Positions 1-64,000 of a DNA stretch of 64,000 nucleotides are shown in pieces. The position numbers were made by a program, and so were the translations under genes. Each line of letters opens with the position of its first letter. The first letter of the stretch is position 1. This DNA comes from Torpedo marmorata (lineage: Eukaryota): contig OZ360237.1 in the NCBI GenBank assembly GCA_977017645.1, positions 29,884,001 to 29,948,000 on the forward strand, written 5' to 3'. Below the pieces are notes generated by a model. That model ran no database searches. It had not been told where the DNA came from and saw nothing but the letters and a program-made list of their open reading frames with translations.

Positions 1-3000
1 CTATTTCATTTAATTATCAGGATACAACGAGGTTTAAAGTAGAAATTAATGGTTAGTAATCGAAGTTGTCATCTTCCCGGTTTATTATACAGACAGGAAG
101 GGGCCAAAGGTCAAGGTCATGGACGGCACGAGTGGCTGAAACTTTCCTCCTATGAATAACTAAACCTCTTCCACTGGATAGATTAACCACAGAGGTGCAG
201 CATTAACGTGGTTCCCATTGATTTTTTAAATGATCTCTAACTACCTTTCATCAAGTTTAGTAAAAACATTTCACCTACTTAATGTTGAATTCTGAGAAAT
301 AAGATTAAGAAAATTGAATGATGCCCGCACAGGTAAACGGAAGGCTGGAGTATTTGTGGAATTTTAATATATTCTGTCTGAGGTCAGTGTAATGAAGCAC
401 TCTTTGTGCATTTCTCCCAAAGAGATTGAATAGAACAGGTGTTTACATCGATTTCGTACCAACAGGATAGAACCTATAAGGTTCCAATAATTAGCGCGGC
501 GACATAGAATCGAAGCTTAAATTTGAAACTTTAATTATTTTGTACCAAAGTACTCTTCAGTCCAAGTCAAGATAACCTCTTGATGAAGAACGTTTAGTTA
601 AAATGGGCTAGCGCACAAGAAGAGTCATTGCCACTTTTACTGTGGTTGAAAGGCAAATTGGAACCCAGTTCCTGAGTTCATATTGTCATTCGTGCCAATT
701 GGCATTCCATAATGTTGGGGAAAATGTGCTTGGTTGTGGGGTGCACTTTAACGCAACATGTTAATCTCAAGCTTTTAAATAAAGAATAGCGCCCTTCAAC
801 CACCCAGAGACTCAATTTATCCACAGGCAAGATAACTACTCATTCTGTGGTTGCTAAGAAATGTGACTGATGTTGGACTATCTTACCAGGGCAGACTATT
901 GGGATTCAGTCACACTCCCCCCCCCACTTTATTTCAAATTATCTTCCCAGTTTTAAGATGCATGCAAAATAAACTATTTTGCAAGAGCAAAAATACAACA
1001 ATAAAGTTAGTAACTGAATCTCACGTTATATGCAACATTTGATGACATTTTGCTGCTGAATCAATAGAAAGAAAATCACATAAGTTTTTGTCCAAATCAC
1101 ATTGCATTATTTAACTTCAACTACTTCATCGGCAGTGTGCATTTTTAAACCACAGTTATAAAGAAAAATAGGTAAAGATATAAACAAATGACTGCATCAC
1201 ATATGTTATAAGTCATTGCCATTTTTAAGTGAATATAAAGTATGAATCCCTCTGGGCTTTACTTTGTAGCCTGTAACAAGGTGTGAATCCTCTGCCGCTC
1301 TTTATAATTTTAAGCATTTAATGTTGACACATCTATTTAATGATGGTGATATGGAAAAAAAGTGGAAACGTTAAGTGAAATGTTGGTACAAAGCTAGAGA
1401 AGGGTGCACGTATGTTTACGTTTCTATCATTTATTTTGGTCCTCAAAGTTGCAGAATTGAACATTTCCAATTTCAGTGTCAGCGTAAACACAGAGTACAA
1501 TTGGTTCTCTCTACCCCAACATTCGGTAATAAAACACCCTGCATCAGTGAAACACTTTTTTTCTCTATCACCAACATCAGCCAATCCATAAACTCAGTTA
1601 GCCATGAGGCCCATTAATAGACAATGCAGTATTGTTTGTGCTCTAGACAATTTGGTATTATTTTTGTGTGTTCATCGAGAATTCAACTGGCATTGCCCAT
1701 GCGTACTACGTACAAGCTCTTTACAATACATTTTGTTACAATTGTAATCCCTTTATTTTGAGCTGGATTTGAATCTGGACTCCAAATGTGAAACCATCAT
1801 TCTTATTGTCTATCTATGTCATAAAAATATGTGTACATTTTTGCTTACACTTTATCTGGACATATTTCTATTGCAAATACCTTGCCACAGTTCCTTCTAT
1901 TTTTCGAGTGTAAAACAGTAGTTTTTCATTAAGGCGCCACAAGAAAGTTCATTGGCACCTATCACACGTTAAATATTAACATTTTACAGACTGGGAAGTG
2001 AGTCTGGATGATCTCCATTGCTCCACTCACTGAGCAGTAATTGCTTTTATTAAAAGACCACAGGAGGAAATTATTACTTTCCGTTCAAATGTAGTATTTT
2101 TACTCCACCTTTATATTGGCATGCTCTGTGCAAAGTGAAACTACGTTGAGGAAGTTACAAGGAGAAGAAATGATGTGACGAACAAAGGGAGTGACGGATA
2201 AAATAATTCCTGTTTCTAACCCAAGCCATTTAAAAAATGTTGCTCCATTATTCTCTCATTTTGCCACATTGGAATTATACAATGTTTTTTTTTAAAAGTC
2301 ACCATATGTTATTTTCTCTCCTCTAGAACGAGATTAACCAAAATATTTAAGACATCACACACCAATCTTGGCAATTGTTCCAATGAAAAACTCAACTAAT
2401 CTTATCATGAATGTCCCAAGTTTAGTGTGCAGTCTGCATTGTTACTTAATTTCAGACAGGTGGCCATAGTTATGCACACTCAAAATAATGAGGAGACAGC
2501 ACGGTAATATGAACAAATCTGTGGGAATGCACTGTACACAAATCGGTACAATCTTTATTTGCAAATCATGGGCCTCAAAGAATGCGGCAGAGGGGTTGCT
2601 GATATTTCGTCATATAAAGTCTACATGGATGCTTGCTCTGGTTGTGGTTTATTGCCTAATTTACTGCTTTCTTGTAACAAGCTACATGTGAGAATTCCTG
2701 GCTTCACAGTTTTGTAGTTAAGCAGCCACATCAGGTGGCAGCTGCACCGAGAACAACGAGAGAATCATGAGGGAGAGAAGGACTCGCGGGGTAGACGGAA
2801 CGCCTCTGAACTGGCTGTGGTAGTGACACTGATGCGCAGCATTGCCTATGCTTAGGGGAGATGGTTTTTCAGGTATTGTTTGATGACATTAATTATTGAT
2901 TTAATTGGATTAATATGTATGCGATTTTATGATAATGTTTACGATGTATCGTCAGCCAAGTTAAAATCTATTGAAACTTATACAGAATGGTTGAAAGATT

Positions 3001-3629
3001 TGTTTTGAAATCCGAGGGACATTTGGTGTGGCTTTAAAGTATAACTAGTCTCAGTTTGTTCGTTATGCAAAGCGATCAAATCAGTCCCGTCATTTTGTTT
3101 TCAAGGGTTTTACTAAGCAAGTTCTCGAGTTTAATATGAAGTTTGGCAAAACCTGATGTTTCGCTCATGTATCAAGCATGCCAGTGAGGCAATGACACCC
3201 TTACCGGGTGTAGTTTGGAGCATGTCCATTGCTTTATGCCGCAAATGAATACACAGAAGAAACACAGCAAAGTGCAAAACGGCGGTAGTGATTTATGGCT
3301 TCAATAGTCTGGGTACATTTGAGTGTTTCTGCGACAAATTACTAACTAGCACGATGTTCTGGAGTGTTTGCTGTGTATCACGTTTTAAGAAAGATGTCAA
3401 GGCGTCAAACAGAGGGATTAGAAGAGATTTACCACGATGCTACCAAGAAATAGGAACCAATTACATAATAAGGCTGAAGACGCCGGTGCTGTTCTTCACA
3501 GATCAGACAAGGTCACGAAGTTGTCTTGATCGAGAAAGTAAGAAGGCGCTGTTTTATTTGGTAGAGAGATAGGTAACCGAAGAGATCGGAGGAGCAAAAG
3601 ATCGGAGGCGATTGAAGGAAACTCTTTTG

Positions 3630-3770
3630 TTCGGACGCCTGCCGGCATTTTCTCATACTTTGATGAAGGGCTCAAGCCCGAAACGTCGGTTATGTATTTC
3701 TACCTTTGCTACATAAAAGACACTGTTTGACCTGCTGAGTTCTCCAGCATTTGTGTTTTTTTTTATTTGA
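3630..3770 (+). mobile_element. Penelope-like terminal (pLTR) fragment with minimal hammerhead motif
   Basis: TTGATGAAGGGCTCAAGCCCGAAACGTC followed by GACCTGCTGAGTTTCTCCAGCA, the same as the 3' end of the GIY-YIG element at 43.1 kb. Confidence 0.75.
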
Positions 3771-4077
3771 AAAAGCTGCCGTGATTAGGAATGTACCCTG
3801 AAAAGGTGAGAACGCACGTTGATAGGAATATTGAAATGTGAATTGGCTAAATATTTGAAGGAGTGTGCGGAAAGAGCACCCAAAGGTAGACAGAGGTAAG
3901 ATGAGCTGAACGGTGTCCGTCCATTCCACAGCATTCCCACGATTCCAATAGAGGTTCCATTATTTCTGTCTTAAAAACAATTATTAATGCAACGTTAAAG
4001 TTATTGTAAAATCTAGTTCATAGAAATGTTCAAAATTACCGTAATAAACGCTATTTGTAATCAAACTTTCGCATTGA

Positions 4078-4180
4078 TGTAAAAACACAAATGCTGGAGA
4101 AACTCAGCAGGTCAAACAGTGTCCTTTATATAGCAAAGGTAAATATACATAACCGACGTTTCGGGCTTGAGCCCTTTATT
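4078..4180 (-). mobile_element. Penelope-like pLTR fragment (inverted relative to 3630-3770)
   Basis: Reverse complement of the same family sequence. Confidence 0.75.
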
Positions 4181-4671
4181 TCGCAATGAATTTCTCTCCT
4201 AATTAGCAGATGCAACTCAGCACAATTATGAACCACTGATGCTCATCGTTTTCTTGTTTGTACGTATGATTCCATGACCGAAGCCGCGTTACAGGAGTAG
4301 GAACTCCGAGCATGGTTACCTGCTCGTGCATTTGTCCGTATTCTTCCACGGGATCGTGTAATTACAATGTAAGAACAAATAAATAGAATTTCTATTGTGC
4401 CTTCTTATACCCTCAACAAATTTTTCCCGACAATGAAGAACACGCACGATCTCCTTCCATGAGTTAAATGCATTCGGTTTCTATAAAGGGTGGGCGCCGA
4501 AATTATTACTGCGATGTAGGCTTCGCTACCATTTGTTATGCACATGCGAAACTGGGCGCCACCCAGCAGGGAAGCACAAGCATCTGCAGGAAAGCGAGTG
4601 CGCTTCTGGCTTGGCTAATTAAAAGTTCCAACCTAGTGCAACCATAATGACAAAAACAGTAGTGTATGGTT

Positions 4672-4895
4672 AAACAGAAAAGTCTGCAGAAGCTGGGATT
4701 GTAGCGCAATACACAAAAGTGCTGGAGAAACTCAGCAGGTCACGCAGCATCTATAGGAAGTAGAGTAAAAAACACAAATGCTGGAGAACTCAGCATTTGT
4801 GTTTTTTACTACATTATTACGGTGTCTACAGATTTTCGTGTTTACTATAGGAAGTAGAGGGTAACCGAGCCCGACGTCAAGGTATGAGCAAAAGG
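4672..4895 (-). mobile_element. Penelope-like pLTR fragment containing a nested fold-back copy (4766-4844)
   Basis: 15-bp TSD CTATAGGAAGTAGAG at 4751-4765 and 4845-4859; internal hairpin AAAAAACACAAATGCTG...CAGCATTTGTGTTTTTT. Confidence 0.7.
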
Positions 4896-5047
4896 TGCAG
4901 CTAATCCTGATTCAATAATGTAATTTAATGTGAACATTTTTGAAAAACGTGAAAGTATTGTATGATTACGTGGTCTTAATGTATGTAGCATTTATGTGCG
5001 TGCGCTGGGATCACAACATCTGGATTTCTAAGTGTCATCACACATTG

Positions 5048-5345
5048 AACATAGAATATTAGAGCACAGTACCAGGGCCTTCAGCCCTTGATGTTGTGCC
5101 AACCTATATATTCCTCCCAAAAATACTAAACCCTTCCTACCTCGTAACCCTCTATTTTTCTTTCATCCATGTGCCTGTCCCTAATGTTCCAGCCTCCACC
5201 ACCACCCCTGGCAAGGCATTCAAAGCACCCACAACTCTCTGTGTAAAAAAAAAAACTTACCCCTGATGTCGCCCCTGAATTTACCTCCCTTTACTTTGTA
5301 CAGATGTCCTCTGGTGTTTGCTACTCCCGCCCTGGTAACAGGCAT
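5048..5345 (-). mobile_element. CR1-type LINE 3' end
   Basis: Matches the 3' tail of the CR1 copies at 19160 and 63000. Confidence 0.75.
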
Positions 5346-6419
5346 CACATACCTCCGCTCTCGAACAATAAAAAAAATAACTGGATGTTCTTCCAAACGA
5401 ACAATCCCGAAATGACCGCACAGAGGGCAGGGAGAGGAAAGGGGTGCTTCTGGATAACCTGGGCCCTTGTCTTTCGAACTGCAGGGAGCGAGTACAGTGA
5501 GGAGTGGACCTTCTCCACTTGAATTATGAACATTGGATAAAAATTGCAGCTTTATTCAATGGTTCTAATTAGCGCGGCGAATGTTAAAATTAGAGGGACA
5601 GCAAGAATATCCAAAGATTGTGATCCTTTCTACTGTCTAGTATGAAAAGACACTTGTTCAAGGTCGTGAATAGACTGTTACAGACAAAATGTTTATTAGC
5701 AGACAGTAAACGTTAGTTGAAACAGGTTGGTAAGAGAAGTTGAACACCGAAATCGCGTTACAACTAGAGGAAATTACAGCTAGTTGACAGAAAAATGGCA
5801 TGGCTGGTGCTCTGATCAAATGGGTCTAAGAATCTTTACCTCAACCAGATTTGCCTTTCATACATTACAGCCATTTCCTGTTGCTTAGTGTTATTTTTAA
5901 AGAGATGCAAGCTGGTATAAGTTCAACAGACACTCCGTGTTTTCACGTGCCAGGAAGCGTTTGGGGTGCAATCAATTTCACCACAAATGGTGAAAAGCTG
6001 AGTGTGCATCTGAAATCGGAGAAATATCCTCAAGTCTGGGTGCACCCGTAGGGTCTCACCAAGACTAAAACTGAATTAGAATCCTACTTTTGTTTGAACA
6101 TAATATATTCAAGCGCATCGAAATGAAGGTAGAGATTACAATTTCATTGCCGTGCTTGTATCAATTTAAAGTCGGTTTGAATAATATTGGTGCAATGGTT
6201 GGAATATAGCCTAGAGTTGGGTCGGCAATCTGACTGCGAAATCCGCGCAGGGTGCGCTTGCAATGCATAAAGAGAAAGAGGAGTCAATTGGTCTTCTGTT
6301 TGCTGATGGGTCCATAGTCTGGGTGTCTTGCTACGAAGCAAAAACCCAAATCTCTTAGCACAGCCCTGTGCGGCAAAGGAAATGTCATCTTAAACCCCAG
6401 TAATATAGAAGGTGCTGGA

Positions 6420-7620
6420 ATCTGTTTTAAAGTAGTCGTATGAAGGCACTTGGAAAATAATTAGATTGGACAAACTCAACACGGATTTATGAAAGGGGAA
6501 TTGTGTTTGACAAATCTATTGGTGTTTTGAAGTTTAAAACAGCGGATTAGTTAAGGGGAAACGGTGCATGTTGTGCATTTGGTCTTTCAGTCTGGCTTTG
6601 GTAAAGTGCCATACGAGCATTCAACAAAATCCGAGCACATTGGATTGCGGGTAGGATTCTAGCGGATTGGTTAACGAACAGAAAACAGAAAGTAGGAATA
6701 AACACGACAGTAGAGTTGGGAGGGCGAGACTAGTGGAATGCAATGGAGATAAGTGCAGGCTCTCCGGCTATTCATGTTATATCGATAACTTCCATGAGGG
6801 GATCAAGTGTAACTTATTTAAGTTTGTTGATAACTCAAAAATGAGTGACGGTGAGAGTTATAAGAAGGGCGAAGAGAAGTTACTGGGAAATAGAGACAAA
6901 CTATAGGAATGGGCGAGGACAGGGCAGATAGAATGTAACGTGGAAATATGAAACTGATCAATTTGGTAGAAAAAAACCAGAAACGCCGTGTGCTTCTTTT
7001 GAAAATTGAAAGCTGTTAATTTTCAGGGGAACCTCAATGGCCTTGCACATCTAAAATTAATACGCACGGAGATAATTTGAAAGGCAGAGTATAGTGACTT
7101 GCATCGCAAGAGGATTTAAGTAAAAGATTGGCTAGGACCCCAGTGTGACAACACCTGGAATATTCTATACAGGCCTGGTCTACTTATGTTAGGAACAATA
7201 TACTTGTGCGAGAGGGAGTGCAACAAAAGTGTACCACGTTGAATGCCGGATGATTATCATTTGAAGAGTGATTAAGTAGACTGGGCATTTTCTCTCCAAA
7301 CTTGATACGAATAGAACTTGATGCCATTGGAAGATGCAAATTCTTAAAGGGTATACCAGGATAGAAGTGTTTCTGGATTTCTCCTCGCTGTGCTGTCTGG
7401 TGGGGGTGGGTGGTGACCATTGTCTCAAAATAGAGGATTTGAAATTCAGAACTGAAATTAAAATACACTTCTTTATTCAGGGGAAATGAATCTTAATTAT
7501 GCACCTAGAAGCGTTGTGGAAACTCAGACATTACAAATGGGATAAGTATGTGTGGGTATCTGATGGTAAGCATGAACAGGGCGGGCTGAGTGAGCTGTTT
7601 CTATGCTTTATCGCTCTAGG
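6420..7620 (+). mobile_element. Old degenerate CR1/L2-clade LINE ORF2 fragment
   Basis: Decayed RT motifs (HGFMKG..CLTNL, F..AF.KVP, KF.D..K, HLEY..Q.WS) with many disruptions. Confidence 0.7.
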
Positions 7621-9048
7621 ACTCAATAAAAACTTTATCACGTGATTCGTGTACATGGATTCAGTACAGGAGAGTGCTTTTAAGATGAAATATCTTACTG
7701 AGTGGCGGAGCAAGCGTGACAGGTCAAGGTGCACGTTCAAATTTTTAAAAATCTATTTTTTTAAGCAAAAAGGTCCAGGTAGCGCATAATCTGGAAGCCT
7801 GCTGTCAGGTCTTGAAAGCAGAAGACTCCTCTTCCAATTTCTCAAACTATGACAGAACCAGCTGACTAGCGTTTTATATGTGGCCTTCGTGCGGAGTCAG
7901 AGTCGTTCATAGTGCTGTGATAGACATCCTTGCAGTTGTGTTATTCCATCTTCAGCAGGTTGCATCGCTCCACTTGTAAATTACATGGCCAGTCTGATTC
8001 CTAACAACATCTATTTTCAATGGCTCAGGTGATTCCCTGACCACGTGGGAACACTAAACTTCTGTTTCAAAGGAACATTGGATATTTTCTGACATAACCT
8101 GACTCTAACCTATAATCTTCAATGAATAACATCAAAACGTAAAGAAGAAAAATTACTTTAATTTCCTAGTGACGCCTTTGGAGTTCTGACTTCACATAAA
8201 GTCGACATATTGGAGCCCTAGTCAGCTGGTTCTCCAGTGCATTAGGAACTCTAAAACATCTGTTTGAAAGTGAGATGAAAAGGCCTCTTCCATTTTAACG
8301 CTCCTCTGTTAAAACAAAGCCAACAATGAGTTGATAAGATAATTTCATGGGCCAGTAAGCTGTATAACTCTGTTCAAAAAATGTTTGAGATCTTTAAAGA
8401 ACAGCAAATGCCTGCTACTAGAATCCGAATTATTGCTGAGTTTGATATAATCTAGGTATGTTTTATAACATATCAACATCATACCAAGCTTAATTTAAAT
8501 CAATAAAGCAGACCGTAACAGAATGAATTTGCATGAATTGTATCAACCCTGATCCAACGTAATGTTTGTTTTGAAGACATTAAACGGCGATGTATCTGCA
8601 TAGATGCATTCATGCGCAGTGATTGCACCTTTTTTGTTACACAAATCAGAAATAAAACGAATCATTTTGGAAACATTTCGGGAATATGTCGCAAAATCTT
8701 CTTCGTTTTTGGAGGTTTGCATCCGTAAAACAAAGATCAAATTCCACAATTTTATAACGGTTAAGACAAAGGCAAATCGAAATGAATGCAATAGTTCTAA
8801 GATCCACTACAATTGTTTATGCTTACACGACGGTGCAAGCTCATCACTCCACTCCGTCGATAAATGCAGATGATCTCCACTTGGTAACTGAGTTGATAAT
8901 TTTGTTCCTTGTGTTCAACCAGATATAGATGAGATTGTAAGGCCTAAATTCCAATTGGTAATATAAGGGAGGGTCACATATGCCCTGGAATGCTTGTAGC
9001 GATTTACAATGAGAAATGGATGAACACAAGCTAAAGGATGTGTTAAGA

Positions 9049-9243
9049 AGTAAAACACGAAAGTCTGCAGACACCCTGGTTGAAGTAAAAACACAATGCT
9101 GGAGAAACTCAGCAGGTCAACACTGTGTACTTTATAAAGCAAAGATAAAGATACGTTGAGCCCGAAACGTTGGTTATGTATCTTTATCTTTGTTATATAA
9201 AGTACACTGACCTGCTGAGTTTCTCCAGCATTATGTTTTTACT
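9049..9243. mobile_element. Fold-back (inverted) Penelope-like pLTR pair
   Basis: Left arm AAAACACAATGCTGGAGAAACTCAGCAGGTCA is mirrored by right arm TGACCTGCTGAGTTTCTCCAGCATTATGTTTTT. Confidence 0.75.
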
Positions 9244-9799
9244 AAAGTATGTGTTGGCAAATCTCGATCTGCCCCTAATGCAGAATGTGAACCATTTACA
9301 TTATCTGCATATAACCCGACAGGCTTTCCTGTCCTGCTTTTGAAACACGCCTACAAATCAGGTTTCCACTGTGAACCCCTTTGAATGATTGTGTGTGAGA
9401 GTGAAGTGGTGTGCGCGGCTCCGCGCTGCGCGTCCTATGAGTAGTTTTCTTTGGGGAGATTGAGGACACATGGGATAATGACGCATTTTCTCTTGGCATT
9501 TTCCGCTCCTTAAATCATAGGCTGAGCAGAGAGCGAATTCCCGGCATCACTTTCACTGACAAAAAACGCTGATAAAACACACATTGTCACTCCTGTTCGC
9601 TCTGGACGGGGTTCCCTCTCGTTCACCTCTTTTTCACAAAACAGGACTTTTTTTTTGTTTGCGCAACCGATCAACTGAAGAAACTCCACCGTAGAAATCT
9701 GACTTGATTTTTCAATGCGAAGTACCGTAGAAGCTGAAAGGTAAGATAATTCCTTATTCTGGAGATAAAGAAGTCGATCACACTACGATAGGGAGAGGT

Positions 9800-9945
9800 G
9801 GGTGGTTGGACCCTGCTTTTTTGCAATCAGTTTGCCCACTCCCTCCTACATCGCAAATGTGAATACACTTCAAAGGTGCTTCATTGGCTGTGAAGCCCTT
9901 TAGAGTGTTTCTGATCGTGAATGGCGTTAAACGAGAGTCTTGCTT
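9800..9945 (+). mobile_element. Ancient SINE tail (Deu-domain/SacSINE-like); similar relic near 18390-18620
   Basis: CACTTCAAAGGTGCTTCATTGGCTGTGAAGCCCTTTAG resembles the conserved 3' tail of these SINEs as recalled from memory. Confidence 0.5.
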
Positions 9946-10733
9946 TACACAATAACCAAAGAAGTCAGATTCAGACAATGTCCGAGACAGAATCGCGTTA
10001 TAAACTCTGCAATAAAGAAATCTGGGAGAATGATTTGTCCCCGCTTTTCGTAAAGATAGATAGCACGATTTCTCAATTACACTTTGGAATTTAAAAAAAC
10101 GGGAATCCCAGTATATGAGACAATCCAAACAGTTAAAATGCAGCCACTTCATCGCTGTCAAGTAACGCCGTGCGTTCAAGGGAATAATGAAGATATTTTG
10201 ACAAATCCAAATAACGGGTTTGCGAAAGAGTTGTACGCATGTCACAAGGGAATGAAAGTAACTTCCCTTCTTTTCTTTGTGGCGCTACGATATCCCATGA
10301 AGATTTCAGGCTATAGTCATGTTATGCAAGATGTTCGCTTCATTCATATAACCAACTGAACCCCAGAATCAAAGATCGTGACACTATGCTTTCCAAAGAA
10401 AGTGGTATTTAGAAGCAGACGAGATGGAACCAAATTGAAGTAAAGATACTCGAGTTTACACATTTCAGGAGGCATTGCTTTCTTGTATGGTTAAGTGCAC
10501 ATACGAACTGGCGCACATTGCGTCAACAACAAACAGTATAAATCACGGCATAGTCGCCGTCTTTTAGGCGAGTTCATAACAAAAACCAGTCTGCCTGCGG
10601 AATTTTCAATAGCCCGCAGGCGGATTTCAGAAACATATCTCTTTCAGAGAACATCAGAAATAGTTGTCTCCATGTACTGGATGTGGAAGGTTATTTCAAA
10701 TAATGATCTCCTTCAAAATATCAGAATGTTGAG

Positions 10734-10760
10734 GTGTGTGTGTGTGTGTGTGTGTGTGTG
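10734..10760. repeat. (GT)n microsatellite
   Basis: About 13 perfect GT units. Confidence 0.95.
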
Positions 10761-12859
10761 CGCCTGTGTGTTGGGGGAGATAGGGGTTGGTGGTGCAAAG
10801 ACTCTCAAAGATGTTCGTCAGAGGCCGCCGGCAGCCTCATGTTGCAGTTATAGACAGTGTCCAAACTAATTAGGAAACAGTCAGGGTTTAGCAGGAAGTG
10901 ACGTTCTTGGTAAGCAACATAAATGCATTCAGTTAGGTTTGACAGATATTGTCAAGTACGAAAAAGTATTCCCCCCTACTTTAAACGCTGTTCCTGCTTT
11001 TCCTTATGATGCAAATATGACAGGAAAGTTGAAATAAGATATACCTCATGAACGCCTTCCCAACAAAATGCAATTTTCGTCATTGGTGAATGTCCACCAA
11101 TTTAATTAATCAGTTGCGAAAGGCAGTACATAGAAAGCAAATATTAACGTTAAACTAGTTGAATTACGCTGTTTCCTTGAAGTGAAGACTGCACAAGGCA
11201 AAAAACGCATGGACCTCCGGAGGTTTCCTTGTGGACACTGTAAAATGTCTACACAGTATTGATTTGAAAGGGATGGGATAAATGAAGAATTTAGTCGACA
11301 TGGACGCTGAATGAACAGAATGGATTTTTTATACCTCGCGTAATACAAAATTGCCGAATGCCAAGTTGCATTACTTCCCAACATTATACAAACTCGCCCA
11401 CTGATGCATTCGAAACAAGGACCACAGTGGGTTGGGAGTCAAAGCGCCGAAGATGACAAACATGGGATCCTGTTGACCGAGTTTGTGCCCTGAAGGCCAA
11501 GGCATCTACTCAAGACTAATACATATTGTACTTCATTGACATATAATTATGATCATCACGACTGAGGAATATGAGTGCGGTGAAGCCATGAACCACTAAA
11601 GTAATTGCACAATACACCCTAGAAGTTTCGGCCACAAATGTTATCCTATCACATTTATGCAAAATTCGTTTACGTAGAGGCGCTCCCTTAATCGGAACAT
11701 TAATAAATCGCAATGAGAAAGTACCAAATTTCCTTGTTGTCATGTTTTGAATAAAAAGGCGTAGAAATTTCATATGGTATGAATCCCCATCAGGTGGAAA
11801 TATCCAATCATTGCCAAAATTTCAACTGAAATATCACACCTTTCCTCATGCTTGCTTCACAGAGAAGCTGAGCCTGCCAAGAAAGATAAATTAGCTTTTT
11901 GTTGAACGAAGCTGGGGAGTTAGGGGCGTCAGGTGGGCGTGAGGGGTCGCAGTGGTGGTGACAGAAGTGCATGTCGGAACTCTCCTCCATTTTCATGCTA
12001 GTTGAATGCTGAATTTTGGGAAATTTGCATGAAAAAATTTCCAACAAAATAATACAAATTTGATTTAGGATTTCAACTATAAGTTTCTTCCCAGGAAGCA
12101 GTGTGTATCTGGAATATGCTCATTGATTAGTAGTTGTAATGCGAAACTCGGGGATTCTCACAAATACCGTAGTATCGAATTAGTTTAAGATAAAAGTGAC
12201 AAATGAATACATGCACAGTACCAGAAGGTGGCCATCTTAATCTCAGTTTAGAGCTGACTATTTAGCCAAAGATAAGATCCAAGGCACAATAACTAGTTCG
12301 GCACAGACGAGAAGGGTCGAAGGGCCTGTTTCTGCGCTGTAGTGTTTTCTGGTTCTCCAAACACACGCACGTTTGTTTTTTTAATTAATGAAAATAGTTT
12401 TAGGAAAGTGCTTTCAACTATTTTTTCAAGCACTCTTCCTACTTGCTTGTTATGTTCACGTTTAAAATTTGCATGAGCCAAAAGCAATGACACGTGATAT
12501 CATTGTGTATAATTTTCAATCGAATTTATGTGCATTGTAATACATCCAGTACTCAATAGGAATATTGTGTTAAGTATTCAATTGGCATTTACGAACACAT
12601 TATGTTTAAATATGTGACTTACAAATAAGAAAATGCTTATATTTATTTAAGTCTTAATTTCTTTCATTTCAGTCTCAAATAGTGGAACATAAGAAGTGCC
12701 AAATAAAATAGTTTCTCTATCCAGTTTTTTAAAAAAATAAATAAAAACAATCTATACAAAAAGAGCAATAGGTAGAATATAGGATAGCATTGCAATAAAC
12801 CGGTGGCTTTAAATGATCATTAGGCGGAGAGCCCAACATTGTGGGCTGAAGGGCCTGTA

Positions 12860-13106
12860 ACAGCACCAATAGCCTGAATACGACTGGGATTGTCTGATCT
12901 CAGAAGCTAAGCAGGCACAGGACTGGTCAGTACTTGGAGGGGAGACCGCCAAGGAACACCAGGTGCTGTAGGTTTCTGTGAGGGGCGCTGGACAAAGTAG
13001 CGACTCTCTGTCTGCCTTACGGTAGACAAAGTTAAAGAATTTCATGTATGTTACATTCTAAATGTAGTATTACGTGACAATAATGGAACCTTTACCTTTA
13101 CCTTTA
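12860..13106 (+). mobile_element. 5S rRNA-derived SINE (SINE3-type) with LINE-like tail and (CCTTTA)n end
   Basis: GTCTGATCTCAGAAGCTAAGCAGG...AGTACTTGGAGGGGAGACCGCC...GGTGCTGTAGG resembles 5S rRNA with its internal control region; ~130-bp non-5S tail follows; inserted within a CR1 tail. Confidence 0.85.
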
Positions 13107-13490
13107 CTGTGTTCCACGTGAGATTGTACTGCGACCATATAAACTTCCGCCATTTTCACGAATATCCAAATTAAGATTTTCAGAGGAATAGAGAATGAAT
13201 TTATTGGGAGGAGACAAGTATTGGTTGTAAATCATTCGTTGTAAACGCCTTTTTCACTTTGTATAATGTTTTCTCAAGAGGTTCCGATTTTCAGTGCATT
13301 GGTGATATTTTAACAAATATTGGAAATTAACCGTTCAAGTAAAGGCCGTTTTGGCAGCAATGTTCGTTTTAGGTAGGAATGTAATGCAATACTCCAACGG
13401 ATTAAGGGATGAGAGGATTATTAAACAGTGTATTTTAGACATAAAGATACATCAAATGCTTCCTTTAATTCTCCTCTTGTTTTTGTTCAG

Positions 13491-13789
13491 CTAAAGACAG
13501 CCCACTGGGAGAGTCGGAGTTGCCCCAGAGCTCAGACCCTGCTGTAATGGAGAGCCCCTACCTCAGTGTTAAAGAAGCTGCAATGAAAGGAACCAACAAT
13601 GAACTACCCAGTGCCATGGAGAAAGGCGAGAACGACAGCAACAAGGGCAAGAAACGTAGGAACAGAACCACCTTTACCAGTTACCAGCTGGAGGAACTGG
13701 AAAAGGTTTTCCAAAAGACTCATTATCCCGACGTGTATGCCAGGGAACAGCTCGCACTGAGAACTGATCTGACAGAAGCCCGCGTGCAG
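13491..13789 (+). CDS. ALX4: ALX4 (aristaless-like homeobox 4) coding exon 2, N-terminal part of the paired-type homeodomain
   Basis: Acceptor ttttgttcag at 13490 and donor CAG|GTAAAG at 13789. Translates (A)[15 protein letters not shown]...YLSVKEA...[50 protein letters not shown], matching ALX4 exon 2. Confidence 0.97.
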
Positions 13790-16700
13790 GTAAAGAGTGA
13801 GCGACGATAATAACGAATGGAGTGGTGGTGGTGGGGGTAGAGGGGGGCGAGCGTTTAGTGATACACGTAGATCAGGCAACAATATCATTTTGAGGAAGAA
13901 CAGTAAAACAAAAAAAAAGCGCATTGAAGTACTAACCTTATGAGAAATTCAGATTCAATGTATTTACTCAGACTTTTAGAGAAACACTGCAGATTCCTAT
14001 CAAATCGTTCTCCACATTGGACGGGATAAAATGCCCGCAGTTACTCTGGGCGATTCGTGCTCCATTTGGGGTTAATGTTTACAATTTTCAAACGATTTTC
14101 CTCAACAATTTTAAATTATTCATTGCACGAAATCCGTTACTTAAAGATTAACTATGGTACATGTTGGAAAACGGAATTAACGTATTTTTCCAGTATGTTT
14201 TCCAACCTAAAACGAACTATTTGCTATTGAGGGAACGTCACTCAATACACGTCTCAGGTGGAAAGGGTTTAAGGACATTTTTTCATCGGGTTCTTCAACG
14301 TCTTCACAAAGTCCCTCTATTTGAATTTTGTCAATTTTACACACTTTCCAATTAGTTTTATTAGATCGTCAGGGATGCGTTCTGTTTTTTTTTAAAAAAA
14401 GAACTTTCGAAACCAATATAACAACTGTTATAACTAAATTATTTGTATTTATAACAGCAATCCAGAAGTTTATATTCGCCCTTCAGGGGGATTTCGAAAC
14501 TTCAGATGTTGTGTATTCGTTATTGTAATGTGCGTTACGCGTAATAAGGATCTAACAAGATTAGTCCGTCCTGCAAGAATAGATTGTATTTAGGAGAAAC
14601 GTATGCGAAATGTGTAAGGTTGAGTGCCGATGTTATTCGCAGGGAGTCAATGTATTGCCGTTTGATAAAAAAAAGCACCTTATATATATATAAATATAAA
14701 TGCTTAGCGGGATTACAAGCTCCATGGGCAACATTACATTGGACTGGAAAGGGATCTGAATTGAATGTGACAGCAGATGGATCCGCTCCTGGTGGGAAGG
14801 CGAAATCTATCGACATTACAGACAGTATAAATTGAGTTACGAGATTTCAAACCAACACAAGGATAGCAAGGCTGGTGATTGGGGAGGGGAGGGAATTTCC
14901 GCAAAAAAGAGGGGCACTTTGCATTCAGGTAAATCCTAGCAACCATCATTGAGAATTTGCCCATTTCTAATTCAACCTCATTCCATTCCATAAACAGCAA
15001 CGCTAGATACAAGCTTGCGTTTCACCGAACTTTTACTTAGAATTGTTACTTCCCTTCAATTCTCTCTTTCCATTAAGCTCTTTTCCAATTCTGGACAAAT
15101 TTCAGTTTAGGTTTAAAAAAAAATCCACTCTCACAGACCTTACAAGGATAAATATTTTACAATATCTGCTCCCGACGGCATATTTTCATTTAGTCCAATA
15201 AATGCTTTTAAAAATAAACAAGTCCCTTTGCTACAAACACCAGTCCGCCCGAATACTAGAGCACTATGTTGATCTGTTTGGCTAAGTTGAAATATTAAAA
15301 CCTAGTAAAGGCCCATATACTATATAGAACTCCATCAAAACGCGGGCACTAAGGGAAGTAAGGACAGGAAATTAAACATGCAATGAAAACATACTGCAGC
15401 TTAAGACTTTCCCATCAAGTGCTCGTATTTCCGATCGTTTTAAGATAAAAGGTATCTGCTTTCACCCTTGTATTTCATAGGTTCTCTCTTTTTTAACATC
15501 CTTCCCCGTTTGAAAATCGTCTAAACTTTCACAATTTCTAATCAACCCTGAACAGCAAAATCTCCCTGAAACCATTTATTTCATCCTGTTCCATTTTCAA
15601 TGCGAAACAAGTAGAGTCCCAAGACCTGGGTTTTTTAAAAATCCGAATCTATTGGTACTGCAGGACAAACATAATCCTAATCAAAATCAAAGACTGTGTT
15701 GATTATCCGCTGAAGCAGACGTTTAGTATGTAACCAAAATACAGCTCTCTGTCGTCGAAGGCCCCAAAGGGTTTGTTGTAATCTTTACTGCATCATCTTG
15801 GATTGAATAACAGAGTTGTCCTTCAATCGCTGAAAACATTATATAAGAATTTTAAAGAAGCTCGGGAAATACATGTGTTTTTTTATTTTTATGAACTGTT
15901 TTGATTTTCGAAAGATCAAGTTAATTAAAGGACAGGTACATTCAGGAATCGAAATAATTTATTCGGTATTTAACGGGAATGATCGTGTCCAGCGTAGTAT
16001 CAATAAAATTGCATTATTACACAGCACACCAGTCACCATCAATCAGGTACACTGCTTGGGCCCGCTTTATAACTCGCTGTAGATTGTTCCACCAATCCTT
16101 CCCTTCCCCTCCCTAGAAAATGCAGAGAAAAGTAGGTTTTCCACGCGATAGATTTGACAAGCGCGATTATGATCAGCGGTGTCGACAGTGTTGATGACTG
16201 TGTGTTCCAGATTCACGTAGCATACAATGCGACATTTATCAAGCCATTGATTATTAGTAAGTAAAACTCGCATACTTCCATTTGCCTTTATTCCTGTTGT
16301 GAATGAATTTGGTCACTTGTTCTGTGTGCGGTGATAGACTTGATTACCGGAGTTACAAGACCAGCTCCATTAGGCAGACCGAACATTAAATGATTGTGAA
16401 AGTGAGCGGATATTGTAGCCATCTTGCACTGAGCAACTCTTGTCGGCGAATACTTTCAATAGAGACCCATTAAAGGCCTCATCCTTCATGTTAGTGTGCG
16501 ATGCAAAGCAACTGAGGACCCGGCCCTGACATGACAGCCCGCTGAATGGTATCCATTTATTTCTCAACTCTGAAGCGCATTGGCACGTTTCCCACCTTAA
16601 AGGTTTTAGATAATTACAAGTGGATTAAAAATCGTTAACTGTTGTAACTATTAAGTGTTAATTACAGCCTTCACAAAATGCCATCAATGAAAAATATTTA

Positions 16701-17056
16701 TCGTACACATAGATTTATTTTAAAATGAAATGACAATTTACTTTATTTAATTTATTATTTCACATATTAAATTGTGACCGTGACAAGAGTCATTTGAAAT
16801 ATAATTAATGCAATATTGATATTGTTACATGCACGTCTTTAACTGTGACAATGCTGGTCAATACTTTTACCAATCTATTTTTTTCACTGATTTTCTGCTT
16901 GTTAAATTTAACGTGATGAAGAACAGTGCTTGTTTCAAAGTGAAGTTCCCAGATCATATCTCTAGTTTAAGCGGGGTATATTTTAGGGATGGCGATGCTT
17001 GCAATCTTCTGTCTGTGTGTAAATGGAAATTACATTCTTACTTCTATTGGCCTTAG

Positions 17057-17182
17057 GTTTGGTTTCAGAACAGAAGAGCTAAATGGAGGAAGAGAGAACG
17101 TTTCGGACAGATGCAACAAGTTCGGAGTCACTTCTCCACTGCTTATGATTTGCCAATTTTAACCAGAGAAAACTATGCGCAG
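17057..17182 (+). CDS. ALX4: ALX4 coding exon 3 (homeodomain helix 3)
   Basis: ccttag|GTTTGG...GCGCAG|gtaggc; 126 bp, phase 0/0; [42 protein letters not shown]. Confidence 0.97.
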
Positions 17183-19157
17183 GTAGGCATCATGCATGCT
17201 GTTGGGGTTAAGTTTTGTAATAACGTTATTATGCACATCTGTATCAACAATGTTCTGCTGAGGCACCGATATGACTTTGGGTGAATGCCACTTAATTCCA
17301 TTTAATAAATCACCATAGTTCTGTTAAGTGCTGAAATACTACCTTGTTATTCTCTAGCTTTTGGGTGTTTAATTCTGCACTGGTTTCAACATTAAATAAT
17401 GTTGCAGTTGGTACAATAGCGATTGAATTTCCCCTTCAACCAGTAGCATGCCAGACTTCATGATCTGCACAGGATGAAATTCTGCAGATTTGAAGGAAGC
17501 AAATTATTATGACAGTCTTTGAATTTTGTACTGGGTGAGGATATTTCTACTGGGGAATAGTTAGCACCAATCTGACAGCTTTGAATGCTTCATTACCAGG
17601 CATATAATAATTTCAGATCTTTCTTGCTCTAATAATCCCACCCCATTGCTTATTTTATACTTTACCAATTACAAATTCTAAACCATAGGGGACTTGTTTT
17701 TATTCTATTTTTGGATGCCCAAAGTCTCCAATATCCGATAAGTGAAGCAATAGGTGAAATATTATAAACATATCATAAAAACATAGTAAATATCAAGCTT
17801 CAATTTCCCTCAAGTTCATCAATGTCTCAACACCTGCTTCCCCTTTTCCTAACATAAACGTACACATCTCCTTAACCTCAGCACCCATTCCATTCCCAAA
17901 CTCTTAATTCGCAAAATGAGATGTTTTAAGGTGCTATCTTGCTCATTAATTGCATGTGTGGACTCTTGGTTACCACCACTAAACTAGCAGAAATTTCTTT
18001 TGCGGTTTAGGAGAGAGTTTAGGTAGTTTTTTTTGTTCTCTTAACACAAGTTGTGGTTATACAAATATAAAGCTGATGTCCTCATAAAAAGTTGAATGCT
18101 TAATTGAACAAGTTAGGCTGGAGTTTCATTATCCAAACTTGTGTAACCAAAATTCCTTCCAGTGAATGATCATACTAAGAGCATATAATGTTCTGTAATG
18201 CTATTCAAACATGCTGATATATAATGGCATCATGATCATCTTTAAAATATGACCAATGGTGTGGAACAGTTTGGATTCAATCCTACTCTTGAGGCCTCAC
18301 ACAAGTCTGGACTGATTGTTCAGTAAATGCTGATGAAGCACTGCCAAATCTGAGGTACAATTTTTTGGGAGAGAATTTCAAGCCCCATCTGCCCACTTAG
18401 TCGGGCAACAAGATTTCACAATCTAACCAGCAAGCAGTGGAGTTCTCCTGAATACTCAGGCAAATAACTTACCCACCATTATCATATTGCCCTTTGTGGG
18501 AGCTTTTGCCCAGATTGGCTGTTGAATTTCCTGTACTGCAAAAGCAACTGCACTTCTAAAGTACCTAACTGGCTGTAAACCATTTGGAGTGAGAGATACC
18601 ATCAAATCTTTTGTTCTTTCTAGTCAAGTATGTTTGAAAATGGCTTTCTAAAACAATAGTCATGCATCTTTGCTTATTAATAGAAAAAACTGCTTTCACT
18701 ATTTCAGTACAAAATATCTTTACTCTTAATCCTCAGTTTAGCATGTCTGCATAGGTGCTTCTGTTTCAAAACCACAAAGGAAATGTAGTCCAGTATAAAT
18801 GGCATCAAATTGTAGCCTACTTTCAGTTTTTTAAAAATTGGTCATGAGCTGACAGATTACGATTTCCCAAGGTGATTGGAGTAAAATATTTTTAAAGCAA
18901 TGTGGAGAACCATGAAGTTTTAAGTTTGATGATTCCATGTGAGACAATGTTTGAGAAACCTCGGCAATGTAACTGTATGATATTACCTTTAATTCCCAAC
19001 AATCAACATGCCTAAAATTTTACTCATGCATCTATTAAATTAGAAATACACTCTAAGTATAATTAAAATAGTTTTATTTGCACCATGTTAAGAAAAATGG
19101 TTAACCAAAATAGCCATTGAAAATAACGGCTCTAACTCCCAAGAAAATAGTCATTAC

Positions 19158-19980
19158 ATAGAACACTACAGCACAGTACAGGTCCTTCGGCCCTCGATGT
19201 TGTGCCGACCCATATATTCCTTAAAAAAAAGTACTAAACCCACCCTACCCCGTAACCCTCTATTTTTATTTCATCCATGAGCCTAAGAGTCTCTTAAATG
19301 CCCCTAATATTTTAGCTTCTACCACCATCCCTGGCAAGGCATTCCAGGCACCCACAACTCTGCGTAAAATACTTACCCCTGATATCTCCCCTAAACTTCC
19401 CTCCCTTCACTTTGTACATATGTCCTCTGGTGTTTGCTATTCCTGCCCTGGGAAAAAAGGTGCTGGCTGTCCACCCTATCTATGCCTCTCATAATCTTGT
19501 AGACCTCTATCAAGTCTCTCATCTTTCTACGCTCCAAAGAAAAAAGTCCCAGTTCTGCTAACCTTGCCTCATAAAACTTGTTTTCCAATCCAGGCAACAT
19601 CCTGTAAAATCTCCTCTGCACCCTCTCCATGGCTTCCACATCCTTCCAATAATGAGGTGACCAGAACTGAACACAATACTCTAAGTGTGGTCTTACCAGA
19701 GATTTGTGGAGTTGCAACATGGCCTCTCTACTCCTGAACTCAATCCCCCGATTAATGAAGCCCAGCATCCCATAGGCCTTCTTAACTATCCTATCAACCT
19801 GTGCGGCGACCTTGAGGGATGTATGGATTTGAACCCCAAGGTCCCTCTGTTCATCCACACACTTGTAACCGACCATTAACCCTGTACTCAGCCTTCTGGT
19901 TTGTCCTTCCAAAATGCATCACCTCACACTTATCTGGATTGAACTCCATCTGCCACTTTTCTGCCCAACTCTGCATCCTA
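19158..19980 (-). mobile_element. CR1-type LINE, 5'-truncated
   Basis: ORFs with WAEKWQMEFNPDKCEVMHFG and [17 protein letters not shown]...ERVQRRF; typical tail. Confidence 0.9.
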
Positions 19981-20915
19981 TTCTCATTAGTAGTTGAAAG
20001 AAATTTTACTAGTTTATGAATTACCACCATCATTTGCAAATTACCTGAGACAAATTAGGTTTAAATTACTTTTAATTTCCTAATAACTTGAAAGTTTTTT
20101 ACACCTTTTTTTGACTAGTCATGATTAAAAAACTACTGTGAAAGTGGACTTAAGATTACTTGACAAATGAACGCAAATACGGTTACAAATTTCAGAGTAC
20201 TTTATTCTTGCTTTACAAAGCATGAGAACTCTGTTACAGCAAGAAGCACTGCCACATGCAGCTGGTCTCACCACAAGGGAATCTGCCGCATGGCTCACAA
20301 GTTGCATATTTATACAGACAAACGTCCAGCTTTCCAGAACATTCGATCAGACTTTTCCATACAAGTACATGTTTCTTAGGATTCATTATACCGGCTCATG
20401 TCCCTTACCCAATGGTTAATAGTCTTTTACTGTCTTTGCCAAATATGGAGTTGTTGTTGTTGTTGTTCACAATCAGATTTAGCCTGAACATATACAATGG
20501 AATGTTCTCTGCTTCTCTACATTTGTCACGACTTTAAGACTCACATTCTCACTACAGTTATTGAAACAGAAGTTATTGCACATTATTTGTCCCATACCTC
20601 ACTGGAATTGTCAACTAGGAAAGCCTTGGGAACACCATGGTTAGACATTTAAATGCCAAGATTAAATGCATTGTAATTCTTTAAATTAAGATCAGAAATG
20701 TTTACTCAATCAATCTCACTGACACAAACATTCCAAAAGCCCTTTCTTAACCAGTAATAAAAAAAATCTGAAGATGGTGGAAATGAACAACAAAAAATGC
20801 TGGATATATGTAGGTCAGGTAGCTTCCATGGATTGAGAGAGTTAACATTTCAGATCGATGAAGGTCTCAAAACAATAAATATTGCTTCCTACTTAGACGC
20901 TGTCTGATTTACTAC

Positions 20916-21819
20916 TGTTACAGAATCAAACCAGCAACGACAGAAGACGCAATGCAAAAGGGGTAAAAATTGAAATTATTATTTATTAAACACAAGTAAA
21001 CATATAATTTCACAACAATTAACCCCACTATAAACGTCTATAAACTCTATTCTTATCTAAAAGGTGTATGTGTGTGTGTGTAAAGCCCAGACCATTACAG
21101 TCTGTGCCCAACCCTTATGTAAAAAATGGAAAACCTTTCCCCAAAAACCCCAAGTCAGTCATAAAACAACAAGTCAGTCAAAAAAAAAGATAAACAGTCC
21201 ACAAGATTCACTCTCTAAGTTCAGGCTTCACTTCAGCTCTGGGTCTGGTAGAAGTACTTCTGAATGAACGTTGGAGAGAGACAAATGACTGTTATGCTTA
21301 CAAATACTTGTTTTCTTCTCTGATGACATCCCCTTCTTGTAGGTTCATAAGGATTGCAAGTTCCAGATCAGTATACCACTGATTTAGGCGTATGCTTGAA
21401 TCTCACAGCTAGTCTCGCTGATCTCACGCCTGTTCTCCACAGAAGTTGCTTTTCTCTCAGAATTTCTCTCTGAGACAGGAGGCCATGTGCTATTTTGCCA
21501 GATTTTCTCTGACTGCACACACCCCTGGATACTGGCTGTGTTCTGTAGCCTTGCAACTCACAACTGTGTCTGCTTTGCAGAGATCTGCCCCTGCTTTTTG
21601 CAGAAGTGAAACAAATGTATCTTATCCAGTCTGTCTCTCTTTCTCTGGTCTCTCTCTGTCTGGGTACACCAAAAGTGTGCAACAATGTATCTTGTCTGGG
21701 TACACCAAGTAGCTGGGGAAGTTAACTCTTTCAGTACCTGGCCCCAGTGTATACTCCAAAAGAATTCATCCTTCCTGCTAACCGTCCGCAGTCCAAATGG
21801 TCAGTCATGGTCCATAACA
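20916..21819 (-). repeat. 3' LTR (904 bp)
   Basis: Direct repeat of 25910-26813; minus-strand AATAAA at 20982-20987; PPT GAGGGAGGGAGG adjacent (21820-21831, minus strand). Confidence 0.95.
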
Positions 21820-21949
21820 CCTCCCTCCCTCAAAGGAAATTTTGGTCTGCAAGAACAAAATTTAGGAAAGTAAGTGAGGTGTCAGAATATAAACAAAATC
21901 TACAATGTTTATCCACAAATACAATATGAACTATTTTCATTGATAAAGT

Positions 21950-24900
21950 TTAACAACTAGAAAGACAATCAGCAATTACATTATCTCTCCCTTTTATATG
22001 AGTGATTACCAAATTATATTCATGTAAAATTAGACTCCAATTCAACAACCGTCGATTCTTATTTTTCATTTTACAAAGAAAAACCAATGGATTATGGTCA
22101 GTATACACTATGAGTGGTTTTTGAGCTGTACAGATATACACATCAAAATGTTGTAGAGCCAACACAAGAGCCAACAACTCTTTCTCTATAGTTGAATAAT
22201 TCCTTTGATGATCATTGAACTTCTTCGAGAAGTAGGATACCGGATGGTCAATGTCCTCTTCGTTCTTCTTCTGTAACAGCACCGCACCCACAGCTTCATC
22301 GCTCGCATCCACGGCTAAAGAAAACGACTGTTCTAAATTAGGTGACTTAAGCACAGGTTGGTGGCATAACATGGCTTTCAATTTGACAAATGCTTCCTGA
22401 CAACCTGTAGACCATACAAATTTCTCTTTCTTTCTAAGCAAATTTGTGAGAGGGAGCGCAAGATCAGCAAAGTTTTTACAGAACTTGCGGTAGTAGCCAA
22501 TCATTCCCAGGAACCTCCTCAGAGTTTTCTTACTAGTTGGAACAGGGAACTCGGAAATAGTGACAACCTTTGCCTCTACTGGTGCCAATTGCTCCTGTCC
22601 TACTACATAACCCCGAGAATTAACAGTCCCATGACCCTCTCTGAAACTGGTTTTATCTGTCTCCTCCTTACCCCTGTCAATAACCAGTACCTCTGGTACA
22701 TTTTCAGTCCCTTTGTGTGGCACCTGTTCAAAATATGGTTTAATCATATTCACATGACAGACCTGTGTGTCTCGTCTGCGATTAGGTGTTTCTATGACAT
22801 AGGTGACATCATTAATTTTTGACTTAACTCTATAGGGTCCTGAAAATCTAGCCCTAAGATGATTTGAATGGATGGGAAACAGAACTAATACGTTCTCACC
22901 AGGTTTAAAAGTTCTCATCTTTGCCTTTCGATCATACCAAACCTTCATTTTCTGTTGAGTGGCCTTTAAATTCTCCTTTGCCATCTCACAAGCCCTATGT
23001 AACCGATCCTTAAATTTGGAAACATAATCTAACAGATTTAAATGCACATCACGATTAATCCACTGTTCTTTTAATAATCTTAAAGGACCTCTCACCTCAT
23101 GTCCGAAAACTAACTCAAATGGACTAAAACCAAGCGAATCTTGGACAGACTCCCTCGCTGCAAATAACAACAAATGAACCCCCTCATCCCAATCCTTTTC
23201 CTTCTCACAACAATAGGTTCTAATCATGGTTTTCAAAGTCGAATGGAACCTCTCCAAGGCCCCTTGACTTTCTGGATGGTACGCAGAGGATACAATCTGT
23301 TTAACTCCTAGTCCATCAACCACTTGTTGGAAAACGCCTGACATGAAATTACTGCCCTGATCTGATTGAATTTCCCTTGGCAAACCTACCAAGGTGAAAA
23401 ACTTTACCATAGCCTTTACAATTGACTTCGCTTTTATGTTTCTCAGAGGAATGGCCTCTGGAAATCTGGTGGCTGCACACATAATTGTTAACAAATATTC
23501 ATTCCCCGCTTTGGTTTTGGGCAATGGGCCAACACAGTCCACAATTACTCTCGAGAAAGGCTCACTAAACGCAGGGATAGGTTGCAAGGGTGCCACCGGG
23601 GGACCCTGATTAGGTTTACCCACTACCTGACAAGTGTGACAGGCCCGGCAAAAGCTTACAACCTCCCTTCTCAAACTGGGCCAATAAAACTGTTTCATTA
23701 TCTTACTTATAGTTTTCTTCACCCCAAGATGACCACCTAAGGGTGTACTATGAGCCAAAGTTATTATTTCACCCCTATATACTTTAGGGATCACAACCTG
23801 TTGCACTACTGCCCATTCTTCATTGGCAGGAACATCACGTGGTCTCCACTTTCTCATCAACACCCCATCTTTTTCATAATAACCTACTGGCACCTTTTTA
23901 ATCTCCTCTTCAGAGAGAACCTTATCCCTCACCTCAGCAAGATCCGGATCGTCTTTTTGCCTTGCGATTAACTCCTGTCGGGATAGTGACAAATCTGTGC
24001 CTTTAGGTGTCTTATCAGTGGATGGGTGTAACATAGGAGATTGCTCAACCTTTTCCAGGTTTTCTTGATTATCAGTTTCTTTTTCTTTTACCAAGTTATT
24101 TTCCACTGCCTTCTCTACAGTGACATTTTTCTTAGACATGGCCCTGGTTATGGCACATGCCAGATAAATATCAGAGTCCTTCTCTGACTTATCAATGACT
24201 GGCTTAGTGGTCATTCGCACTGCAGGAACTACTTTACCCTTGGCCAAGTCATTGCCTAACAACAGTGAGACTCCTTCTACGGGCAACTCTGATCTCACTC
24301 CTATTATAACTGGTCCTTCCACCAAGTCTGAGTTCAATACTATTTTGTGCAAAGGAATGGACTCAACCTCACCACCAATTCCTTTTATTAAATTTATGTC
24401 ACCGGTGTCAGTAGCTTCACAAAATTCCAAGACACTATCTAACACAAGTGACTGAGCAGCTCCAGTATCTCGCAAGATTTTCACTGGCACTTGTTTTGAT
24501 CCTGCCTTAACTGAAACAAAACCATCAGTCACAAAAGGTTTAAATACATCTTTAACTTGGTCAGTAAATTTATCTCCTTCCTGGGTGTTATGCATCTTCT
24601 CACTCTGCATACAAGCATTAGGTGTTGCATCCTTTTCTCTCTTCTTTTTCAACACTGGACAGCTTGCTAGCATATGACCTTCCTTCCTACAGTAGTGGCA
24701 AATGGGACCTGAATTGTTTTCCCTTTTCCACTTTCCTTCATCCCTTTCCTTAACACCACTTCCAAATTTACTTTCCACTTGCTTCTGATTATCCACCGTG
24801 ACCTTTTGGAAAATTCTACCTGACGTCCACTTAGGCTTGTGGGTTAAAGCATATCCATCTGCCAACTTAGCTGAATCTCGCCAAGTTTTCACCTCCTTTT

Positions 24901-25777
24901 CATCTAAGTATACCTTAATATCCTCAGGAACACACCTTTTTATCTCCTCGATTATTATCAATTCTCTCAATTGATTGTAATCATTATTTACTTCCTTAGA
25001 TGTGCACCACCTGTCAAAACACACAACTTTTTCATAGGCAAACTCTGTATAAGATTGGGTTGCTGATCTTTTTAAATTTCTAAACTTCTGTCTATAAGCC
25101 TCTGGAACTAACTCATAAGCCTGGAGTATAGCCTTTTTCACCGTTTCATAATCAGCAGCTTGCTCTGTGGTGAGAGTAGAATAAGCTTGCTGAGCTTTTC
25201 CTTTTATTACACTTTGTAACATAAGAGACCATTGGTCTTGTGGCCATTTTAATTTCACAGCCACTTTCTCAAAATGTTGGAAGTACTTATCTATTTCTGC
25301 TTCCTCAAATGGAGGAACCAACCTAACTTCTCTACTAGCCAAAAACCCCTCAGCAGGATGACGAATTTGACCTTGGTGCTCTTCTTGTCTCCTCTCATTT
25401 TCCAACTTTATCTTTTCCAGCTCATATCTCCTATTTCTCTCATCATTCTCGTGTCTCTTTAGTTCCAATTCCATGTCTAATTTCCTTTTTTCCAATTCCA
25501 ATTTCTTTTGTTCCCTGGCTGCCTCCAATTCCAATTTCTTTAATTCCAACTGTATGTTTTCAGAAGGTTTACCCTTGGGAAACTGCTCTAACATGCTCTC
25601 CTCAAATTTTTTTTCTTTTATATAGTATTTGACTATTTTTCTCCCAATCTCTGCCTTTTTCATAGATGGTTTTACAGAAGCAATGCCCAACTCTGTTGCT
25701 ATAGCCACTAACTGTTCCTTTTTCGCCTTTTTTAAAGTATCAGGTTCAGGTGATTCCAAAAATTGTTCTACATCCAT
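21950..25777 (-). CDS. Gag-Pol polyprotein (~1275 aa from the first ATG): coiled coil, SCAN-like capsid, CCHC knuckle, protease, integrase, RT thumb remnant, RNase H
   Basis: CHYCRKEGHMLASC; LRDTGA; H..GGH...C..C; VDCVGPLP / SDQG / GALE; GPY motif; LRRFLGMIGYYRKF; VDASD...EKE...TDHNPL...ADCLS. No YxDD motif present. Confidence 0.93.
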   Translation of the reverse strand: MDVEQFLESPEPDTLKKAKKEQLVAIATELGIASVKPSMKKAEIGRKIVKYYIKEKKFEESMLEQFPKGKPSENIQLELKKLELEAAREQKKLELEKRKLDMELELKRHENDERNRRYELEKIKLENERRQEEHQGQIRHPAEGFLASREVRLVPPFEEAEIDKYFQHFEKVAVKLKWPQDQWSLMLQSVIKGKAQQAYSTLTTEQAADYETVKKAILQAYELVPEAYRQKFRNLKRSATQSYTEFAYEKVVCFDRWCTSKEVNNDYNQLRELIIIEEIKRCVPEDIKVYLDEKEVKTWRDSAKLADGYALTHKPKWTSGRIFQKVTVDNQKQVESKFGSGVKERDEGKWKRENNSGPICHYCRKEGHMLASCPVLKKKREKDATPNACMQSEKMHNTQEGDKFTDQVKDVFKPFVTDGFVSVKAGSKQVPVKILRDTGAAQSLVLDSVLEFCEATDTGDINLIKGIGGEVESIPLHKIVLNSDLVEGPVIIGVRSELPVEGVSLLLGNDLAKGKVVPAVRMTTKPVIDKSEKDSDIYLACAITRAMSKKNVTVEKAVENNLVKEKETDNQENLEKVEQSPMLHPSTDKTPKGTDLSLSRQELIARQKDDPDLAEVRDKVLSEEEIKKVPVGYYEKDGVLMRKWRPRDVPANEEWAVVQQVVIPKVYRGEIITLAHSTPLGGHLGVKKTISKIMKQFYWPSLRREVVSFCRACHTCQVVGKPNQGPPVAPLQPIPAFSEPFSRVIVDCVGPLPKTKAGNEYLLTIMCAATRFPEAIPLRNIKAKSIVKAMVKFFTLVGLPREIQSDQGSNFMSGVFQQVVDGLGVKQIVSSAYHPESQGALERFHSTLKTMIRTYCCEKEKDWDEGVHLLLFAARESVQDSLGFSPFELVFGHEVRGPLRLLKEQWINRDVHLNLLDYVSKFKDRLHRACEMAKENLKATQQKMKVWYDRKAKMRTFKPGENVLVLFPIHSNHLRARFSGPYRVKSKINDVTYVIETPNRRRDTQVCHVNMIKPYFEQVPHKGTENVPEVLVIDRGKEETDKTSFREGHGTVNSRGYVVGQEQLAPVEAKVVTISEFPVPTSKKTLRRFLGMIGYYRKFCKNFADLALPLTNLLRKKEKFVWSTGCQEAFVKLKAMLCHQPVLKSPNLEQSFSLAVDASDEAVGAVLLQKKNEEDIDHPVSYFSKKFNDHQRNYSTIEKELLALVLALQHFDVYICTAQKPLIVYTDHNPLVFLCKMKNKNRRLLNWSLILHEYNLVITHIKGRDNVIADCLSSC

Positions 25778-25881
25778 TGTTGCTGGTTTTTCGTTACACA
25801 CACACTAGCTTTTAATTAGCTTTACCAAAAGGAATGCCTTAAACCAAACTGGGATTCCTTCAATTACCAAGATGGATTTTG

Positions 25882-25906
25882 ATTCAAATCCCGCAACGAG
25901 CCCCCA
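25882..25906 (-). promoter_or_regulatory. Primer-binding site, tRNA-Pro-like
   Basis: Minus strand TGGGGGCTCGTTGCGGGATTTGAA just inside the 5' LTR; the canonical tRNA-Pro PBS is TGGGGGCTCGTCCGGGAT. Confidence 0.85.
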
Positions 25907-25909
25907 ATT

Positions 25910-26813
25910 TGTTACAGAATCAAACCAGCAACGACAGAAGACGCAATGCAAAAGGGGTAAAAATTGAAATTATTATTTATTAAACACAAGTAAACATATA
26001 ATTTCACAACAATTAACCCCACTATAAACGTCTATAAACTCTATTCTTATCTAAAAGGTGTATGTGTGTGTGTGTAAAGCCCAGACCATTACAGTCTGTG
26101 CCCAACCCTTATGTAAAAAATGGAAAAACTTTCCCCAAAAACCCCAGGTCAGTCATAAAACAACAAGTCAGTCATAAAAAAAGATAAACAGTCCACAAGA
26201 TTCACTCTCTAAGTTCAGGCTTCACTTCAGCTCTGGGTCTGGTAGAAGTACTTCTGAATGAACGTTGGAGAGAGACAAATGACTGTTATGCTTACAAATA
26301 CTTGTTTTCTTCTCTGATGACATCCCCTTCTTGTAGGTTCATAAGGATTGCAAGTTCCAGATCAGTATACCACTGATTTAGGCGTATGCTTGAATCTCAC
26401 AGCTAGTCTCGCTGATCTCACGCCTGTTCTCCACAGAAGTTGCTTTTCTCTCAGAATTTCTCTCTGAGACAGGAGGCCATGTGCTATTTTGCCAGATTTT
26501 CTCTGACTGCACACACCCCTGGATACTGGCTGTGTTCTGTAGCCTTGCAACTCACAACTGTGTCTGCTTTGCAGAGATCTGCCCCTGCTTTTTGCAGAAG
26601 TGAAACAAATGTATCTTATCCAGTCTGTCTCTCTTTCTCTGGTCTCTCTCTGTCTGGGTACACCAAAAGTGTGCAACAATGTATCTTGTCTGGGTACACC
26701 AAGTAGCTGGGGAAGTTAACTCTTTCAGTACCTGGCCCCAGTGTATACTCCAAAAGAATTCATCCTTCCTGCTAACCGTCCGCAGTCCAAATGGTCAGTC
26801 ATGGTCCATAACA
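25910..26813 (-). repeat. 5' LTR (904 bp)
   Basis: Near-identical to 20916-21819; only three substitutions seen by eye. Confidence 0.95.
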
Positions 26814-29197
26814 CTACACAATCCAACAGTTTCTATTTTACTTTGTAGTCCTATATTATTTCATCAGTTTACTCAAGTATCAGGTTGAGCCCAGGCAGTA
26901 ACTTGTTTCCAATTACACAAAACTACAAAATGGAGCTAAAATTTCACTCCACTAATTTTACAAACAAGTCTATCAGATCTGTGTGATGTTAAGTTGAAAC
27001 AGAACTAAAGTAACTGTTTTTGAAGAGTTTCACTTTTTCATGGAGTCTGACCATCAATAAAAATTAAATTTTCTTCAAATGATGTTTAATTTACAGTTTA
27101 ACAGAAACCTAAATTAGTCATTCTCAGCTGACATAGCAACAGAATGGAGCATGATTCCTTGATGGAATCTTACTCCGGTTTTGTCTTCAACTATTTCAAC
27201 TATCATTAGTTTCAAACTAATGTTACAATAACAGGGTAAATGCATCTTTACATTTATATGTGAACATATTCTTGTACCCTTTTTACTGCCATAGCAGTGC
27301 AAGATTATGGTTTCTCAGCTGCATTCATTGTCTTAAGTTGAGCTTGCAATATTGGTGCTTAATTAAAAACTCTTGCAATACTAGTTTGGTTTAACATTTT
27401 TGTGAATGTTGCAGGTAAAAATAATCAGTTCACTTCCTGCAAGTTATTTTTAGTGAATTCAATGGCTCAAATCAAGGATGTATAATGGCAATTTTATAAG
27501 TAGCTATCCACTGTATCCAAGACTATGTAGGGGGCTGGATCTCTGATAATTTTGGGGCAAGGTAAAAATAGCCTAACTCTCAAAAAAAAACAAGACTCCA
27601 AGGGAAGGAAATCTCATCTATTTTAGCTTTTGACACAATTTACAGATTTATGAGGTGGTTAATTTCAATTCACATCCTCATTAAAGGGTTAATTAAAAAC
27701 AAAATCTAACCTAAAATCATCAAAATCTCTTGCTAATTTAATCTGCAACAGTAGACCATTAAGATGATCCTACCAGGTGACAGAAATCCATTATGAAATT
27801 GCCTGCACTGACGCAAGTTTGGTTTGAAGTTATCTTGCATGTTGCAATGTGGATCAGGAAATCACAAGTATAATGCTTGTATTTTTCTTTCACTCCACAT
27901 ATCATTTGATTTTATGATAATCAATTTGGAAGATTACATGTTCTGTTCACTATTTAATCCTATGGTGAACTAAGCATTTACGCTGATATAAGAGTTCACA
28001 TTTGAATCAGCAGGTGCAAGGGCTAAATGGTCACAGGTGGAGAGCAAGTTCAGCTGGAGGAGGCAGGCTGTCATATGAAGGCACAGTTTCTATTGGTTAG
28101 CGGCATAAAATATGTGAAATTGTCAAAGCAGAGCAAAGGTGAGATAAATTTTAAATGCAAATTACATAAAGCGGTGGGTTAAAAATTTTCAACTTGTATT
28201 TTTGGTTTAATTTGGCACATTTCTTCAATATTTATTAAGGTTTTGAAAAATAAGTTCTTAGTTATTTAGTTATATTAGTTATGTTATTTCTAGTTATTTG
28301 AAAAAATCAGTCAATAGATACATTTACCATCAGACAATGCAACAGAGTCAGAATCAGTAAATAATAACAATAACAGGCTAGTTCAGACATTATCAGAATA
28401 ATTTTATTTAATATAATTGTAGAGACACTTTTTTCATCTACATCCACCCACTTTTAATCTTCTAGGCGTTGTTACCACTCTCGTAGCATTGATAATGGTA
28501 TCTCACAAACAAATGGAGTTGTCAGTATTCTTCATGAGTACATTGAAGGCTATTATTGGAATTCTTTTACCAGGTGAAAAAAAAAATCCAGGAAAATCTT
28601 TGGAGGTATTTTGGGTTCTAATTGGTTAAAATCAAATTTAAGCCTTAAAAGCAATTCAAGCAAGGCTAGCCGCGATAATGGCTGTGCTTCCACTTCAAGC
28701 AAACAAGATCAGTTACTGCCAATGCATTGAGAGAGTTAGCCAGGTTTGGTTCATTTTATGTAATTTTAGAATTGCGATAAATGCCAGATGAGAAATTAAT
28801 GACAAAATACGTATGTTATCGAGCAGCAAGAAATCAACAACCTTCAGTCAACTAACATAATTATTTTCCAATCTTCTTTAGAGTTTGGGAATATTAGGTA
28901 GAGCTTTACATAAAAAATACGTAAATAGGAGCAGGAGCAGGCGAACTGGCCCATCAAGCCTGCTCCACCATACAATAAAATCAAGGCTGATCTGCTGTAG
29001 ACACAGGTTCCACTTACCCGCCTATTCCCCCATTACTCTTTATTCCCTTCAAAATCTATCTGTCTTAAATACCTTTACTGCTTCATTGGGCAGAGATTTC
29101 CACAGATTCACTTCTCTCTGGGAGAAGCAGTTCCTCCACATAATCTTCTTGAATCTACTCCCCTGAATCTTGAGGCTATGTCCCCCAGTTCTAGTCA

Positions 29198-30370
29198 GAT
29201 TTCACATTTATTGTCAGAGTACATACATGACATCACATACAACCCTGAGATTCTTTTTCCTGCGGGCGAGGCAGAATTACCACTTATTGGTAGTGCAAAA
29301 AAAAACGGACTCAACATACACATGTGAACAAATAATGTGAACAAACTGACTGTGCAATACAGAGAGAGAAAAATCAATAAAGTGAAAAAGTAAGAGTCCT
29401 TAAATAAGTCCCTGATTGAGTTTGTTGTTGAGGAGTCTGATGGTGGAGGGGTAGCAGCTGTTCCTGAACCTGGTTATGCGAGTCTTGTCGCACCCATACC
29501 TATTTCCTGATTGTAGCAGCGAGAACAGAGCGTGTGCTGGGTGATGTGGATCCTTGATGATTGCTGCTGCTCTCTGACAGCAGCATTCCCTGCAGATGTT
29601 CTCGATGGTGGGGTCGGTTTTGGGCTGTCCTGGGCTCTGTCCACTATCTTTTGCATGGCTTTCTGCTCAGGGGTATTGGTGTCCCCATACCAGACCGTGA
29701 TGCAGCCAGTCAGCACACTTTCCACCACATATCTGTAAACATTTGCCAAGGTTTCTGGTGTCATACCAAACCTCCGCAAACTCCTGAGGAAGTAGAGGCG
29801 CTGACGTGCTTTCTTCACGATGCCATTAGTGTGTTGGGTCCTCTGAGATAGTGACTTCCAAGACCTTAAATTTGCTCACCATCTCTGACCCCCAATGATA
29901 GATGGGTCGTATACACCTCTGGTTTTCCCTTCCTGATGTCAATAATCAGCTCCTTGGTTTTGGTGACATTGAGTGAGAGGTTGTTGTTGGTGCACCATTC
30001 AGCCATGTTTTCAATCTCCCTCCTGAATGCTGACTCATCACCCCTTTTTATACAACCCACTACCGTGGTATTGTCAGCAAATTTGTAGATGGTGTTATTG
30101 TCGTACCGAGCCACACAGTCATAGGTGTCAGGTGAGTAGAGCAGGGGGCTAAGAACGCAGCCCTGTGGTGTTCCGGTACTGATGGAGATTGTGGAGGAGA
30201 TGTTCTTACCAATCCTTACTTATTGTGGTCTGGAGGTGAGGAAATCCAGGATCCAATTACTCAGTGGGGTGTTGAGTCCAAGGTCTTGGAGTTTGCTGAT
30301 CAATTTTGAGGGGATGATTGTGTTAAATGCCAAACTGTAGTCGATGAAGAGCATCTTGATGTATGCATCA
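29198..30370 (-). mobile_element. Rex1/Babar LINE, 5'-truncated
   Basis: IYKFADNTTVVG, WCTNNNLSLNVTKTKELIID and KKARQRLYFLRSLRRFG motifs; tail ...TGACAATAAATGTGAAATCTGA. Confidence 0.85.
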
Positions 30371-30964
30371 GAGTTGTCACTAGAAATAACCTCCCTGCTT
30401 CTATCTCACCTACTCCTTTCACAATTTTATATATTTCCATTTGATTCCCCATCATTCTTCTAAACTCCAATGAGCATAGTCCCAGGCCACTGAATCCCTC
30501 CTCAGATGCTTACCCCCTCATTTCTGGAATCAATTTGATAAACCTGCTCTCCATTCCCAGTGTATCCTTTCTCAAGTAAGAGATCAGAATTGAGCGCAGT
30601 ACTCCAGATGTGGCCTCTCCAGTATCCTTATTAGTTGCAGCAGAACTTCTCTGCTCTTAAATCCAATCCTTCAAGTAATCAAGGCCAACATCCCATCTTC
30701 CTTCTTGATTAGCTGCTGCAGCTTCAAACTACGGTAATCTATTGTGATTCATGCACAAGCACTTCCAGGCCTCTTTGCATGTTGCAATGTTTCACAATTT
30801 AAATAATAGTCTAATTTAGTGTGGTTTCTTCCAAAGTGGATGACCTCACATTTACCGACATTGTACTCCACCTGCCAGACCCTTTCCCACTCACTTCACC
30901 TATCTACATCTCTCTGCAGACTGTGTCCTCGAAACAATTTGGTTATTTTTCACTCTATTTAGAG

Positions 30965-31339
30965 CAGTGGTTTTCAAACTGCCCCCCTCAACTCACATTC
31001 ACCTTAAGCAATCCCTATGCCATAAGTGCTCTGTGATTAGTAAGGGATTGCTTAAGGTGGTATGTGAGTGGAAAGAAAAAGATTTGAAAACCACTGTTTT
31101 AATCGTACCTAATTGACTCGCTATGTGCATGGTTTCATAACTCCAAAGGAAATGGGCCAATGCCAATTTTTCTGAAGCAAAATATTTCAGTAACAATTGG
31201 GTCAAGAGCAGTGGTTCTCAACCTTCCCTTCCCACTCACATACCACCTTAAGCAATCCCTTACCAATCACAGAGCACTTATGACAAAGGGATTGCTTAAG
31301 GTGGAATGTGAGATTAGGGGGGCAGTTTGAAAACCACTG
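30965..31339. mobile_element. hAT (Charlie-like) MITE built from two palindromic units
   Basis: TIR CAGTGGTTTTCAAACTGCCCCCC; 8-bp TSD ATTTAGAG at 30957-64 and 31340-47. Confidence 0.9.
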
Positions 31340-32189
31340 ATTTAGAGTCATCGGCAAATTTGGAGACACTTGATCCCCTCCCCCAAATCACTTATGTATA
31401 TTGTGAACAGTTGTGGGCCCAATCCATGTGGTACTCCACTAACCACTGATTGTCAACCAAACACCTATTTATCCCAATTCTCCACCTTCTATTAATCAAT
31501 GCTCTTTTGTCTTAACTCTGTGCATCCTTATGCAGAAGTCTTATGTGCAACACCTTAATGAACACCTTTTGGAAAACTAAATATATCACATTCACCTGTT
31601 CTCTTCTACCCACTGCACTTGTTATATCCTCAAAGAAATCCAGTATATTAATTAAACATGAACTGGTCCACCTAATGGAACAATTTCTATCCAGATGTCT
31701 CACTATTTTTTCCTTAATGGTAGCTTTCAGCATTTTTCTGACCATGGACATTAAGCTAATTGGCCAATAGTTACCTGCCTTTTATCTACCTCCGTTCTTA
31801 AACAGTGATGTTACATTTGCCTTCTTCCAATCTGTCGGACCTGCTGAAAGTCCAGAAAAATTTGGTAAATTACCACAAATGCACCTGCTATAACTTTCAC
31901 CATTTCTTTCAGACTCTGGAATACATTCAATCAGGACTAGAGGATTTATGTACCTTTTGGCTCACTAGTTTGCCGAGCATTTCAGCTTTAGATCCTCATC
32001 TCCTATCACCTTCTTAACATCACTCTTTGGTATCTTACCTGTGACTTGCAATGTGAAGTCCAACACAAAATACTTGTTCAAGGCGTCGGCCATTTTTGTT
32101 TTATCCATTATTTATTCCCCCTTCTCGTCGTCAAAGGCACTTACCGGAATGTTTTCTGTATCCACTCTTATCCCTCATTTATTTCTCTT

Positions 32190-32229
<40 letters not shown>

Positions 32230-32242
32230 ACTAACACAGAAT

Positions 32243-32698
32243 NNNNNNNNNNNNNNNNNNNNNNNNNNNNNNNNNNNNNNNNNNNNNNNNNNNNNNNNNN
32301 NNNNNNNNNNNNNNNNNNNNNNNNNNNNNNNNNNNNNNNNNNNNNNNNNNNNNNNNNNNNNNNNNNNNNNNNNNNNNNNNNNNNNNNNNNNNNNNNNNNN
32401 NNNNNNNNNNNNNNNNNNNNNNNNNNNNNNNNNNNNNNNNNNNNNNNNNNNNNNNNNNNNNNNNNNNNNNNNNNNNNNNNNNNNNNNNNNNNNNNNNNNN
32501 NNNNNNNNNNNNNNNNNNNNNNNNNNNNNNNNNNNNNNNNNNNNNNNNNNNNNNNNNNNNNNNNNNNNNNNNNNNNNNNNNNNNNNNNNNNNNNNNNNNN
32601 NNNNNNNNNNNNNNNNNNNNNNNNNNNNNNNNNNNNNNNNNNNNNNNNNNNNNNNNNNNNNNNNNNNNNNNNNNNNNNNNNNNNNNNNNNNNNNNNNN
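32243..32698. other. Assembly gap (456 N)
   Basis: Run of N, flanked by a 14-bp inverted repeat. Confidence 1.
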
Positions 32699-33347
32699 AT
32701 TCTGTGTTAGTTTGCTTTTATAATCCATATTTCCTTTCTTTATTGCTTTCAATTTTTTTGTTGCTTTTTAAAGTTTTCTCAATTTTCTAGTTTTCCACAA
32801 CCCTTGGCCATTTTGTATGCATTAGCTTTTAACGATGCCTTTTTAAATTTCCTTTGTTATCAATGGCTGGCTATCCCTGCCCTTACTGTCCTTGTTTTTG
32901 ACTGTTATACACTTTTGTGAGCAGTGTGAAAAATATATTTGGATATTCCTCAACTGCCCCACCATAAAATCTTTGCTGCCAGTCTATGTTAGCCTTGGAT
33001 GAATCAGAAGATTCACAACTTGCTGAGGGTGACATCAAAGGCGTTTAAGGCCGGGGATCCAGATCCCTACAAGAAGTCCAGGTACGACCTGCAGAAAGCT
33101 ATCTCTGCAACAAAGAGGCAAATCTGGAGGAAGCTAGAGACAGAGACAGATACATGCCAGCTATGGCAGGGAGTGCAGGCTATTACATCCTACAAAGCGA
33201 GGGCGAACACCATAGATGGCCGTGATGCTTCATTACCCGATGAGCTGAACACCTTCCATGCCCGCTTTGAGAAGGGAAACCCAACAGTGCCTATGTGAAT
33301 TCCTGCAAAGACTGAGCATCCTATGATATCTGTCTCTGAGGCCGACG

Positions 33348-34778
33348 CAGTGGCGTATCTAGATTAAATAGCGCCTATGGCAAGCACTGAAATTGCGCCT
33401 CCCCCGTTAAAAAATCGCACATAAAGTTTACAGTTGGGCGGTTTTCACGCACAATTGGGCTAGTTTTGAAGATCGGCTGCGTGTGTGTTGGGCACTTTCT
33501 CAGAGGTCATGAATTTCCGTTCCCTAAATCAGCACCGTTCCTCACAGCCGGGTTCATTGTAACAGGGTTAGAAGTGGGATGGGCGAAAGAATTTTAACGG
33601 GGAGAAGCAGTCTCTCGCGCTCTCTCCCTCCCTCCCTCCCCCTCCTCTGTTAAAAGCCGCTGCGCCTGCTATGCGATTAAACTCGTTTGCTTTGTTCAAG
33701 AAACCAACGTGTTGAATATAGAGTATATTGACGTGCAGCCACTCCAGAGCCAGGCACAGGAGCGCGCTGTCCGGAAAACTGCAAACGCATTGCTGTTAAC
33801 TGCCGTCGCACCGGTGATGACTGAATGCCGCGCCTCCCGCACTCAAGGCCGGGCTGAACCGGCCTGACTGCAGAGCTGAGAAGGGCAGCCTGTACCTAAA
33901 CTTCCTTTCTCATCCCGGAATAACTCTGCCCGGCTTCAGTGGGGAACAGAACATGCACATGGGGGGTTGGGGTGAACTCTTGAATTCTCACTGCTGCAAT
34001 TCCCCCGCTTACTTCAATGAAAACTCCGACTCTCCCTTTGTTTTGCAAGAGTCCGCTGCAGGCCACAGATAACACAAGGGGTCTCCCGGTGAAGATAAAC
34101 ATTGGGCAAGTCAGGGGCGGGTTTTTTTCCCCCGCTCCACACACATAATCCCTCCCCTTCCACTTTGCAGGATTCAAACATAAACGTTGCTGCCACATCA
34201 GGGCGAAATAAAGTCTTACCTGCGATTGCTCAGAGGGTCGACAGCACCCCCTCTGAGGTCTGGTTCGTCAAATGGTAGCATCAGCCCTGGGTGCAGTGCT
34301 GCTGGAGCTCACCGGAGCACTGCTCCGGTACCTCACCGGGCCGGCACCTCACCAGGCCGCTCCGGCACTTCACTCAATGCGGGATCAATGGGCAAAATGG
34401 CTGTCTTCCTTACCCATAATCCCCCACGCAGCTGGAACCGCTGTGCGTTTCCCTGGCACTGGCAGAACAGTTCCAGCTGCGTGGGGGATTATGGGTAAGG
34501 AAGATGGCCATTTTTCCCATTGATCCTGCATTGAGTGAGGTGCCGGAGCGGCTTCGAAGTGGCCCGATGAGATGCCGGCCTGGAGCGGCCCGGTGAGGTG
34601 CCGGAGCGGCGCTCTGGGGCGCTCAAGTGAGCCCCGGCAGCACCGCACCCCTGGGATGGAGATTCATTGTTAGGCTAGGGACTCGGATATTGGGCGGGCG
34701 AGGCGAGGACAGTGGCGCCCCCCTGCAAGTGGCGCCCAGGAAATGTGCCCTAGCTGCCATACCCTAGATACGCCTATG
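33348..34778. mobile_element. Non-autonomous hAT DNA transposon (GC-rich) with long internal palindrome
   Basis: TIRs CAGTGGCGTATCTAG / CTAGATACGCCTATG; 8-bp TSD GGCCGACG / GGCCGATG (consistent with CpG decay); no transposase ORF. Confidence 0.85.
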
Positions 34779-36215
34779 GGCCGATGTCAGAGCATCGTTC
34801 AAGAGGGTGAATCCTCGCAAGGTGTCAGGCTTGATGGCGTACCTGGCAAGGTACTGAAAATCTGTGCCAACCAACTAGCCGGAGTGTTCACGGACATTTT
34901 TAATCTCTCACTGCTGCAGTCGGAGGTTCCCACCCGCTTCAAAAGGGCACCAATCATCCCGGTGCTCAAGAAGAGCAGAGTGATCTGCCTCAACAACTAT
35001 TGCCCACTACCATGAACATCTACTGTGATGAAATGCTTTGAGAGGTTGGTCAAGGCCAGAATTAATAGGTACCTAGGCAAAGGACTGGCCCCACTGCAAT
35101 TCGCCTATCTTCACAATCTCTCCACAGCAGACGCAATATCAATAGCTCTCCACTCAGCTCTGGATCACCTAGAAAACAGCAACTCATGCAATCGGCTGCT
35201 CTTCATTTACTACAGCTCAACCTTCAACACCAATATTCCCTCAGTGCTGGTCAACAAGGTCCAAACCCTGGGCCTCTGCACCCCTTCTGCAACTGGATCC
35301 TTGACTTCCTTATTGGAAGACCACAGTCAGTATGAATTGGAAACAATGTCTCCTCCTCACTGATGATCAATACAGGCACACCTCAAGGATGCGTGCTTAG
35401 CCCACTGCTCTATTCACCGTACACTCATGACTGTGTGGCTTAGCATAATTCCAATGCTATCTACAAATTTGCCGATGACACCACGGTTGTCAGCAGAATC
35501 ATAAACGACAATGAGGAAGTGTACAGGAGGGAGATAGATCAGCTAGTTGATTGGTGTCACACCAACAACCTTGCACTCAACGTTAGCAAAACCAAGGAGA
35601 TGATTGTGGACTTCTGGAGGAAGTCAGGAGAACACGGATCAGTCCTCATCGAGGGCTCAACAGTGGAGAAGGTCAAGAACTTCAAATTCCTGGGTGTCAA
35701 CATCTCCGAGGATCTGTCCTGGGGCCTCCATGTCGATGCAATCACGAAGAAGGCTCGCCAGCGGCTATACTTTGTGAGGAGATTCGGTATATCACTGAAG
35801 ACTCTTGAAAATGTACAGGTGTAACGTGGAGAGCTTACTGGCTGGTTGCATCACTGTCTGGTACGGAGGTGCCAATGCTCAGGACAGGAAAAAACTCCAG
35901 AGGGTTGTTAACTCGGCCTGCGACATCACAGGCACCAGTCTTCACTCCATCGAGGACATCTACAAGAGGCGGTGACTTAAGAAAGCAGCCTCTATCCTCA
36001 AGGACCCCCACCACCAGGCCATGCCCTCTTCATTCTGCTGCCATCAGGAAAAAGGTACAGGAGCCTGAAGACGAGCACTCATCGGCACAGCTTCTTCCCC
36101 TCTGCCATCAGATTCCTGAATGAACAATGAACCACAGACACTGCCTTACTTTGTCTTTTTCTTGCACTATTTTTAAAAATTTATTTCGTAAGGTGGTTTA
36201 TATAAATGTTTGCAC

Positions 36216-38043
36216 ACCAAAGTCATTCCATTGGTTAAATTTGACTGTACGGAATGTAAACGTATAGATTTGTTTAAATGGATTAAAGAGGGTATAAAAT
36301 ATCTTGGTATAATGGTAGATACTGATTTAAAAAATTTATATGCTTAATTATTCTCCACTTCTTTGTAAAATTGAAGAAGATTTATTGAGATGATGTCATT
36401 ATCTATTACCTTGATTGGTTGGGTTAATTGTGTTAAAATGAATATATTACCAAGAATACAATATTTATTTCAGTCTCTACCTATTTTTTTACCCAAAACT
36501 TTTTTTCAAAATTTGGATAAAATTATTGGGCGATTTATATGGAGAAATAGCTAGAATGGCTACACGAAAATTAACATGGGATTATAGACTGGGGGGTCTC
36601 CGTTTACCTAACTTTAGAAACTATTATCTAGCTGCACAGCTGCGATTTATTATATCTTTTTTTGAAGGGGTTAATACACCATCTTGGATACAACTTGGTC
36701 TACATCCCTTGAAAGAAGAAGTTTATAGTGATCTTATATATAAATGGAATTTTAAAACTATAACTAAAAGAACTGATAATTCAATTTTAAAACATTTGCT
36801 TAAGATTTGGGGGGATACCCATGAAGGTTTGAGAATTAAAAATATAGTGTCACCTAAAACATCCTTAAGAAAGAATGAACTTATACCTATGACTCTTAAT
36901 AATAGAGCAATGAAATTTGGAATAGTAAAGGAATTAGATATATAGAAGACTGTTATGAAAATGCACTTCTTATGTCTTTTGAAGGATTGAAAGAGAGGTA
37001 TAATTTACCAAATAGAACTTGTTTTTTTGATATTTTCAGTTACGTTCATATCTTAGGAATACTTTAGGACCTGATATGGTCCTACCCTCATTGACAGATG
37101 CAGAAAAAATACTTCAAGAAGGAAATACGTATAAATTTATTTCAAGAATGTATTTATTGTTACAAGATCAAGAGCCTAAATTGGGACATAATAAGTCCAG
37201 GATAAGATGGGAATCAGACTTAGTTAGGTATAGTAATTGATGAAGAATTATGGTTAGAATTGTGTCAGAATAGTATGTTAATTACTATAAATGTACGTTA
37301 TAGATTGGTCTCCTATAATTTTCTTCATCAATTATATTTGACCCCACAGAAATTACATAAATTTAAACCAGAATTATCAGAGATGTGTTTTAGACGTGGA
37401 ATGGAGGTTGGTTCTTTTTTACATTCGACATGGATGTGCTGTAAATTGAGACAATTTTGGCATAATCTCTGTGACATCTTATCTAAAGTTACTGGAGTTA
37501 CTCTAATTTTAGATCCAGAGATATGCCTTTTGGGAAGTTTTACTACTATTAAGGACACCCTAACCAGATATCAAATTATATTTTTGGGAATAGCTTTTTG
37601 TGTGGCTAGAAAGTGTTTAGTGACTACTTGGAAGTCAGATTCCCCATTGTCTATTGATAGATGGACCTCAGAAATAAATAGTTGTATTCCATTGGAGAAA
37701 ATTACGTATAACATTAAAAACAAACAGGTTATTTTTTATAAAATTTGGCAACCTTATTTAGATTATTTGGGATCAGGATAAATTAAATTAAAGAAGATTT
37801 GCTATTAATTAGTTGCCGGGAAGCAATTATATAAACATTGTCGACCATTTGTTTTGTTTAGTTTGTTTTTTTTGGTATTTTTTTGGGGGGGGAGGTTTGG
37901 GGTAATTGGGTTTTTTTCGTTTTTTAAATTTCTTTTTATTATATATGTTACATTTATTGTATTACTATATAATGTGATAACTATTTTTGAAGTATTTTGT
38001 TAAAAATGAAAATAAAATATTTTTAAATATATAAAATAAAAAA
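36216..38043 (+). mobile_element. L1-clade LINE, 5'-truncated (ORF2 C-terminus, 3' UTR, A-rich tail)
   Basis: GGLRLPNFRNYYLAAQ and the HQLYLTPQKLH...C...H..W.C..L..FW zinc region; G-rich 3' UTR; 14-bp TSD ATAAATGTTTGCAC (36202-15, 38044-57). Confidence 0.88.
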
Positions 38044-38409
38044 ATAAATGTTTGCACTATGATGCTGCCGCAAAACATCGAATTTCATGACATGTTCATG
38101 ACAATAAATTCTGATTCTGATTGCCAACTCCTACCTCCCCAATGTTGTCTTCTTTGTTCAGGCATAAGAATCTAGTTTTAGATCTTGCTTTCTCACCCCC
38201 CATCTGTATTATAAATTCAACTATACTGTGATCACTTTTTGAGAGGATCCTTATCTATGACATCATTAATTTTACCTGTCTAATTACACAGGACCATAAA
38301 CATCAATTACAAAATCAGCAATTGAAACAAAATTTTCATACACTCCAGATGCTAGTGTTGCATAAACAAGGCCAAAAATGTCACTACAGAAAGCAATGCT
38401 TCTAAACAT

Positions 38410-38825
38410 TCTGCAAAAAGAATTGTTATAGAATATTTGGGAAATGTGATAAACTAAAAAGTGAAAAATACATAATTAGAGTAAAACCCCTGGTATCCGG
38501 TACCTATGAGGATTGGTAGATGCCGGATAAGTGTATTTTCTGGTTGCTTGAGATTGCGTGTATTGGCGAATGAACGGCGAGGCGCGCCAATTTTAAACCT
38601 CCGTATTTTTTCCTATTTATTTTCTGCGATTTCTTTGCTGATTGCTTGAATTCCGGATTGCAGGGGTTTTACTGTACTATGGTCTGCAAAAAGAATGAAC
38701 AAATATTTAGGAAATGTGAGTAAACTGGTGAAAAATACATCATTACTATTGTCTGTAAAAAGAATGATCAAATATTTGGGAAATGAGACTAAATTAAATA
38801 GTGAAAATACATAATTATTATAGTC
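38410..38825. repeat. Three diverged ~70-bp tandem units split by the MITE
   Basis: TCTGCAAAAAGAAT...AATATTTGGGAAATG...GTGAAAAATACAT.ATTA occurs three times. Confidence 0.75.
38479..38674. mobile_element. Tc1/mariner-pogo (Tigger-like) MITE
   Basis: Ends (C/G)AGTAAAACCCCTG...CAGGGGTTTTACTG, flanked by TA on both sides. Confidence 0.8.
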
Positions 38826-40132
38826 AGGTTTTCCTTCAGCAAATGGTTAAACATTTTGCAGAAAGTTCATTCCAGAGAAATATCTAGACACTTTTGGTGG
38901 ATAATGCCACATGATGATTTTGTATAAAATGAATTGCAGCATATGTTTTTGAAGAATATTTCTCTAACTCTATCTGAATTGAATGATCCAAATTTAAAAC
39001 AGAATCAAAAGACCAATTAATTAGATCTGTGAAGTGAACAATAGTGAACATATTTAAAGAGTGAACTTGGACAACACAAGTGGTGGAATGATGAGCACCT
39101 CTTAATTCCGGGAACTTGGATTTGCTTCTGATCTTCAGTGCTGTCAATGTGGAGCTTGCATCGTTTCCTCCTATCACCCAAAGACATGCAAGTTGGTAGG
39201 TCAATTGGCCACTGTAAACTGTTCCTATAGAGTGTGGGTGAGTGTTAGAGTCTGGGAGGGGGTGATGTTGATAGGAATGTGGGGAGAATAAAGTGGGATT
39301 TATGTGAATGGGTGCTTGTTGATCAGCAGACACTTGGTGGGACAAAGGTTTTTTTTGTGCCTCATGACTCTGTGGTGCTTATTTTATAAACATTCTGCTA
39401 AACTTATTTCTTTCTAAATTCATATACACAGAGTTCTTGTGATCCGCTTTAATCATATTTTTTAATTACAAAATACTCTAACAAGATTTTGACATGCAAT
39501 TACTAAAGAAAATTGTGCTGAGGTATGAGTTCATGGATTTGCCACTCATCTGAAATATTCCCCATTTTAATCAAATGTATAGGTAGCCATCAAACCATAG
39601 TTATTAAACTTTTCCAGGATAGGCGATGATTTGATTGATAGTTGAGTCCCAGGGTTAGCAGTCAGGATAAACAGCTTTTTTTTTTGTTCAGGCGGCAACT
39701 ATTTTATTAAATTATTGGAGCAGGTGGGCTGTCTGACATGCCCAGAATGATAACAGAGACTATTTTAGAAGTGGCATGTACAGAATGGACACAGAATTTA
39801 AACAGCAAATCCCAATTAAATTCCTGAAGCTCAAGATTAGCAATTTTTGCAGCTATAAACAGAAAGAATCAAAGTGGAAAACATTGCCCAAATTTTCAGA
39901 TTAAGCAAGATTAAAATCACTTTAGTTGAATAAACAAATGGAAATAGCCTTAATGGTACATGTTTATGTAAAACAGTGTTTGAGAAAAATGTGAGGATTT
40001 CATATAAAATGGTTTAAGTTAATTGCATGCAGTTATTAAAATACCCATCAGAACTTTATTTTCCAGTGATATAAATAAACTACGCTCTTACTCTAATATA
40101 TGACTGATACTTGTCAAGATGGACTTGATGCC

Positions 40133-40231
40133 TAACACTCATCTTATTGCACTTTAACTTAACACTCATCTTATTGCACTTTAACTTAACACTCATCTTA
40201 TTGCACTTTAACTTAACACTCATCTTATTGC
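40133..40231. repeat. Perfect 27-bp tandem repeat (~3.7 copies)
   Basis: Unit TAACACTCATCTTATTGCACTTTAACT. Confidence 0.95.
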
Positions 40232-42169
40232 CCTTCATAAATTGCTTTATTTTAAAGTTTTATTGTATAATTTGAGATGCCTATTAAACACTCAAGCACT
40301 ATTTTTACTTCACTGATATATAAATAAATTCATTGCCATAACAACAATTAGTTACATCGAAACAATCTCATTGAGATCATTGCATTTAATCACCAAGATA
40401 TAATCAAGGGGAAGAGCAACTAAGTCAATTAACAAAACAAGCCCTTACTTTTCTCTGAACCAAATTAATTCCTAAGGTTAACGATTACATTGAGAAAAGA
40501 ATGGCAAAGACAGATGGAATCAGGAGGAATTGAGAGCACTTCTTATATTGGTACTAAAACTGAACTGCATTACTTCTCTATCTCAATCTTAATTCCACTT
40601 GAAATTCCACTTTGAAACAAAAATGAAGGCATTGTTTTTCAGGTAAAATATAGTTTTACTACCCGTGCAAATTTTGTTTTAATAAACATTTTCAACAAAA
40701 TAATTTTATTTACTTTGGTGAATCCACAACCGACGGAGAGTATTCTAATAAACGGAGTTTTTCAGCTGCACAAGGTAAAAAAATATTAGCTTTTGCCACA
40801 ATATGAAAGTGGCAGCAATTTGAGGATTTCTACATGTAGTTTTATACAGAAATTGCTTAAGTCACTGTCAATAATTCACTTCCCTCCAAAGGTTACTAAC
40901 TTTTATTCAAGGGAAATCCTTGGAACTAGCAAGAACTTTAGGTACTATGAATTTGTTGTAAAATAGTTTGTTGGATGTCAAACTGAATTTTTACTGTAAT
41001 GCTAATCCACAATTACTACCAAGCAAACTCTATGGCCCTAAAGTTCTGTTTTTATCCGTAATTCTCATACATAAATATAATGGGCCACAATTTTACTCTT
41101 TTAAAAAACATATTTCAACTGCAACTTTAATTGTATTGTTCTAATCTTTAAGTGTGCAATTTGCTGAAATGTGTGCCTTTTCCTTCATAGTTCATGCTGT
41201 ATGAAAATTCTTTAAGGTAGTTGAGTGTTCAGCCAGCTTGATATCGCAGGTGCTGAACCAAAGATCATCTTTAACTAATACAGAACAGCAACCAATGTCA
41301 GGTCCATGGCACTGGGATCAGTGGATCATTCTGGGTAGCTCTCTTTTGGGTCAGAAACAAGCATTGTCACTTCATTGACCAACCATTATTCCATATTTTC
41401 TTTCAGTAGCATTCTTTGAAAAGTAGGGTCACCTGTAACTGAGAGACGTGGACAGTCTGATCACCTTAACATTGAAATAAAGGCTGTGTTTTATAAAAAG
41501 GAAGTTGGACATGAAGGTACACAAAATAGGAAAAAAAACCCCCAGGAACTAAGGATGCATGTGCAAAGTATCAATTTGAGATGCTGTGTTTATATTTCAG
41601 GTTTCCAGCATTCAGAGCATATTGAAAATTCTCATAGGTGAGACTGTACCTGTGGAGAGAGAGAAACAGAGGTAATGTTTCAGGTTGATAACATTTCTAA
41701 TGACCAGCTCTGATGAAAGGTTATTAACCTGAAACCTTGGCCAGTTCTAATGCGAGCACTCATGTCAGGAGTTCCCCATGGCAGGTGCAGACCTCCACAG
41801 CCTTCCCATTTGTCAGACTGTGAAGCCTGCATCAAGTTTAACCTGGAGTAGCTTCCTTCAAATAAATGGGATCAATCAGCTGCTAGCAGTAGAGTGAGAT
41901 CATTAATATTAAATCAAATAAGTTTAAATGAGTTTAGCCGATTGTTTTTGTTCAAAGTAAACGCATAGAAATCAGTGAATTATTATAGCTCCCCCTCACA
42001 TACTAAACAGTCAGATTTTTTGATGTTCATTTTAAGGCTCAAAGGAAAAAAAATTAAAAATCCAGCATGGGAGTAGCTAAAAATATATATTTTTTAAAAT
42101 TTGCAATTACATATAAAATGTATGTTTCTGACAGATTCAAATTCCTATTGAATGATTGTGATGTAATAA

Positions 42170-43853
42170 TCCACTCATTCCTTCCCATTAATCGCCCCCT
42201 TGCCACCTTGCCCCATGGCCGCAGGAAGTGACACACTTGCGCCCACACTTCCTCCCTCAGCACCATTTGGGGCCACAAACAATCCTTCCAAGTGAAGCAA
42301 CACTTCACTTGTGAAGTTAAAAACACAATACTGGAGAAACTCAGCAGGTCAAACAGTGTCTTTTATATAGCAAAGATAAAAATAGATAACCGATGTTTCG
42401 GGCTCAAGTTCTTCATCAATGGTATGGAAAAATGTCGTCAGGCGCCCGAATAAAAAGGTAAGGGGGGCGGCGTAGGGGGAGGAGCATGGTAGCAAAGGCA
42501 GGAGGTAATAGGTGGAGAAGGGAGGGTGGGCACAGCAGTAAGCAAGGGGCGGAGGGATGGCTAGGTGAATAGAGAGGGAAGGGGGTGGAGTGAAGCAACA
42601 TTTCACTTGTGATTCCGCAGGATTGATTTACTGCATCCGGTGCTCCCTTTGTGGCCTTCTCTTCATCAGAGGGACTGGGCGCAGACTGGGAGATCGCTTC
42701 ATTTTCTCTGTCCGTACCAGTGACAGGGATCTTCCAGTGGCCTACCATTTCGATTCTACGTCCCACTTCCATACCCGCATGTCTATCCATGGCCTCGTGT
42801 ACTATCCCACCAAGATCACCTGTAAATTGGAGGAACAACACCTGATTTTCCGTCTGGGCACTCTCCAGCCGGATGGCATTGACATCGATTTTTCCAGTTT
42901 CTGCTAACTTGCTCTCCCTCCCTCCCCTTCCCTTTGTCTTCTTTCCCTCAGCTCTCCACCCCCTTTCCTCTCTATTCACCTAGCCATCCCTCCTCCCCTT
43001 GCTTACTGCTGTGCCCCCCTCCCTTCTCCACCTATTACTTCCTGCCTTTACGACCACACCTCCCCCTTTACCCTTTTATTCGGATGCCTGCTGACATTTT
43101 TCCGTACCTTGATGATGGGCTCAAGCCCGAAACGTTATGTATCTTTATCTTTGCTATATAAAAGACACTGTTTGACCTGCTGAGCTTCTCCAGCATTGTT
43201 TTTAAATCAACCATGGTGTCTGCAGACTTTCGTGTTTTACTTCACTTGTGAATCTGCCAGAGTCATCTACTGCATCCGGTGCCCCTGTTGTGGCCTTCTC
43301 TACATTGTAGACTGGGAGATTGCTTCGCTGAGTACATTTGCTCTGTCCGCATCAATGACAGGGATCTCCCAGTGGCCAACCATTTCAATTCTGCGCCCCA
43401 CTCCCGTGCCGACACGTCTTTCCATGGCCTCATGCAACACCAAACCAAGGCCACCCATAAATTGGAGGAGCAACACCTAATATTCTGTATGGGCACTCTC
43501 CAACTAGATGGCATTAACCAATTTCTCTGGTTTTTGCTAGACCACTCCCCGTTCTCCCTCTCTTCCCTATCCCTCTGTCTCCTTTGCTCCAGCTCTCCAC
43601 CCCCTTCCCTCTCAATTCACACAGCTATCTCCCCTCCTCCTGTTTGCTGGTGTGCCCTCCCTCCCTTCTCCTACCTTGGGCCTGTGCTCCTCCCCCTGCC
43701 TTTCCTCCTAACATTTTATTCAGGCACCTGCCCACATTTTGCTTATTCCTTGATGAAGGGCTCAGGCCCGAAACATTGATTATGTATCTTTATCTTTGCT
43801 ATATAAAGTACGCCGTTATGGCCTGATGAGTTTCTCCAGCATTGTGTCTTTAC
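42170..43853 (+). mobile_element. Two nested Penelope-like retroelement 3' fragments with GIY-YIG endonuclease remnants
   Basis: Translations FTCESARVIYCIRCPCCGLLYI, RRLGDRF, LPVANHFNSAPHS and KLEEQHLIFRLGTLQPDGI. The inner copy (42316-43238) has an inverted pLTR and a 14-bp TSD ACTTCACTTGTGAA. Confidence 0.85.
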
Positions 43854-46834
43854 TGCCATGCCAATACGTTGGAGGCCAGGTTTCCCACAGATGACTCAAC
43901 AGGGGAGCAAATTGGAATTAGTAGCACAGCATTGGAAAAGGCAGGGGAATGGAAAAGTTGTCTCATTATGCTTCTCTCTGTACAGATACTGCTTGACCTG
44001 AGTTTTCAAAATAGACTGTTCCAATTAAAAATTGGTCAACTATACTGAAAATTAAGCTCTGTCAGGCAAATTTCATATCTTGTCTTTAAGCAATGGACAG
44101 ATACAATTAGCTGGATATTTTACTTTCCTTTGAACCTGAAAATGAGCATCAAAAATTCTGATTGACCAGAATGTAAGGGGCAGCTATAATAATAATTCAT
44201 TTATTTTCATGTCAGGTGTGAATAATCCACATACCGTGTATTCTTGAAAAGGTGTTGATTTGCATCAGAAATAAATTAGATATCTCAAAATAACTCTAAA
44301 TCATATTTCCCAGCAGAGAGAACATAATGTGCCCCTGTCCTTGACCAAATTATTTCTTCCGATTACATTGAACATATTTTCTTTTCTTTAATGCTACTTG
44401 TTCCAGCCTGAACAAAATTCTTGACTTTAACACAGCATGTCATTTGTACTATTCTGTTTGTTGCCTCTGTTTTAATTGTCATCATTTAATAACCTCCAAC
44501 ACATATTAATCACTTTTCCATTTGGTAAACACAACAGTGGCTTGGAAAAGTAAACTAATTTTTTAAATTGGTGAATCGCATCTCTCAACTGCGCTTAAAA
44601 TTGTACAATAACTTGTGAAGACCATTGTCTAATTGGTTAATAGAACTTACCTGAATTTTCTTCACATACAATACTAAATTGGTCATTTCTACCTACTTTT
44701 TCATGCAAACTGCAGAACTAAAACAAAATAACCAAAACTTCCATCATCAACTTTAATCTCCCAATTTTACTACTTCTAATCAGATTTCTAGGTTCCAAAC
44801 AATTTGGATCTTGAAAATTTAAACATTAGGTTGAATCATGTTTGATCAAACTGATTGCTGAGGATGATCACCCATGAACTCACCTGGGCCAGATGTACAT
44901 GGTTGATGAGGTGGTAAACTGCATTGAAGATGTCCTGCCCTAAAACACTCCCACAGACTTCCACAGAAGGAAAAGCTGGAAGCAGATGTTTGTTTGCTTC
45001 CTGTCAAAGCTGTCAGGAATGTCAATGATATGCAGTGATATTTAAACAAGTGTTATAATTGAAATAATTTTAATAAAATTATGTAGCTAATTGAAAGAAA
45101 AGCTCAGATCCAATTCAAAATATCCAAATAAAATAGCATGGACCTCCAATCCTATGCTTGGTCTAATCTCATACAGGAACTGTGTGAAAATCTTTCAACT
45201 TCCTTCTCTTACTCTCCATGTGATAGACAACAGAGGCAGGTGTGGTGCAATTTGAAATTAAGTTTTGAATGTCTTCATTAAACAATTTGTGAGTAAATGT
45301 TCAATTCTTACTGAAGTTTAAATAGCCCAGAATTGCTGACTTCAGCCAGCAAAATGTTGTCACACTGGGCGATACATCCAAAAGCAGTTATTAACTGATT
45401 ACTGAAGTATTTGACAGAAATGTTTAGAAGAGTAGCAAACTAACAATGTGGTTCTATTATGCATTACAGAATCAAGGCAGACGAGTTATGGCACAGGTTA
45501 GCCACAATCTAATTGAATGGCCTCATGGAGTTGAATGACTTATTGATAACATGCCAGTCACAGCAGGATTTTTCAATGCTTGTTCCAGAAAATCAATACT
45601 TTGCCTATGTAACCTTTTCATTTCCATTGCTGAGAATACCAAGGCCAATTTTTGTTCACAAACTCTCCAACTTTTTCCTCATGAAAGCTAGATCGCAGAG
45701 TGCTTTCTATAAATACTATTTAACTCTTGGACTACAAATTGAATACAGCCAAGACTATGATGAAGCAGCACTCTTCTGTAGTTTCTCTGAAAAAAATACA
45801 TACATTCTAACAATTGGATATGATGTAATCCCAGTTAATAAAATACTTCAAAAGCAGATTGTACATGGGGACTCCATATTACAATTTAGACTAAGAAACA
45901 TTACATAATTAAAAATACTTTTATTTATTCAGGTTCTTTCACATTTATTTCAGGACATCGCAAAGTGCTTTACAGTCAAAATAATTTTGCAGAATTAGGG
46001 TAGAAAGACATCATCCCTTAATACTGACCAAGTTCCAATGAAAGTGAATTGAAGGCGGTCATTACTCTGGCAAATTGACAAAACTTCAGGCATTTCCACA
46101 CATACACAATTAAATGCATAATTACAGTATTTGTTGGCAGTAGTAACTTGTTACTTCAGGCAATGTTGCAGTTTTCACTGAGTAAATTAGCAACATGACT
46201 TGTTGGAATAACTATTGAAAATGGTCATCCTGTTGAGGCTAAATTTAAGATGAACTACAATCACTGTTGATAAAACCTGTCTGGCCCTGAAAATACTAAT
46301 TTTATATGTACGGTCTCATTTTTTTCAGAGTAATTTAATGAAAATTTCATCTACTTTAATTATTTTCCCTTAAGTTTTGCACTTTCATATTTCATCTTTA
46401 ATTATGCATATCAGGCTGTATTTATTTGGTTCCATTCAAAAGACATAAGATAAAAATTTTAACATTGTAACATGTTACTTTGATGCATATCAAAATTCTT
46501 CCGTTTGATTGGCTACTCATTCAGCTGAATAACATCACTTAATACCAACTACAGAAGGTGACAGACATCAACTTACGTATGTAAAGGAGAGATCCATGCC
46601 ATAAGGCCTGTTGTTGGCAAGGTTATAAAGTGGGATCTGTTCTTTTAATGCTGACCGTAAAATGCATATTTAGGATAGCAGTTGCCTTTCAAAACAAAGT
46701 TAAAAATTTGAAAATAATTCAGCATTTTTGAAGACCAAACAAACTTTAAGCAGTGAATTTTTCCTGTTTTCAAAATATTGCACAACTATCTGTACCAATA
46801 TGATATTTAATAATGAAATAATTAAAAAATTAAT

Positions 46835-47712
46835 GAAGGCAAATCGAATGTTGGCCTTCATTGCTCGAGGGATTGAATTTAGGAGCAGGGAGGTTATGCT
46901 GCAACTATATAAGTACTAGTGAGGCCGCATCTGGAGTACTGCGTGCAGTTCTGGTCTCCTTACTTTAGGAACGATGTACTGTACTGGCTTTGGAGGCAAT
47001 GCAAAGGAGGTTCACCAGGTTGATTCGAGATGAGGGGGTTATCTTATGAGGACAGATTGAGCCGTCTGGGACTGTACTCACTGGAATTTAGAAGAATGAG
47101 AGGGGTTCATAAGAATGTATAAAATTATGAAAGGAATAATAATTCCTTTCCGTGGGCGGCACGGTTGGCGTAGCGGTTAGCGCAACGCCTTTACAGCGCC
47201 AGCAATCGGGACCGGGGTTCGAATCCCGCGCTGTCTGTAAGGTTTCCTCCCACCGTTTGAAACGTACCAGGGATTGTAGGTTAATTGGTTGTAAATTGGG
47301 CGACACGGACTCATGGGCTAAAATAGCGTGTTACCGTGCTGTATGGTTAAATTTAAAAATTAAATTTAAATTTAAAATAAAAAAAAGAATAGATAAGTTG
47401 TTTCCATTGATGGGGGAGGCTAGAACTGGGGACATAGCCTCAGGATTCAGGGTAGTAGATTTAGGACGGAGATAAAACGGAGATAAGGAGGAACTGCTTT
47501 TCTCATAGGGTGGTGAATCTATGGAATCCGTTGCCCATTGAAGCAGTGGAGTCTACCTCAGTAAATATATTTAAGACAAGGTTGGATAGATTTTTACCTG
47601 GTAGGGGAATTAAGGGATATGGGGAAAAGGCAGATAGGTGGAGATGAGCCTATCATCATGATCTCATTGAATGGCGGAGCAGGCCCTACTCCTGCTTCTA
47701 TTTCTTGTGTTC
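46835..47712 (+). mobile_element. CR1-type LINE 3' fragment interrupted by a SINE
   Basis: KANRMLAFIARGIEFRSREVMLQLYK and [14 protein letters not shown] motifs; ends about 80 bp before ALX4 exon 4. Confidence 0.85.
47152..47385 (+). mobile_element. tRNA-derived SINE (V-SINE/HE1-like)
   Basis: A-box TGGCGTAGCGG, B-box GGTTCGAATCC, GGTTAATTGG core, (TAAATT)n tail; CpG-rich, so probably young. Confidence 0.85.
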
Positions 47713-47792
47713 TTGTGAAGCAAAATAACTAGAAAATAAGAATATAATTAGAATATGTTGATTAACACTTGGCCTGTTCATTTCCCTTCCAG

Positions 47793-48110
47793 ATTCAAAA
47801 TCCATCCTGGATTGGTAACAATGGTGCCTCCTCTCCAGTGCCAGCCTGTGTAGTGCCCTGTGAAACAGTAACGTCTTGCATGTCCCCACATGCACATGCT
47901 CCAGCTGGGGTGTCTGACTTCCTGGGTGTTTCTGCTCCTGGTAGCCATGTAGGACAGGCACATATGGGTGGTCTCTTTGGCACTGCTGGGCTCGGGGCTG
48001 CTATCAACACGTTCGACATCAGCAATGAACCAGATCGAAAATCATCCAGCATTGCAGCCTTAAGAATGAAAGCCAAGGAGCACAGTGCTGCAATATCTTG
48101 GGCTACATGA
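47793..48110 (+). CDS. ALX4: ALX4 terminal coding exon 4 with OAR/aristaless domain
   Basis: Acceptor tttcccttccag; [23 protein letters not shown]...[25 protein letters not shown] then TGA, the typical ALX4 C-terminus. Confidence 0.97.
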
Positions 48111-49600
48111 TTGACTCAATGTTGCATATTCAAACACTGAAAATAATACATTACATTATGCTGGACTAAAAACAACAGAACATGGAGATTTATATGCAGC
48201 ACTTTTCCTATTGTAGGTTGGTAGGATTAGAAAGGTTTACTTCTATTTAGAAATATTTATATTATACCTTTTGCTGTACAAGAGCTACCCTGTAAACTAT
48301 TCAAAAAAAAGTTTCATTTGAAAGTGAAATTCTATTTAGTTTTAACTAAGCTTGGAAAAAAAAGCAATGCACAAGAGAAAATTAATTCTGCAATTAGAAT
48401 TCAAATTTCAGAGGGAAGAGCTCTTCCTTTTTTGAAGGAGGTGTATCTAAGTATGTTCATGATGAGGATGAAACCTGAAGCATATTAAAAAGGACTGTTT
48501 TCTAAAATAAACAAGCCAATTCAAATGATTCTCCTGCTGAATAGTTTAACAAGAATTGTTCTGAGACGACCGTAAACAAGATAAATTAAACCCATCCAGA
48601 CTGAAGAACCAATGAATTGACCAGTGAGAAAAACTGTTTGCTCTACATTGAGTGGATTTGAATTAATTCATTAGACTCTGATGATCTTTGCAACTTGTAA
48701 ATCTATCAATTTATTCAAATTGAATTTAGAAAAATGTTTCCATTTACAAACTGTAAAGGATTTCCTTCTTGCCACATTGTTTTAAGTCCTGTTTATGACA
48801 GGGTCCTCAGTATCACGCTATATTCTCTCTTAATTTCTTCACCCACTACCACTCCAGATGTATGGGTTTGTTTAACTTTAATAAATCATTTTAATAAAAC
48901 AAACTGGATAGAAAATTTAAATTGTTAATTCTGTAAAACAACATTTACTTGATTTAAAAGCATTAAAAAACCGATGTGACTAGTCCTAGGCACTGACCTA
49001 TAGTAGAAACAGTAGTTTAAGATCTTGCAAAGTTTACACAATTTAAAAAAGGCAAAACGTCTTACAACAAAACAAAAAAGAAAGTTCTATAGTGTACTGT
49101 GCTAACATACCAAAAGTGAAATGTTATAGTTTTAAATGTAATGATCTTTTGCAACAATCACGCCCATTGCTATTACTTATACTACTGAAGCAGAAGGTTG
49201 AAGTTCAGAGTAATATATCTGTTTGGGTGTGTTGTGTACTTTTGCCAAAATAAAGTCTTGAGACTATTACTGTTATAATTTGTTGTAAAATATTTTAACC
49301 TTGTAAACTCCTTTAGCTTTAATTGCCTTGTTTTAAATATAATAGTAGCAAAGGGTGCAATTAGATTACGTTCAATAAAACGTGTTTCTGCATCCAAAGT
49401 AGTGTTTATTACTATGAGAATTTAGCAAACTCATAATTTGCCTGTGTTATATTGTTTTATGAATAAGTTATTGCACTTGGTACCATGTTTTGCATATGTA
49501 ATTTCTTAGGAAACTGTAAGAGTGGGTCAGGATGGTGTGTATTGTTGTGACAGGTATAATCAATAACCCAATAAAAATGTCTTTTTCCTACTGAAAAGAA
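48111..49600 (+). other. ALX4: Probable ALX4 3' UTR with several candidate poly(A) signals
   Basis: AT-rich and free of recognisable repeats; AATAAA near 48893, 49248, 49374 and 49570. The true end cannot be fixed from sequence alone. Confidence 0.5.
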
Positions 49601-52027
49601 GAGCATTTTATTTGTCAGGAATGGTGATGAAATGTGCTAATGATAGACAAGATCATACATTAATTGGAGTGGATAAAAATACCAACACTGCCCTTCTGAA
49701 CTGCTGACAGAGTACAGAGAGGATTACTGAAACTTGTGTTAACAACAGGTGTCAGAAGATGTACACAGTAACCCTGAATGCAGTCACCTTATAAAAACAG
49801 GCCATCTTCAAAGAAAGTTAAACTTAGGAACCAACATCTATTAATATTTCTTCTCCATTTTCTAATCTTTTAAACAAATATTTGATAGAACTGATGTCTT
49901 CAGCAATTTAATGATTAAATTGAGATTCAACTTTGACAGCAAAATGACAAGTTAATATGGAATTAAGCTTTTATCATTTACTTTTTTTGATGTCAGGTAA
50001 TTTCTTTTTTATGTGTCTGCTGAGGTAATAATAGCGTGTAACAACTAAATGGGTTCACTTGAAATAATCATATAGACTACTGGTACACCATTGCTGCAAT
50101 GTATCCCATCTCCAGAGTGTAATGTAGCAGCTCACCAAGGCTTTTCTGACAGTATCCTAATCTTGAAATTTTCACTAAGCACAAGGACAAGGTATAGAAG
50201 GACTAGCAGCGCCTCTTAGTTTCTCATCTCAACAATGAATAACTTTGCTGTTCCATCATTGTCATAATCCTGCACCTCCCAACTTCACTGAAACTGTCAT
50301 GGCAGTTCTTCACGACCTCAATTAATTAGATGGATAATAAATGCAAGCCTTGCCAGTGATGCCCTCGTCCCACCAATGAATACAACATAACACATTAGAT
50401 TTGAATTAGAGCCTTGTAATTACCGTAGCTTAAATGCATCCATTTATCACAGGACTAACAATGACTGAGACAATGACTTAGGGCAATAGTAAATTAATTT
50501 ATTCAAATGATTCACAGCTGTCCACCCAAAGGCAGACACAAGATAGTTTTTGCTTATGAGATAGAAACCAGCAATTTATGTATGACAGACAAGCAGCAGT
50601 CACAAATAACAAAGTACAATAAAATTACAATGACATTCAACAAAAATAAACATTAAAATAGAAACTCAAATAGGGGACCATATTGGAAACAAAACAGCCT
50701 TCATGATTACACATACAGGAGAAAAAAATGTTTTGTGGAGATCTAATATATAACTTTAGGATTTGATGAGTTCACATTCTTACTGCATGTATTCATTTCC
50801 AAAGGACATATACTTAATACCGGTATATCATCTGATATTTGTAAATAGCAAACAAATCACAATTATAATCCTCTAATATTTATTATTAAACAAGAAATGT
50901 ATGAGAGTTGAATTGTTTTTGACTTTATGACACATCTTATTTGCAACAGGAGAACATTGTTCAGCCCCCAAGTTTGCCATTCCAGGCAAGTGGCAGGTTC
51001 AGTTGTACATTCCACATGGGCAACATCATCAGTATTTTCATTTGAAGATGGGATTAAATAATTTTTTCATAAATTAGATCTGATGAGAAGAGCCAGTAGA
51101 CCAATTTTAGTTCACGACTAACAAACCCATAGTTTCTCCATCACAATTTGTTCCCTCCACTACCCTACCCAAAAGCACTATTCCATGATTTCTAAATAGA
51201 CAGAAATATTACCTGTGGTACATTTACATTTTATTTGTCTGAGTCAGTGACTAGAAGTGCAGTACCAATCCTTACACTATTAAGTTCTAAAACACTTTTT
51301 TCAGTCAGCAACTGTGGTTATAAATGGAGAATATTTTATGCTTTTGTGTTGTTTATAAAGCTTAGGGCTATAGTTAATGCGCTCAATGCATTATCCTGCA
51401 AAATTTTAGTTTTCTGTTTTAAATAGAATAGCTGGATTGTATACTGGTTCAAAATTTGGGATTTTTTTCCTTAATACATAATCCCCTAAAATTTAAAATT
51501 ACATTTCTCTCTAACCCTAAAATGTCAACTCTTGCTTGGCTACAATTGTGCCAACAGGCCTTCAAAAAAAGCAGTAGCTATCAGGCTTTCACACTTAATT
51601 ATAGACAAGAGCCCGGAGGCCATTCAAACCGGGTATGCTTGACCTCAAGTAGAAAGCAATATTAATGTGAATCCCCTATCCTTGTATGGATGAACTGTGA
51701 TGCCCAATCTGATGTTGGCAAAAAAAACAACTAACATTAAACAAAATAGGAATTAAAATTACAACTATTTGTGTTACACAGGTTGGTAACCTTCTGAGAC
51801 ATTGGGGAATGTAGCAATCTATTGTCAGGAGTTGAATGTTTATCCTTGGAGTTGCCTCTCAGTCATTATGCAGGCACCTTAATGCTAGTCACTGACAGTG
51901 GGATAGCATTACCAACTAACAAAAGTTACCTGATCGAAGAATAGCATTCACATTGCCAGAATGTAAAATACCATTTGGACTCTATCTTTTGACCCTTATC
52001 ATGCACGGTACTGATGATATTGCTCTT

Positions 52028-52201
52028 TTTTTTAAAATAATTTTATTTAACTTTTAAAATCACAAAATACATAAATCAAAAATAGTATATCATTCAAAAT
52101 ACATGTGATATATTACCTCCCCCCCTCCCACCCTCCCCTCCCCAACCCTCCCACACTATTCTAATAAAAAAAAAAGAAGAGAAAAAAAAAAAAGTATTAT
52201 A
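52028..52201 (-). mobile_element. Severely truncated L1-type 3' end
   Basis: 16-bp TSD TGATGATATTGCTCTT (52012-27, 52202-17); T-tract at the left end and a C-rich tract (G-rich on minus). Confidence 0.8.
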
Positions 52202-52819
52202 TGATGATATTGCTCTTACTTTGCTTTCAATCATCAATCACCTCCAAAGAACTGTAATGATCATTTCTTTTTACAGAAGCATTTTCTGCCTTTACAGACA
52301 TGGTAACCAAGGGGGGAAAAACCTAGTCTTTACTAGCTGGATCACAGCTTAGAAACGACTGCAGAAAAATCACTGGGATTAAATAATTAATAGTTGGATT
52401 TTGTAGTGTTAAAATGGAATAAAGCAGCTGTTGGAAAATATTTCAGTATAAATGGCTCTGCAATTCTTGAACATTCTTGGTTTCTATCAATAATATCTAT
52501 AACTAGCATCAATTAAAAAAAAATATTATAACCGGACTGTGGTTCAACAGACAGCCCTTTGGAAAGAAACAGGGATTTTAACAAACGTGCAAAAAGCTAC
52601 ACCACTTTAAAGCAGCTAGGTGTCGGTATTATCTCAAGAAGATATAATTACACCAAATGAATCATCTGAACACTTGAACTGGCTAAATCCCAGATTTGAT
52701 GAAGGATATACAATCCAGCAAAAATCATGAGTTTTTATACAAAGCTTTTGCGATTCAACTTACTAACACCAGTAGCAGGGGAGATACGCTTAACATGAGA
52801 TTCCTTGAGGGGTTTTTAT

Positions 52820-53041
52820 GCACAAAAACCGCGTTATCCCTGCTCACGTTACGGAAAAAAAGGCGAATTTACCTTTTATGCAGAGGACAGAAAAGGCGGA
52901 TCGCGCGGTCCTTTTACGCAGAGGAGATCCCCGAGCCGGCTTCTGAAGGTGAAGGAGGCGGGGCGTGTAGTGCAGTAGCGCCGCCCGCCACTGTGATGTG
53001 GAATATACGCGCCGGGAAGTGAAAGCGCCCTATACACAACA
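52820..53041 (+). promoter_or_regulatory. Small CpG island / TATA-less promoter-like region
   Basis: Dense CpG within CpG-poor AT-rich surroundings. GC boxes GGCGGGGCG (52957) and CCGCCC (52981), ETS-like CCGGGAAGTG (53012), YY1-like ACAATGGCG overlapping the ATG. Confidence 0.65.
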
Positions 53042-53328
53042 ATGGCGACTGAGGAGCAGATACGAGCGCTAGTGGAGATCTGTTCGAGCAGTCTTAGAAC
53101 TCCGGCAGATCTTCTGTGCATCGTAATCTCCTTTTTCACAGATGGGTACTTTAAAATTCGCGCTCTTGGGTCGCGGGTTGACGACGTCCTCAGCCCTCCC
53201 CCTTTCAGCGGCAATCCTTTTACGCAGGAGGTGGAGCGACTTCGCTCCACCTCTGACACTACCACCATTGGCGGAGGGAACCTGGATCGCGTTGGACCCG
53301 CCAATCCACCTTTGGACCTTTTATGCAG
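53042..53328 (+). CDS. Candidate first coding exon of an unannotated gene, weakly PI31/PSMF1-like
   Basis: ATG GCG start directly after promoter motifs; 95 open codons ending at a consensus donor CAG|GTAAGT (unspliced, it stops at 53332). N-terminus resembles FP-domain helices (D-L..h....GY) and contains IGGGNLDRVGP. Confidence 0.45.
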
Positions 53329-55147
53329 GTAAGTGGAGCGTTTTAAAGGCAGAGGAAACCTGTCTTCACAATTCGCTAAATTTCACTATAAAAGGGCCTT
53401 TGGACTCCTGTGAAATCCTAACCCTTTTGCACCTGGCTATGGACCAGTCACTTGTAACACTTATCGATAGAATCCCAAGATTTTGGTACAGATTTTGTTA
53501 ACTATACACTGGACAACAATTTTTTTTTAAATTTAATTTTTTTTAAAAAAAAAGGTTTGCTTTCTGAAAATAAAAAGTTGTGGATTAACTTCAACCTGAA
53601 CACAAAGATAATTTCAGATTTGCTGTATTCATGTAGGATGTTGGAGAAACATTAAATTAACTTTTATTGAATTTAGCGTGTTTAATCGCATAATGATGGT
53701 GACACATTGCGTTGGTTCAACTGACCTAAAAATGTTTTGCCGCTGATTTCCGTTTGTACTCAGCATCTGATGCCTCTCATGTCAGTGTCCAACAACAGTC
53801 GGCCAGCATTGATGGATTCCAGTTGCCCTGATACTGCTTTTCCATGGTCGCAATGTCCTGGTGAAACCTTTCACCACGTTAGTCACTGACTGCACCAAGA
53901 TCAGCAGGGAAGAAGTCCAAGTGCGGATGCAGAAAATGAATTTCCAATTACGTGTTGCATTTCATGGTTTTGTTTGCTTGAAGTAGACTTAAAGTATGAC
54001 AGGAAATCACAAAAATAGGTTATATTTAAAAAAACTGTACACGATTGGAAAATTTTCAGGTGATTTTCGTGATCAGCAGGCCAAAATCCATAAAATACAC
54101 CCAAAAGTGTTCAGGAAGCAAAATCTTCATTGCCCAGTGTTATCAGTGCACTCATTTTTTTTCCAATAACATTTGCTCCCACCTCCTGGCAATGATTTAT
54201 GCAGTAATTTGACTGCAGGGATGACAGCAAACATTCATCAATTCGTGTAAACACTTGTTTTAGTGGGAGTGGAATGAAAAAAAGGAAGCATCAATCATAC
54301 CCTTCACTCAGTTACCATCTGGATATTCCAACAAAGTTTTCTGGACAGTAATTTAGAGTGGAATCCAAGTTTGCTTAAGTGATATTCTTAAAAACAATGT
54401 GGTCTCTTATTTCCTCTGTTCACCTATTACACCCCAGTAAACTGATAACATTGGCAGAACGCTTCAATTTCTCTGGAGTCTGCTCACTACATTACCACTT
54501 CCAATGCCAACCATTTCACTCCCTGCCATTCTTGCCAAGATCAGCTCCTTGTTGCACCATAGTTTGTATATTAAATACTACAAATTAAATATGGACCTCA
54601 AGATAAGGGATACAGATAGTGTTGAGTATGACCAACCGAGAGTGATGTCATATTTCTACTCGGGTAAGTTAATTTAGTTATTACTTTGAGCTATACAATG
54701 GGAATAACTAATCATAGACATGCACTGATACAACAGCACAGCAAGGTTCCAGTGTTATGCCTGCAATGATGTTAAAAATGAAATTTATCAGTACCTGGTA
54801 AGCTTGTTTGAAAACAGTCAAATCTTTTTTGATGCTTGAACTATCAATATTATGCCATAATAATCAAATTGTATTGCAAGGAATCTTGAATTTTTCTTTG
54901 CTAATCATCAAAATATACAATACACTTTAATTAAAAAGAAAACAGAGAATCTTTTCTGCCACAATGAATTCATTAGTCCCAACATTTAAAAAATATTTCA
55001 AATTGTTGACCTGCAGTTCCATATCTTATGTTTGTAAACATCATTGTAACTTAGAATTCCTGATCAGTTGGTTTCAAAATATACAGCAGTCAGACCTTGC
55101 AGCATAGTCAAGGTGGAATTGAAGTGGCCGAGATTTTGATCAGTACT

Positions 55148-55330
<183 letters not shown>

Positions 55331-55965
55331 CTAATAAAACATTGTCAGAACAACTTCTGCACAACGAGTGGTCATTACAAAGCTGATAATGTAACCAATA
55401 AAATTGGGAAATCATTCCCTTCAGTCCTTTATGTGATGCTTTTAAAAGTTAAGAAGAAAGGCAGAGCAATACTAATGTTTTGAAGAGTTGCTGAATTATT
55501 ACAGATATAATTTTACAGAAGTTATATCTTATTCTCTAAAAGGGCTTATTCCAAAGTTAAACAGCAACATTTATGGATACAGCCATACATAGATTAGAAG
55601 GGAATGTTCACAAAAATGATCTGGAAAATAAAAGTGGGGCTTCCTTCTAATGTGATTCTGACAATTCTATTTTAGTCAAAATATGCAATTAACTATTTTG
55701 CTATAAACCTACTGATTAAATTATGAACATGATTTTAAAATCTAGGACTCCATTGCATTCAAATCTGAACAGGTTTAAGCAATCCCCAAATCAATGATTT
55801 AAGCAAACTTGGGGAGAATTTTCATTGCTGCAGAAAACAGTGACTAACATTTTCTGAGAGGCCTGTAAGAGCTGTAAATCTGGAACCAGTCATGCATGTT
55901 TTTCTTGAGCACTTCTGAAATGGCAGTCTCAAGCTGTTAAATACATGCAAGGAATGGAGCACTTA

Positions 55966-56076
<111 letters not shown>

Positions 56077-56923
56077 TTAATGGCATGCTTAATCCAGCTA
56101 GATGTTCACGCACGCCTGTAGTGTAACGTGAGAGCACCATCCCTTCAGAACAGTTTGCTTCAGTTCCATCTGGCTCACTATGGCATATTTCAATTCACAG
56201 GAGATCAATAAAATTACTAGAATGGTTTCACATTCATTGAAAGTGTGTGACGACAACTCATTGAAAATCCACTTAATGATTGTTTTCACACTTCCAGGTG
56301 CCTTATACAAGCACCGGTTGTCTGCACAATCATAAGGTGATGAAATGTTGCTTCCCCTTCTTTGATATAGCCTTATTAACCTACGCCTGTTTTCTCATTA
56401 AGTTGACTGACAGGTTCTACGAATATTTAGAGATTCTAGAGGCGACAAAGTTTATAGCACCCAAGTGGCTTTCACCATCTCTTTTAATTCGCAAAGCCTT
56501 TTATATAAACTTCACAGAGCCTTTTCAAGGCTGTTATTAACAAATAATATTAAAGACTATAAAAAATTAAATTTGAAATCTTTCAATGGTAGGAATCATA
56601 AAACAAAGGCAACTGGCAAAATAACCTTTTTTTTCTCTCTCCCCATACTGAGTGGAATGAATTGCAAGAAGTAGTGGAAGCAGATTCACTGTAGCATTCC
56701 AAAGGGAACTGGATAACTCTCTGAAAACAAAGAATTTGCAGAGCTATGGGGAGCAAGTGCAGGAGCAAGATGAGCTGGACTGGTCTTCAATAGAGCCGGT
56801 ATGAATTGGATGGCTAAATGACCTCCTATTGGTGCTGAAAGAATTCTAAGATTTAAATTTACATCTCAGTTTCTTCATTCATAATACTTCCGATTTAAAT
56901 TTATTTAGGATTTAACAGTTTTA

Positions 56924-57121
<198 letters not shown>

Positions 57122-57544
57122 CTAAGATAAAGAAGATCACAGATATCAATGAGAGACAATTTTAACTGTTTAATTCATCAGGAAATAGTATGGTATACCA
57201 TATTCATATTTTTAAATACTCAGTCTTCTGTAAAAGTTTTAACATGGCCTCATCCTGTGTCTATACTCTCTTCTGGTCTTAGAACACTCCTAATTCTCCA
57301 ATTTTGGTCTCCTAAGTATCTTTGCACCTTTAGCTACCAAATGTCTTCAGCTCCGGACTTAGAGCATAACAGCACAGGACAGGGCCTTCAGCCTACGATG
57401 TTGTGCTGACCTATATATACCTACAAATAAGTTAAACCGTCCCTACATCATAACCCTCTATTTTTCTTTTATCCATGTGCCTGTCTAAGAGTCTCTTAAA
57501 TGCCCCTATTGTTCCAGCTTACCCCTGAGTCTACATTCCCAAGG

Positions 57545-57975
57545 TAAACAAGAAGTCTGCAAATGCTGGCGAACTGAAATAATACACAAAAGTGCTAGAG
57601 GAACTCAGGTCATGCAGCATCCGTGGAAAGCAGAAGGCAGTCGACATTTCAGGCCTGAGCCCTTCATCAGGAATGCCAATTAAAAAAAAAAATCGGGCAA
57701 CCATCTGAATATGAATGTGGTGGGAGGGAGGGAAAAGGGAGGAGCACAAGCTTTCAGATTGGTGTAAGCTAGTGGGAGGAAGAAAAAAAAGGGGAAGGGG
57801 CAGACGGCTGAGAAAGATGCTCTCTGATAGGAGGATGGACAGCTAAAGGAAGGAAGATGTAGGTGACAGGCAGGGGAAAGAGAAGGAAAGGAGACAGTGA
57901 TGAGAGAAAGCAAAGGGGGAAGAGAAAAAAGAGAACAGGGGCAAGGGGTTACTTGAAATTGGAGGTTGATAGTCT
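57545..57975 (-). mobile_element. Penelope-like 3' fragment with hammerhead motif in an EXT2 intron
   Basis: Minus strand GGCATTCCTGATGAAGGGCTCAGGCCTGAAATGTCGACTGCC plus the pyrimidine-rich pLTR body. Confidence 0.7.
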
Positions 57976-58554
57976 GCATTACCTTCTCCTGTAAAATATT
58001 CCCCAAAACTTCTCTCTCTGATCAGTCCTGTTGCATCTACTTCAAAATTCTTATGCAGTGCAATGAAAAAATAATTTTATCGTGTTCCTATAAAGGACAT
58101 TGGAATATTTTATTGCATTAATACATTACATAAATGCATTGTTATACAATTTAATAAATGAGCTATGAATTTCTTGGAAAAATAAGTTCTGACCATTTGA
58201 AACGACCAGAAATTTTGTTCCCTCCAGTTCCTTCAAACTATTATGCATGATTGTCCATGTACATGATAGATGATTTAAATTAATTAAGATTTAAAATAAG
58301 TACTATCCTTCAATGTAGCAACATAAAAGTAATGCTTACAGATAAAAGAAATTTAAAAATGTATTTTTAAAAAAATAATTGAAATAATTGAAATGCCAAA
58401 AGAAAAATGAACAGAAATAGGGAAAGATAATCATAGCTAAGTAGTAAGAAGGGATTGTGGGAAGGTCAAAGAAAAATACAATAAACGATGAAAGCATGCG
58501 GATTTTGAATCAATTTTCACCAGTAAAATCTGCTGAGTGACCTTTGGCAAAATA

Positions 58555-59869
58555 CCGTATTTGATGGCATATAGGACACCCCCAACCCACTTTTAGCGTG
58601 AGATTTCAGGAAAAATTTGTTTTTGTGTATTTACCTTCACAGCAGCAACACGTCCTCCTGCCCGCCGCACGCCGAGGCTCAGGTTGCTTCCCCCCCACTG
58701 TCCAAACGCCGATTGATTGACAGGTGTGCCGGGACCCGCGGGAGCGTGAGGGTGGGAGGGAGATAAGCCAGGACAACGGGCAGGGCCCAGACCCACCGTC
58801 GCGGGGAGCAGACGATCGATCGCTTTCTTTGAGGGGAGCGCCGGTGATCAGGCTCCACGCTGAGCCTTTGTTCGACGCGCACGGCCCCCCGAACAGATTG
58901 AGGTGCGGGGGCGGGTGGCAGTGAGCGAGCAGCCTGTGGAGTTGAGATTGACAGGCCGCTCGCTCACTGCCACCCGCCCCCGCGCCTCATTCAATTTGCT
59001 CGAGGGTCCGTGCTCGCTGAACAAAGCCTGATCATCGAGGCCCAGCACTCCCCTCAAAGCACTGTTGGTGAGAGCGAGCGGGCGGGAGGGAGAGAGCGGG
59101 AGAGGACGGGCGAGCGCGGGTAGGAAGGAAAGAGCGGGCAGGCGGGAAGGAGAGAGCGAGCGGGCAGGCAGGAGAGCGAACGGGAGGGAGAGAGCGAGCA
59201 GGCGGGCAGGAAAGCGAACGGGAGGGAGAGAGTGGGCGGGCGGGGAGAGCGAACAGGAGGGAGAGAGTGGGCGGGCGGGCAGGAGAGCGAACTGGAGGGA
59301 GAGAGCAAGCGGGCGGGCAGGAGAGAGCGAACGGGAGGGAGAGAGCGGGCGGGCAGGAGAGAGCAAACGGGAGGGAGAGAGCGAGTGGACGGGCAGGAGA
59401 GAGCGAACAGGAGGGAGAGAGCGGGCGGGCAGGAGAGAGCGAACGGGAGGGAGAGAGCAGGCGGGCAGGAGAGAGCGAACGGGAGGGAGTGAGTGGGCGG
59501 GCAGGAGAGAGCGAATGGGAGGGAGAGAGCAGGCGGGCAGGAGAGAGCGAACGGGAGGGAGTGAGTGGTTGGGCAGGAGAGAGCGAACGGGAAGGAGTGA
59601 GCAGGCGGGCAGGAGAGAGCGAACTGGAGGGAGAGAGCGAGCGGGCGGGCAGGAGGGAGAGAGCGAGCCTTCTTACCGGGGGAAGTGAGCGGTGGCGGCG
59701 ACTCCGCAAAGCACGTGCCACCCAAGGGAAGGTGGTCCACGAAGCTGCGGGCCCGCTTCCTGGACTCCACTCTGTGCCCAAAATGGCGGCACCAAAATGT
59801 CACCTTCGCGTATAAGACCCGGGGTGGTTTTTGGGAAAAAAGGGGGGTCTTATATGCTGTCAAATATGG
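58555..59869. mobile_element. Non-autonomous Tc1/mariner (Tc2-like) DNA transposon in an EXT2 intron
   Basis: TIRs CCGTATTTGATGGCATATAGGAC / GTCTTATATGCTGTCAAATATGG, flanked by TA; GC-rich interior. Confidence 0.85.
59068..59668. repeat. ~36-bp purine-rich minisatellite inside the Tc2-like element
   Basis: Unit approximately GCGGGCAGGAGAGAGCGAACGGGAGGGAGAGAGCAG, roughly 15-16 variant copies. Confidence 0.9.
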
Positions 59870-60687
59870 TATGTATGCATCACAGAGGCAAAAAATTGAG
59901 ACATGGGTTCTAAAATTATATGAAGTTTTGCATGACTTTTCCCCTGCGCTGAACAAGAATTTTAAAACAGCAAAAACGGAGGCCTGGAGTACATAAACAA
60001 ATTTTCAAATGTGGTTGGTACAACGAGAAAACCATAAGAGAAATTATGGTACTTTCATTATATTGGTAGCATTCAAAGGAAGAAATATTTATCTTCATAA
60101 AACCTGTTTAGGCCTCAGTTAAAATAAGGTGGAAATTCTGTACTTGTACTTCAGGAAAGAAGTTGAAGAATTTCCCTCATGTTCGTTCTCGACTCAAAAA
60201 AATACTGTTCTATACATTTTGCCCCCTCCCTCAAGTTCATAAAGTACTGAAATCAAGATTTAGTTCAAAATCTAATTTTAACTACCGGTAATTCTTTCTC
60301 TGCACTGGAAAACGGAGAGACTCCTTACTTCTAGTCTTCCTTTCAGACTTGTAAATTCAGTGTCACCTAATTGATTCTTACTTGCCTCATTCAGTTCAAA
60401 GAATTAGGTGTTCTGACAACATGTCCAAAAAAATGTGAATATTCCATTTTTTGTACGTCCATAATATTGAGCGTACATATCCAGAGACGCTCCTTGGGAT
60501 TCTACAGATTGCATCTGTCCACTTCTATCTGGATAACTGCAATAATTCACCATTCTTTTATTTGTCATTTAATTAACTTGGATTTCAATTTATACCTGAT
60601 AATTTGTACAAAACAATGCTAAATGCAATTCACTTTGAACATAATTCACTCAACAAATCACAGAATCATAGAATAACACAGCACAAA

Positions 60688-61214
60688 TGTGTTGTCCTGG
60701 CTGGCTGCATCATCGTGTGGTGCGGTTGCTGCAGAGAAATGGATCGGAGGTCAATCCACAGGACCATAAGACTGGGAGAGAGGATCACTGCAGTCTCCCT
60801 CCCCTTCATCGACGTGATCCACTCTCCATCAACGTGATCTACTGGGATCGTTGTCTGAAGAGGGTGTGCAAAATCATTGAGGACCCCTTCCACCCTGCAC
60901 ACAGCATCTTTCAGCTGCTCCCGTCGGGAAAGAGATACAGGAGTATCAGAGCCAGCACCACCAGGCTGAGGAACAACTTCGATTTACGGGCAGTGAGAAT
61001 GCTGAACAACCAAAGGAACTTCTCACACTAACAATCTCGTATTCATGAAACAATATTTATTTATATAGATGAAATACTTGTCCTCCATATGTATTGTTTG
61101 TCTGTATGTGTGTTATGTCTGGTTGTGTGTCTGCATGTTTTGCACTGAGGACCAGAGAATGCTGTTTCGTCGGGTTATACTTGTACAATCAGATGACAGT
61201 AAACTTGACTTGAC
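60688..61214 (+). mobile_element. Rex1/Babar LINE 3' fragment
   Basis: GCIIVW.G and KIIEDPFHPAHSIFQLLPSGKRYRSIRASTTRLRNNF motifs; tail (ACTTG)n. Confidence 0.85.
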
Positions 61215-61639
61215 ATAAACAAGTCAAACCATGATGTACTAATCATATTTGACTGCACTAGGCCCATATCCTTCTATGCCTCCATGCCTTTCTTATCCAG
61301 GTTCCTGTCCAAATACCTTTTAAACATTGTATCTGGCTTTACCATCCCCATCTGGTAGCTTGTTTGAGATATTCAGCATCTTCCATGTGGAAAAACTTGG
61401 ATCTCCTTTAAATTTCTCCCTCTCCTCTTAAACCTGTGCCCTCCAGTTTTGGACTACCATGCCCTGGGAAAAGGACTAACTATCCAGTCTATGCCCACAA
61501 TTTTCTCACGTTATCAACAATTTTGTATTTTAAAGGAGTGTATTGTATTATGTATTTGGAAATTCTTGATAACCAATGTCAATTTTGTACATTCACAACT
61601 AAATTAATTCTAATCTTAGTGCATTTTTGAAATATACTA

Positions 61640-61786
<147 letters not shown>

Positions 61787-62004
61787 CTACACATGGTCAG
61801 AAATTCCAAACATTGTTAGTGGTTTAAGACAGAATTCAGAACCTGTTGATTCAGTCATTAACCTCCATTATACACTGTGAATGATGTGAAATTACCAGTG
61901 ATTAGATTTGACCTGAGTCAATATTATATTTTGTCACTAGAAATAATAAAAATCCACATTTACAAGCACAGAGAAGTATAGTCTTCTCAGGGATAGTCCA
62001 CATG

Positions 62005-63200
62005 GGGCAAGTCGTGTCTCACAAGCCTCATTGAGTTTTTTCAGGAAGTAATTAATGAAGGTAGATGTGGTGTATATGGATTTTAGTAAAGGCATTTGAC
62101 AAGATCCCCCACTCATTCAGAAAGTCACGAAGCATGGGATCCATGGAACCTTGGTTGCGTGGATTCAGAATTGGCTTGCCTGCAGAAAGCAGAGGGTAGG
62201 AGGAGATGGAACACATTCTGTCTGGAGGTCAGTGACTAGTAGATTTCTGCAGTGATCTGTTCTGGGACCCCTGCTCTTTGTGATTTTTATTAATGACTTG
62301 GACGAAGAAGTAGAGAGATGGGTCAGTAAGTATGAAGTTGACACGGTTGGAAGCGTTGTGGATAGTGTAGAAGGTTGTCTTAGGATAGAACACGATATAG
62401 ACAGGATGCAGCATTGAGTGGAAAAGTGGCAGATGGAGTTCAATCCGTATAAGTGTGAAGTGATGCATTTTGGAAGGTCAAATTTGAGGGCAGAGTACAT
62501 GGACCTTGGGGGTCCAAATTCATAGATCTCTCAAGGTTGCTGCGCAATAAGGTAGTTAAAAAATCTATGGTTTGCTGGGTTTCATTAGTCAGGGGACTGA
62601 GTTCAAGATTGAGGTAATGTTGGAGCTCGATAAAACACGTTAGACCACACTTGGAATATTGTGTTCAGTTCTGGTTGCCTCATTGCAGGAAGAATATGGA
62701 AGCATTGGAGAGGGTGCAGAGGAGATTTACCAGGATGGTGCCTGGATTACAGACATGTCTTTTGAGGCATGGTTAACAGAGGTAGGGCTTTTCTCTTTGA
62801 AGCAAAGAAGGATGAGAGGTGACTTGATAGAGGTCTACAAGATTATGAGAGGCATAGATAGGGTGGACAGCAAGCAGCTTTTTTTAATGGGGCGACAGTA
62901 GCAATCACCAGAGATATCTGTACAAGGTGAAGGGAAGAAACTTTAGGGGAGACATCAAGGTGAAGTTTTTTTTTTATATACACAGGGTTTTGTGGATGCC
63001 TGGAATACATTGCCAGGGGTGGTGGTGGAGGCTGGTACAAAAGGGACATTTAAAAGACTCGTAGAAAGGCACATGGATGCAAGAAAAATAGAGGGTTATG
63101 GGTGTGAGGTAGGGAAGGTTTAGATTGCTGAGTAGGTTTATATAGGTCAGCACAATATCGTGGGCCGAAGGGCCTGTACTGTGCTGTAATATTCTATGTT
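62005..63200 (+). mobile_element. CR1-type LINE, truncated and degenerate
   Basis: Decayed RT motifs (SCLTSLIEFF, GSVLGPLLFVIFINDLD, KWQMEFNP.KCEVMHFG) plus the CR1 tail GGGCCGAAGGGCCTGTACTGTGCTGT. Confidence 0.85.
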
Positions 63201-63867
63201 TTATTATTGAATATCAACAAAAATGCTGAAAATACTTAGCAGGTCAGGTAGATCTGTGAAAAGAAATATCGACCCTTAATCAGAACTGGGAAAGAGAGAA
63301 AGCAAATTAGTTTAAGTGGCAAAGAATGTACTGGAGGGAAAAGTGTGAAACAAAGGGAATGTCTGCAAAAGAATTAAATAATATGGCTATTAAATGGACA
63401 GTTGTCGTGTTTCTGCAGCACTTTTGTGTTTTTGTTCCAGATTTCCACCATCTGCAATTTTCATTTATTATGAAGTGGAGAGGGCAAGGGGAAACCGTAG
63501 GAGAAACAACATCTGCCTTTTTAAAAAATCCCTTCCTACCATCTAGGGACCTAAATGGCCCAAATAAAGCAGCAATTAATTTGGACATCAAATTTAATGC
63601 ATTGTATTCAGTGCTCATAATGCAGTCTCCTCCACATTCTGAGAAACCAAATACAGAGCAAAGCTCCTCCGTTCCATACACAAAGATGACTGTGGCCTTT
63701 AGTCCCTCTCTTTTCACCTCCAACAAAGCTCAACTTAAGCTTGTGAAAGAGCACCTCATCTGACTTTTAGAGACGTTACAGCCCTCACCAATTCTGATGC
63801 TAGGTCGTCAAATTGGAAACATTATCTCAGCTTGCTCTTCTCTGGAAATGCTACCGATTTCCAGTTT

Positions 63868-64000
63868 AGACATAGACATATATAGACATACAGCATGGTA
63901 ACAGGCCCTTTCGGCCCACGAGCCTGTGCCACCCAATTAACATACAACCCCCGGTACATTTTGAACGGTGGGAGGAAACCCACGCAGACACAGGGAGAAT
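63868..64000 (-). mobile_element. SINE 3' part, same family as 47152 (runs off the window)
   Basis: Reverse complement resembles the body and tail of the SINE at 47152. Confidence 0.7.

Follow-up and report, generated by a model that had tools for sequence, protein, structure and literature searches.

The LTR retrotransposon described here, which lies in a 64-kb stretch of Torpedo marmorata DNA (the window, that is, the whole stretch analysed), carries an in-frame deletion allele of a Gmr1-like family, present in at least 18,000 copies, that lacks the polymerase core of reverse transcriptase (RT), and it probably behaves as a cheater that shares particles with the RNA and RT of complete copies of the same family. 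The element is evidently a non-autonomous LTR retrotransposon, in that an essential enzyme is missing, the defective form has been amplified, and a partner shares its primer-binding site (PBS), LTR ends, polypurine tract (PPT) and period of activity. Unlike usual members of that category, the deleted form constitutes no lineage distinct from its partner.

Anatomy of the window element

The features of the element, all on the minus strand except the target-site duplication (TSD), for which no strand applies, are as follows.

25910..26813 (-): 5′ LTR, 904 bp, TG..CA ends, three differences from the 3′ LTR
20916..21819 (-): 3′ LTR, 904 bp
20912..20915: left TSD, 4 bp
26814..26817: right TSD, 4 bp, identical to the left copy
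25889..25906 (-): PBS, starting 3 nt past the 5′ LTR
21820..21831 (-): PPT, adjoining the 3′ LTR
21950..25777 (-): single Gag-PR-IN-(thumb-RNase H) open reading frame (ORF), 1275 aa
24836..25105 (-): SCAN-like capsid C-terminal domain, aa 225-314 (PF02023, E=5.7e-10, above cut-off)
24653..24703 (-): CCHC zinc knuckle of the nucleocapsid, aa 359-375 (motif visible, weak sub-cut-off Pfam matches)
24458..24475 (-): aspartic protease active-site motif, read from the sequence
22733..23791 (-): integrase, with H2C2, DDE core and SH3-like C-terminus, aa 663-1015 (Pfam)
22626..22636 (-): deletion joint, an 11-nt imperfect microhomology; 771 nt of RT N-terminus, fingers and palm missing
22610..22624 (-): decayed primer-grip codons, aa 1052-1056, private to the deleted allele
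21953..22609 (-): RT thumb and RNase H, matching Ty3 RT chain positions 260-474 (4OL8, E=4.5e-36)

The original prediction described near-identical LTRs, a perfect TSD and a stop-free frame of about 1275 aa, and all three are borne out by exactly 3 mismatches over the 904 LTR positions, a 4-bp TSD and an ORF of the stated length running from an ATG at 25777 to a stop at 21950-21952. A Pfam search of this ORF matched SCAN, zf-CCHC, Integrase_H2C2, rve, Integrase_p58_C/SH3 and RT_RNaseH. The predicted loss of the polymerase core agrees with the lack of any RVT_1 match in the ORF at E<=0.1 and of a [YF]xDD motif within it, and alignment to Ty3 RT finds positions of about 1-254 missing. The four acidic RNase H residues that were thought to be kept (D1157, E1200, D1227 and D1270) all align with their Ty3 counterparts.

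The jump near 22640 that had been noticed is real as a loss of the RT core and mistaken as a change of frame: relative to complete copies, the element carries an in-frame deletion of 771 nt (257 codons) located at the 11-nt microhomology. Similarly, the degenerate residues reported beside the deletion are present only directly after the joint, while the stretch of approximately 30 residues that separates the joint from the end of the integrase is a normal IN-RT linker, which complete copies also possess. The skipped segment has no GT..AG ends. The deletion begins near the predicted N-terminus of RT, and the cut may take out the IN/RT cleavage site. The PBS probably resembles the 3′ end of tRNA-Pro; a query of the genome with the PBS region returned zero matches, so this primer tRNA is putative. 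There are no tRNA genes within the 64-kb window.

Copy numbers and complete partners

Exact matches to the junction number 18,186 in the genome, against 7,049 for the undeleted form (controls returned 2 and 1), a ratio of deleted to complete of about 2.6 to 1 in which the deleted form makes up approximately 72% of counted copies. Among 40 family copies, taken as every second match among the first 80 listed, 31 are deleted at one breakpoint and 9 are complete. As had been proposed, the deletion is thus older than the insertion in the window. The joint is also found in contigs of the public runs X1, X2, X5 and X7 (four of the seven different runs searched); that it was not seen in X3, X6 and X8 carries no weight as a negative. 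Run X7 is RNA by guess only, and the joint in it does not imply transcription. A pattern to the left of the joint gave 12,822 matches with both forms counted, a figure that undercounts complete copies since a deletion-linked site lies inside the pattern.

A search for a YLDD-bearing relative with a similar LTR and PBS had been suggested, and copies of this kind, with YIDD as the motif, exist. The complete copies that were fetched contain it, share LTR type, PBS and PPT with the deleted form, cover the same range of ages, are up to 97% identical to the window copy in internal and LTR sequence, and show LTR-LTR divergence down to 0.2%. RT-core matches lie inside open frames of more than 1500 aa in 7 of the 150 scored, and the RT of a complete copy has Ty3 RT (4OL8) as its best match (E=5.5e-89). 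The same PBS variants occur in deleted and complete copies. The two forms are also of comparable age: median LTR divergence is 2.0% for deleted copies (28 datable of 51 position-sampled) versus 1.9% for complete ones (13 of 28), and distance to a young copy differs little (Mann-Whitney P=0.43, 50 vs 28), with all position-sampled copies coming from the first 19 Mb of one contig. Deleted-to-complete counts by age bin are 13:7, 17:6, 8:11 and 12:4, such that constancy of the ratio through time is only rough. A 4-bp TSD flanks 43 of 67 copies, of both forms, whose ends were located by a crude search.

From these shared features, the helper is evidently the complete copies of the same family. An older RT-bearing family, recovered with a Pristis RT query, was rejected as the helper: its identity reaches only about 68-78%, its own ends show no LTR match, and no open frame among 150 scored exceeds 1061 aa.

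Origin, recombination and selection

The deleted form evidently arose once, because a tree of the 60 nt on each side of the joint (120 rows) requires 3 state changes, versus 35.4 when the states are shuffled. A tree of the rest of the element requires 30 versus 33.3 shuffled, so the deleted form is not a distinct sub-family there, and both forms span the oldest to the youngest parts of the family tree. The r² between the deletion and SNPs is 0.46 within 50 nt and approximately 0.01 further out, whereas between pairs of SNPs it holds at around 0.11 up to 3.2 kb; for far SNPs, the mean r² with the deletion (0.0080) is below its permutation null (0.0108), and all four gametes, each in at least 3 copies, occur at 144 of 144. 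One copy with a different internal deletion (L122) was left out of all linkage work. Five near-identical duplicates on contig 47 were excluded from the disruption and dN/dS, four-gamete and far-SNP, decay-age and primer-grip-window analyses, and retained in those of LTR age, r² decay, trees and the primer-grip peptide.

The deleted form is likely a long-lived allele in a recombining population, with co-packaging as the route, and co-packaging would fit the recombination pattern. A single template jump between two short repeats may have produced the deletion. Deleted RNA would then be packaged together with complete RNA and polyprotein, and template switching by RT between packaged RNAs would keep shifting the deletion onto the current family background. 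Since Gag and RT come in equal numbers from a single-ORF element, and a particle can do with few RT molecules, RT would be a shared good; the shorter form could thus reach about 70% without fixing, held by frequency dependence in the manner of a defective-interfering genome.

An alternative, quite unlikely in our estimation, retains the same co-packaging and recombination and views the mixture as a division of labour that benefits the family and is itself selected: deleted copies, once translated, would supply the bulk of Gag, protease, integrase and perhaps a free thumb-RNase H, correcting a 1:1 Gag:RT ratio. The deletion is in frame and takes out almost exactly the polymerase domain, and the available parts of published accounts describe Gmr elements as one fused ORF (PMC11117352) and Ty3 RT as drawing polymerase and RNase H from different subunits (PMC5371799). 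Against this, Ty3 dimerization requires substrate and relies on polymerase-domain residues that are missing here. Of the 10 other joints listed for run X1, scored on an intact reference, only 5 preserve the frame, and the idea that amplified deletions are mostly in frame was dropped on that count. A reciprocal, integrase-less form, seen among the proteins of another animal genome (P0068/P0048), suggests that any shareable enzyme is droppable.

Selection on the deleted copies bears on the same question. The cheater reading predicts weaker selection on deleted genomes, yet no excess of ORF disruptions is observed in them: per 100 private substitutions there are 26.8 in deleted versus 25.4 in complete copies (P=0.64), shared disruptions have odds of 1.36 (P=0.07), and 6 of 9 very young deleted copies are intact. 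Variants private to deleted copies (each in at least 3) comprise 15 synonymous and 24 non-synonymous over 690 and 2652 sites, a dN/dS of about 0.42. Of the copies that span the protease active site, 61 of 62 deleted ones and 39 of 41 complete ones retain its Asp, and the integrase D, D and E are present in 69/70, 70/70 and 70/70 deleted copies. Purifying selection on these domains could, however, be supplied by complete genomes via recombination, and their conservation is therefore no proof that deleted copies use their own proteins. Common non-synonymous changes affect four neighboring primer-grip codons, in three cases replacing a hydrophobic residue with a polar one, where 0.67 would be expected under neutrality (P=0.005 for 5 codons), and none of 1090 other four-codon windows holds at least 3 such codons. 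This cluster, which would favor a division of labour, hinges on a window chosen post hoc, with P=0.05, 0.06 and 0.15 for 10, 15 and 20 codons.

It is highly improbable that the deletions are instead produced anew from the complete genomes now present, whether through splicing or through repeated microhomology jumps, or spread by gene conversion between genomic copies. The microhomology at the joint would permit such recurrence, and the loss of linkage beyond 50 nt is expected under it as well. Fresh deletions, however, should bear a complete-type flank, whereas the original primer-grip peptide is kept in 46 of 48 complete and only 2 of 71 deleted copies; three of the four tabulated derived flank bases occur as a second allele in 0 of 48 complete copies, and the fourth likewise in 0 of 48. 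These private flanking mutations largely refute a recurrent origin, and together with the missing GT..AG ends they rule out splicing as the source of the deletion. Furthermore, the primer-grip residues decayed stepwise in replicating copies, and the extent of decay beside the joint correlates with the age of the backbone (Spearman -0.71, P=8e-9, in 50 position-sampled deleted copies), which indicates that patch and backbone were joined at replication and not later; such agreement is unexpected under later gene conversion.

A separate non-autonomous lineage co-evolving with a helper lineage, which was the original prediction and is the arrangement described for wheat Angela or Quinta/Cereba, is not supported and is more improbable still. 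The single origin of the deleted form is compatible with this arrangement, as is a slight clustering of the deleted state in the LTR tree (19 changes versus 23.3 shuffled, 4.5% of shuffles as low) and the gag tree (26 versus 31.8, 2.5%), both built from sets that contain near-identical duplicates and copies chosen for likeness to the window element. Opposed to it are the interleaving of deleted and complete copies across the entire family tree, where starred branches force at least 11 changes, and the four gametes at every far SNP. An assembly collapse, or a post-insertion deletion unique to the window copy, which had been named at the outset as the opposing case, has next to no probability given the genome-wide junction matches and the joint in contigs of other runs, and no support for it was found.

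Relation to known systems

Gmr1-like Ty3/Gypsy elements (Metaviridae) are described, in the accessible portions of two sources, as encoding a SCAN-like capsid, PR, IN and RT-RH in one fused ORF (bioRxiv 10.1101/2025.03.03.638093; PMC11117352). The window family likewise places a SCAN-like capsid upstream of PR, has IN before RT-RNase H in the window copy and complete copies, fuses Gag and Pol in one ORF (1275 aa in the window copy; in seven complete copies, 1514-1562 aa counted from Met), and has an RT of Ty3/Gypsy type, seen in a complete copy. By domain order, capsid and fused ORF it is evidently Gmr1-like, with its RT a putative member of the Gmr1 clade. The difference lies in the large majority of counted copies here that are without the polymerase core, a form for which no published account was found in the literature searched.

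Autonomous/non-autonomous pairs are known in wheat and barley, including Wilma with Sabrina/WHAM, Angela, and BARE1/BARE2 (PMC9744471), as well as Cereba with Quinta (PMC11302176). As portrayed in the consulted sections of these papers, they too are high-copy, enzyme-lacking LTR elements moved in trans, with PBS, LTR ends and age in common with the helper and some keeping Gag or Gag-protease; they differ in that RT and IN are lost together, Gag is lost or decay is total, and in that each makes up a sub-family or family of its own. In the window family nothing but the polymerase core is missing, and the deleted form is one allele of a single recombining population. The non-autonomous grass pararetroviruses eRTBVL2 and ePVCVL, which lack RT/RH, offer a second parallel in the available text (PMC5491270), with RT loss, structural genes kept, dependence on a partner and homogenization with it by recombination. 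These lose RT and RNase H together, are without integrase or LTRs, comprise 13-24 segments and are homogenized mainly in a non-coding region, whereas here the whole element is shared except for about 100 nt.

Defective-interfering viral genomes and internally deleted mouse IAP elements carry deletions at short repeats, need a helper polymerase and outnumber the helper. The window element resembles them as an internal deletion derived from its helper and dependent on it; the 2.6:1 copy ratio is what bears on a possible lowering of helper replication. In contrast, its ORF remains in frame, and germline copies that can be dated document the contest throughout the history of the family.

The family is a dated germline record of a helper-cheater contest, with approximately 25,000 copies that can be counted. 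Long-standing questions become open to testing with sequence data alone: the frequency with which LTR retrotransposon RNAs of separate loci enter the same particle and recombine, the validity of cis-preference, and the stability of a cheater's frequency over time. Domain conservation in a defective element is no guarantee that its own proteins are in use, and surveys that demand an RT domain would overlook the majority form, which may occupy as much as about 107 Mb (18,186 x 5.9 kb, were every copy full length). A broader generalization is possible, if rather doubtful: single-ORF Gmr1 elements might repeatedly evolve in-frame alleles lacking one enzyme, the polymerase in this family and integrase in another animal genome, balanced within one recombining family, with the polymerase-less majority here translated as a supply of Gag, IN and RNase H, much as frameshifting or splicing serves elsewhere, and a two-genome consortium as what replicates. 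Other RT-less Gmr1 forms, looked for among proteins, turned up only as single or low-count records (P0126, P0139 and P0145), with no amplified family among them. Among named relatives, the best is a Pristis pectinata protein, at 59% and 76% identity on the two sides of the gap.

A Gmr1-like element lacking its polymerase core

The copy in the window is a Gmr1-like Ty3/Gypsy LTR retrotransposon on the minus strand (20916-26813), organized as follows:

20916-21819, minus strand: 3' LTR, 904 bp
Adjoining the 3' LTR on its upstream side, minus strand: purine tract
25777 to 21950, minus strand: single open reading frame (ORF), 1275 aa
25889-25906, minus strand: primer-binding site (PBS), starting 3 nt past the 5' LTR
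25910-26813, minus strand: 5' LTR, 904 bp

The original prediction is borne out for the LTRs (3 mismatches across 904 bp), the target-site duplication (TSD; 4 bp) and the 1275-aa ORF. Its proposal that the RT core is absent and the RNase H acidic residues retained also stands: a Pfam search of the ORF recovered SCAN, integrase and RT-type RNase H domains and no RVT_1, no YxDD occurs anywhere in the 1275 aa, and the C-terminal part aligns with Ty3 RT chain positions 260-474 (thumb and RNase H), including all four acidic residues. RVT_1 is present in 120 of 120 protein relatives of this C-terminal region, among the matches listed. The Gmr1 domain order follows bioRxiv 10.1101/2025.03.03.638093. 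What had been read as a frame jump is instead an in-frame deletion of 771 nt (257 codons), with an 11-nt imperfect microhomology at the joint (22626-22636). Aligned to Ty3 RT, the deletion begins at most a few residues from the RT N-terminus, whose predicted position is extrapolated, and ends inside the primer grip.

No second copy of the family lies within the 64-kb window; genome-wide, copies sharing the deletion are abundant. An exact 16-nt motif across the joint has at least 18,186 matches (reversed-pattern control, 2) and that for the undeleted continuation at least 7,049 (control, 1), in a 6.2-Gb assembly possibly containing both haplotypes. A pattern lying left of the joint has 12,822 matches; among 40 copies sampled as alternate hits from the first 80 listed, 31 continue like the window copy and 9 run into a full RT. 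The possibility that the deletion is an assembly collapse is ruled out because the joint recurs in contigs of four of seven public sequencing runs (X1, X2, X5, X7, from four studies and four coded organisms), which represent either four species of host or samples that include DNA of the host. A second, rarer joint (L062:4903-5526, runs X1 and X5) removes the greater part of the RT core, leaves 12 other letters in between and is apparently in frame.

Several features vary in both forms. The PBS varies past its first 11 bases as several recurring alleles, suggesting that primer tRNA pairing may be limited to a short stretch. The Gag coiled-coil region (about 25400-25530) carries many shared in-frame length variants of 3-27 nt, and ORF length spreads over ~40 aa among intact copies. 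Elsewhere in the window, frames at 19394-19918, 29477-29875, 35444-35821, 36442-37778 and 43252-43776 are presumably non-LTR retroelement fragments, from the look of their peptides.

One deletion in a recombining population

Linkage and trees were computed from 72 deleted and 48 complete copies mapped to one natural complete copy, with one locus (L122) dropped. The tree of 60 nt on each side of the joint requires 3 state changes versus 35.4 with shuffled labels. The primer-grip peptide is intact in 46 of 48 complete versus 2 of 71 deleted copies, and its decay in the latter is stepwise, with step number tracking backbone age (Spearman -0.71; 50 position-sampled copies). Because of these three observations, we infer that the deletion arose once and has replicated since the oldest sampled copies, consistent with the predicted origin before insertion. 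The deleted copies nearest the window copy around the joint (L161-L166; G000:C47, 95.6-100.1 Mb) lie in tandem arrays with common flanks and shared LTRs, and are duplicates of one insertion rather than independent events.

The separate polymerase-less lineage originally envisaged does not hold. Between the deletion and SNPs, r² falls from 0.46 within 50 nt to about 0.01 farther out, with SNP-SNP r² holding near 0.11; far SNPs have a mean r² with the deletion of 0.0080 (permutation null, 0.0108), and all four gametes occur at 144 of 144. The rest-of-element tree has the shape of a ladder on which the two forms occur together at almost all levels (30 changes versus 33.3 shuffled), and the integrase (36 versus 37.6) and thumb-RNase H (33 versus 35.9) trees are similar. 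Away from the joint the forms are indistinguishable, apart from slight clustering in LTR (19 versus 23.3) and gag (26 versus 31.8) trees, whose sets include duplicates and window-like picks.

Of 150 places scored by a query with the RT core of one complete copy, 7 lie in open frames >1500 aa; the sample of complete copies comprised the 20 longest plus 20 further complete-type copies chosen by position. The long copies supply the predicted YxDD-bearing relative: they carry YIDD, are 93-97% identical internally to the window copy with LTRs 85-97% alike, share their PBS variants with the deleted form and have 4-bp TSDs, and their own LTR pairs diverge by as little as 0.2%. Expressed as LTR divergence or distance to a young copy, position-sampled deleted and complete copies are of the same age: median LTR divergence is 2.0% (range 0-6.9; 28 of 51 datable) and 1.9% (0.8-4.4; 13 of 28 datable), respectively, and distances do not differ (Mann-Whitney P=0.43). 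An older RT-bearing family was rejected as helper at only ~68-78% identity. Its near-identical matches at one locus (L120) and on small contigs (C300, C408, C639, C1151 and others) are likely one old insertion within a large tandem array. Another locus (L152; G000:C47, 88.86-88.88 Mb) holds five RT-bearing tandem units spaced 5814 nt apart, with identical repeats in the stretch examined.

Probable copying in trans, and selection

Template switching between co-packaged RNAs is established retroelement biology. A polymerase-less genome would have to rely for its copying on RT made by complete copies, and such switching, if deleted and complete RNAs share a particle, would most simply carry the old ~100-nt patch onto each successive background. 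Gene conversion at a later time would leave patch stage and backbone age unmatched; deletion arising repeatedly, or splicing, would leave complete-type flanks, unlike the decayed primer-grip flank of deleted copies. Gmr elements encode one fused ORF (PMC11117352); each Gag thus brings an RT, and particles likely hold an RT surplus. With such a surplus, the shorter, polymerase-less genome might spread until RT turns limiting; deleted:complete counts by age bin are 13:7, 17:6, 8:11 and 12:4, numbers too low to establish that the ratio held constant.

Family-wide dN/dS, older versus younger copies, is 0.16-0.32 in Gag, protease, integrase, thumb and RNase H (1.2 in one linker), and catalytic residues are equally kept in both forms; because of recombination, neither is creditable to the deleted form. 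Hints of selection in cis are the preserved frame of the deletion, a disruption load equal to that of complete copies (P=0.64), intactness of 6 of 9 very young deleted copies, and a dN/dS of about 0.42 for variants private to deleted copies. Four adjacent primer-grip codons are also changed, three from hydrophobic to polar, versus 0.67 expected (P=0.005), an excess that weakens in wider windows (P=0.05-0.15). Since Ty3 RNase H activity resides in the second subunit of the RT dimer (PMC5371799), a donor role for the thumb-RNase H fragment is conceivable by analogy.

Relation to other defective elements

The polymerase-less element is real, high-copy and helper-dependent. Helper-served non-autonomous LTR elements are already well described: Sabrina and WHAM lack RT and integrase, Gag is missing from BARE2 and the non-autonomous form of Angela co-evolves with sub-families that are autonomous (PMC9744471), Cereba obtains Gag from Quinta (PMC11302176), and pararetroviruses without RT/RNase H have non-coding regions homogenized with those of their partners through recombination (PMC5491270). 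What is unusual here is that the defective form is the commoner allele of a population that recombines freely, not a lineage. No deletion confined to the polymerase core and behaving as an allele within its family was found in the open literature, PMC5753468 included; subscription journals, Repbase entries or supplements may hold an earlier record.

A high-copy Gmr1-like family with intact RT (P0046-P0120, P0241-P0254), known from another genome at the protein level only, appears from its sequences to be the reciprocal. Among 120 relatives listed, 63 proteins >1000 aa have protease and RT without an integrase core, 62 of them with the same kind of junction peptide. One, P0068, represents 299 members and has lost in frame ~245 residues spanning the integrase zinc finger and core; its integrase-bearing sibling P0048 matches it at 94% identity through the first 786 aligned residues and has 245 extra residues at the P0068 junction. 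In single or low-count records of other families (P0126, P0139, P0145), the integrase C-terminus leads directly into thumb-RNase H, and the RT core is largely or entirely gone.
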